A DNA stretch of 42,575 nt from an uncultured Candidatus Saccharibacteria bacterium (GTDB lineage: Bacteria; Patescibacteriota; Saccharimonadia; Saccharimonadales; JACDBH01): the NCBI GenBank assembly GCA_964458165.1, contig CAYWFI010000001.1, positions 1 to 42,575 on the forward strand, written 5' to 3'. Positions within the stretch are counted from its first letter, which is position 1. The number at the start of each line of letters is the position of its first letter. The notes beneath the pieces were generated by a model. It ran no database searches. It was not told the origin of the DNA and saw only the letters and a list, made by a program, of their open reading frames with translations. Of the stretch, positions 1 to 42,575 are shown piece by piece. Both the position numbers and the translations under genes were made by a program.

Positions 1-1
1 A

Positions 2-469
2 GGCGAGCCGATTGCCGCCGTTATACCCGGCCGCGTTTTTCGCAACGAAGACATTGACGTTACGCACGAACACACCTTTTATCAGCTGGAGGGGGTGTAT
101 GTGGGCAAAGGGATTAATGTTGGCAACCTGATTGCTACGCTCGGCGCGTTTATGAACGAATACTTCGGCCAGGAACTGGCCACCAAACTGCAGCCGTTTT
201 ACTTCCCGTTCACAGAACCAAGCTTCGAGTTCGCGATTGAGCGGCCTCAGGCGCTGCGTAAAAATAACTCCGAGGAGCAAAACTGGCTGGAGCTGCTGGG
301 CTGCGGCATGATCCACCCCAATGTGCTCAAAATGGCAGGCATAGATCCCGAGGTCTATACAGGCTTTGCCTGGGGCAACGGCATCGAACGCCTAGTCATG
401 ATGAAACACGGCATAGAAGACATCCGCCACTTCGAATCCGCCAACTTAAAATTTTTGAGGCAGTTTTGA
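2..469 (+). CDS. pheS: Phenylalanine--tRNA ligase alpha subunit, C-terminal part (5' end lies outside the window)
   Basis: Frame 2 is open from the window edge (GEPIAAVIPGRVFRNEDIDVTHEHTFYQLEGV...). The C-terminus GFAWGNGIERLVMMKHGIEDIRHFESANLKFLRQF matches the class II PheS core and tail. Confidence 0.9.
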   Translation, partial: GEPIAAVIPGRVFRNEDIDVTHEHTFYQLEGVYVGKGINVGNLIATLGAFMNEYFGQELATKLQPFYFPFTEPSFEFAIERPQALRKNNSEEQNWLELLGCGMIHPNVLKMAGIDPEVYTGFAWGNGIERLVMMKHGIEDIRHFESANLKFLRQF

Positions 470-879
470 TGAAACCGAAGTATAGCAAGCTTGAAGACAG
501 CCAGGTTTGGAATAACATCTTTGAGATCAGCAAACAGGTGCAGGGCGAGTATGAAACGCTGCACGATGATGACAAATTTCCTTACGAATACGATCTGAAA
601 AATGAGGCTATATCCTGTGTTAAATATGCAGCCGAAGCGGCGGGCTCATTAGATCCGCGCGACCGCGCTTGGCAGCTTGGCCTGGCAAGATCAAAGCTTT
701 TTGCGGTCAAGAGCACGCTCAAACTCATCTATGGCTATAAACTTCTGGACGTCAATCCCGAACTAATGGTGCTAATTGATAGTACTGTGAAACTCATAGA
801 TACCGAGACTAAGGAACTACCTGCCCAGCTAAAAGATTGGCAAAAAACTTTCGATATGCCAGCGAGGAAAAAACCATGA
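466..879 (+). CDS. Hypothetical small protein, four-helix-bundle-like (resembles the TIGR02436 / 23S rRNA IVS-protein family)
   Basis: 137-aa ORF with ATGA overlaps to pheS (466-469) and pheT (876-879). The helical pattern ...YDLKNEAISCVKYAAEAAGS...QLGLARSKLFAVKSTLKLIYGYKLL resembles the family's AEG/GS helices. Confidence 0.45.
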   Translation: MMKPKYSKLEDSQVWNNIFEISKQVQGEYETLHDDDKFPYEYDLKNEAISCVKYAAEAAGSLDPRDRAWQLGLARSKLFAVKSTLKLIYGYKLLDVNPELMVLIDSTVKLIDTETKELPAQLKDWQKTFDMPARKKP

Positions 880-3386
880 AAGTCAGTCTGAATTTAGCTC
901 AAGAATTTTCTAATGTTGATTTAAAGTCTATCCCGCGGGATGAGCTTTTAAAGCGTGTTGGGGCACAGCTGGGGGCGGTAGAAGATGTGATCGATTGGGC
1001 GCCGAAGTTTGAGGGCGCGGTTATCGTAAAGGTTACAAGCTACGAAAAGCATCCGAATGCCGACAAACTGAGTGTCTGCCGAATTGACGATGGCGGCAAA
1101 AACCAGTCTGTAGAGCGTGGTGAGGACGGACTCATCCAGGTAGTGTGTGGCGCACCGAATGTTCATGTCGATATGTTTGCCGTCTGGCTGGCGCCGGGCG
1201 TGACGGTACCAAACAGCCGGGATAAAGATCCATTTATACTCGAAGCCCGCGAAATCCGCGGCGTGGTGAGCAATGGTATGTTGGCCAGCGCGCACGAGCT
1301 AGGCATATCTGACGACCATAACGGCATCGTGGACGCAACGGCTGAGGACGCTGGGAAAGAGCCGGTGCCTGGCGAACCGCTAACAAACTACTTCGGCCTG
1401 GACGATTTCGTAATTGACTGCGAAAACAAGATGTTCACCCACCGCCCGGACTGCTTTGGCAACCTTGGTGTAGCCCGCGAACTAGCAGGTATATCTGGCT
1501 TGAGTTTCCAAAGCCCTGATTGGTACCTGAATCCACCGCAGTTTGAAATCAAAGAAGGCTTGCCGCTAGAAGCTAAGAACGAAGCGCAGGATCTAGTGCC
1601 GCGTTTTATGGCGGTGGCGATGAGCAGCATCACGGTCAAACCCAGCCCGATGTGGTTGCAGGCTACGCTGGCGCGGGTTGGCATCAAGCCCATTAATAAT
1701 GTCGTAGACGTTACGAATTATGTGATGCACCTGACCGGTCAACCGTTGCACGCCTTTGACTACGACAAGATCAAAGAACGCTCAGACAAACCCGGCATCT
1801 TCCCGCGCCCGAGCCAAAGGGGTGAAAAACTGACGCTGCTCGGCCAAAAAGAAATCGAACTGACAGGCGAAGAAATCGTTATTAGTACCGACAAGCAGGC
1901 CGTTGCGCTCGGCGGTGTAATGGGCGGTTTTGATACGGAAGTGGATGAAAACACTAAAAACATCATCATAGAGTGCGCCACGTTTGACATGTTTAATGTC
2001 CGCCGTACCTCGATGCGTTTTGGACTGTTCACCGATGCCGTTACACGCTTTAACAAAGGCCAAAGCCCGCTGCAGAATGACCGCGTATTGGCTTTTGCTA
2101 TGCGAAAGATGGCCGAATTGGCTGGCGCAGGGCAGGCTAGTAACGTTTTCGACTCGGGCTCGGACTTTGCCGCGCCTGAAGTAATGTATACCACCGAGTT
2201 TATAAACCAACGACTTGGTTCGGAACTATCCAGTTCGCATATTATGGCCATGTTGCAGAACGTCGAGTTTGGGATTGAGGCGGTGCCGTTTGCAAAGTTC
2301 AAGGTTACACCACCTTTTTGGCGGATGGACATCGAGATTCCGGAAGACATCATCGAAGAAGTCGGGCGTTTGTATGGTTACGACAAACTGCCAGTAAATT
2401 TGCCGCCGCGCAGCGCTAAGCCCACGCCCAAGAACGAACTTTTTGAGTACAAGCAACACCTGCGTTACCGGCTCAAAGAAGCTGGTGCTAACGAGGTGCT
2501 GACCTACAGCTTTGTGCATGGCGACCTGATGCGTAAGACCGGCACCGACCCGGAGAAATGGGCCTATCATATCCGCAATGCCATCAGCCCGGATTTGCAA
2601 TATTACCGCACGTCGCTTATGCCGAGCTTGCTTGCCAAAGTCCATCCAAACATCAAAGCCCAGGCAGGTAGCACCGACAATCAGTTTGCCTTATTTGAGA
2701 CCGGTAAAGCTCATGTAAAAGGTTTTGTGGAAGAAAATGGTCTGCCGCAGCAAAAAGAACGTATCGCTGTTGTTGTCGCGGCTGATGATAAGACAGCCAA
2801 AAGCCATCAATCTGGCGCAGCTTTTTACCAAGCACGCATTTATCTGGAAGCTTTAACTGGTGGTCAGGCAGTTATCACCAGTGTAGAGGATTTTGATGAC
2901 CCAGCGCTGAGTGCATATGCTGACGGTCGTCGTGGCTTGGTGACAATTAGTGGCACAACCATTGGAATTATCGGTGAATTTAATCCCGAAACTAGAAAGA
3001 GCCTAAAGCTACCTGGCTTTACTGCTGGCTTTGAACTTGATATTGAACGCCTGCAACATCATTTGGGCTCTGCGGTCTACGAGCCGTTGCCAGAGTTCCC
3101 CGGACTAGAGCAAGACATTACCTTTGAGGTATCTCAAGATATGGCCTGGGCGGATTTGGCAGGAGCAGTTACTGGGCAGCTAGAGCAAGAGAGCAGCGAT
3201 CACGGCATAGTCACTTATGTGCGGCCGGGCAATATCTTCCAGAAATCAGATGATGGTCCAAAGCGGATTAGCTTCCGGGTAGGATTACGTCACCCGCATC
3301 GTACACTTACGACTAAAGAAACCACCAGTCTCCTCGACCGAGTAGCCACAATCCTTGCCAATAAACATAACGCCAACAGGATTTAG
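876..3386 (+). CDS. pheT: Phenylalanine--tRNA ligase beta subunit
   Basis: N-terminal tRNA-binding (EMAP-like) segment KHPNADKLSVCRIDDG, B3/4 and B5 regions, and an FDX-ACB-like C-terminus. I prefer the ATG at 876 (GAGGAAAA upstream, ATGA coupling) over the ORF-track start at 837. Confidence 0.9.
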   Translation: MKVSLNLAQEFSNVDLKSIPRDELLKRVGAQLGAVEDVIDWAPKFEGAVIVKVTSYEKHPNADKLSVCRIDDGGKNQSVERGEDGLIQVVCGAPNVHVDMFAVWLAPGVTVPNSRDKDPFILEAREIRGVVSNGMLASAHELGISDDHNGIVDATAEDAGKEPVPGEPLTNYFGLDDFVIDCENKMFTHRPDCFGNLGVARELAGISGLSFQSPDWYLNPPQFEIKEGLPLEAKNEAQDLVPRFMAVAMSSITVKPSPMWLQATLARVGIKPINNVVDVTNYVMHLTGQPLHAFDYDKIKERSDKPGIFPRPSQRGEKLTLLGQKEIELTGEEIVISTDKQAVALGGVMGGFDTEVDENTKNIIIECATFDMFNVRRTSMRFGLFTDAVTRFNKGQSPLQNDRVLAFAMRKMAELAGAGQASNVFDSGSDFAAPEVMYTTEFINQRLGSELSSSHIMAMLQNVEFGIEAVPFAKFKVTPPFWRMDIEIPEDIIEEVGRLYGYDKLPVNLPPRSAKPTPKNELFEYKQHLRYRLKEAGANEVLTYSFVHGDLMRKTGTDPEKWAYHIRNAISPDLQYYRTSLMPSLLAKVHPNIKAQAGSTDNQFALFETGKAHVKGFVEENGLPQQKERIAVVVAADDKTAKSHQSGAAFYQARIYLEALTGGQAVITSVEDFDDPALSAYADGRRGLVTISGTTIGIIGEFNPETRKSLKLPGFTAGFELDIERLQHHLGSAVYEPLPEFPGLEQDITFEVSQDMAWADLAGAVTGQLEQESSDHGIVTYVRPGNIFQKSDDGPKRISFRVGLRHPHRTLTTKETTSLLDRVATILANKHNANRI

Positions 3387-3388
3387 TC

Positions 3389-4423
3389 ATGTTTCCAGTA
3401 TTTATTTTCGCTATCGTTATCGTGGCATTTGGTTCTTTAGCAGCCGGCCTACGGGCATTGATTAAAAGCCAAGCTGGCAAGGAGGCCGCATTTGTAAAAT
3501 GGGTGCAAGATTCTGGCTATAAATATGATGGCCCAGAACCCCGCGACAACCGGCTCTCAATATCTGAAATTTCAGCCGCCACTAACAGGAAGCCAGTTAC
3601 CTCACCACCGGGCTTAGAACTATCAACTTACAACAAGGGTCAACTATGGAGCGCAGTTTACGGACACCTTAGCGAGGCGGGGAATGAGTTCTCGGTAGCC
3701 TATCAAATCGAAAGAAACAGAGGGCCTAATAGTCAGGATACTCTACATCGAACAGTCGCAACAGTTGCGATTCCAGATACCAGACTACAGCTGATAATAA
3801 ACAGCAAACTGAACAATGATGAACACAGTGGCGGCAATCTAGGCCAGTACAAAAAAGCACAGCAGCAACAGCTCGAAGGCAACTTCAGTGATTTCTTTGA
3901 GGTGTATTTGCCCAGCAAAACTCAAAGCGAAGCCCTAAGTCTGCTAGCGCCCAATACCATGCAGCTAATTATGGCTGAGTTTGCAGATTTTGACATAGAA
4001 GTGAATGGTAAGTTTCTATTCATCTATGCATACCGTCATATATACGATCCAAGGGAACTAGAACAGATGCTAGCAAAAATCGACAGATTGCTTAGTGAGC
4101 TTCGTTTGCAGTCTAGTAATGTTCGTGCCAGCCAGGCTGCAACTGCACGCTCTACGACAAGCCCCTCTGCTGATCATCGGTCGCTCAGCAAGCTTAGTAC
4201 ACCAGCTATAGTACTTAGATCACTACTTTTGGTAGCAGTTCCACTGACGGCTATCTTTGTTTATCTAAGCATAAGCAAATCGTATGAGCTTGCGTTCATG
4301 GCCATTATTGCCATTCCTCTGGCTGTGACATTCGTCTGGACGGGTTGGCGCTCTGTGAGGCAGAATAAGCTCAAAAAACGACATAACGCAACCGTTCGGC
4401 AAAATTTTAGTGGCGATAAATAG
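3389..4423 (+). CDS. Hypothetical membrane protein (one N-terminal TM, globular middle, two C-terminal TMs); possibly DUF3137-like
   Basis: 344-aa ORF 2 nt after pheT, with hydrophobic segments at both ends. No catalytic motif recognised; the DUF3137 resemblance is weak and from memory. Confidence 0.55.
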   Translation: MFPVFIFAIVIVAFGSLAAGLRALIKSQAGKEAAFVKWVQDSGYKYDGPEPRDNRLSISEISAATNRKPVTSPPGLELSTYNKGQLWSAVYGHLSEAGNEFSVAYQIERNRGPNSQDTLHRTVATVAIPDTRLQLIINSKLNNDEHSGGNLGQYKKAQQQQLEGNFSDFFEVYLPSKTQSEALSLLAPNTMQLIMAEFADFDIEVNGKFLFIYAYRHIYDPRELEQMLAKIDRLLSELRLQSSNVRASQAATARSTTSPSADHRSLSKLSTPAIVLRSLLLVAVPLTAIFVYLSISKSYELAFMAIIAIPLAVTFVWTGWRSVRQNKLKKRHNATVRQNFSGDK

Positions 4424-6191
4424 CGTGAAATTTTTATCAAAAACACTCCTGCGCCTAGCAGCTATAGCTGGCCTGCTAATTACATTACCCGTCCCAGCGT
4501 TGGCACAGGGTGTGAATGATTTTGTATTCACTAATTTTGAAGCCGATTATTATCTAAACAATAGTGATCCGCAGGGCGAAATGCGCGTGGTCGAGAATAT
4601 GACGGTCATTTTCAGCGGGCAAAACCGCGGTATCGAGCGCGCGATTCCACAAAAGTACGACGGACGTGACCTAAAACTGCAGGTACAGAGTGTCAGCTCC
4701 GGATCTGGCGCGCCCACGCAGTACACTACTCGCAATGAAAATGACAATCTGGTGCTGCGTATAGGTGACCCAGATATCTATATAACTGGAGAACAGCAAT
4801 ACACCATAGAGTACACTGTGCAAAATGTCATCAAATTTTATGAAAACCACGATGAGTTGTATTGGGATATTAACGGTGATGGCTGGCAGCAACCGTTCGA
4901 ACACGTATCGGTACGGCTGAGCTTAGGCGAGGGTTTGGGTGTGAACCAGGATCCGCTGTGTTTTACGGGTAGCTTCGGCAGCACGGCGCGGGACTGTGTG
5001 ATTACCGAAGATGCCGGTGTTATCGCGGCCGAAACAACCAGCCCGCTCGGCGCGCGCGAGACATTGACCATTGTTGCCGGCTTTGACAAAGGTTATTTCG
5101 CGCCCATGACCGGCCAAGAACGTTTTATGGAAATTCTGCCCGGCATCATCAAATTCCTGTTGCCGCCACTGCTTATTGGCGGCTATGCCATTCGTCACTG
5201 GCGTCGGCATGGCCGCGACCCAAAAGGCCGCGGCACCATCATCCCGCAGTACGATCCGCCGGCCGGTATGCGTCCGGCCGAGGTCGGCGCGTTAGCGGAT
5301 TTCAGGGTAGACCAGCACGATATTACGGCCGTTATCATTGATCTTGCGGTGCGGCGGTATATCAAGATTATTGAGGAAAAGAAAGTCAAGAAACTGCGCA
5401 AAGACACACTGGAATATTCGCTTGAACTGACAAATGCCGATTTTAGCGACCTGCGCGATTACGAGCAGGAAATTATCAAAGGCATATTCGGTAACACGCC
5501 AAATGCTGGCGAGGTTGTCGAACTTAAAAAACTCAAGAACAAATTCTATACATCATCCGCCAAGGCCAGTGAGCAGATAACCAGTAGAGTCGTGGAAGAG
5601 GGCTACTTTGCAGGGAATCCCGTATCGGCGGGCGGGCGGCTATGGGTAGTGTTTGGCCTGTCTATCGTTGGGGCGGTTGTGTTAGGTGTGATTTTTGGTG
5701 GCGCGATGGTAGCCGGCTTTATCCTTGCGATACTCATCGTATTAATCTGTGCGCTGGCTATGCAGGCTCGCACGGACAAGGGCGTCGAGGCCAAAGAACA
5801 CGCACTGGGTTTGAAATTATATATGGAAACAGCCGAGGCTGACCGCATCAAGATGATGCAGAGCCCGGATGCGCCCTATAACAAAAGCGCCGAGCCCAAG
5901 AAAACGGTAGAGTTGTTTGAAAAACTCTTGCCCTATGCCGTTATTTTTAAGGTGGAAAAGCAGTGGGCGGCAGAATTCAAAGATATCTACACCCAGCCGC
6001 CAGAATGGTATGGCGGCAATAACCTGGCTGCCTTCAATACGGCTTATTTAGCTGGTGCGCTGACAGGCAGCATGAACAGCGCTATGACGACGGCGTTTAG
6101 CAGTCCAAGCAGCTCCGGAGGCTCTGGGTTTTCCGGGGGCGGTGGCTTCTCTGGCGGTGGTGGGGGCGGAGGCGGCGGCGGGGGCTGGTAG
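4410..6191 (+). CDS. DUF2207-type membrane protein with glycine-rich C-terminal tail
   Basis: Signal peptide (..LPVPALAQG), a large extracytoplasmic domain, TM segments, and a tail SSSGGSGFSGGGGFSGGGGGGGGGGGW typical of DUF2207 proteins. GTG start at 4410 (or GTG at 4425) overlaps the previous ORF. Confidence 0.7.
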   Translation: MAINSVKFLSKTLLRLAAIAGLLITLPVPALAQGVNDFVFTNFEADYYLNNSDPQGEMRVVENMTVIFSGQNRGIERAIPQKYDGRDLKLQVQSVSSGSGAPTQYTTRNENDNLVLRIGDPDIYITGEQQYTIEYTVQNVIKFYENHDELYWDINGDGWQQPFEHVSVRLSLGEGLGVNQDPLCFTGSFGSTARDCVITEDAGVIAAETTSPLGARETLTIVAGFDKGYFAPMTGQERFMEILPGIIKFLLPPLLIGGYAIRHWRRHGRDPKGRGTIIPQYDPPAGMRPAEVGALADFRVDQHDITAVIIDLAVRRYIKIIEEKKVKKLRKDTLEYSLELTNADFSDLRDYEQEIIKGIFGNTPNAGEVVELKKLKNKFYTSSAKASEQITSRVVEEGYFAGNPVSAGGRLWVVFGLSIVGAVVLGVIFGGAMVAGFILAILIVLICALAMQARTDKGVEAKEHALGLKLYMETAEADRIKMMQSPDAPYNKSAEPKKTVELFEKLLPYAVIFKVEKQWAAEFKDIYTQPPEWYGGNNLAAFNTAYLAGALTGSMNSAMTTAFSSPSSSGGSGFSGGGGFSGGGGGGGGGGGW

Positions 6192-6194
6192 GTC

Positions 6195-6223
6195 TTGCAC
6201 GATACCACTAAGTAACGTATAAT
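6195..6223 (+). promoter_or_regulatory. Sigma70-type promoter TTGCAC-17 nt-TATAAT
   Basis: -35 TTGCAC at 6195-6200, 17-nt spacer, -10 TATAAT at 6218-6223. It lies directly after the DUF2207 stop and faces the gene-free region. Confidence 0.55.
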
Positions 6224-6229
6224 ACTTCA

Positions 6230-6750
6230 CACTTTGAGGTTGAGTGAGTACGCTCTCTCAAGGGGTTATTTAACAAGGTGTAGAAGTACGTTTAGGTAGT
6301 AACCCTTGCAGAATTGTTTCTGTAGCGGCTACTACCTAAATTGATAGGTAAAAGAATTGCGGTCACTCTGTTTTCGGGGGATAAACAGGTGGTACCGCAT
6401 GCTGTCGGATCGAAACAAGAGGGACACGTGCACAACGCGTGGTTTCGGTCCGACAGAGGTCATTTGCGCATTTCGAGATTGTAGCTCCATATCGTCCGAC
6501 CGCGAAGGAGTTCTCTTGAAGTGTGCAAATTGCCGCAGTGAGACGATGCTGTCTAAAGCTCGAATGACGCGTTTTAAGTCATGTGGTGTCCTAACAGACG
6601 CCCCTCACTGCGGCAACTTCGCGTGGTTCCCGGTTGGGGTTCGCCCGCCTGTCCCCCCATCGGGAACCACGCATAAGTTATCGGGGTACCCCTGGCATCA
6701 TGGCTTCGTCTTGTAGAAGACTATATGATGTTGCCGCCAGGGGTACCCCG
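6230..6750 (+). ncRNA. Candidate large structured non-coding RNA of unknown class (3' end uncertain, possibly near 6830)
   Basis: Consecutive helices: 6232-6238/6257-6263; 6291-6301/6330-6340 (11 bp); 6359-6373/6383-6398; 6402-6416/6442-6456 (15 bp, 1 GU); 6463-6470/6522-6529; 6530-6542/6604-6616 (13 bp); 6621-6632/6661-6672 (12 bp); 6682-6696/6736-6749 (14-15 bp) extended by 6697-6701/6725-6729 and 6708-6712/6717-6721. The wobble pairs are GU only when read on the + strand. Confidence 0.5.
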
Positions 6751-6908
6751 TCCAAGTTTGATTGCCCGTGTGATCGGACTTCAGGAGAGACTTCCAAATG
6801 ACAGATTGGTCGAGACATAGGTTGAGTTTTTTGCTCCCGACACTCCCTTTCATTTTTACCAGCCAGACTTCTACGCCTCTTCACCCGAATCCATAAACAG
6901 ACTCAAGT

Positions 6909-6937
6909 TTGTGGCGTCAGGCGAAGAACCATATAAT
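6909..6937 (+). promoter_or_regulatory. Possible promoter TTGTGG-17 nt-TATAAT very close to the ABC transporter start
   Basis: -10 TATAAT at 6932-6937 is only about 6-12 nt from the GTG (6943) or ATG (6949) start, implying a very short or absent leader. Confidence 0.3.
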
Positions 6938-6942
6938 AACCA

Positions 6943-8721
6943 GTGGCTATGAGGCATATTTTCCGAATCTTACGGTTTACTTCGAGTTTGTGGCGGTATT
7001 ATGCCGCGATTTCGGTATTTACGATTCTGTTGGCCGCGACAAGCCTGCTTCAACCGCTTATTACCGGTCGGGTGGTTGATGAACTGCGTCTGGGCACTGA
7101 AGCGAGCGTTCAATTCGTACTAATCATGGCGGGGCTGATTTTTGCGCTGGATTTCGCCACCACTATCTTTAGCAACATCGGCGGTTATATCGGCGACCAG
7201 ATGCAGGCTAGGCTTATAAAAATTTTAAGCGAACGTTACTATCAGCATATCTTGAGTCTGCCGCAGCAGTTTTTTGACACCGAGCTGACCGGCAAAATCA
7301 TCAATCGCCTCAATCGCTCCATTACCCAAATTGCTAACTTCATGCATATGATGAGCAATAATTTCTTGCAGTTTATATTCAGCACGGTGCTATCGCTTAT
7401 TGTTATCGCTTTTTACAGCTGGCAGGTGGCAACTCTACTTTTTGCCTTGTACCCGATATTTATCCTGATGACTGTTCGCACGAGCAATAAATGGCAGAAG
7501 TATCAGACTAAAAAAAACGAACACAGTGATATTGCCAGCGGCCGGTTTGCCGAAGCGGTTGGACAAATCAAAGTAGTCAAAAGCTTTATTCAGGAAAAAC
7601 GTGAGCTAGGCTTTTTGTCCAAGCATTACGCCAAAGCAGTCGGTATCAACCGGCCGCAATCGCGCCTATGGCACGTCAATGATGTCAAACGGCGAATCGT
7701 ACTGAACATCATTTTCTTTGGTGTCTATGCCTTTATCTTCGTGCAGGCCGCGCAGGGGCAGTTAACACCTGGCGAAGCCGTGACGCTTATCCTATACGCG
7801 CTTAATATTCGTATCCCGATATTTACCATCAGCTTCCTTGTGGAGCAGACTCAGCGTGCTGTGGCCGACAGCCGTGACTACTTTGAGATCATGGAAATCG
7901 AACCGACTATAAACGATGGCCCCGACGCCAGCCCTATCAAAGTCACCGGAGGAGCTATACGTTTTACTAATGTATCATTCGCATACGACAAGCAGCCGGT
8001 ACTTCAAGGTATCGATTTTGGCGTTGAATCAGATAGCAAGGTCGCTCTGGTAGGCGAAAGCGGCGAGGGAAAAACGACTATTACTAACTTGCTCATGCGT
8101 CTGTACCAGCCACAAGAAGGTATCATCGAAATAGACGGCCGTAATATTGCGGGCGTGACCCAAGCCAGCTTGCGCGCCCAAATAGCCGTAGTATTTCAAG
8201 ATCCGGCGCTGTTTAGCGGTACGATCAAAGAAAATATCTCCTACGCCAAACCAAAGGCTACACACAAAGAAATCGAGGCGGCCGCTCGGGCCGCTAACGC
8301 GCACGAATTTATTGCCAAACTAGAGAATGGTTACGATACTGAAATCGGTGAACGCGGACTAAAACTTTCGGGCGGGCAAAAGCAACGTGTCGCCATAGCC
8401 CGCGCGCTTTTAAAAGACGCGCCGATTCTTATTCTAGATGAAGCCACTAGTTCGCTAGATAGCAAGTCCGAGGCTATGGTTCAAGAAGCGCTTGAACGGC
8501 TAATGCGAGGTCGCACTACCATAATCATCGCCCATCGTCTGAGCACTATCCAGTCCGTCGATAAAATCATTACTATTAAGGACGGCAGGGTTGACGAGGT
8601 CGGCACACCGCGCCAGCTGGCTAGAACAGACGGCATCTACGCCCAGTTGCTGGCCCTGCAAAGCCGCGCCCCAACCGATCGTATCCGCAAGCAGCTTAAA
8701 GAGTATGAGATTGCAGGATGA
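6943..8721 (+). CDS. ABC transporter, fused permease/ATP-binding protein (MsbA/exporter type)
   Basis: Six-TM N-terminal half, then Walker A GESGEGKTT, signature LSGGQKQR, Walker B ILILDEATS and H-loop IIAHRLS. The start may be the ATG at 6949. Confidence 0.85.
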   Translation: MAMRHIFRILRFTSSLWRYYAAISVFTILLAATSLLQPLITGRVVDELRLGTEASVQFVLIMAGLIFALDFATTIFSNIGGYIGDQMQARLIKILSERYYQHILSLPQQFFDTELTGKIINRLNRSITQIANFMHMMSNNFLQFIFSTVLSLIVIAFYSWQVATLLFALYPIFILMTVRTSNKWQKYQTKKNEHSDIASGRFAEAVGQIKVVKSFIQEKRELGFLSKHYAKAVGINRPQSRLWHVNDVKRRIVLNIIFFGVYAFIFVQAAQGQLTPGEAVTLILYALNIRIPIFTISFLVEQTQRAVADSRDYFEIMEIEPTINDGPDASPIKVTGGAIRFTNVSFAYDKQPVLQGIDFGVESDSKVALVGESGEGKTTITNLLMRLYQPQEGIIEIDGRNIAGVTQASLRAQIAVVFQDPALFSGTIKENISYAKPKATHKEIEAAARAANAHEFIAKLENGYDTEIGERGLKLSGGQKQRVAIARALLKDAPILILDEATSSLDSKSEAMVQEALERLMRGRTTIIIAHRLSTIQSVDKIITIKDGRVDEVGTPRQLARTDGIYAQLLALQSRAPTDRIRKQLKEYEIAG

Positions 8722-9173
8722 TGGCATCACCGCACAATCGTAACACCGGCCGGGCTATTATTATGCACCAGGGCAAGATAGTTCTAATTGAACGCTGGCG
8801 TCCTGGCAAGCACTATTTTTCTATTCCGGGCGGTGGCATAGAACCAGGCGAGTCGTCCGTAGATGCCGCTGTACGCGAAGTGTATGAAGAAACCAGCCTG
8901 ATTGTCAGGCCTAATCGTCTGCTGTACGAGATGCGCGATGGACCTATAACCCACTCGATTTTCTTATGCGGATACGTCAGTGGCGAACCACATCTGCAGC
9001 CCGACTCCGAAGAAGCACAGGCTGGTTCGGACAATCAGTTTTTGCCGCGCTGGGTTAGCCTCGACGAACTTGAGGCGGAGCTTTTTGGCTATTGGCAGCC
9101 CGTTGCCAGGCAGCTTGTTGTAGATATTGCAAAAGGTCTCCCAAAAGAGGCCAAAACCCTTGCCTCTGATTAG
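8718..9173 (+). CDS. NUDIX hydrolase
   Basis: Nudix box GGGIEPGESSVDAAVREVYEETSL; ATGA overlap with the ABC transporter stop. Confidence 0.8.
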   Translation: MMASPHNRNTGRAIIMHQGKIVLIERWRPGKHYFSIPGGGIEPGESSVDAAVREVYEETSLIVRPNRLLYEMRDGPITHSIFLCGYVSGEPHLQPDSEEAQAGSDNQFLPRWVSLDELEAELFGYWQPVARQLVVDIAKGLPKEAKTLASD

Positions 9174-9224
9174 TTGATGTGGGGTATACTGATGGCTAAG
9201 ACACTTTAGCGGAGGTATTTCAGT

Positions 9225-9803
9225 ATGGCGAGCAGGTCAAACTATGTCCAGCGGTACGGCGCACTGTTTTTAGCGGCAGTATTCCTAGTAACATCCGTGG
9301 CTTTTACAGCGGTTGTTATCTGGCAATCGAGAGACCAAAATAATGTCGATGATCAAACGGCTTTACAAGAGCAACTTAACCAGCAACTTGAACAGCAGGC
9401 TGCTACGCAAGGAGAAGATATGTTAGAAGGTACGCAACTGGCAAACTTTACCCCTACGACCGACCCGGTCACAGAATTGCAAATCATTGATTTAGTAGAA
9501 GGCACAGGCGATGTCGTGCCAGAGGGTGCTACCATCACCGCGCATTACACGGGCGCCTACGTAGTGAACGGTGAAATCTTCCAGAGCTCAAAGGATATGG
9601 GTCAGCCCGCTACATTCCCGCTTGATGGTGTCATCGTCGGTTGGACCCAAGGAGTCCCAGGTATGAAAGTCGGCGGCACACGTCGCCTTATCATTCCTGG
9701 CAATTTGGCTTACGGAGAGGCTCCAGAGGGCTATACTCCTGGCAGCACCGAACGGCCGATGGGGCCGCTGGTGTTTGACATCGAGCTTGTATCTATAAAC
9801 TAA
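9225..9803 (+). CDS. FKBP-type peptidyl-prolyl cis-trans isomerase, membrane-anchored
   Basis: N-terminal TM (LFLAAVFLVTSVAFTAVVIW) and an FKBP core ITAHYTGAYV.NGEIFQSS...ATFPLDGVIVGWTQGVPGMKVGGTRRLIIPGNLAYGE. GGAGG RBS upstream. Confidence 0.85.
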   Translation: MASRSNYVQRYGALFLAAVFLVTSVAFTAVVIWQSRDQNNVDDQTALQEQLNQQLEQQAATQGEDMLEGTQLANFTPTTDPVTELQIIDLVEGTGDVVPEGATITAHYTGAYVVNGEIFQSSKDMGQPATFPLDGVIVGWTQGVPGMKVGGTRRLIIPGNLAYGEAPEGYTPGSTERPMGPLVFDIELVSIN

Positions 9804-9833
9804 AATAATGCACAAAACACAACATATAGCGTA

Positions 9834-9861
9834 TTGACGACCAGCACAAGCGCTATATAAT
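9834..9861 (+). promoter_or_regulatory. Promoter TTGACG-16 nt-TATAAT upstream of the glutaredoxin-like gene
   Basis: -35 at 9834-9839 and -10 at 9856-9861; AAGGAG RBS before the ATG at 9905. Confidence 0.5.
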
Positions 9862-9904
9862 GGGTTAATAGAGTTCTAGAAATCAAATCAAAAGGAGTAA
9901 AAAA

Positions 9905-10153
9905 ATGGCTAAAAAAATCACTGTCTATACTACCAACACCTGCGCGTACTGTGTGATGGTTAAGAAATATCTAGACAACAAGGGTCATCAGTATGAAGTG
10001 GTTAACCTCGATGAACAGCCGCATCGCCAGCAAGAAGCTCTTGAGCTCAGTGGTGCTCTGACCGTACCGGTGACGGTGGTTGAAAAAGAGGACGATAGCC
10101 AGGAAGTGGTCGTTGGCTGGAATTTGCAAAGACTCGCCCCGGCTCTGGGCTGA
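9905..10153 (+). CDS. Glutaredoxin-like protein (NrdH/Grx family)
   Basis: 82 aa with a CAYC redox motif after the first beta strand (ITVYTTNTCAYCVMVKKYL) and TVPVTVV downstream. Confidence 0.75.
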   Translation: MAKKITVYTTNTCAYCVMVKKYLDNKGHQYEVVNLDEQPHRQQEALELSGALTVPVTVVEKEDDSQEVVVGWNLQRLAPALG

Positions 10154-10271
10154 GATGTTCCCGCGCGGCACAGCTCGCACCTAAATCTCCGGTCCGCGTT
10201 CACCGTATTGCATATACGCCTCGCTTGCGGTCCTCGATTTAAACGCGAGCTGCACTCACGCGGAGAACATT
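10154..10271 (+). repeat. Intergenic imperfect-palindrome repeat, family A, copy 1 (divergent)
   Basis: Terminal complementarity ATGTTCCCGCG / CGCGGAGAACAT and inner stems CAGCTCGC/GCGAGCTG and TAAATC/GATTTA. Shares the core TCACCGTAT..ATACGCCTC.CTTGCGGT.CTCG with copies at 17195 and 23755. Confidence 0.7.
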
Positions 10272-10311
10272 TCCCGTTCGTGATACACTAATTGTAAGAG
10301 GAAAAAACAGG

Positions 10312-11262
10312 TTGAGTAGTCAGAAGGTTCATGATTTGGTGATTATCGGGGCGGGTCCGGCGGCTCTAAGTGCCGCCATTTATACCACGCGCGAGGATAT
10401 TCAGACGATCTTGTATGAAAAGGCCGTACCTGGCGGGTTGATCTCTACCACTGACTGGGTCGATAACTACCCTGGATTTCCGGATGGCATTGCCGGGTTG
10501 GAGCTGGGCGACGCGATGCGCAAGCAGGCTGAGCGGTTTGGCGCTGTAATCGAGCTAGGTGAGGTCACCAATATTACCGACGAAGGTAAACATAAGAAGC
10601 TCGAAACCACCGAAGGCGATGTGTTTGCCCGGGCGGTGCTTATCGCCACCGGCTCAGGTTACAAAAAGATCGGTGTTCCGGGCGAGGATGATTATTATGC
10701 GCGTGGCGTCCACTACTGCGCTACCTGCGACGGTGCTTTTTATCGTGATAAACGACTGGTGGTGGTTGGAGGCGGTAACAGCGCCGTGCAGGAGGCAATG
10801 TTCCTGACTCGGTTCGCGACTCATATTGATATGCTGGTGCGGGGCGATTTTCGAGCCTCAGACGTACTGGTTCACGAGCTTGAGGAAAAGCACAAAGACA
10901 AAATCACTGTCTATAAACAAACAACCACTGATGAAATCGTCGGCCAAGATGGCAAGCTGACCAAAGTCATCGGCACCGACAAAACCACTGGCAACAAAGT
11001 AGAGTTCGAAACTGACGGTGTATTCGTATTCGTCGGCCTGGACCCAAATACCGCGTTTCTAAAAAACACCGCCGTCGAGCTGGACGAAACTGGCTTTATA
11101 AAGAGTAATAGCGATACACTCGCGACTGCCATCCCCGGCGTCTTCGTAGCTGGCGACTGTCGTGCTGGCGCTACCATGCAAATCGCCACCGCTGTAGGCG
11201 AGGGCGCCACCGCCGCCCTGCGCATCCGCGAATATCTGGAACGTCCGGCTACGGGTTATTAA
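10312..11262 (+). CDS. trxB: Thioredoxin-disulfide reductase
   Basis: FAD motif VIIGAGPAALSAAIY, redox-active CATCDG, and NADPH motif GGGNSAVQEA. TTG start. Confidence 0.85.
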   Translation: MSSQKVHDLVIIGAGPAALSAAIYTTREDIQTILYEKAVPGGLISTTDWVDNYPGFPDGIAGLELGDAMRKQAERFGAVIELGEVTNITDEGKHKKLETTEGDVFARAVLIATGSGYKKIGVPGEDDYYARGVHYCATCDGAFYRDKRLVVVGGGNSAVQEAMFLTRFATHIDMLVRGDFRASDVLVHELEEKHKDKITVYKQTTTDEIVGQDGKLTKVIGTDKTTGNKVEFETDGVFVFVGLDPNTAFLKNTAVELDETGFIKSNSDTLATAIPGVFVAGDCRAGATMQIATAVGEGATAALRIREYLERPATGY

Positions 11263-11948
11263 TTTTCTAAAGTTTTATAGTTGCTCAGGAACTTCTGCGG
11301 ATTGTCCGTAATGCAACCGTATAAGCCATATTTTTCAAACCGGCGCGCCCGCCTGGAGTTGTTTAGCGTATAGGCGCTTAGCTTGTAGCCTCGGCGCGCC
11401 ATAGAACGTATAAATCCGCTCCACAGCCAGCGGTGATTCATGATCAAACGGTCGGTGCGCAGGTGTTTGGCCCGCCATCCGGCACGCACCCCTGACCACT
11501 TTTCTATAATAGCCAGCAAAGTATCTGGCATCAGGGCGCGGATTTCGCGCAGTATATGATAATCGGACGAAGCGATAACAAGGTCGTGTTCTGTCCATGC
11601 CCGGTCCAACCGTGGTTTCAGTACACCAATAATCGGTCCGACGCGGACGGCCGGCTTGATTTCTATCATCATATCGCAGCGGCGATCTATGAATTGCAGA
11701 GCAGCTTCCAGTGTCAGTAAATCGGTTTTGGCAAGCTGAAGATCCGAAAAGTTTGTCTGTTCGATGAGCAACTGTCTGCCGTCGTTCGCTGTTAGTACGC
11801 TGTCGTGATGTAAAACCGGCGTACCGTCCGCGCTGACCCGTACATCAACCTCGATCATGCCAACGCGGGAATCAAGCGCCGATTGCAGACTAGCCAGAGT
11901 ATTCTCTGGCGCTAGACCTTTGGCGCCGCGGTGTCCTATGATTAACAT
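11259..11948 (-). CDS. Glycerophosphodiester phosphodiesterase family protein
   Basis: N-terminus MLIIGHRGAKGLAPENTLASL...MIEVDVRVSADGTPVLHHD is the GDPD signature. Convergent 4-nt overlap with trxB. Confidence 0.8.
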   Translation of the reverse strand: MLIIGHRGAKGLAPENTLASLQSALDSRVGMIEVDVRVSADGTPVLHHDSVLTANDGRQLLIEQTNFSDLQLAKTDLLTLEAALQFIDRRCDMMIEIKPAVRVGPIIGVLKPRLDRAWTEHDLVIASSDYHILREIRALMPDTLLAIIEKWSGVRAGWRAKHLRTDRLIMNHRWLWSGFIRSMARRGYKLSAYTLNNSRRARRFEKYGLYGCITDNPQKFLSNYKTLEN

Positions 11949-11991
11949 CTAGTTGTAGTGTACAATATTACCGAAGAAAAGGAGATGTATT

Positions 11992-12522
11992 ATGAGTGAC
12001 TTTAATAAGGTTTTCGATGCGGGCGATGTAGATGGCGGTGTCATTAATGCTATCAACGAGATCCCAAAAGGCAGCAATCTTAAAATAGAATGGAACCGCA
12101 AGCTCGCAGTCTTTGAACTGGATCGGGTAGAGCCGCAAATCTTTGCTAAACCCTGTAACTATGGCTTTATCCCCCAAACTTTGGACGAGGACGGCGACGA
12201 ACTGGATGTGCTTTTGCTGGTTGACGCGGCTGTACCTACTGGCGTCAAGGTCAGCGCCCGCATCGTCGGCATCATGAATTTCGAAGACGATGGCGAAATG
12301 GACCACAAGGTTGTCTGTGTGGCCGACGACGACCGTCACTGGGGTGGCGCTATCCAAAACATCGAGGACGTGTCAGACGTCTGGAAGAAGCAAGTTGAAC
12401 ACCACTTCAACCACTACAAAGACCTCAAGAAACCTGGCAGCACAAAAGTGCTTGGCTGGGGTAACGCAGAAGATGCCAAAGCAACCATCAAGGAATGCCA
12501 AAAACGTTGGAGCGAACAATGA
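11992..12522 (+). CDS. ppa: Inorganic pyrophosphatase (family I)
   Basis: EIPKGSNLKIEW...YGFIPQTLDEDGDELDVLLL...DDGEMDHKVV match the family I PPase metal-binding motifs. Confidence 0.85.
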   Translation: MSDFNKVFDAGDVDGGVINAINEIPKGSNLKIEWNRKLAVFELDRVEPQIFAKPCNYGFIPQTLDEDGDELDVLLLVDAAVPTGVKVSARIVGIMNFEDDGEMDHKVVCVADDDRHWGGAIQNIEDVSDVWKKQVEHHFNHYKDLKKPGSTKVLGWGNAEDAKATIKECQKRWSEQ

Positions 12523-12719
12523 ACAACAAGCACTTCTATAAGGCCGAGGAAAGCGGAGAACTTAGAGTCAGCGAAATCCACCCGCTTTTTGGTGATATAG
12601 AGCGCCCGGCGCGGCCCGTTGAGACACTGCTGTATAAAACCAAAAATGTAATCAATAATTGTTATGACTCCGTAAGACTGATTTTCGCAGAAGACAAAGC
12701 ACCCCGGCAAGAACAATAG
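12519..12719 (+). CDS. Possible small protein (66 aa) translationally coupled to ppa
   Basis: The ATG at 12519 forms an ATGA overlap with the ppa stop. No recognisable domain, so this may be non-coding. Confidence 0.3.
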   Translation: MNNKHFYKAEESGELRVSEIHPLFGDIERPARPVETLLYKTKNVINNCYDSVRLIFAEDKAPRQEQ

Positions 12720-12764
12720 CGTTGTAATAAAACGTTGCGCCAAAGCGCCTACGCTTATACAATA

Positions 12765-12912
12765 CCGTTAGAAAAAAAATAAAACTCTAACGGGAGCACA
12801 TATGAATCCCGTTAGATCCCAAAGAGGGAGCGGGGGCTGATGGCGGTTGAACACGAGTGGGGGTTTCAGACGATAAACAGCAAAGTAACGGAAAGTGGGT
12901 TCTAACGGGATG
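12765..12912 (+). promoter_or_regulatory. gap leader with four copies of a complementary 8-10-mer able to form mutually exclusive hairpins
   Basis: CCGTTAGA (12765-12772), TCTAACGGGA (12786-12795), TCCCGTTAGA (12807-12816) and TCTAACGGGA (12901-12910, abutting the ATG at 12910). Confidence 0.35.
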
Positions 12913-13986
12913 AAAACAAGGGTGGCGATAAACGGTTTCGGGCGTATCGGCCGGAATGCTTTTAAGGTTGCGTTTGAACGCGGCGATCTAGAAATCGTGG
13001 CAATCAACGACCTAACAGATACCAAGACGCTGGCGCACTTACTCAAGCACGACAGCAACTACGGCACCTACCAGCATGAAGTCAAGGCTGACGGTGACCA
13101 TGCCATTATCGTGGATAAACACAAAATCAAAGTGACGGCCGAGCGTGATCCGGCACTATTGCCGTGGCGCGACAACCATATTGACGTGGTTATAGAATCA
13201 ACCGGGTTTTTTGTTGATCCAGAGAAAGCCAAGGCGCACATCCAGGCTGGCGCCAAAAAGGTCGTCATCAGCGCCCCGGCCAAGGGCGAGGGCGCGACAA
13301 CCGTGGTCTTAGGTGTTAACGAGGACAAGCTTGATGACGCTGGTGAAATTGTATCTAACGCCAGTTGTACTACTAACTGTATCACCCCTGTCATGGCTAT
13401 CCTTGAGCACAACTTTGGCATCGAAAAAGCCATGATGACCACAGTCCACAGCTACACGGCCAGCCAAGCTTTGCAGGACGCGCCGTCCAAAGACCTGCGC
13501 GAGGGCCGCAACGCGGCCGAAAACATCGTGCCTACCACTACTGGCGCGTCGATTGCCGCCGCCCAGGCGCTACCAGCCTTGCAGGGTATCTTTGGCGGGC
13601 TTAGCATCCGTGTTCCCACCCCCGTAGTTTCCTTGAGCGACTTCGTGGTTATCACCAAGCGTGACGTCACGGTAGAGGAAGTCAACGAAGTGTTTAAAAA
13701 AGCCGCCGCCGAACCATATTACCAGGGCATCCTAGCCGTATCGGAGGAGGAACTAGTTAGCCGCGATTACATCGGTAACAGTCACTCAGCTATTGTTGAT
13801 CTAAAGCTCACGGCCGTCCAGGGCGGTAACATGCTCAAGGTCGTCGCCTGGTACGACAACGAATGGGGCTACTCTAACCGTCTGGTGGAGAACGTCGCCG
13901 ACATCGGCCGCATGTTACATAAAAAAGGCCACCACAGCGCTCATCATGGCGCAGGCGAACACCACGGACACCAGCATCACGAGTAG
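12910..13986 (+). CDS. gap: Glyceraldehyde-3-phosphate dehydrogenase (type I) with a histidine-rich C-terminal extension
   Basis: MKTRVAINGFGRIGR, catalytic SNASCTTNC, WYDNEWGYS, then the tail HKKGHHSAHHGAGEHHGHQHHE. The ATG at 12910 is preferred over the GTG at 12895. Confidence 0.9.
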   Translation: MKTRVAINGFGRIGRNAFKVAFERGDLEIVAINDLTDTKTLAHLLKHDSNYGTYQHEVKADGDHAIIVDKHKIKVTAERDPALLPWRDNHIDVVIESTGFFVDPEKAKAHIQAGAKKVVISAPAKGEGATTVVLGVNEDKLDDAGEIVSNASCTTNCITPVMAILEHNFGIEKAMMTTVHSYTASQALQDAPSKDLREGRNAAENIVPTTTGASIAAAQALPALQGIFGGLSIRVPTPVVSLSDFVVITKRDVTVEEVNEVFKKAAAEPYYQGILAVSEEELVSRDYIGNSHSAIVDLKLTAVQGGNMLKVVAWYDNEWGYSNRLVENVADIGRMLHKKGHHSAHHGAGEHHGHQHHE

Positions 13987-14006
13987 TTTAGTGGTAAGAT
14001 AGGCGT

Positions 14007-14510
14007 ATGAAAATTGCTATCACTACTGACCATACTGGTCTGGCATACGACGGGGTTTACGGCGAAGTAAAAGATTATCTGATATCTCTTGGCCATGAGG
14101 TCACTGATTTCGGCCCAAAATCGCTCAATATGGACGACGATTATCCGGAATTCATGTTTCCGGCGGCCAAGGCTGTCGCGGGCGGCGAATATGAAGCGGC
14201 TATCATCATGGGCGGCAGCGGTCAGGGCGAGGCCATGGCGGCCAACCGCATAAAGGGTGTACGCTGCACATTGTTTTATGGCCCGGCCGTGTCCAAGCAG
14301 CCCGTAGATGCCGAGGGCACTATGAGTGATGACCCGTACGAAATCCTGCGATTGAGTCGCCAGCACAACCACGCCAACGTGCTTAGCCTGTCCGCCCGTT
14401 TCCTGAGTTTGGACGAAATGAAAACCGCCATCCAAGTATGGCTCGGCACGCCCTATGGTGACGCCGAACGCCACGTCCGCCGCGTTGGTAAACTAGACGG
14501 TTTAGTCTAA
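14007..14510 (+). CDS. rpiB: Ribose-5-phosphate isomerase B (RpiB/LacAB family)
   Basis: MKIAITTDHTG...IIMGGSGQGEAMAANRIKGVRC matches the RpiB pattern. Confidence 0.8.
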   Translation: MKIAITTDHTGLAYDGVYGEVKDYLISLGHEVTDFGPKSLNMDDDYPEFMFPAAKAVAGGEYEAAIIMGGSGQGEAMAANRIKGVRCTLFYGPAVSKQPVDAEGTMSDDPYEILRLSRQHNHANVLSLSARFLSLDEMKTAIQVWLGTPYGDAERHVRRVGKLDGLV

Positions 14511-14518
14511 CCCAACTC

Positions 14519-14556
14519 TTCTTATTGTACATTATATCATACCTGTCAAGTAAAGT
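14519..14556 (+). repeat. Motif C copy 1: TTCTTATTGTACATTATATCATACCTGTCAAGTAAAGT
   Basis: The same about 37-nt motif recurs at 31782-31801 plus 31872-31898, where it is interrupted. Confidence 0.6.
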
Positions 14557-14564
14557 AAAGCTTC

Positions 14565-14716
14565 AGGCCAGGGATACCTCTGTTATTTCTAAAGACATGG
14601 TATCCTTGGCTTCACAACTATTTCTATTTGAAATAGCTGCCCTGAGCTAAAGCTCAGGTGCATATAATTGCCATTAATCATGGCAATTATCACTATTTAC
14701 TACTGTCAGTAAAATA
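14565..14716. other. Run of five adjacent hairpins in the rpiB-rpe spacer
   Basis: 14565-14578/14599-14612; 14618-14623/14631-14636; 14641-14647/14652-14658; 14664-14674/14680-14690 (11 bp, perfect); 14692-14699/14708-14716. Confidence 0.35.
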
Positions 14717-14733
14717 GTTATGCTTGGTGTGAT

Positions 14734-15372
14734 ATGGCAGTGATATGTCCGACTGTTATGGGGGCCAGCTCCAAGGAATACCGTGAGGCTATTGAGCGCG
14801 TGGCCGAGTTTGCCGAGCGGATTCACATAGACTTTGCCGATGGTATTTTCGCGCCCACCAAGCTGGAGCCTATCGAGGACGCGTGGTGGCCAATCGGTCT
14901 GATAGTGGATTTTCACATCATGTACCAAAAACCGCTCGAGCACCTGGAGACCGTAATTGCGCATCAGCCAAATCTAGCCATTGTGCATGCCGAGGCTGAG
15001 GGCGCGTGGGATTTTGTCAAAGAGCTGGAGGGCCTGGGCATCCACCGCGGCGTAGCCTTGCTTAAAGACACGCCGGCAGACGTAATCAAACCGTATCTGG
15101 AGCATATTGATCACGTGCTGGTATTTAGCGGCGATCTAGGATATTACGGCGGCAAGGCCGACTTAAGCTTGCTTGATAAGGTTCAACAACTTAAAAAATT
15201 AAAACCGAGCCTAGAAATCGGCTGGGATGGCGGTATCAACGACCAAACGGCCAAGGCACTGGCTGAGGGCGGTGTTGACGTATTAAATACCGGCGGCGCT
15301 ATCCAAAAGGCTGACGACCCGGAAACGGCTTATGATAAACTAGTAGCAATTATCAGCAGAAATGAGAAATAA
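14734..15372 (+). CDS. rpe: Ribulose-phosphate 3-epimerase family protein (divergent)
   Basis: TIM-barrel pattern IHIDFADGIFAP, DFHIM, VHAE, VLVFSGDLGYYGG, IGWDGGIN, NTGGAI parallels the Rpe motifs. Located between rpiB and transketolase. Confidence 0.6.
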   Translation: MAVICPTVMGASSKEYREAIERVAEFAERIHIDFADGIFAPTKLEPIEDAWWPIGLIVDFHIMYQKPLEHLETVIAHQPNLAIVHAEAEGAWDFVKELEGLGIHRGVALLKDTPADVIKPYLEHIDHVLVFSGDLGYYGGKADLSLLDKVQQLKKLKPSLEIGWDGGINDQTAKALAEGGVDVLNTGGAIQKADDPETAYDKLVAIISRNEK

Positions 15373-15375
15373 AGA

Positions 15376-16227
15376 ATGACCCTGCACGAACTTGAACTCC
15401 AGGCCAACCTGATACGTCAAGACATCATCAAGATGCTAGAGGCCGCCGGCAGCGGGCATTCCGCCGGGCCGCTAGGGCTAACCGACATCTTCACGGCGCT
15501 GTATTTTGACATTATGAAACACGACCCCAAGAATCCATCCTGGGACAAACGCGATATATTTTTGCTGTCTAACGGCCATTGCGTACCGGTGCAGTATGCC
15601 ACCATGGCCAACGCCGGTTACTTTGACCACTCAGAGCTTATGACGCTTCGCAAATTTGGCAGCAGGTTGCAAGGCCACCCAGAGCGCACCAAACTGCCAG
15701 GGTTAGAGAACACCAGCGGCCCCTTGGGCTGTGGTCTAAGCCAAGCTGCCGGTATGGCGCTGGCAATGCGTATGAACCAAGAAATGCACCGTTGGGTGTA
15801 TGTGGTGACAGGAGACGGCGAGCTAAACGAGGGCAACGTCTGGGAGGCCGCGATGCTGGCCGCCAAGTACCAGCTGAATAACATCATTGCTATCGTTGAC
15901 CGCAACTATATTCAGATAGATGGCAATACAGAGGACGTGATGCCTCTGGACGACCTAAAGGGCAAATGGGAAAGCTTCGGCTGGTATGTGATAGAAATTG
16001 ACGGCAACAACATTGAGGCCATCATCGACGCCTGCGCCATGGGGCGGGCCATCGGCGACAAACCGGTTGTTATCATCGCTCATACGGTGCCGGGCAAGGG
16101 CGTGGACTTTATGGAATACGACTTCCACTGGCACGGCGCTCCGCCCAATCATGACCAAGCCAAAGAAGCGCTGAAGAATCTGCGCACACTGCAGGGCAAA
16201 ATCAAAAGCGAGGGCGATTTTGAGTAA
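15376..16227 (+). CDS. Transketolase, N-terminal (thiamine-diphosphate-binding) subunit
   Basis: GSGHSAGPLG, LSNGHC and GDGELNEGNVWEA (ThDP motif). 283 aa, split-type transketolase. Confidence 0.85.
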   Translation: MTLHELELQANLIRQDIIKMLEAAGSGHSAGPLGLTDIFTALYFDIMKHDPKNPSWDKRDIFLLSNGHCVPVQYATMANAGYFDHSELMTLRKFGSRLQGHPERTKLPGLENTSGPLGCGLSQAAGMALAMRMNQEMHRWVYVVTGDGELNEGNVWEAAMLAAKYQLNNIIAIVDRNYIQIDGNTEDVMPLDDLKGKWESFGWYVIEIDGNNIEAIIDACAMGRAIGDKPVVIIAHTVPGKGVDFMEYDFHWHGAPPNHDQAKEALKNLRTLQGKIKSEGDFE

Positions 16228-17194
16228 TTTACATTTAGCCGACATCAGCGGCGAGCTGCAATCTGAGCCGATTCGCAAAGGTTTTGGGCGCGGGCTTAAG
16301 GTAGCTGGCGAGCAAGACGTTAATGTCGTGGCGGCTTGTGCCGATCTGACCGACTCAACCCAGATGAGTCTTTTTAAGGAAGCTTTTCCGGAGCGCTTTG
16401 TAGAAATAGGCGTGGCCGAGCAGAACCTTGTAACCGTCGGCTCAGGTCTGGCGGCTATGGGCAAGATTCCGTTCGTGAGCAGTTACGCCGCTTTTAGCCC
16501 TGGGCGCAACTGGGAGCAAATCCGCACCACCATCTGTCTGAACGAACAACCGGTCAAGGTAATTGGCTCGCACGCCGGTATCAGCGTGGGGCCGGATGGC
16601 GCGACGCATCAGATGCTCGAGGACATCGCTATTATGCGCACCCTGCCGCACATGGTTGTGCTTGCGCCGGGCGACTCGATTGAAGCCGAGAAAATGACCC
16701 TAGCGATGGCCAAAGACAAGCGCCCCAACTACATGCGTCTGGCACGCGAAGCGACACCGATATTTACGACCAAAGACACGCCGTTTGAGATTGGCAAGGC
16801 ATACGTACTGAGAGAGGGCAAAGACATCAGCCTGATTGCCACTGGTACTATGACGTATCAGGCATTGGTGGCCGCCGAAAAACTGGCTCATGATGGTATA
16901 GAAGCCGAAGTTATACATGTACCGACTATCAAACCTTTGGACAACGGAACAATCCTAAAAAGCGTCAAAAAAACAGGTGTCGTTGTGACTGCCGAGGAAG
17001 GTCAGATCGCCGGGGGCCTAGGCGGCGCGATTGCCGAACTGCTGGGCGAAGAGCTACCAACGCCACTACACCGGATAGGTATGAAAGATCGCTACGGTGA
17101 ATCCGGCACACCTAATGAACTGCTTGAGCATTTTGGTTTGACGGCCAAACACATCGCAATGGCAGCTCACTCAGTCCTCGACAGGAAACAATAG
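16220..17194 (+). CDS. Transketolase, C-terminal (pyrimidine-binding) subunit
   Basis: FVEIGVAEQNLV and GPDGATHQMLEDIAIMR. 8-nt overlap with the N-terminal subunit gene. Confidence 0.85.
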   Translation: MSNLHLADISGELQSEPIRKGFGRGLKVAGEQDVNVVAACADLTDSTQMSLFKEAFPERFVEIGVAEQNLVTVGSGLAAMGKIPFVSSYAAFSPGRNWEQIRTTICLNEQPVKVIGSHAGISVGPDGATHQMLEDIAIMRTLPHMVVLAPGDSIEAEKMTLAMAKDKRPNYMRLAREATPIFTTKDTPFEIGKAYVLREGKDISLIATGTMTYQALVAAEKLAHDGIEAEVIHVPTIKPLDNGTILKSVKKTGVVVTAEEGQIAGGLGGAIAELLGEELPTPLHRIGMKDRYGESGTPNELLEHFGLTAKHIAMAAHSVLDRKQ

Positions 17195-17316
17195 GGAGCT
17201 ACGTATTTGGCGCATCTTGGGCGAAAACCTGTGCTCCGCGCTCACCGTATGCTGCAAATACGCCTCACTTGCGGTGCTCGGTTTTCACTCCAAGCTGCAC
17301 ACAAATACGTAGCTCC
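17195..17316 (+). repeat. Intergenic imperfect-palindrome repeat, family A, copy 2
   Basis: Perfect 15-bp outer stem GGAGCTACGTATTTG / CAAATACGTAGCTCC and inner stems CTTGG/CCAAG and CGAAAACC/GGTTTTC(A), with the conserved core. Starts at the base after the TAG stop. Confidence 0.75.
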
Positions 17317-17340
17317 TACTCATAACACCCAGGAATTAGG

Positions 17341-18234
17341 ATGAACTGGCAGGTACTGATAACGCTTCATGCCTTTTTTTCGGCGATGCAGGCCCTGCAG
17401 TTCCGTGCCATTGCTCGGGATAAAAAAGCCCGTCACGCCGCGCTGGCCGTCAATGCCATTGCTTTTAGCGCCTTGTATGTTTGCGGTCTGCTGATCCTGC
17501 CACTGCTAGGCGGGGTAGAGCTGCGCGAGTTCCTGGACAACTGGCTGTTGTACTTGACCACATCCACTTTGTTCGTGATGGCGCTATATCTGATGTACAA
17601 GGGTTTTACTCATATGGACAGCGCTACCGTCAGTGTGCTCGGTACCTCAGCCGCCCTGTTTACCGTTATTATCGCGGGTATTTTTTATGGCGAACGGTTA
17701 AGTGCCATGCAGTTTGTAGGCATCGCCATACTGCTGCCTTGTATCTGGTATGTACTACTGCTAGCTCGCGAGCAGCGCAAACTGTTTAACTTCCGCGACC
17801 TTAACTGGCTGCATGGCTTTTGGTTTATAATCGGCTCTAGTTTTTGCTTGGCGCTGGCCCATGTCTTCGAAAAAGACATCCTGACTCAATCATCGGTGGG
17901 CACATATATAGCCTACGGCTGGCTGTTGCAGGCGGCTGTGGCGTGGGTATTTTACTTCCTGTTCGGCCAGCACGCTAAAAAAGTGTTCAAGCAGCAAAAA
18001 ACCATCCGCAGTTCTCTGCAACTCGGCGTGGTGCGGGCAGCGACAGGGCTATTCTTTGTGCTGGCACTGGCCGAGAGCAACAATGTATCACTGGTGACGA
18101 CAGTAGCGAACTTCCGCATTATCATAGTGGCGGTGCTGGCGGGGGTGATACTTGGCGAACGCAAATTTTATTACAAAAAAATGGCGGCCGCGGCGTTGTC
18201 TGTGGTGGGCTTAAGTATTATTTTCTGGAATTAG
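17341..18234 (+). CDS. Multi-pass membrane protein, DMT/EamA-like transporter
   Basis: 297 aa with about 10 hydrophobic segments in a two-halves arrangement. The family assignment is tentative. Confidence 0.5.
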   Translation: MNWQVLITLHAFFSAMQALQFRAIARDKKARHAALAVNAIAFSALYVCGLLILPLLGGVELREFLDNWLLYLTTSTLFVMALYLMYKGFTHMDSATVSVLGTSAALFTVIIAGIFYGERLSAMQFVGIAILLPCIWYVLLLAREQRKLFNFRDLNWLHGFWFIIGSSFCLALAHVFEKDILTQSSVGTYIAYGWLLQAAVAWVFYFLFGQHAKKVFKQQKTIRSSLQLGVVRAATGLFFVLALAESNNVSLVTTVANFRIIIVAVLAGVILGERKFYYKKMAAAALSVVGLSIIFWN

Positions 18235-18264
18235 TTGCAAAGCATAAGCGTGACAGCTTACAAT
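18235..18264 (+). promoter_or_regulatory. Possible promoter TTGCAA-18 nt-TACAAT upstream of fba
   Basis: -35 at 18235-18240 and -10 at 18259-18264; GGTGGAG RBS before the ATG at 18293. Confidence 0.4.
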
Positions 18265-18292
18265 ACAGCTAACTAACGGTGGAGCTTATTCT

Positions 18293-19204
18293 ATGTCACA
18301 GACACTTACTAAAATCAGGCACAATACGGCTAGGGCGCGCGAGCTTATGCGCCGCAGCCGCGAGGAACACTTCGCTGTTGGCGCGTTTAACATAGACAAC
18401 CAGGAAACACTCATCGCGATTGCCCAGGCTGCTCAAAAAACACATAGCCCGGCGCTGGTAGAGGTGTCGGACGGCGAAGTCAAAGCCATAGGTCTGCAAA
18501 ATCTGCGCTGTCTGGTAGACAATTACAAGGCCGAGTACGGCATAGAGATGTATCTTAATCTCGACCATAGTCCAACTGTTGAAAATTGCAAACAGGCGAT
18601 TGACGCTGGTTATGAATTTATCCATATAGACATATCTCAAGCCAATCATGATGCTACCGAAGAAGAAATTATTGCTAAAACTAAAGAAGTCGTAGAATAC
18701 GCCAAGTTTACTGGCGCGCTGGTAGAGAGCGAGCCGCACTACTTTGGCGGTAGTTCCAATGTACACAAAGAAGCCTTTGACTACGAAGAAATCAAAAAGA
18801 CCTTCTCTACGCCAGAGGGCGCGCGGCATTTCGTAGAAGCCACCGGCATAGACACATTCGCGGCTGCCGTTGGCAATCTGCATGGCAGCTATCCGGTGCC
18901 AAAGCAGCTTGATCTTGACCTGCTGCGCCAAGTACGCGATGCGATTGGCTGCCAGATATCTTTACACGGCGGCAGCGGCACCCCAGGGCACTTCTTTGAA
19001 GAAGCTGCCCGTATTGGTGTCAGTAAGGTCAATATTAACTCTGACATGCGCATTGCTTTCCGTGACACGTTAGAAAAAGTACTTAGAGAAAACCCGGATG
19101 AATACGCTGTTATGAAGTTGATGCCTGAAGTCATTGGCGCTATCCAGGCGGTCGTAGAAGAAAAAATCGGTTTGTTTGGTTCTGGCGGCAAAGCCCAAAT
19201 CTAG
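18293..19204 (+). CDS. fba: Class II fructose/ketose-bisphosphate aldolase
   Basis: FAVGAFNIDNQETL, LNLDHS, LHGGSGTP and NINSDMR are class II aldolase motifs. Confidence 0.85.
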   Translation: MSQTLTKIRHNTARARELMRRSREEHFAVGAFNIDNQETLIAIAQAAQKTHSPALVEVSDGEVKAIGLQNLRCLVDNYKAEYGIEMYLNLDHSPTVENCKQAIDAGYEFIHIDISQANHDATEEEIIAKTKEVVEYAKFTGALVESEPHYFGGSSNVHKEAFDYEEIKKTFSTPEGARHFVEATGIDTFAAAVGNLHGSYPVPKQLDLDLLRQVRDAIGCQISLHGGSGTPGHFFEEAARIGVSKVNINSDMRIAFRDTLEKVLRENPDEYAVMKLMPEVIGAIQAVVEEKIGLFGSGGKAQI

Positions 19205-19278
19205 AAAATAGGAGCTAGAAACTAGAAAATAGTTGCCTCGCTTTGCTACTAGTTCCTAATTCCTATTTCCTAATTTCT
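19204..19278. repeat. Heptad-periodic palindrome, family B, copy 1
   Basis: Left arm GAAAATA GGAGCTA GAAACTA GAAAATA G. Right arm CTACTAG TTCCTAA TTCCTAT TTCCTAA TTTCT. The arms are roughly complementary and begin at the fba stop codon. Confidence 0.6.
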
Positions 19279-19336
19279 GTTTGTGTGGCAGAATAAGCGT
19301 AAGCGAAAATAATAACTTACAAAAGAAGGGTGGGGG

Positions 19337-20356
19337 ATGGCTGACAACAACCAACTGGATGTGCTGAGTGTCGGGGATGTCGTAACCGATGCTTTTATCA
19401 AGTTATTTGACGACAAGGCCGTTACTTACGTAGACGAGCACGGCGTTAAGACGCTGGCAATGGAATACGGCACTAAGATTCCGTTTGATAAAGCCATCGT
19501 GGTAGAGGGCGTGGGAAACGCCGCTAACGCCGCTGTCAGCCTGACGCGTCTGGGTCTTACTACCGGGTTTGTGACTAACGTGGGCGAGGACAAATACGGC
19601 CGCGGTATCATAGCCGCGCTTCATGACAAGCATATAGACACCCGCTATATTCGCGTTAACCCCGGCAAGAAAACCAACTATCACTACGTGCTCTGGTACA
19701 GGGAAGAACGCACGATTCTAATCAATCACGAAGATTACGAGTATATCTGGCCCAACCTGCGCGACCGTGAAAAACCGCGTTGGATCTATTTCAGCTCTAT
19801 TGCCGAAAACGCCCTAGACTTCCATGACGAGCTGGCCGACTGGCTAGACGAAAACCCAGAGGTCAAACTGGCTTTCCAGCCCGGTACGTTCCAGATGAAA
19901 GCCGGTGCTGAACGCCTGAGCCGTATCTATAAACACAGCAACATTCTGGTACTCAATAAAGAAGAGGCCGCGCTTGTCGGTGGCGGTGATATCAATAATA
20001 TTCACGACTTGTTCGACAAGCTGCACGCGCTCGGACCTGACGGTATGGTGGTATGTATTACCGACGGCCCGGCAGGGGCTTATGCTTCCAGTCCAGAGGG
20101 CCGGTTCTTCATGCCAATCTATCCTGACCCGGGTCCGCCGGTCGAGCGTACCGGCGCTGGTGATGCCTTTGCCAGCACCTTTACTGCCGCGATTATGCGC
20201 GGCAAATCCGTGACCGAAGCTCTTGCCTGGGGACCGATTAACTCTATGAATGTCGTCCAGCACCCTGGCGCGCAAGAAGGTTTGCTGTCAGAGGCCGAAA
20301 TCCAAAATCTTTTGGATCAAGCCCCGGACTGGTACGTTCCTAAGCCGATGGAATAG
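19337..20356 (+). CDS. PfkB-family carbohydrate/nucleoside kinase
   Basis: GVGNAANAAV and the C-terminal anion-hole motif TGAGDAFASTF. Substrate unknown. Confidence 0.75.
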   Translation: MADNNQLDVLSVGDVVTDAFIKLFDDKAVTYVDEHGVKTLAMEYGTKIPFDKAIVVEGVGNAANAAVSLTRLGLTTGFVTNVGEDKYGRGIIAALHDKHIDTRYIRVNPGKKTNYHYVLWYREERTILINHEDYEYIWPNLRDREKPRWIYFSSIAENALDFHDELADWLDENPEVKLAFQPGTFQMKAGAERLSRIYKHSNILVLNKEEAALVGGGDINNIHDLFDKLHALGPDGMVVCITDGPAGAYASSPEGRFFMPIYPDPGPPVERTGAGDAFASTFTAAIMRGKSVTEALAWGPINSMNVVQHPGAQEGLLSEAEIQNLLDQAPDWYVPKPME

Positions 20357-20465
20357 ATTTTTTAACTTCTTCTGATGAAGAGACAAATCTTCTAATGTTC
20401 TTTCTCCGGCCAAAGAACCAAAGGCCGCTTACTTTGGAGAGCCAAAGTAAGACAAAACTCCTGGG

Positions 20466-20622
20466 CCAAAATGTCTCTTGACTCGGCTCGTTGTCAAAAG
20501 CCACAATGCCGGGCAAAACTCACGGCTTTTCTTTCTGATTTTTATAGGCAGAAAAGTCGCTTAAACAATTGCCCGGACAAGAATTGTGCTTTTGACCAAC
20601 ACCCGAATCAGGAGCCATTTTG
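20466..20622. repeat. Long imperfect inverted repeat (about 50-bp arms)
   Basis: Left arm 20466-20516 (CCAAAATGTCTCTTGACTCGG...GCCGGGCAA) against right arm 20569-20622 (TTGCCCGG...CCATTTTG). Apical hairpin CTTTTCT/AGAAAAG at 20526-20532/20550-20556. Confidence 0.55.
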
Positions 20623-20726
20623 AATGCCCAGACCCAGGCTGCCATGGACAAATCGCTAAAGACAATTTGTCCTGTTTAGATCACGGTCTGACGGTCGTGA
20701 AAAGTGCGTGAAACAGGGGCGGAGTA

Positions 20727-20755
20727 TTGACAATACTTGACACGTGTGCTATAAT
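20727..20755 (+). promoter_or_regulatory. Consensus sigma70 promoter with extended -10: TTGACA-17 nt-(TGc)TATAAT
   Basis: -35 TTGACA at 20727-20732, TG at 20747-20748, -10 TATAAT at 20750-20755. Confidence 0.65.
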
Positions 20756-20861
20756 GTAAAATAAGAAGAATTCCTGAGTATACGGCTTCAATCCTGAATT
20801 CGCGAATTTGACTAGCTCAACGCCATACCTAGCATTTTTTGGTTTGTGGTAATATTAAGAA

Positions 20862-20967
20862 GTCTTACTTTCATTATAGGCCAGAAGCGCATTTTTGCGG
20901 TTCGCCGTGTAGAAACGGCACCGCATAAACAATTCGGCGAAAGCTGGCTTGTGAATGGAAGTAAGAC
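20862..20967 (+). promoter_or_regulatory. Candidate aptamer-like leader domain closed by a 10-bp helix
   Basis: GTCTTACTTT (20862-20871) pairs with GAAGTAAGAC (20958-20967). An internal hairpin spans 20896-20925 (TGCGGT..GCCGT/ACGGC ACCGCA), with GCCAG/CTGGC at 20880-20884/20944-20948. Confidence 0.4.
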
Positions 20968-20987
20968 ACCTTGCGGTGTCGTTTTTT
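20965..20987 (+). terminator. Intrinsic terminator/attenuator GACACC-TTGC-GGTGTC followed by G TTTTTT
   Basis: 6-bp stem at 20965-20970/20975-20980 and T6 at 20982-20987. It lies 30 nt upstream of the GTG start at 21019, and its 5' arm shares 20965-20967 with the leader closing helix. Confidence 0.55.
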
Positions 20988-21018
20988 CATTTCAAACTTA
21001 ATCTAGGAGATATAATCG

Positions 21019-21659
21019 TGCAGTCAATAATCGCATGGTTTATACAGGTTTTTTCGGCGACTACAGTAAAAGTCATTAGTATTGTTGCTGTAGCTATCAT
21101 TGGTGTGGGCGGGGTAACTTTAGCTGTGGTTCGGACGAATCAACACGGCGATCCCACGAGTAATCCTGATTCCGAAGCTATAATCTCTAACACAGATACA
21201 CAGATATCGGATTTAGAATCAGCAGAAGAGGCTACCGAGGAGCCAGTAAACACCGAACAACAATCGACACCAAGCCCAAGACCAGTAAGTAAACCAGTCA
21301 CCCCAAAACAACAATCAGGCGGTAATATACCTACACCTACACCAACACCTCCCTCTACTCCTCAATATCGTATTGTTGTTTCTGCGGACAAGTGCTCGAT
21401 AACATTCTACGGCAAAATAGGCTTCCAGTTCTCGTTAGCTGTCAGTGATGCGCCTAATTACCAGGATGCCATGAAAGGGGCTGGTAGCATAGACTTCTTT
21501 GAGTCATTGTCGGCCGACACGGTAAGTTACCTTACTGGTAGTTACCCGGACGATGCCATGTACCTCCATGGGAGACTGAAGGACAGTTCTGGAAGTATCA
21601 TAGCGTCTATGGACACATCCGCATCGACAACAGGATGCCCGCCATCTAACTATTTTTAG
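21019..21659 (+). CDS. Hypothetical membrane-anchored protein with a Pro/Thr-rich linker
   Basis: GTG at 21019 is preceded by AGGAG (21005-21009). N-terminal TM, linker PTPTPTPPSTP, and a roughly 90-aa C-terminal domain of unknown family. The ORF-track start at 20955 would span the terminator. Confidence 0.6.
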
Positions 21660-22383
21660 ATAGGGTCTCTGGCGCGTCGGGCGGCAGGGCGAAGACGGAT
21701 GTGGTTTCGCGGTGTTTATTTACGACACGCTTGATTTCTTCGACGTCGTCAGTAATTCTATAAAGCTCTTCATCCCCATGACTGATAGCGCCCAGGCCTG
21801 TCAGCATCTGGGATTTGATAAAGCCGTCCAGCGGACTCCAAAATTCCGAACTGACCAGTATGATTGGCACGGGCGGCATCTTGCCCGTCTGTACCAGGGT
21901 GATGACCTCGAATAGTTCATCCAGTGTGCCAAACCCGCCCGGGAAGCAAATAAGCGCGCTGGCGGCATAGGCCAGCATGACTTTGCGGGCGAAGAAATAG
22001 CGAAAAGGCATCGATTCGGTGGTATAGGCATTGAGCTGTTGCTCGTGCGGCAGCTCGATATTGAATCCAACCGACTTGCCGCCGGCCTCGTACGCGCCGC
22101 GATTGGCGGCTTCCATGATACCACTCCCGCCGCCAGTGATAATGGCAAAGCCCTCGTTTGCCAGCATTGCCCCAACCTCGCGCGCTTTTTTGTAGTGCGG
22201 GTTGTCTTCTAGGAATCTGGCCGAGCCGAAAACCGTGACGGTGTAGTTATATTTATTTATAACCTCAAACCCGGCTTTAAACTCCTTTTCTATCCGGCCT
22301 ATACGCTCCTCGGTTTGGTGATTGACAAGCTGCACTATGGCGTCACGGTGAGGCGTGTAAGCGCTGAGTTTTTGGTCTTGCAT
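21646..22383 (-). CDS. LOG-family (TIGR00730) nucleotide-binding protein / cytokinin riboside 5'-monophosphate phosphoribohydrolase-like
   Basis: GGGSGIMEAANRGA and PGGFGTLDELFE motifs. Confidence 0.8.
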   Translation of the reverse strand: MQDQKLSAYTPHRDAIVQLVNHQTEERIGRIEKEFKAGFEVINKYNYTVTVFGSARFLEDNPHYKKAREVGAMLANEGFAIITGGGSGIMEAANRGAYEAGGKSVGFNIELPHEQQLNAYTTESMPFRYFFARKVMLAYAASALICFPGGFGTLDELFEVITLVQTGKMPPVPIILVSSEFWSPLDGFIKSQMLTGLGAISHGDEELYRITDDVEEIKRVVNKHRETTSVFALPPDAPETLSKNS

Positions 22384-22396
22384 AATTGACCCTTAG

Positions 22397-22420
22397 TATA
22401 CCACTTAAGCTTAAGGTATA
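22397..22420. promoter_or_regulatory. Near-perfect palindrome in a divergent promoter region (possible operator)
   Basis: TATACCA CTTAAGCTTAAG GTATA; the 12-nt core at 22404-22415 is a perfect palindrome. Confidence 0.3.
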
Positions 22421-22514
22421 TTGTAGCAAAAACAACAACTAAAACGGCCAAATACAACTGTTAGATTATGAATTTAGTGTTATGCTGAAAGCTGGATACA
22501 AATGTGGGAGTCTT

Positions 22515-23753
22515 ATGCCAAGCCTGTTATCTGAACTGCTAGCCGCCGAAGAGCCGCTGTTTACTATGAGTCTAAAACAGCTCGAAGAAGCCGCCGGCCG
22601 GCCCGGTATGGATGTGCGCCTGATAAGCGATATCATTCAAAAATCCAGGGCTACTACAAAACGTCTGGGGCTGGATCCCGATGACACTACAGGCCGTGAG
22701 CTGTATCATGCCTTGCTAGAAAAAATCCGTATCCACGATGCCCATTTGGCCAAACACATCGGCGGCAGCGAACCGGACGACGTGCAAACTATGATACCGC
22801 TTATCAAAAAGGCCGTGGATAGGGCGCATTTACCGAGAAGTGCTTGGGTGCTAAAACGAAGCGTTGCCAAACGGATGCTGCAGGCCCAACCGCCCAATAA
22901 AATTATGGAGCACCTAGGCTACAGCTCGGTGGAGTCCATGATCAAACGCGAGAACTTATATGAAATTTATGGCGCGTTACGCTTTGCCGAATCACCGGCT
23001 TGGCTGAAGAAGTTCAATGGCGGCTACAAGCATCTGATGCCGTCTGATTTTGAGACGCGCGACATCGAGATCGTCCTGATGGACCGCGACCGTTGGGGTA
23101 ATATAGCCGAGGAATTCGTTAAGAAAAAGCGCCACAACATTACCCACCTAAAAGAACTGGGTGTGATACTTATGCTGCCAACTAAACTAGAGCGGCTGCA
23201 CGGCATTACCATCACCGCCTTGCCGCTGCTACTGCATTATCTGAACGAAATCCGTCTGTACAGCGCGTTTTTTAAGTTGCAACAGGTCAAATCCAACTTT
23301 GGCAAAATTATAGTAGAGACATTGAACGCCGACATTCGCTCAAGCGTAGTGATGGCTGGCAACCACGTGCATTGGCGCGTTATCCAACGCTACTACGGCA
23401 AGCTGGAGAACGAAAGCCATCCCGAAATTTTTGAACCGCATGTCCAGCCAGAGGACCTGCACTGGCGCCGGGCCGAGGAGCAGCTGTACCACATCGATCC
23501 GGAGCTGAGTTTCTGGAAAGACCTGGATTACGTCGGTATCATGGCCGGCAAAACACCAGTTAGTTTTAATCTGATGGATATCAGCATAGCTTATTGCACC
23601 GGCGCGCCTTATGAACACCGTCCCGTGTTCCACATGCGCGAGAGCTTGTGGAACGAGATCTTCATGCGTTACATGGGGCATAAGGTTTTAGAAGAGCAGA
23701 TATTGCAGCAGCTGGACAATAACATGATAAAACCCGAGAAGCTGCGCATCTAG
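22515..23753 (+). CDS. Hypothetical protein (412 aa), no recognisable domain
   Basis: ATG at 22515 preceded by GGGAG. Long uninterrupted ORF with ordinary composition and no TM segments. Confidence 0.65.
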   Translation: MPSLLSELLAAEEPLFTMSLKQLEEAAGRPGMDVRLISDIIQKSRATTKRLGLDPDDTTGRELYHALLEKIRIHDAHLAKHIGGSEPDDVQTMIPLIKKAVDRAHLPRSAWVLKRSVAKRMLQAQPPNKIMEHLGYSSVESMIKRENLYEIYGALRFAESPAWLKKFNGGYKHLMPSDFETRDIEIVLMDRDRWGNIAEEFVKKKRHNITHLKELGVILMLPTKLERLHGITITALPLLLHYLNEIRLYSAFFKLQQVKSNFGKIIVETLNADIRSSVVMAGNHVHWRVIQRYYGKLENESHPEIFEPHVQPEDLHWRRAEEQLYHIDPELSFWKDLDYVGIMAGKTPVSFNLMDISIAYCTGAPYEHRPVFHMRESLWNEIFMRYMGHKVLEEQILQQLDNNMIKPEKLRI

Positions 23754-23754
23754 A

Positions 23755-23874
23755 CAACCCACATATTTGGCACATGCCGGGCTAAAATCTGCGCTCCGCA
23801 CTCACCGTATGTCAAATACGCCTCATTTACGGTGCTCGCTTTTCATCCCGGACCGCACTCAAATATGTGGGTTG
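23755..23874 (+). repeat. Intergenic imperfect-palindrome repeat, family A, copy 3
   Basis: Perfect 15-bp outer stem CAACCCACATATTTG / CAAATATGTGGGTTG and inner CCGGG/CCCGG, with the same conserved core as copy 2. Confidence 0.75.
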
Positions 23875-23939
23875 TTGAGCCGGTGGTAAAATGTAGGTAC
23901 CAAGTTCAGAATAAGCACCAAGTAGAGGAGGGTCAGACA

Positions 23940-24206
23940 ATGGAAGAAACCGAACCGTATCTGACATCACAACCACACAGAGAACCTGATGGCAAAAGAT
24001 ACAAATTCAGCAAACGCGAAATCGGGTTGATAGTCGTCGTAATTATAGCTATTGTTGGTGCTGGAATTTTCGCCTGGCAGGTTGACAAAGAAAAGCAAGC
24101 AAGCGTCAATAGTTTCGAAGAATGTGTTGCCGCCGGTAACCCGGTGATGGAGTCCTGGCCCGAGCAATGCCGGGCTGGCGACCAGACATTCACCAAGCAG
24201 TACTAA
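23940..24206 (+). CDS. Small membrane-anchored protein with a two-cysteine C-terminal module
   Basis: ATG at 23940 preceded by GAGGAGG. TM LIVVVIIAIVGAGIFAW, then FEECVAAGNPVMESWPEQCRAGDQTF. Confidence 0.55.
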   Translation: MEETEPYLTSQPHREPDGKRYKFSKREIGLIVVVIIAIVGAGIFAWQVDKEKQASVNSFEECVAAGNPVMESWPEQCRAGDQTFTKQY

Positions 24207-24230
24207 CGGCCAATTTGTTACAATATATAG

Positions 24231-26198
24231 ATGGCCAAGTTCGAACTAAAGAGTAAATACACCCCGCAAGGCGACCAGCCGGCGGCCATTGATCGTATTA
24301 CCGGACTTCTTGGGGACGGACAAAAAGAACAGACCCTGCTGGGCGTAACCGGCAGCGGCAAGACGTTCACGATGGCCAATGTCATTCAGAATATCCAAAA
24401 ACCTACCCTGGTGCTGAGCCATAACAAAACCCTGGCCGCGCAGCTGTATAGCGAGTTCAAAAGCTTTTTCCCGAACAACGCGGTGCATTATTTTGTCAGC
24501 TACTTCGACTACTACCAACCAGAGGCTTATATTGCCCGAAGTGACACCTACATAGAAAAGGACAGCCAAATCAACGAAGAAATTGACAGGCTGCGTCATG
24601 CCGCTACCGACGCGTTGCTTACACGCAAGGACGTGATTATCGTGGCCAGTGTCAGCTGCATCTACGGTATTGGCTCGGTAGAGGATTACGCTGGTCTGAG
24701 CATCGAGGTAGCCAAAGGCAGCCGCAAAATCCGCGACAAATTCCTGCGCCAACTGACTGACATTCAGTATCAGCGTAACGATATAGATTTTCACCGCAGC
24801 ACTTTCCGCGTTCGCGGCGACGTGATAGATGTGTATCCTGCCAGCGAGGAGACGGCTTATCGGATTGAATTTTTTGGCGACGAGGTCGACCGCATCACCA
24901 ATGTCGATCCGCTGACGGGCGAGATCCTAAGCGAACTTGATAAGATTCAGATTTTCCCGGGCAGTCACTACGTGACACCATATGACAAACTCAAAATAGC
25001 GCTTGGACACATCAAACAAGAACTAGAGGAACAAACAAACCTGTTTCAAAAGCAAGGCAAACTATTAGAAGCCCAGCGCCTGGGCCAACGCACCAAGTTT
25101 GACCTGGAGATGCTGGAAGAAACCGGCTTTGTAAAAGGTATCGAAAACTACAGCCGCTACCTTACCAACCGCGCGCCGGGCGAACAGCCGGCCACATTGC
25201 TGGATTATTACCCTGACGACTACCTGATGTTTATAGACGAGTCCCACATGACTATCCCGCAGGTGCGCGGTATGTATAATGGCGACCGTGCGCGCAAGGA
25301 AGTGCTGGTCGAGCACGGTTTCCGCCTGCCCAGCGCGCTGGACAACCGGCCGCTCAACTTTGCCGAATTTGAACACCATATCAACCAAGTTGTTTATGTC
25401 AGCGCCACGCCGGCCGCTTACGAACTGGAACGCAGCCCTGAACCGACTCAGCAAGTTATCCGGCCGACCGGGTTAATCGACCCGCCCATCGAAGTGCGGC
25501 CAATCGAGGGGCAAATCGATGACTTGATTGCTGAAATACGAGATACAATCGCAAAGCGCCAACGAGTATTGGTAACAACGCTCACCAAACGCATGGCAGA
25601 AGATCTGACCGACTATCTAAAAGACATCAACATCAAGGTCACGTACTTGCACAGCGATGTAGACACGTTGGAGCGCACTGATATTTTGCGAGACTTACGC
25701 CTAGGTATCTACGACGTGGTGGTTGGTATCAACCTGCTCCGCGAAGGCCTGGACTTGCCCGAGGTATCACTGGTGGCAATCCTGGACGCTGATAAAGAAG
25801 GTTTCTTACGCAGCGAGCAAGCGCTCATCCAAACTGTTGGCCGTGCCGCCCGCCACATAGACGGTCGGGTGCTGATGTACGCCGATGTTATCACCGGCAG
25901 CATGCAGCGTACTATTGACGAGACTAACCGCCGCCGCGAAATCCAAGAGGCTTATAACAAAGAGCACGACATCACCCCGGCCGGCATCGCCAAAGCCGTA
26001 GGCGATAGTATGAGTGTGGAGATCTCAGGCGAAGAAGCCAAAAAAGCCAAGCTAGACCTCAAGAAAATTCCAAAAGACGAGTACAAACACTTGATCAAAG
26101 ATCTAACCGCCCAAATGGACCTGGCCGCCGCCAACCTGCAATTCGAAAAAGCCGCCGAACTACGGGATATTATCGCCGACGTAAAATCCAAACTGTAA
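24231..26198 (+). CDS. uvrB: Excinuclease ABC subunit B
   Basis: GDQPAAI, Walker [14 protein letters not shown] box, helicase motifs, and the C-terminal UVR domain ([11 protein letters not shown]). Confidence 0.95.
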
Positions 26199-26263
26199 TT
26201 TCAGCTATTTGGTAGTATACTGACATCATAGTTTTTCAAGTTTATAATTTTCAGGAGTAAGTT

Positions 26264-27871
26264 GTGGCGGGTAAGGCTGGTAAAGCACTTGTTAGTGTAA
26301 TGGCACTGGGCACGTTCGTGGTTGTGCTCGATAACACCATTATGAACGTGTCGATATCTGCTTTGGTCGAGGATCTTGGCACCACTGTTTCCGGCGTGCA
26401 AGTCGCGATATCTCTGAACGCGCTTATGATGGCCGCCTTTGTGCTGATGGGCGGCAAGCTAGCCGATATTATCGGCATGCGAAAAACTTTCCTTCTCGGC
26501 GCGGTGCTGTATATCTGCGGCAGTCTGCTGGCTTCGCTCAGCAATAACCTAGCCATCTTTATTTTGGGCTGGTGTGCTATCCAGGGTTTTGGCGCGGCCA
26601 TGATGCTGCCAAACGTTAATACTATAATCAGGGCCAACATAGCAGGTGCGGCTCGGGCACAAGCCTACGGGCTGATGGCTGGAGTCAATGCCGTAGGTAC
26701 CGCTGTGGGGCCAATCATCGGTGGCTTTCTGACAACTTACTTTTCGTGGCGCTGGGCGTTTCGCCTAGAGGTAGGGGTGCTGTTGTATGTACTAATCAGA
26801 AGCACAGTTATACCTAAAGACAGTCTGCCCAAACTGCGTCCTAAGTTGGATGTTAGGGGCGTTGCATGGCAGGCCGCAGCCATGATGTTCCTGGTGGTCG
26901 GCACGCTGGCTATCGGAACTTATGGATTACTTATTGCCAAACGGCCTCTTGTTATTGGTGACTTTGAGTTCGCACCTTTGGGACTTTCCATTGTACCGTT
27001 CCTTTGGGCCGCCGGGATATTTTGTCTTTACATGTTCGCTGTCCACGAACAGCGTAATATTGCTACCAAGAAGAGCACGCTGGTCGACCTTACACTGCTT
27101 AAAATTCGTAATTTTGTCCGCGGCTTGAACGTGCGTTTTTTGCAGGTAGCACTAATCGCCGGCACGACTTTCGCCGTACCACTTTATCTGCAAGTTACCT
27201 TTGGTCTGAGCGCCTTTAACACCGGTTTCATACTCCTGGGACTTACGGCCGGTCTGCTTATTACCGCGTTGGGCGGTACGCGCAAGGGTATGCAGTACTC
27301 GCCAAAACAAAAAGTTGAATGGGGATTCCTAACTTGCATAGTTGGGCTGGCAATCATGGCGCTGACGATGCTTGTGATACAAAGCGCCTGGTGGATTATG
27401 CCCGGACTATTTGTCTATGGTTTAGGGCTTGGGCTGATCGCCTCACAGATTGTTGACCTGGTTATGTCAGCCGTTAAACCAAACCAAACCGCGGAGGCCT
27501 CCGGTATCACATCCACGCTTGAAACGCTCGGCTCCTCGGTAGGCACAGCCATTATAGGTACGGTGCTAGTCGTAGCCCTTACTAGTGGCGCGGGCCGGTT
27601 AGTGACTAACAGTACGGTATTTTCGAACGAGGCCAAAATAGAAATCAGCGATAATATGGCGAGTAGTATCCAGATAGTGTCCACCGATGTTATCTCGGAG
27701 CAGATACCAGTAGAGGGCGCGTATAAAGACGAAGCCTTGCGCATATACGATGAGGCCCGGCAGAATGCCTTTATCATAACCTTGCTCTTCATGGCAGCTG
27801 TGGCTACGCTGAGTTACGGCCTATCAAGGGGCCTACCAGCTAAAAGGGCCGTAGCATCCGCCGAGGGCTAA
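26264..27871 (+). CDS. MFS transporter, DHA2 (EmrB/QacA-like, about 14 TM)
   Basis: LDNTIMNVSI, GKLADIIGMRKTF (MFS motif A region), and many TM segments over 535 aa. AGGAG RBS before the GTG start. Confidence 0.75.
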   Translation: MAGKAGKALVSVMALGTFVVVLDNTIMNVSISALVEDLGTTVSGVQVAISLNALMMAAFVLMGGKLADIIGMRKTFLLGAVLYICGSLLASLSNNLAIFILGWCAIQGFGAAMMLPNVNTIIRANIAGAARAQAYGLMAGVNAVGTAVGPIIGGFLTTYFSWRWAFRLEVGVLLYVLIRSTVIPKDSLPKLRPKLDVRGVAWQAAAMMFLVVGTLAIGTYGLLIAKRPLVIGDFEFAPLGLSIVPFLWAAGIFCLYMFAVHEQRNIATKKSTLVDLTLLKIRNFVRGLNVRFLQVALIAGTTFAVPLYLQVTFGLSAFNTGFILLGLTAGLLITALGGTRKGMQYSPKQKVEWGFLTCIVGLAIMALTMLVIQSAWWIMPGLFVYGLGLGLIASQIVDLVMSAVKPNQTAEASGITSTLETLGSSVGTAIIGTVLVVALTSGAGRLVTNSTVFSNEAKIEISDNMASSIQIVSTDVISEQIPVEGAYKDEALRIYDEARQNAFIITLLFMAAVATLSYGLSRGLPAKRAVASAEG

Positions 27872-27967
27872 CGCAGACAGTGAGACACAAAGTTTCTTGG
27901 GCCGTGATTTGTTCTGCGTTGTAGGGCTTGATGTATGGAGCGTTATGGCGATATGACATAGTAACTT

Positions 27968-30900
27968 ATGTCTTTTATGTCAAAACTCTTGCAAAACGTG
28001 GCTATCAGGCGTAAGCTTGATGTAAAGAGTAACGTAGGAGACCGTAGAGTCGTGTATTACCATCACAAATTAGGCGTAATCAAGCCGTTTCTAGAGAAAT
28101 ACCTAAAGTTCATCATTCTGGCCGCCGCCGGGATTTTTGTTTTAATGCAGCTAAGTGTATTACTGCACTCGACAAGCGCTAGTAGCCATCTTTTGGACGG
28201 TTTTACTCAAACGGAGCTTGATACTAACTGGGAGGCAGATAGACGTTTCCCGACAAGCGGTGTCACATCGGTCAGTGCTTCTGGTCGGAGTAATGTTGCC
28301 CAACTCGGCCTGAACAGCGGGAGCACAGCAACCGCAGGGTTTGAGCGGACAGAGGGAATCAAAACTGTAGGCGACCAAAACTTTGGCAACAAAGTAGAAG
28401 TTGATTTGTACCTCGACCCTGCCTGGGAAGATACTGCCGTCCGGGCAGGCCTGTGGGTTGTCGGTGATAAAGACGACGGCTCGACTGGTACGGGTGCCAG
28501 GGATGGGAAGTTCGGCATTATCGAATTCATCAATACAAGTGAGTGTGATAGCTGTACAAGCCATCTAGACAACGCTCCTGATCTTGATTTCGCAGGCTTC
28601 CGCATCTGGGACTCCGCGACCGGATGGACAAATTATCTGGCGACACCCTTTACTTATGGTGAGTGGGTTACTCTTGGCATTACTCTTGATGCCTCTGCCG
28701 GACAGTATACGTATTCTATTAACGGCGTGAATGTAGGTACTGCCAGTGCTGGCAACCACTTCATTAGGGAGACTTTTCTTAATAGCTACAACTATGGACT
28801 TGATGTCTTCTCGAATCTAAATAGCAATAGTTATACAGCGCACTGGCACGCGGGGTTAATAGAGCCGGAGCTCAATGCCGAGAACTTCAACACGCACTCA
28901 GGCACCGACTACAAGGGCATAAGTGTTGGCTTTAACGCAAGCAACTTTGGAACCGTGACTAGTGTCGAGGTAGAAATTGAACGAGCCGATGGCTCCAAAG
29001 TCACCAAGACGGGTAATTCGGGTGTATTTGACATCATTAACGGGGCCACTACTCCTCAGCAACTATCCGCACCGTTTGTTATTCAAGAAGGTACATTTAC
29101 GGAAGCTAGTGACGTCTCTTACTGGAATCCAGCACCTGCGGTTTGGAATGCTGCAACAACTCCTGTCAAAGCCACTATCCGTGTTACTGATGAAAACGGT
29201 ACTAAGACGGCTGTAAACACAATTTTCAATCAAGGTGACCCTAGCTGGCCAACCTACGAGAGCTTGCTTCCTGCAAATATGGCACCGGTGGTAATTTTCG
29301 CCGATCCTACTCCTGCAGAAGGCTCGAGCGTTAATGGCACCATTACACCTCGCGTACTTGCCACTGATGACTACGGTATGGGCAGCTATTACATTCGATT
29401 ATGGAAAGGCGCTTTTGAATCTGGAGCAGCAAATCTCGTTTCTAACAATTGCTGGTCTGCTCCTGGTGCCTATTTGCTAGGGACAGCACAAGATGTTACT
29501 TGTCCAAGTATTGACACGAGTACACTTGATGACGGTACATATGTCCTCTCAGCCCAGTTCCAAGATGGCCACATAGTATGGGGTCAGGCACTCAGGACAT
29601 TTACGATTGATAATACTGCGCCAAATATCAGCTGGCAGCTTCAGCCAAAGGCAATCTACGGTAATGGCGATGATTTCCACGTACGTCCGATTACGTCAGA
29701 GGTAGGGACGGTAAAGTCAATCTATTTCAACACTACCGATAGCTCAAACCTTATTCGTACAGAAGACAGCGATCAGAAGAATTTCGATACCAAGAATACC
29801 CACAATCAGGCGCTCTGGGATAGCCTGCCGGAAGGCACGCACAAGTTCATCGCAGTTTTTGAAGACTACGCAGGCAACACCACAACAAGCGAAAGCAATA
29901 GTTTCATTATCGACCGCACTGGCCCGACCATTACTGTCAAGCCGGAGTCTGTCGGCAACACCACAACCAAGGTGTTTAGCAGCGTGAGTTTTGCCCTGTT
30001 CGACGCTCACCAAGTAGACAAGCTGACCCTCAACGACGTCGATAAGGACCTGACCAATAATAACTATTCTGACCTAAACGGGGTCGGCGTGAATTGGTGG
30101 TTCGGTGAAGTAGAGGGCCTCAATACGCTGGTCGTATACGATGTAGCCGGTAACTCAACTACTTATGAGTTCATCTTGGACACGATTGCGCCTGACATGC
30201 CAGTACATGAATACCCTGCTGACAACGCTGTCATCAACACTAATAACTTTAACTTTGACTGGACTGATGTAGATGGTGCGGTAGAGTACGAATTCCAGAA
30301 TTCTACCAGTCCAACCACTGGCGGCCCAAACAACGCATTAGTATCGGTAAACTTCAACAATAAAAATAACGGAACAGGTAGCCAAACTTACCTGTCCACC
30401 TCTCAGATTCATTCGTTTGGTGCGCCCGATGGCACTGTGCGCTACTGGCAAGTACGCGCTCGTGATGCCGCTGGTAATTGGAGCAACTGGACAGACCCAT
30501 GGAAGATGACCATCGACTTGACTGCCCCAACTGTGCCAGAGATTACACGCCCAACCGAAGGACAATATTTTAATACTGCGCCAATCCTAAACCAATGGGC
30601 AGCTTCAACCGATGTCAACGGAATATCCAAATACCAGATTGCATACAACTATGATGATGGCCACTCTTTTGGCAGTAGTACTTGCCCCGGACTCACCATC
30701 CCTGGCTTTACAGGATTCATAGGCTGTCGAGACGTTAGTGGTACTTCACGTAACCATGCGCCAAGTCTGAGCGAACAGGGTGGCGTGACAATTTGGGTAC
30801 GGGCTATAGATAACGCCGGTAATGTTTCCGCTTTGAGCGATCCGGTTCATTACTTCTACGACGCAACAGCTCCTGATGCTCCAACCGGTTTAGGCTGGAC

Positions 30901-31711
30901 CGACTCAGATAGCGTAGGTATTCCGCATACCGGTCACACCAATCTATTCAACGGGGTTGCTTCGTGGAGCGCCAGCAGCTCTAGTGATGTAAGCCATTAC
31001 ATCTACAAATACTGGAATGATATACCGAGTTCTCCATACAATGATGAGGCTAGTGCTTGGGTAGCTGGCGGCATAGGCGGCACTTCATTGCCGGGTGTCT
31101 TCAATCAGGGCGAAGGTGTCCACTACTTCTGCGTAGTCGCAGTAGATCATGCGGACAACCAATCACCATGCAGTACTCCGTTTGCTATAACCTACGACAT
31201 TACCGCTCCGGTAGTAGAGATTGGCGAAATTATGTCCGGCGACACAGAGATTGCTGGCATAGTCGATAGCGACGCCGTTATTGTAGAACTGAGCTTTAAT
31301 GGCGGGCCATGGTTGCCAGCTATCTACACACCGGGTGAAACAACATGGCTATTCGATATCACTGAGCTTGACGAGGATGATTACACCGTCCTGGCCCGGG
31401 CAACTGATGCAGCAGGCAACATCACTAACCCACCGGCCGAAGAAGAATTTGCCGTTAGTAGCGGTGGCGGCGTGGTAGCCGGCGTATGTGACCTTGACGG
31501 CGACGGAGTCAACGATGAATTTTGTGATGAAAGCACTACCGGTCAGATCGACGAAAGCACAGGTGAGGGCGAGCAAGTACTGGGTGACAGCACTGATCTG
31601 GCCAGCACTGGTAACCAGATTATCGGTGCTGTACTCGGCAGCGTGGCAATAGTAGCACTCGCTCTTGGTATAGCGCTGCGCAGGAAGATTACTACCACTT
31701 CCACTAAATAG
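27968..31711 (+). CDS. Large cell-surface protein: N-terminal signal/anchor, lectin-like region, multiple Ig-like/FN3-like repeats, C-terminal LAxTG-type sorting signal
   Basis: 1247 aa with six repeat boundaries of the type ..D.TAP.. (FTIDNTAPNISW, FIIDRTGPTITV, FILDTIAPDMPV, MTIDLTAPTVPE, FYDATAPDAPTG, ITYDITAPVVEI). It ends LASTG + hydrophobic segment + RRK. Confidence 0.75.
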   Translation: MSFMSKLLQNVAIRRKLDVKSNVGDRRVVYYHHKLGVIKPFLEKYLKFIILAAAGIFVLMQLSVLLHSTSASSHLLDGFTQTELDTNWEADRRFPTSGVTSVSASGRSNVAQLGLNSGSTATAGFERTEGIKTVGDQNFGNKVEVDLYLDPAWEDTAVRAGLWVVGDKDDGSTGTGARDGKFGIIEFINTSECDSCTSHLDNAPDLDFAGFRIWDSATGWTNYLATPFTYGEWVTLGITLDASAGQYTYSINGVNVGTASAGNHFIRETFLNSYNYGLDVFSNLNSNSYTAHWHAGLIEPELNAENFNTHSGTDYKGISVGFNASNFGTVTSVEVEIERADGSKVTKTGNSGVFDIINGATTPQQLSAPFVIQEGTFTEASDVSYWNPAPAVWNAATTPVKATIRVTDENGTKTAVNTIFNQGDPSWPTYESLLPANMAPVVIFADPTPAEGSSVNGTITPRVLATDDYGMGSYYIRLWKGAFESGAANLVSNNCWSAPGAYLLGTAQDVTCPSIDTSTLDDGTYVLSAQFQDGHIVWGQALRTFTIDNTAPNISWQLQPKAIYGNGDDFHVRPITSEVGTVKSIYFNTTDSSNLIRTEDSDQKNFDTKNTHNQALWDSLPEGTHKFIAVFEDYAGNTTTSESNSFIIDRTGPTITVKPESVGNTTTKVFSSVSFALFDAHQVDKLTLNDVDKDLTNNNYSDLNGVGVNWWFGEVEGLNTLVVYDVAGNSTTYEFILDTIAPDMPVHEYPADNAVINTNNFNFDWTDVDGAVEYEFQNSTSPTTGGPNNALVSVNFNNKNNGTGSQTYLSTSQIHSFGAPDGTVRYWQVRARDAAGNWSNWTDPWKMTIDLTAPTVPEITRPTEGQYFNTAPILNQWAASTDVNGISKYQIAYNYDDGHSFGSSTCPGLTIPGFTGFIGCRDVSGTSRNHAPSLSEQGGVTIWVRAIDNAGNVSALSDPVHYFYDATAPDAPTGLGWTDSDSVGIPHTGHTNLFNGVASWSASSSSDVSHYIYKYWNDIPSSPYNDEASAWVAGGIGGTSLPGVFNQGEGVHYFCVVAVDHADNQSPCSTPFAITYDITAPVVEIGEIMSGDTEIAGIVDSDAVIVELSFNGGPWLPAIYTPGETTWLFDITELDEDDYTVLARATDAAGNITNPPAEEEFAVSSGGGVVAGVCDLDGDGVNDEFCDESTTGQIDESTGEGEQVLGDSTDLASTGNQIIGAVLGSVAIVALALGIALRRKITTTSTK

Positions 31712-31729
31712 CTCGTTAATCTGATAAAT

Positions 31730-31761
31730 AAAAAACGACCTCTATGGAGGTCGTTTTTTTT
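31730..31761 (+). terminator. Intrinsic terminator (A-tract, CGACCTC-TATG-GAGGTCG, T8), potentially bidirectional
   Basis: Stem at 31736-31742/31747-31753 and T-run at 31754-31761, 20 nt after the surface-protein stop. Confidence 0.8.
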
Positions 31762-31781
31762 GCTCTCTCTATGGCAAAGTA

Positions 31782-31898
31782 TTCTTCTTATTATACATTA
31801 TCCCCTCCGGGCATAATGAGACCCGTTCGGAATAAGGTAAGCAAGCTTACTTTATTCACTCTCTATCCTCTCATTATATCACACCTGTCAAGTAAAGT
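31782..31898 (+). repeat. Motif C copy 2, split by a roughly 70-nt insertion flanked by a CATTAT direct duplication
   Basis: 31782-31801 TTCTTCTTATTATACATTAT and 31872-31898 CATTATATCACACCTGTCAAGTAAAGT together match the contiguous motif at 14519-14556. Confidence 0.5.
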
Positions 31899-31942
31899 CA
31901 ATATGCAAAAGACCTTTCTAATCTGTTATACTGGGGTTTCAG

Positions 31943-32236
31943 ATGGCAAAACTCAGCAAAGACGATATCTTAAAATTGGCTCAATTGGCTCGGCTGCGGC
32001 TGAGTAGCAAAGAAGTCGAAACTTTTCAGGCCGAAATTAGCGAAATCCTGGGTTATGTCGAAATGCTTGGCGATGTCGACACCGGAGGGCTCAAACCGAC
32101 CTATCAAGTAACTGGTCTAACCAACGTTACCCGGCCAGACGAGGTTAAGGATTACGGTGCCGGCCAGCTGGAACTGCTTAAGAATGCACCGCGGACTGAG
32201 AGAGATTATATCAAGGTCAAGAGGATGATCGGATGA
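31943..32236 (+). CDS. gatC: Asp/Glu-tRNA(Asn/Gln) amidotransferase subunit C
   Basis: MAKLSKDDILKLAQLARLRLSSKEVETFQAEISEILGYVEML matches the GatC pattern. Confidence 0.85.
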   Translation: MAKLSKDDILKLAQLARLRLSSKEVETFQAEISEILGYVEMLGDVDTGGLKPTYQVTGLTNVTRPDEVKDYGAGQLELLKNAPRTERDYIKVKRMIG

Positions 32237-32309
32237 AACTAGAAACTAGGAATCAGAAACTAGGAACTAGTAAGGGCCGGCTATTTCCTATTTCCTATTT
32301 CCTAGTTCC
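32237..32309. repeat. Heptad-periodic palindrome, family B, copy 2
   Basis: Left arm of 7-mers (GAAACTA GAAACTA GGAATCA GAAACTA GGAACTA G), loop TAAGGGCCGG, right arm CTATTTC x3 + CTAGTTC. Fills the whole gatC-gatA spacer. Confidence 0.65.
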
Positions 32310-32327
32310 TTGCGATGGAGTTGGTGC

Positions 32328-33746
32328 GTGAGTTGGCCCAAGATTTCAGATATCGCCGCCTCGGTTCGTTCGGGCGAAACATCGGCCGTGTCGCTGGTGG
32401 AAGACTCCTTGCAGCGTATCCAGGCTGCCGATGAATATAAAGCTATTATTACCACTGTGCGAGACCGAGCGCTGGAGCGCGCCGGGTTTGTTGACGAGCA
32501 AGTGCGCGCCGGCAAGAACCCTGGCCGGTTGGCTGGCGTGCCTTTTATCGCCAAAGACAATTTTTTGACTCTTGGGTCAGAAACGACTGCGGCCAGCAAT
32601 ATTCTAAAAGGCTTCGAGGCGCCGTATCAGTCAACCGTGATTGAGCGGCTGGAGGCTGAAGGCGCGATAGTGGTGGCCAAGGCCAACCTGGATGCTTTTG
32701 CGCACGGTTCATCAACTGAGAATAGTGATTTTTTTACAACACTGAACCCGCACGACAAATCACGTGTGCCGGGCGGCAGCTCGGGCGGGTCGGGCGCGGC
32801 AGTGGTGTTAGGCCTGGCGCCGTTCGCCCTGGGTTCTGATACCGGAGGCTCCATCCGCCTGCCTGCTAGTTTTACCGGCAGCGTGGGACTTAAGCCGACT
32901 TATGGCCTGACATCCCGCAGCGGCGTGGTAGCTATGGCTAGCAGCCTGGACTGTATGGGTCCGCTAACAATGCGCGTAGAAGACGCGGCATTAGTGCTGG
33001 ATATAATGGCTGGTCGGGATGAACTGGATGGCACCACGATCGAGCGTGACGAAACCAGTTATACCAAGTTGGATACAAACCTGAACGGCAAGATTATTGG
33101 CGTAGTCAAAGAATATTTTGATGATGGTCTTGATGAATCTGTCCGCGGCAACATAGAGGTAGCCATCAAAACACTGGAGAACGCCGGTGCGATTATCAAG
33201 CAAGTGAGCTTGCCGAGCTTGCCGCTGGCACTGGCCGTATACTACATTGTCTGCCCGGCAGAGGTAAGCAGCAACTTGAGTCGTTACGACGGACAACGCT
33301 ATGGCTACAGTTATCCGGACGCCAAAAATATTGCCGAAAGCTACGAGCTATCGCGCGAAAAAGGCTTTGGCACCGAAGCCAAGCGCAGGATTATGATTGG
33401 CACCTATGTGTTGAGCAGCGGCTACTACGATGCTTACTACAACAAGGCGCAAACAGTACGGACGAAACTTATCAAAGAGTTTGAAAGAGCCTTTGCTGAA
33501 GTCGATTTTTTGCTTGGGCCAACCGCGCCGTCGACCGCGTTTAAGATTGGGGAGAACACGGATGACCCACTCAAAATGTACCTGACAGATATTATGACTG
33601 TCGCGGCCAACCTGGTCGGCGTGCCGGCTATCAGCGTGCCATGCGGGGATGTGGACGGTCTGCCGGTCGGCCTGCAGTTAATGGCTCCGCAACGCCGCGA
33701 CCGCGAACTGTTGGGCCTAGCCAGGGCTTATGAGGAGCTAAAATGA
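32328..33746 (+). CDS. gatA: Asp/Glu-tRNA(Asn/Gln) amidotransferase subunit A
   Basis: Amidase signature GGSSGGSGAAV plus KDNF...TTAAS. GTG at 32328 has GGAG 7 nt upstream; the TTG at 32310 is an alternative start. Confidence 0.9.
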   Translation: MSWPKISDIAASVRSGETSAVSLVEDSLQRIQAADEYKAIITTVRDRALERAGFVDEQVRAGKNPGRLAGVPFIAKDNFLTLGSETTAASNILKGFEAPYQSTVIERLEAEGAIVVAKANLDAFAHGSSTENSDFFTTLNPHDKSRVPGGSSGGSGAAVVLGLAPFALGSDTGGSIRLPASFTGSVGLKPTYGLTSRSGVVAMASSLDCMGPLTMRVEDAALVLDIMAGRDELDGTTIERDETSYTKLDTNLNGKIIGVVKEYFDDGLDESVRGNIEVAIKTLENAGAIIKQVSLPSLPLALAVYYIVCPAEVSSNLSRYDGQRYGYSYPDAKNIAESYELSREKGFGTEAKRRIMIGTYVLSSGYYDAYYNKAQTVRTKLIKEFERAFAEVDFLLGPTAPSTAFKIGENTDDPLKMYLTDIMTVAANLVGVPAISVPCGDVDGLPVGLQLMAPQRRDRELLGLARAYEELK

Positions 33747-33749
33747 CGG

Positions 33750-33862
33750 AATTTTCAATTCTTAATTTTCAATTTTCAATCAATGCTTCAATAAGCCAAT
33801 TTTCAAATAGCGCGGCTACGCCGCTGCCTCAATTGAAAATTGAAAATTGTAAATTGATAATT
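33750..33862. repeat. Heptad-periodic palindrome, family B-like, copy 3 (AATTTTC units)
   Basis: Left arm 33750-33784 (AATTTTC AATTCTT AATTTTC AATTTTC AATCAAT) is complementary to the right arm 33828-33862 (..CAATTG AAAATTG AAAATTG TAAATTG ATAATT). Central GC hairpin GCGGC-TAC-GCCGC at 33812-33824. Confidence 0.65.
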
Positions 33863-33882
33863 GCTTCTGAAAGGAGCTGGTC

Positions 33883-34293
33883 ATGAGCACCGAACTGATC
33901 ATTGCTATCATCGGGGCCGGACTCGCCACTTTGGGTTTGATTACGTTTTTCGCCAGGCGACCGCGCAAAGACCTGAACCGCGAATATTTCAAAGGCAAAT
34001 GGAAGGAGCTACAAAAAGGCCTGGCCAAGCCGGAAACGTGGCCGATGGCAATTATCCAAGCCGACAATTTACTGGACGAGGCTCTGAAGAAGCGGCGTTT
34101 TAAGGGTAAGACCATGGGCGAGCGCCTGGTATCGGCACAAAAATCTTTGTCCGACAATGACACGGCTTGGTTCGCGCACAAGCTGCGCAACAAGCTGGTG
34201 CACGAGGTTGATGTCAAGTTGACCCAGAAAGAAGTCCAAAAAGCGCTGATGGGTCTGAGGCAGGCATTACGTGATCTAGGAGCTCTCAAATGA
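33883..34293 (+). CDS. Small membrane-anchored protein with a HEPN-like R-x4-H motif
   Basis: AGGAG RBS, N-terminal TM (LIIAIIGAGLATLGLITFF), helical domain with AHKLRNKLVHE. ATGA overlap with gatB. Confidence 0.6.
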   Translation: MSTELIIAIIGAGLATLGLITFFARRPRKDLNREYFKGKWKELQKGLAKPETWPMAIIQADNLLDEALKKRRFKGKTMGERLVSAQKSLSDNDTAWFAHKLRNKLVHEVDVKLTQKEVQKALMGLRQALRDLGALK

Positions 34294-35723
34294 GCGGTTA
34301 CAAAGCGACTATCGGGATTGAATGCCATGTTCAGCTCAAAACCGCGACTAAGCTGTTCGCGGCCGTAGGCAACGACGCGCGGGACGCGGAGCCAAACACG
34401 CTTATTAGCCATATCTGCCTAGGTATGCCAGGTGCTCTGCCAGTGTTGAACGAAAAGGCTGTTGAGCTAGCGTCCAAGGCGGCGTTTGCATTGTCGACTA
34501 AGCCGCAGAAGTTCAGCAAGTTTGACCGCAAGCATTACTTTTACCCGGATCTGCCAACAGGTTATCAGATTAGCCAGTACGATGAGCCCATTATCCTGGG
34601 CGGGCACGTTGACATTGTTGTTAGTGGTGAGAAAAAACGTATCAATATCACCCGCGCGCACCTGGAAGCCGACGCTGGTAAATCAACTCATCCAGAGGGC
34701 AAGGATTATAGCCTGGTAGATCTTAACCGCGCCGGTACACCGCTGCTCGAAATCGTGTCAGAGCCCGAGCTTCACTCTGCGCGTGAGGCCAAAGCTTATG
34801 CGCGCGAGCTGTACTTGCTCATGAAATACGCCGGTGTTAGCGATGTTGATTTGTATCATGGCAATATGCGTTTTGATGTTAATGTCAGTATCAGCAAGAC
34901 TGATAAACTTGGCGTTCGTTCTGAAACCAAGAACCTTAACTCATTCCGTAGCGTCGAAAAGGCCGTGGAGTTTGAGATTAAGCGTCAGACAGGTTTGTTG
35001 GAGCTAGGTCAGCAGGTAGTGCAGGAAACGCGCGGCTGGGACGATGCCAAACAAAAGACTTTCAGTCAACGCACTAAAGAAGATGCTCATGACTACCGCT
35101 ACTTTCCGGACCCCGACTTGCCGCCGGTGGTATTAGACGACAAATTTATAGCCCGCATCGAGGCCGAAATGCCGGATTTGCCAAATGTCCTGCGCGGCCA
35201 ATTCGATAGCCTAGAACTCGATAGCTCACAAGTTGATGTGTTGCTAGAGGAGCCGGCAGTGGCTGGTTTTGTGTGCGGTATCATCGATGCGCACGACGCC
35301 AAGACAGCGCGTACAATCGCTAACTGGCTGACTGGCGATGTAGTTCGTTGGATAACGGAGGGCAATATAGGTTGGCAAGATGTACCGAATAAGCAGGCCC
35401 AGTTGGTTGAATTGGTGGCAATGATTGATAGCGGTTTGCTTAGCTCGACGGCTGCCAAAGAGGTGCTGGCCGAGGTATTGAAGACCGGCGGGAACCCGAA
35501 AGCAATCGCCGAAAGCAAAAACCTCATCCAGGAATCGGACGAATCGGCGCTAGTAATGATTGTGGAACAAGTCCTGGGTGAAAACCCTAAAGCCGCAGAA
35601 GACATCAGAAACGGCGAACTTAAGGCCATTGGCTTTCTGGTAGGTCAGGTCATGAAAGCGTCCAAGGGCAAAGCCAACCCCGCCGTCGTGCAGCAGATTA
35701 TAAAAAAGCAGCTCGGGGCATAA
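34290..35723 (+). CDS. gatB: Asp/Glu-tRNA(Asn/Gln) amidotransferase subunit B
   Basis: IGIECHVQL, GMPGALPVLN, DLNRAGTPLLEIV, and the C-terminal YqeY-like domain. Confidence 0.9.
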   Translation: MSGYKATIGIECHVQLKTATKLFAAVGNDARDAEPNTLISHICLGMPGALPVLNEKAVELASKAAFALSTKPQKFSKFDRKHYFYPDLPTGYQISQYDEPIILGGHVDIVVSGEKKRINITRAHLEADAGKSTHPEGKDYSLVDLNRAGTPLLEIVSEPELHSAREAKAYARELYLLMKYAGVSDVDLYHGNMRFDVNVSISKTDKLGVRSETKNLNSFRSVEKAVEFEIKRQTGLLELGQQVVQETRGWDDAKQKTFSQRTKEDAHDYRYFPDPDLPPVVLDDKFIARIEAEMPDLPNVLRGQFDSLELDSSQVDVLLEEPAVAGFVCGIIDAHDAKTARTIANWLTGDVVRWITEGNIGWQDVPNKQAQLVELVAMIDSGLLSSTAAKEVLAEVLKTGGNPKAIAESKNLIQESDESALVMIVEQVLGENPKAAEDIRNGELKAIGFLVGQVMKASKGKANPAVVQQIIKKQLGA

Positions 35724-35726
35724 CTG

Positions 35727-36617
35727 ATGACAAAGCCCGTAAGGAAAGCAGTTATCGCAGCCGCTGGGTTTGGGACGCGGTTTTTGCCGCAAACTAAGGC
35801 TATGCCCAAGGAAATGTTACCGCTGATCGATAAGCCGATTATCCAGTATATCGTTGAGGAACTGGTCGAGGCCGGGATTGAAGACATTGTCATCGTAACC
35901 GGCTACCACAAGCGTTCGATAGAGGACCACTTTGACCAAATGAGCGCTGACCTGCGGGCTAACCTAAAGCAGGGCGGCAAACGGGAGTTACTGGAAGAGA
36001 CCAAACGCATATCGGACCTGGCTAACTTTGCCTATATCCGTCAAAAGGGTCCGTACGGCAACGCCACACCGGTACTTAATGCCGAACATTTAATTGGTGA
36101 CGAGCCGTTTATCTATGCTTTCGCTGATGATTTTGTAAAGGCCACGCCAGCACGTTTTAAGCAAATGGTGGATCTGCATAAGGTCTTAGGCGGCTCTATC
36201 CTGACCTGTGTCCGTGCCAAGTCCGATGACGATTACAAACGCTACGGTTTTATTGGTGGTCATGAAGTACAGCCTGGCGTAACAGAGATGAATCGTATTA
36301 TAGAAAAACCGGGCAGCCGTGAGGCCGCGCCGTCTGACATTGCCTCGGTCAGCGGATACGTATTTGAGCCCATTATATTTGAATATCTAAAACGCCAACG
36401 GGATGAGCTGGGCGAAGGTAAAGAGTTTAATCAGCAGGAAAGTATGCAGCGCATGATGGATGACGGCCATAAAATGTATGGTTTCGAGGTGCCGGATGGT
36501 GTCTATTACGACACCGGTAATAAGCTGGAGTATCTCAAGACGATGGTAGACTTTGCCCTGGTGCATGACGAGTTAGGCGATGACTTTGAAGCATATTTGC
36601 GTTTAAAGCTTGATTAG
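35727..36617 (+). CDS. galU: UTP--glucose-1-phosphate uridylyltransferase
   Basis: KAVIAAAGFGTRFLPQTKAMPKEMLPLIDKPIIQYIVEE is the GalU N-terminal signature. Confidence 0.85.
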   Translation: MTKPVRKAVIAAAGFGTRFLPQTKAMPKEMLPLIDKPIIQYIVEELVEAGIEDIVIVTGYHKRSIEDHFDQMSADLRANLKQGGKRELLEETKRISDLANFAYIRQKGPYGNATPVLNAEHLIGDEPFIYAFADDFVKATPARFKQMVDLHKVLGGSILTCVRAKSDDDYKRYGFIGGHEVQPGVTEMNRIIEKPGSREAAPSDIASVSGYVFEPIIFEYLKRQRDELGEGKEFNQQESMQRMMDDGHKMYGFEVPDGVYYDTGNKLEYLKTMVDFALVHDELGDDFEAYLRLKLD

Positions 36618-36638
36618 AGTGTTATACTAGAAACACCC

Positions 36639-36890
36639 ATGGAGAACGCGGAGACCATACTAGTAATTATTTTGTCCATTACACTGGCAATCTTTTTGGT
36701 TGTCAGCATTGTGCTTGGCATTTGGCTGACACGTTTAGTCAAAACACTCAATCAGGTAGCTCTCAAGGCACAGGAGATTGTTGACAACGTCGAAACTGCG
36801 TCAGAGGTACTGAAAAAAGCTGCCGGCCCATTGGCCGTAGGGAAGTTTCTTATAAATATTGCTGATTTAATTAAAAAAAGGAAGGGGTAG
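36639..36890 (+). CDS. Small membrane protein, DUF948/YtxG-like
   Basis: 83 aa with an N-terminal TM followed by an amphipathic helix. Its position directly upstream of a YtxH-like gene mirrors the Firmicute ytxG-ytxH arrangement. Confidence 0.5.
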   Translation: MENAETILVIILSITLAIFLVVSIVLGIWLTRLVKTLNQVALKAQEIVDNVETASEVLKKAAGPLAVGKFLINIADLIKKRKG

Positions 36891-36897
36891 CAGGCAT

Positions 36898-37299
36898 ATG
36901 GGTAAGAATACAGGCAAATGGGCCGCGGGTGCGTTAGCAGCCGGTGCAATCGGTTATGTGGCAGGCGTGTTAACCGCGCCTAAAAGCGGCAAAGAGACCC
37001 GCAAAGATATCAAAAACGCGGCTAATAAAGCCCGCACCGAAGCTGAGAGAAAGCTCAAGGTGGTACTAGCGGATTTAAATCTGCGCCTGAGCGAAGTCAA
37101 AGCAAAAGGCGCTAAACTCACCGGTAGAGCCAAAGAAGAATACGAAAAAGCCCTAGCCTCGGCAATTATCGCCAAAGACAAAGTGCGTGAAGCCCTAAGC
37201 GCTCTGCACGATGGCGACGCTGATGACCCAGAGCTAAAAAAGGCTCTCAAGGATGCGAAAGATGCGCTCAAACAGCTCGAAAAATACGCTAAAAAATAA
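36898..37299 (+). CDS. YtxH-domain protein (general-stress-like, coiled/charged)
   Basis: N-terminal GALAAGAIGYVAGVLTAPKSGKETRKDIK is typical of YtxH, followed by Lys/Glu/Ala-rich helices. Confidence 0.65.
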   Translation: MGKNTGKWAAGALAAGAIGYVAGVLTAPKSGKETRKDIKNAANKARTEAERKLKVVLADLNLRLSEVKAKGAKLTGRAKEEYEKALASAIIAKDKVREALSALHDGDADDPELKKALKDAKDALKQLEKYAKK

Positions 37300-37307
37300 C
37301 GCTCGAA

Positions 37308-37402
37308 CCATATCCGGTGTACTGGCTTGTCGTTTCGCTTCGCAACGTATAAGGCATACGTTTTGTCGCGAGAACGGACAAGCCAGTACTACCGGAGTAT
37401 GG
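37308..37402 (+). repeat. Long imperfect hairpin 8 nt after the ytxH-like stop (family-A-like architecture)
   Basis: CCATA/TATGG, TCCGGT/ACCGGA, TACTGGCTTGTC/GACAAGCCAGTA (12 bp), and apical CGTAT-AAGGC-ATACG. Confidence 0.6.
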
Positions 37403-37428
37403 CTCTTGGTTTGTGTGAGGGTCGGGGC

Positions 37429-37698
37429 ATGACGGCAAAACCAAACAAACCATCAACAAGCAAACAGTATGAAGAACTCGGGCGTGTTGTCGCTAGTATT
37501 TACGAAAACGGTTACCTCAGTGCTCCGAAAAGCCTAAGAATGTCTTTTTTAAAGGGCGTGGCCGGAGGGTTTGGCGGTGTGATCGGCGCGACTATAGTTG
37601 TAGCGCTGATGTTGTGGGTGCTTTCATTTTTTGACCACATCCCGTTAATCGGCAGGTTTGTAGAGACCGTAGATCAGACAGTCCAGCAAAGTCAGTAA
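37429..37698 (+). CDS. Small membrane protein (possibly DUF5665-like)
   Basis: ATG at 37429 preceded by GAGGG. FLKGVAGGFGGVIGATIVVALMLWVL. The ORF-track start at 37327 would run through the hairpin. Confidence 0.5.
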   Translation: MTAKPNKPSTSKQYEELGRVVASIYENGYLSAPKSLRMSFLKGVAGGFGGVIGATIVVALMLWVLSFFDHIPLIGRFVETVDQTVQQSQ

Positions 37699-37718
37699 AT
37701 GGTTGTAATTACGACAGC

Positions 37719-37746
37719 TTAATTACGACCGTTTTTCATCTATAAT
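37719..37746 (+). promoter_or_regulatory. Possible dnaE promoter (TTAATT-16 nt-TATAAT) overlapping a 10-nt direct repeat TAATTACGAC
   Basis: -10 TATAAT at 37741-37746. Direct repeats at 37706-37715 and 37720-37729. Confidence 0.35.
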
Positions 37747-37882
37747 AGACGCAGATGAGTCCTGTAGTGAGCCCCAAAGTCGCTTTACGAATAAGCTTTT
37801 TGTATAAAGTTAGTTCAGGATATATTTGCGGCGCAGGTTTTTCGGTCTGGCGTAACGTAAGTTCTTGGGGGTCTACTACAGG

Positions 37883-40800
37883 ATGAGCGCAAAGGGTGAC
37901 AGTTTAAGACCGAGTGATTATGTGCATCTGCATAATCACTCGCATTACAGTTTGCTTGATGGGCTCAGTAAGATCCCGTCACTTATTAATCATGTACAGA
38001 CATTCGGTATGGAAGCGGTGGCTATTACCGATCACGGTACGCTATCTGGGTTGATTGAGTTTTATAAGGAAGCTACGTCCGCGGGCGTTAAGCCGGTTAT
38101 GGGTATGGAAGCCTACGTTGCCGCTCGCGGCCACGCCGATAAAGACCCAGCCAAAGACAAGCAATATTACCATCTTATTCTTTTGGCGATGAATATGACC
38201 GGCTATCAGAACTTGATGCGCCTTAGCACTATCGCCAACCTGGACGGGTTTTATTACAAGCCGCGTATCGACCATGAGTTGTTAGAAAAGTATAACGAGG
38301 GGCTGATAGTTCTCAGCGCCTGCATTGGTGGTGAGGTCGGCGACGCGCTAAGAAACGGTCAATACGAACAAGCAGAAAAAACGGCCAAATGGTACAAATC
38401 GGTATTCGGCGATCGATATTACCTGGAAGTTCAGGATCACGGCCACCCCAAGCATCCGACAGTCTGGCAAGAACAAGTTGCTGTCAATGAACAATTATTC
38501 AAACTATCCAAAGATCTGGATATAGCATGCGTGCTGACTTGTGACGCGCATTACTTAAATCATAGCGACCAAGAGGCGCACGAAATACTGCTTTGCGTAC
38601 AAACCGGCGCGTATTTATCTGACACTAATCGGATGAGTCTGGCCAATTTTGAGCTCCACGTTACTGACCCAAAGGATCTAATCGAACGTTGGGGCAATGA
38701 TCACCCCGAGCTTATTACCAACACTCGTGCCATTGCTGATCGATGTAGCGTAGAGCTGAGCTTAGGCAAAATTTTAATACCAAAATTTCCGGTGCCAAAA
38801 CAGGAGACAGAGAAAACATATCTGCACAAACTGGTATGGCAAGGTGTTGCCTGGCGCTATGGAGGCAAGTCTGAAAAGCAAGCCGCTGAGCTCAGCATTG
38901 ATCAGGTCAAAAAGATTACCCCCAAAGAAATCCGAAAAAAGGTCGAATACGAACTACAGGTTATTGATAACATGGGCTTCAATGGTTATTTTCTGATTAT
39001 CTGGGACTTTATAAAATGGGGCAAAGACGAAGGCATTGTCTTTGGTCCGGGGCGCGGATCTGCCGCGGGATCAATCGTGTCGTATTCGCTTCGTATTACC
39101 GAACTGGACCCTCTGAAATATGATCTGCTGTTCGAACGCTTCCTAAACCCGGATCGTATTAGCATGCCGGATATTGATATAGATATTCAGGATACACGTC
39201 GCGGTGAAGTTATACAGTATTGTATTGATAAATATGGGACCGATCGCGTGGCCAATATTGTTACCTTTGGTACTATGGCGGCCCGTAATGCCGTGCGTGA
39301 TGTTTCGCGAGTGCTGCAAGTACCGTATGCCGAGGCTGACCGTCTGGCCAAGATGATTCCGCAGCCTATTCAAGGCCGTCATATTCCGCTGGCAACATCA
39401 CTACTAAATGATGCCGACCTTAGAGCGGAGAACGAAACAAATGAACAAGCCGCCCGGGTGTTTGAACTGGCAACTAAACTCGAGGGTACTATTCGCAGTC
39501 ACGGCGTCCACGCTGCTGGCGTGGTAATCGCGCCGGATGATATTGTAAAGTTCGTGCCGCTCGAGATGGCGCAAAAAGGCGTGGTGGCGACCCAGTACTC
39601 GATGGGTCCGATTGAGGACCTAGGTCTACTTAAGATGGATTTCTTAGGGCTCAGTAACCTGACTATTATCAAAAACGCCCTGCGTATTATCAAAAAGGTA
39701 TACAAAAAAGACATAGACATAAACATGGTTCCCCTTGATGACAAGAAAACTTTTGAATTGCTGCAGCGCGGTGATACTACTGGTGTCTTCCAGTTTGAGT
39801 CTTCGGGTATGAAACGATATTTGCGGGAGCTTAAAGCTACGGAATTTGACGATGTTATCGCGATGGGCGCTTTGTACCGTCCAGGCCCGCTAACTGCTGG
39901 ACTGACTGATAGTTTTGTTAAGCGCAAAAACGGGCTCGAAGAAGTGACGTATGAACATCCTTTGACCAAAAACGCGCTAGAATCCACTTACGGCGTGATT
40001 GTCTACCAGGAACAGGTGATGCAGATGAGTAAAGAGATGTGCGGTTTTACCGGCGGCGAGGCTGATACGCTGCGCAAAGCTATCGGCAAGAAAAAGCGCG
40101 ATGTAATGGATAAGATGGGCCAGCAATTCGTAGAAGGAGCCGTCAGGAACGGCGTTCCAGAAGAGGTAGTCAAAAAAATTTGGAAAGATATTCTTGGATT
40201 TGCCGACTACGCCTTTAATAAATCACACTCGGCGTGCTACGGGATGATTTCTTACCAGACGGCATACCTGAAGGCGCATTATCCTTCAGCTTTTATGGCG
40301 GCGCTGATGACCAGCGATTATGATGATACTGATCGTTTAAGCATTGAGATTACCGAGTGTAAGAATGTAGGTATCGAAGTGTTGCCGCCGGATGTCAACG
40401 AATCGTTCGTGGAGTTCGCGGTGGTATCCAAGGGCGATCCCCTGCATGACCCGATCCGGTTTGGCATGAATGCTGTAAAAAACGTAGGCACAGGCGCGGT
40501 TGAAGAAATTTTGCGTGCCCGCGAGGAGGGCCATTTTGAAAAGCTTGAAGATTTTTTTGGTCGGGTAAGTCCGCGCATCGTAAATCGCAAAGCTTTAGAA
40601 AGCCTAATTAAAGCTGGTGCTTTCGATCGCTTTGGAAGTCGTAACCAACTGCTTGGAAATGTCGATGTGTTACTTAGCTTTGCCAACCGCATACAAAAAG
40701 AGCAAGCTATGGGCCAGGTCGGTTTATTCGGCAGCGAGGAACATAGCGGCCTGGCAGTCCTGCCGCAGATAGTACTTGAAGAGATTCCTGAGGAACACGG

Positions 40801-41530
40801 CAAGCAGGAATATCTTAAATGGGAACGTGAGCTGCTAGGGTTGTATTTATCACAGCATCCTCTGCAAGCATATGGTACCTACCTGAGTGAGCTAACAATG
40901 CCTATAAACGAGCTAGAGGTTGATATGGACGGCAAGACCGTGGTTGTCGGCGGCTCTATAACCGAACTACGCGAAATCACAACTAAGAACGGTCAAAAAA
41001 TGGCCTTCGTAAAGATCTCTGACCTTTTAGGCGAGATAGAGGCGGTGCTTTTTCCTAGCGCCTACCAACAAACCAGTGGTATATGGGAGCGGGATAAGGT
41101 AGTGCTGATTAGGGGTAAACTAAGCGGTAAAGACCGGCAAACTGGCGAAACGCTAACAGAGGTAAAAGTGTTAGCCGATGAGGCCAGAGAGATAACGTTT
41201 GCCCAGGCCGAGGCTTATCAGTCGACTGGCAAGAAAGTTAAATTACCTAATGCCAGCAAACGTTCAGCGAAACCAGCTTTAGCTGTTAATACCACAGTTT
41301 CGTCGAAGACGCGTCTGTATATAAGGCTGCAAGATAGCAGCAACGAAAGCCAGCTGCTGGCACTAAAATCAGTCATAGATTCGCATAGCGGCAGCACAGA
41401 AGTAGTGCTGGTGCTTGGTCCGGCAGATAAGAAGCAAATCATCAAACTACCAGGCGGGGTGCGCTCTGACGATACCGTGCTAGAATCCTTACGTGAAGTC
41501 GTAGGCGACAAGCAAGTTGTTGTGCAGTAA
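37883..41530 (+). CDS. dnaE: DNA polymerase III alpha subunit
   Basis: PHP domain HLHNHSHYSLLDG...ITDHG, palm/fingers motifs (GPGRGSAAGS, PDIDIDI), and an OB fold near the C-terminus. ATG at 37883 preferred. Confidence 0.95.
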   Translation: MSAKGDSLRPSDYVHLHNHSHYSLLDGLSKIPSLINHVQTFGMEAVAITDHGTLSGLIEFYKEATSAGVKPVMGMEAYVAARGHADKDPAKDKQYYHLILLAMNMTGYQNLMRLSTIANLDGFYYKPRIDHELLEKYNEGLIVLSACIGGEVGDALRNGQYEQAEKTAKWYKSVFGDRYYLEVQDHGHPKHPTVWQEQVAVNEQLFKLSKDLDIACVLTCDAHYLNHSDQEAHEILLCVQTGAYLSDTNRMSLANFELHVTDPKDLIERWGNDHPELITNTRAIADRCSVELSLGKILIPKFPVPKQETEKTYLHKLVWQGVAWRYGGKSEKQAAELSIDQVKKITPKEIRKKVEYELQVIDNMGFNGYFLIIWDFIKWGKDEGIVFGPGRGSAAGSIVSYSLRITELDPLKYDLLFERFLNPDRISMPDIDIDIQDTRRGEVIQYCIDKYGTDRVANIVTFGTMAARNAVRDVSRVLQVPYAEADRLAKMIPQPIQGRHIPLATSLLNDADLRAENETNEQAARVFELATKLEGTIRSHGVHAAGVVIAPDDIVKFVPLEMAQKGVVATQYSMGPIEDLGLLKMDFLGLSNLTIIKNALRIIKKVYKKDIDINMVPLDDKKTFELLQRGDTTGVFQFESSGMKRYLRELKATEFDDVIAMGALYRPGPLTAGLTDSFVKRKNGLEEVTYEHPLTKNALESTYGVIVYQEQVMQMSKEMCGFTGGEADTLRKAIGKKKRDVMDKMGQQFVEGAVRNGVPEEVVKKIWKDILGFADYAFNKSHSACYGMISYQTAYLKAHYPSAFMAALMTSDYDDTDRLSIEITECKNVGIEVLPPDVNESFVEFAVVSKGDPLHDPIRFGMNAVKNVGTGAVEEILRAREEGHFEKLEDFFGRVSPRIVNRKALESLIKAGAFDRFGSRNQLLGNVDVLLSFANRIQKEQAMGQVGLFGSEEHSGLAVLPQIVLEEIPEEHGKQEYLKWERELLGLYLSQHPLQAYGTYLSELTMPINELEVDMDGKTVVVGGSITELREITTKNGQKMAFVKISDLLGEIEAVLFPSAYQQTSGIWERDKVVLIRGKLSGKDRQTGETLTEVKVLADEAREITFAQAEAYQSTGKKVKLPNASKRSAKPALAVNTTVSSKTRLYIRLQDSSNESQLLALKSVIDSHSGSTEVVLVLGPADKKQIIKLPGGVRSDDTVLESLREVVGDKQVVVQ

Positions 41531-41532
41531 TT

Positions 41533-42564
41533 TTATCGGATAGTACCGCTAGTACTAAGTAGCACGAAGCCCAAGTAGATAACGGCCAAAACAGTCAAAT
41601 CCAAATGTAAATGGTGCAGTATAAAACGTTCGCCTGATACGATATAACGTTTCAGATGTACGCCCTTATGCAAAATCCAAAGCACACCGATACTCAAAAC
41701 TGCTAAAGTAACTGCCGAAATAGTCCATAGGGCCGGTCCATTGGCCAGCAACTGTACACGTTGCACATTGGCTGTGCCAGCGGCAATAGGCTTGTCATTA
41801 TCAGTATTCGCAACCGTAGTTATAAGTTCGGTATCGTCTTGTGGCTCTGGTTCTGATTCTGGTTCGGGTGTTTCCTCCTGGGCCTCTTCTGGTTCGGCTT
41901 TTGGCGCGGGCTGTACAGGCGCGGGTTTATTATTTTGCGTGGTCGATGGTTTAGTAGCGGCTGGCGATGGTGCCGGCGGAGCCGGTGGCGGCGTCGGAGC
42001 CGGTGCGGGCGGTACATAGGTCTGAGGCTTGGCGTACATAGCTACTACCACTGTCTGCTGTCCGGTGCCTACAAAATTAGGACTATTAGCAATACCGAAT
42101 CCCACTTCGGTAAAGTTAGCGGATAACAAATTGGTTTTGTGCGCCGGACTGTTCATCCAACCAGTTACAGTATGGCCGCTGGTCATAAAACCGTAAGCAA
42201 GGTTTTCTCCTGCTGCCAGATATTGATAACCGGCATTGGTAATAAATACCCACGGCTGTTGTCCGTCCGGCGTCTGGTGCGACCAGTAGTTGCGATTAAC
42301 CATATCCTGGGCTTTGGCCTGGGCCGCTGAATTCAAAAGTCCATTACCAGTTAGTACCGGCACACCATTATTGCTGCGCTGCACATTAGTCGCGCTCAGC
42401 AAACCGGCTACACTAACATCGGTGGCATACGCCAATACACCGGAATGCTGCCCGACAAATAATTGCGGCTGCAAAGACAAGTAGGTCGCGAATATGGCAA
42501 TGGCTAGCGCGGGCAGGTACTTTACCCGGCCAAAAAACGACCGTCGCTTGCTTTGTTTTTGCAA
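41533..42564 (-). CDS. CAP/SCP (YkwD-like) domain protein with a Pro-rich linker and C-terminal TM segments
   Basis: N-terminal anchor, CAP motifs (NYWSHQTPDG, GENLAYG, GWMNSPAHKTNLL), a PAPAPTPPPAPPAP linker, and two C-terminal hydrophobic helices. TTG start; the frame stays open to the window edge, so the true start may lie outside. Confidence 0.75.
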   Translation of the reverse strand: MQKQSKRRSFFGRVKYLPALAIAIFATYLSLQPQLFVGQHSGVLAYATDVSVAGLLSATNVQRSNNGVPVLTGNGLLNSAAQAKAQDMVNRNYWSHQTPDGQQPWVFITNAGYQYLAAGENLAYGFMTSGHTVTGWMNSPAHKTNLLSANFTEVGFGIANSPNFVGTGQQTVVVAMYAKPQTYVPPAPAPTPPPAPPAPSPAATKPSTTQNNKPAPVQPAPKAEPEEAQEETPEPESEPEPQDDTELITTVANTDNDKPIAAGTANVQRVQLLANGPALWTISAVTLAVLSIGVLWILHKGVHLKRYIVSGERFILHHLHLDLTVLAVIYLGFVLLSTSGTIR

Positions 42565-42575
42565 GGTTTTGCCGC

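Follow-up and report, generated by a model that had tools for sequence, protein, structure and literature searches.

The interval from ~6229 to 6927 on the + strand of the window (the whole stretch of DNA that was analysed, 42,575 nt) probably encodes an RNA of ~700 nt that is stable, highly structured and not translated, and that belongs to an uncatalogued family of a Saccharibacteria (TM7, Patescibacteria) subclade. Both the transcript ends and the stability of the RNA are model-based predictions that we infer from the sequence. A first-pass annotation had described a promoter-driven, + strand, large structured RNA of unassigned class, and each part of that description was supported.

The element lies in the gap between a DUF2207 gene (end 6191) and an ABC exporter gene (start ATG 6949 or GTG 6943), bounds that agree with the ~750-bp gap in a packed genome noted at first pass. 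A sigma-70-type promoter, TTGCAC-17-TATAAT, was identified at 6195..6223 on the + strand by direct reading and exact pattern match, at the position previously given for it. It comprises a -35 element (TTGCAC, 6195-6200), a 17-nt spacer and a -10 element (TATAAT, 6218-6223), and the transcription start is predicted at ~6229-6231. The match inside the window alone was not above chance (1 found vs 1.09 expected), and the promoter was not listed by a generic promoter scan of the window because its -35 element agrees with TTGACA at only 3/6 positions. Its weight derives from its presence in all 13 homologous copies of the element; in 13/13, TTGnnn-17-TAnnnT ends 12-16 nt upstream of a GTTGAG motif.

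The RNA is predicted to begin with a 5'-terminal hairpin, P1 (6232..6263, + strand), CUUUGAGG-UU-GAGUG-AGUA-CGCUC-UCUCAAGG, which was present in the minimum-free-energy (MFE) fold of every copy as a helix with a conserved UU bulge (GG-UU-GAG / CUC-CC module). The GAG/CUC pairs were invariant in alignment A4, the outer pairs covaried, and 5/11 pairs were compensatory. A covariance model of P1 (R1) matched 12 copies at E<1e-6 in Saccharibacteria loci and showed no match against 757 kb of unrelated genomes. P1 is followed by a single-stranded, boxA-like linker, GUUAUUUAACA (6265..6275, + strand), which carries one mismatch to GYTCTTTAANA and whose 3' end enters the helix P2. The UUAAC of the linker was conserved in alignment A4, and it might form a pseudoknot with the GUUGA of the P1-type modules. 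Integron core sites (GTTRRRY/RYYYAAC, matching GTTGAGT and AUUUAAC) were considered and rejected, as their order was wrong and several copies did not fit.

P2 is a long-range helix between the leader and a trailer that lies 0.55-0.9 kb further 3'. Its 5' strand, GGUGUAGAAGU (6277..6287, + strand), pairs in the MFE fold with the 3' strand, ACUUCUACGCC (6867..6877, + strand), and the pairing was also identified by covariation. Compensatory changes were present in 9/12 pairs of P2, with 92.3% paired vs 30-53% in slid controls; the covariation score was 0.70 vs 0.24 in shuffled alignments, and was reached by 0/500 shuffles. The conserved first hairpin inside P2, H1 (GUUUAGGUAGUAACC...GGCUACUACCUAAAU; 6290..6341, + strand), was likewise defined by covariation, with 17/21 compensatory pairs, 89.8% paired vs 28-50% in slid controls, and 0/500 shuffles reaching its score. 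The terminal hairpin T (6878..6927, + strand), UCUUC-A-CC-C-GA-AU-CCAUAAAC...GUUUGUGG-CG-UC-A-GG-C-GAAGA, is comprised of stacked short helices with conserved A·C / C·A mismatches between them, and is probably the 3' end or a processing element. In T, 11/16 pairs were compensatory, 93% were paired vs 34-54% in slid controls, and 0/500 shuffles reached the score. Two U·G pairs of T are conserved (in 8/10 and 6/10 sequences) and place the RNA on the + strand. The covariance model of T (R2) matched 11 copies on the + strand (L004/L005 being taken once), with E values of 2.6e-15 to 4e-7, and the score of the - strand was always lower. The covariation in relatives, which the first-pass annotation had proposed as a check, was thus strong for P2, H1 and T by the slid-control tests, in alignments that were small (9-13 sequences). 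No covariation was seen between the CCGCC loops and GGCG in T as pairing partners.

The interior of the RNA (6347..6794, + strand) was resolved by MFE decomposition into an array of hairpins. The array includes hairpins at 6358-6399, 6403-6455 and 6462-6530, a four-way junction at 6531-6615, a hairpin with a CCCGCC loop at 6616-6678, a GC-rich hairpin (H-G) followed by GUCCAA at 6682-6750, and a small UGAUUG/UGAUCG hairpin at 6751-6786, all in the + strand MFE fold. The number and sequence of the body hairpins differ between genomes, at two hot spots. The body was poorly alignable beyond close relatives, and covariation support was absent for most of its hairpins; full-length MAFFT and pairwise global alignments matched the ends only, their apparent 70% identity being a gap-scoring artefact. 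Elements recognisable by eye in relatives were H-G followed by R-N-CCA-W, the UGAUCG hairpin and YCCGCC loops, and a CAGUGAG/CUCACUG junction was recognisable in L141. The body is followed by a 3' hairpin (6804..6851, + strand) of two nested P1-type modules, GG-UC-GAG-ACAUA-GG-UU-GAGU...GCUC-CC-GACA-CUC-CC, identified by sequence conservation and single-sequence folds. This sequence block was conserved in the window copy, L001, L131, L003 and L004a, and a partial match to R1 lies inside it, at 6818-6840. Because MAFFT misaligns both elements, RNAalifold returned no consensus structure for the 3' hairpin from the MAFFT alignment, and little or nothing for H-G.

The predicted free energy of 6225-6850 was -286 kcal/mol on the + strand, compared with -200.6 +/- 6.9 kcal/mol for shuffled sequences (z = -12.4), and -242 kcal/mol on the - strand (z = -8.4). 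G·U pairs accounted for 26/251 pairs in the full-length + strand fold vs 11/230 on the - strand. The + strand was the stabler of the two in 11/11 copies, by a margin of 11-51 kcal/mol, and this comparison, together with the conserved U·G pairs, agrees with the earlier argument that the non-Watson-Crick pairs favour a + strand RNA. All of the stems listed at first pass occurred in the MFE fold: 6290-6341 (H1, an inverted repeat), 6403-6455, 6531-6542/6604-6615, 6621-6634/6659-6672 and 6682-6696/6736-6750, the last holding a nested GUCUU-GUAG-AAGAC stem-loop. Independent MFE folds showed the same architecture in all copies. The extent previously given, 6195-6830, was corrected at its 3' end. The element extends past 6830 through the 3' hairpin (6804-6851), the 3' strand of P2 (6867-6877) and the terminal hairpin (6878-6927) to ~6927, some 100 nt further 3', and is closed by the leader-trailer helix.

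Thirteen copies were found in 11 Saccharibacteria genomes by synteny, DNA pattern and covariance model. Syntenic regions, also proposed for comparison at first pass, showed the element to be kept in relatives with the same promoter. The plan common to all copies is promoter, P1, boxA-like strand, P2, H1, variable hairpins, P1-repeat 3' hairpin and T. The hairpin-array type is represented by 11 copies in ten genomes. Members of the family are 570-950 nt long (~700 nt in the window copy) and number one to three per genome. At the syntenic site in other Saccharibacteria the element was absent and the gene order unchanged; it is thus not a universal housekeeping RNA. A 14-base pattern, GCTCCNGACACTCCYT, matched at least 120 loci in genome contigs, and among the matches listed (80, L008-L087) all were in unrelated taxa and look like chance. 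A two-block pattern matched 6 loci in metagenome contigs, of which only L131 and L132 were real, and a pattern scan of viral contigs gave chance matches only. A literature search for a prior description found nothing relevant. Patescibacteria genomes are ~1 Mb and have little room for dispensable sequence, and an RNA gene of 0.6-0.95 kb in one to three copies therefore implies a real function.

The arrangement of the locus resembles a bacterial pre-rRNA unit in its promoter, proximal hairpin, boxA-like U-rich strand (GUUAUUUAACA vs GYUCUUUAANA) and covarying leader-trailer helix round a long untranslated structured RNA. The enclosed RNA, however, is not rRNA and matches no Rfam family; as there was no SSU or LSU rRNA match in the window, the locus is not a member of an rRNA operon and the analogy is a functional one only. 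P2 is 8-14 bp in length, whereas rRNA leader-trailer helices are 25-40 bp (PMC10250234). The boxA-like element adjoins P2, whereas rRNA boxA is 18-19 nt upstream of boxC; P1 is sequence-conserved and boxB is not; and small protein genes, too, occur inside this wrapper. The boxA consensus, GYTCTTTAANA, is that of gamma-proteobacteria (PMC5725501) and may not apply to Saccharibacteria; the window linker (GTTATTTAACA) departs from it by one mismatch, at C4. In the E. coli suhB boxA, a double mutant of position 4 (C) and T6 abolished function (PMC5725501). A boxA match at the same offset from P1 was present with <=1 mismatch in 6/13 copies and with 2-4 mismatches in 7/13, and position 4 was A or U in several. 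The number of boxA matches inside one window was not above chance (5 found vs 5.7 expected).

In a model of pre-rRNA, whose leader-trailer helices contain boxC on their 5' side, boxA keeps the leader anchored until the trailer has been transcribed (PMC10250234). It is possible, and by this analogy we tentatively suggest, that the RNA described here is made in a similar manner, with a leader-trailer clamp and possibly Nus/boxA. NusB/NusE-type factors would bind the linker on the nascent RNA, where they would shield the long untranslated transcript from Rho and tether the leader close to RNA polymerase up to the emergence of the trailer. A leader held in this way would allow P2 to form across 0.55-0.9 kb, and P2 and T would define and protect the RNA ends, possibly after RNase III cutting. 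Other untranslated transcripts are protected by boxA, such as CRISPR arrays, in which a boxA-like element suppresses Rho termination. These share with the window RNA a long untranslated transcript starting with a boxA-like element; the window RNA differs in having no repeats or spacers, and its boxA match is imperfect.

The mature RNA might act in trans as a scaffold or decoy, a reading that we put forward with weak confidence. A protein or G-rich RNAs would bind it through its three GG-UU-GAG/CUC-CC modules, T and C-rich apical loops (YCCGCC, CCCUCUCC), and the variable hairpins could serve as struts or expansion segments. An alternative that contests this function, and not the identity of the RNA, is that of a base-pairing regulator, with the C-rich apical loops (YCCGCC, CCCUCUCC) pairing in trans with G-rich/Shine-Dalgarno regions of mRNAs, as in a RNAIII-like molecule. 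RNAIII of S. aureus, which carries hld, consists of many hairpins, is closed by long-range helices and has C-rich loops at the hairpin tips. The window RNA is similar to it as a multi-hairpin RNA of at least ~0.5 kb with a long-range closing helix and C-rich loops, and relatives in the family can contain an ORF, since some paralogous wrappers have one, much as RNAIII has hld. C/U-rich loops predominate, with GNRA in only 4/54 tetraloops; CCGCC is 20-fold enriched in loops and found in 5/11 copies, and long CCCUCUCC-type loops are present in L003, L131, L129 and L004b. We nevertheless consider RNAIII-like pairing unlikely. An SD-like motif was present in only 14/32 window genes, the loop motif is missing from some copies, and the best-conserved parts (the P1 module and T) are helices and not loops. 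There is also no homology with RNAIII, the phylum is another one, and the window copy is without an ORF.

The element could also represent a giant cis-acting 5' leader, that is, the 5' UTR of the following gene (here the ABC exporter), with control via read-through, processing or stability. The terminator scan of the window found no hairpin with a U-run 3' of T, and in every copy (13/13) the gene 3' of T is on the same strand and starts 19-88 nt beyond it, both of which are consistent with a leader. This explanation is nonetheless quite unlikely, since the downstream gene differs between copies, with five partners (ABC exporter, NUDIX, FKBP, yajQ or a second RNA copy), and since L004 contains a tandem pair of copies with separate promoters. 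Most of the downstream genes, moreover, have a -10 box of their own (TATAAT, TATACT or TACACT) between T and the start codon. In the window, direct reading showed a -10-like TATAAT at 6932-6937, outside the RNA and followed by the exporter ATG at 6949 (6932..6951, + strand). Relatives keep the gene order without the element, and no SD-sequestering or terminator-forming expression platform is visible. The T hairpin as the -35 element of a downstream promoter was ruled out, as the spacing is not conserved. A riboswitch or cis-regulatory leader class was rejected on the five downstream partners and the lack of a terminator-like site after T.

Two paralogous copies of the wrapper, one in L140 and one in L004 (L004c), lie between yajQ and pheS and contain ORFs of 174 and 156 aa. 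Each ORF is preceded by an SD, encodes an N-terminal hydrophobic segment and shows a codon signal specific to its frame, and a protein search with the L140 ORF showed it to be an orphan. The wrapper is therefore not specific to non-coding RNA. A more speculative and rather doubtful proposal is that P1, the boxA-like linker, P2 and T form a modular end-clamp that these epibiotic bacteria use on non-ribosomal cargo, in which Nus-type factors loaded on the leader would carry the leader along until the trailer is made, and the cargo would be either hairpin-array RNA (as in the window) or an mRNA for a small, Cys-rich, secreted protein (L140, L004c). If true, non-ribosomal cargo, both a stable RNA and mRNAs, would for the first time be seen to mature by an rRNA-style leader-trailer pathway, and Patescibacteria would have a new class of abundant RNA, structural or regulatory, in the hairpin-array type. 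The coding signal of the enclosed ORFs would also suit a wrapper that is an mRNA device, with the window ORF degenerated and the hairpins functionless; this we regard as very unlikely. A decaying ORF does not gain structure at z = -12, and hairpin arrays are present in 11 copies from ten genomes. H1, the GC-rich hairpin with RNCCAW, the UGAUCG hairpin and the YCCGCC loops recur in the body, the + strand G·U excess spans it, and no residual similarity was found between the window body and the ORF-type cargo. The window ORF at 6357-6716 had been noted at first pass to run through the stems, and a protein-coding reading of it was not supported: it had no Pfam match, no ORF was shared among the 11 copies, and its codon log-odds of -0.29 was not frame-specific (-0.37 and -0.31 in the other frames; +0.1 to +0.6 in real genes).

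We consider it highly improbable that the gene encodes a known housekeeping RNA (RNase P RNA, tmRNA, 6S, SRP) or a known large RNA (OLE, ROOL, GOLLD, raiA, HEARO) that has diverged past detection, even though the RNAs of Patescibacteria are divergent. At the gathering threshold, Rfam 15 gave 0 matches in the whole window and none in L001, L003, L004 and L006, which left the class unassigned, as it had been before. Low-threshold searches (E<=10 for 6100-7000; E<=5 for L128, L129, L141 and L142) returned only miRNA/snoRNA/JUMPstart-type noise, well below threshold, and none of the RNAs named above. ARAGORN identified neither a tRNA nor a tmRNA in the window, and with Rfam 15 it matched the earlier failure to find tmRNA, RNase P and SRP features. 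By eye, RNase P P4 strands, a tmRNA acceptor end and SRP domain IV were absent. A genome can contain as many as three copies, related genomes lack the family at the syntenic site, and one form has an ORF, a pattern at odds with an essential single-copy RNA. Other candidates were also rejected: a tRNA T-loop in CCCGAAUCC, which is without the UU; a preQ1-I-like tail, which had no Rfam match; and a retron ncRNA (msr-msd), the neighbours (pheT, DUF2207, ABC exporter, NUDIX, FKBP, TrxR) including no RT. The large ornate ncRNAs OLE, ROOL and GOLLD (PMC12286853) are similar in size to the present RNA (0.6-0.9 kb) and, like it, are multi-branched, paired at their ends, lineage-restricted and without an ORF, and have a conserved core with variable parts. 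The present RNA, in contrast, matches their models in neither sequence nor structure, and its body is comprised of long, near-perfect, fast-changing hairpins with few GNRA loops, vs their dense conserved junctions.

DNA-level palindromes (REP/MITE-like insertions, or recombination or replication sites) are a scarcely tenable explanation, despite the long near-perfect inverted repeats and a separate, unrelated 120-nt palindromic repeat family in this genome, as no body hairpin is copied elsewhere in the 42.5-kb window, the strand asymmetry holds in 11/11 copies, the conserved U·G pairs would become C·A on the - strand, the conserved promoter stands at a fixed distance, and a covarying helix spans 0.55-0.9 kb.

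Bacterial ncRNAs of >500 nt with conserved structure are rare, and OLE, GOLLD and ROOL each opened new biology. To our knowledge, no such large structured ncRNA class has been described from Patescibacteria/CPR. A match of the CCGCC loops to the 3' end of the DUF2207 mRNA could easily be due to chance, as that GGCGG-rich end is of low complexity. With this family, a connection between rRNA-style co-transcriptional folding (boxA/Nus, leader-trailer helix) and non-ribosomal RNA becomes testable, and it is an unusual case of one conserved 5'/3' wrapper that surrounds a non-coding body in some copies and protein-coding cargo in others. An Infernal/R-scape survey can begin from the 13 seed sequences and two small covariance models.

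The window covers a housekeeping region of a chromosome from Saccharibacteria (TM7, Patescibacteria), and the named homologues of the flanking proteins are labelled Saccharibacteria or Patescibacteria. Its genes are, in order, pheS', pheT, one for a 344-aa protein and DUF2207; after a gap at 6192-6948 come ABC exporter, NUDIX, FKBP, glutaredoxin and thioredoxin reductase, and then further genes. The promoter proposed in the first-pass annotation, TTGCAC-17-TATAAT, was found at 6195-6223, and the stems listed there were all present in the minimum-free-energy fold. The strong folding also held: the + strand of 6225-6850 folded at -286 kcal/mol versus -200.6 +/- 6.9 kcal/mol for dinucleotide shuffles (z = -12.4), and the - strand at -242 kcal/mol (z = -8.4). 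The proposed end at 6830 had to be revised, as the RNA spans about 6229-6927.

Related loci were gathered by walking outward from DUF2207 and ABC exporter homologues, plus one DNA-pattern match. Homologous elements were found as follows: after DUF2207 (loci L003 and L129), between DUF2207 and FKBP (L128), between ABC and NUDIX (L001), upstream of NUDIX (L131), upstream of ABC (L141, L145 and L142, the last identical to L143 and L144), and as two tandem copies at L004. The same gene order without the gap and the element was present in the other Saccharibacteria L006/L007, L139 and the P0008 contig. A BLASTN comparison of the window's gap with the first loci gave just two aligned blocks, one 5' and one 3', with a differing middle. 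Several public contigs have a boundary in or adjoining the RNA locus (L141 start; L129, L005 and L140 ends); short-read assembly may break off at this hairpin-dense region or at its paralogues.

Independent single-sequence folds gave the same plan in all copies. The promoter is followed by P1, a 5'-terminal hairpin whose GG-UU-GAG...CUC-CC core is invariant, then by a single-stranded linker with the 3' end UUAAC(A), and by the 5' strand of the helix P2, whose partner trailer lies 0.55-0.9 kb downstream. Inside P2 are the conserved hairpin H1, an array of 5-15 long hairpins that varies between genomes, and a 3' hairpin repeating the P1 module, often twice and nested. Landmarks of the array are a GC-rich hairpin then R-N-CCA-W, a small UGAUCG hairpin, and YCCGCC loops. 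The P2 3' strand and the terminal hairpin T, in which conserved mismatches, A·C and C·A, set short helices apart, complete the element. The body hairpins had no second copy anywhere in the window.

A TTGnnn-17-TAnnnT promoter was present in 13/13 copies and ended 12-16 nt before GTTGAG; with this spacing, P1 begins at the predicted 5' end or directly beside it. No terminator (hairpin plus U-run) was seen after T, and the next gene starts 19-88 nt past T, usually behind its own -10-like box. The element could in principle be a cis leader of the next gene, but this is disfavoured by five different downstream partners, by those separate -10 boxes, and by the tandem copies at L004 (7358-8012 and 8050-8800), which are divergent and each have their own promoter. 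A -10 box just 6-11 nt before a start codon lacking a Shine-Dalgarno motif was noted at window 24200-24233 and 6932-6951, L142 4985-5003 and L131 1608-1628 (reverse complement). Shine-Dalgarno-like motifs precede only 14 of 32 window genes, and these sequences suggest that the organism commonly makes mRNAs with no leader or a very short one.

The RNA had been left unassigned to a class, and Rfam 15 gave no gathering-threshold match in the window or four related loci; permissive E-values returned miRNA- or snoRNA-type noise only. ARAGORN identified no tRNA or tmRNA, and no earlier description was found in the literature searched. A diverged known RNA is disfavoured by the copy number, the patchy distribution and the lack of even weak model matches to such RNAs. 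The element is genuine and represents a new RNA family, with no match in Rfam 15 or in the literature searched; it is not a member of the pre-rRNA unit or any other known family. As for coding potential, the ORF at 6357-6716 is not a conserved protein gene. It has no Pfam family, no counterpart in any relative compared, and no frame-specific codon signal (log-odds of -0.29 in frame versus -0.37 and -0.31 in the other frames; real window genes, +0.1 to +0.6). A decayed ORF is likewise disfavoured by the extreme structure and the recurring internal landmarks.

Covariation was assessed in 9-13 mutually related sequences, with segments hand-picked from folds, and compensatory changes were found in P2, H1 and T (0/500 shuffles each). 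In P2, analysed as 13 spliced leader/trailer segments and in an 11-sequence version, 9 of 12 pairs were compensatory, with 92.3% of cells paired versus 30-53% in slid controls and a covariation score of 0.70 versus 0.24 +/- 0.03 shuffled. The corresponding values were 17 of 21 pairs and 89.8% (28-50%) for H1, and 11 of 16 pairs and 93.0% (34-54%) for T. P1, with compensatory changes in 5 of 11 pairs, is conserved mainly at the sequence level. R1, a covariance model of P1 and the linker, matched all copies except the divergent second L004 copy (L004b) at E<=1.3e-7, partially matched the 3' hairpin module of the window copy, and had zero matches in 757 kb of unrelated bacterial DNA. The slid-partner controls and this independent recovery of copies argue that the covariation signal is real.

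The + strand fold was the more stable in 11/11 copies (by 11-51 kcal/mol), and R2, the covariance model of T, always scored higher on that strand. Two U·G pairs in T, which would be C·A on the opposite strand, were kept in 8/10 and 6/10 sequences. Together with the promoter and the long-range covariation, this strand asymmetry speaks against DNA palindromes and for a + strand RNA, as first proposed.

R1 also found two non-seed sites, each lying between yajQ and pheS on the - strand, at L140 1354-1309 (38.5 bits) and L004 1425-1386 (17.7 bits). The whole paralogues (L140 520-1360; L004 680-1432; both -) share the family order of promoter, P1, linker, P2 5' strand and H1-like hairpin. There follow a Shine-Dalgarno motif, an ORF of 174 (L140) or 156 aa (L004), a long GC-rich hairpin and the corresponding P2 3' strand, and then a T-like hairpin recognised by eye but not detected by R2. 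Codon signals were +0.18 and +0.01 in frame versus -0.28 to -0.56 out of frame; the wrapper, that is, the P1-to-T set, can therefore enclose a protein gene, whereas in the window copy and ten others it encloses a non-coding hairpin array. The two proteins are mutually unrelated, with several Cys and an N-terminal hydrophobic segment, and a protein search left the L140 protein an orphan. The L004 genome thus carries three wrappers within 8 kb (the tandem pair and the ORF-type copy), flanking pheS-pheT-DUF2207 in opposite orientations.

By analogy, the RNA appears to be built partly like a pre-rRNA unit. A bacterial rRNA operon has the same order of promoter, hairpin, U-rich single strand, leader-trailer helix 5' strand, long structured untranslated RNA and trailer. 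In rRNA operons, NusB/NusE and their partners load at boxA, and it has been proposed that the antitermination complex retains the leader close to the RNA exit channel for as long as the trailer has not emerged (PMC10250234). In the window, the linker reads GTTATTTAACA. A match to the gamma-proteobacterial boxA consensus GYTCTTTAANA (PMC5725501) lies at the same offset with <=1 mismatch in 6/13 copies and 2-4 in the rest; within one window a match of this kind does not exceed chance, and the likeness is a lead rather than a result. Being long and untranslated, such a transcript would need shielding from Rho, and a Nus-type chaperone would help a helix to form across as much as 0.9 kb of competing hairpins. 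Production in the rRNA-operon style, with boxA/Nus factors on the leader, is a tentative proposal to which we give clearly less than even weight.

Conservation is highest in helices whose bulges or mismatches are fixed, namely three GG-UU-GAG modules and T, which look like candidate protein-binding sites. GNRA was found in only 4/54 tetraloops; C/U-rich loops dominate, and CCGCC is enriched 20-fold in loops and present in 5/11 copies. Such apical loops are unusual for a compact ribozyme-like RNA. We infer that a trans-acting scaffold or decoy, or a base-pairing regulator like RNAIII, fits better than a catalytic core. The codons for the Gly-rich tail at the DUF2207 C-terminus (6138-6190) are GGCGG-rich and complementary to the CCGCC motif in the loops of the adjacent RNA; this sequence is of low complexity, and the match may be chance.

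Other repeats were noted in the window. An unrelated intergenic element, a long imperfect hairpin of ~120 nt, recurs at 17195-17320, 23755-23875 and 10155-10270, and at L128 2700-2810. The first two copies are 80-82% identical, the first folds at -62.6 kcal/mol (z = -9.0), and the element may be REP/MITE-like, terminator-like or a small RNA. Intergenic AT-rich simple repeats of the types CTAGTTCCTAATTCCTATTTCCTA and AATTTTCAATT, the latter forming a 36-nt inverted repeat, lie at 19247-19310, 32241-32310 and 33745-33867. A conserved block of ~46 nt occurs in three copies, at 14514-14559 (-), 20727-20772 (+), and 31781-31801 with 31872-31901 (-). It contains TTGACA-17-TATAAT then GTA(C/A)AATAAGAAGA, and is therefore read as a shared promoter and leader of several genes.
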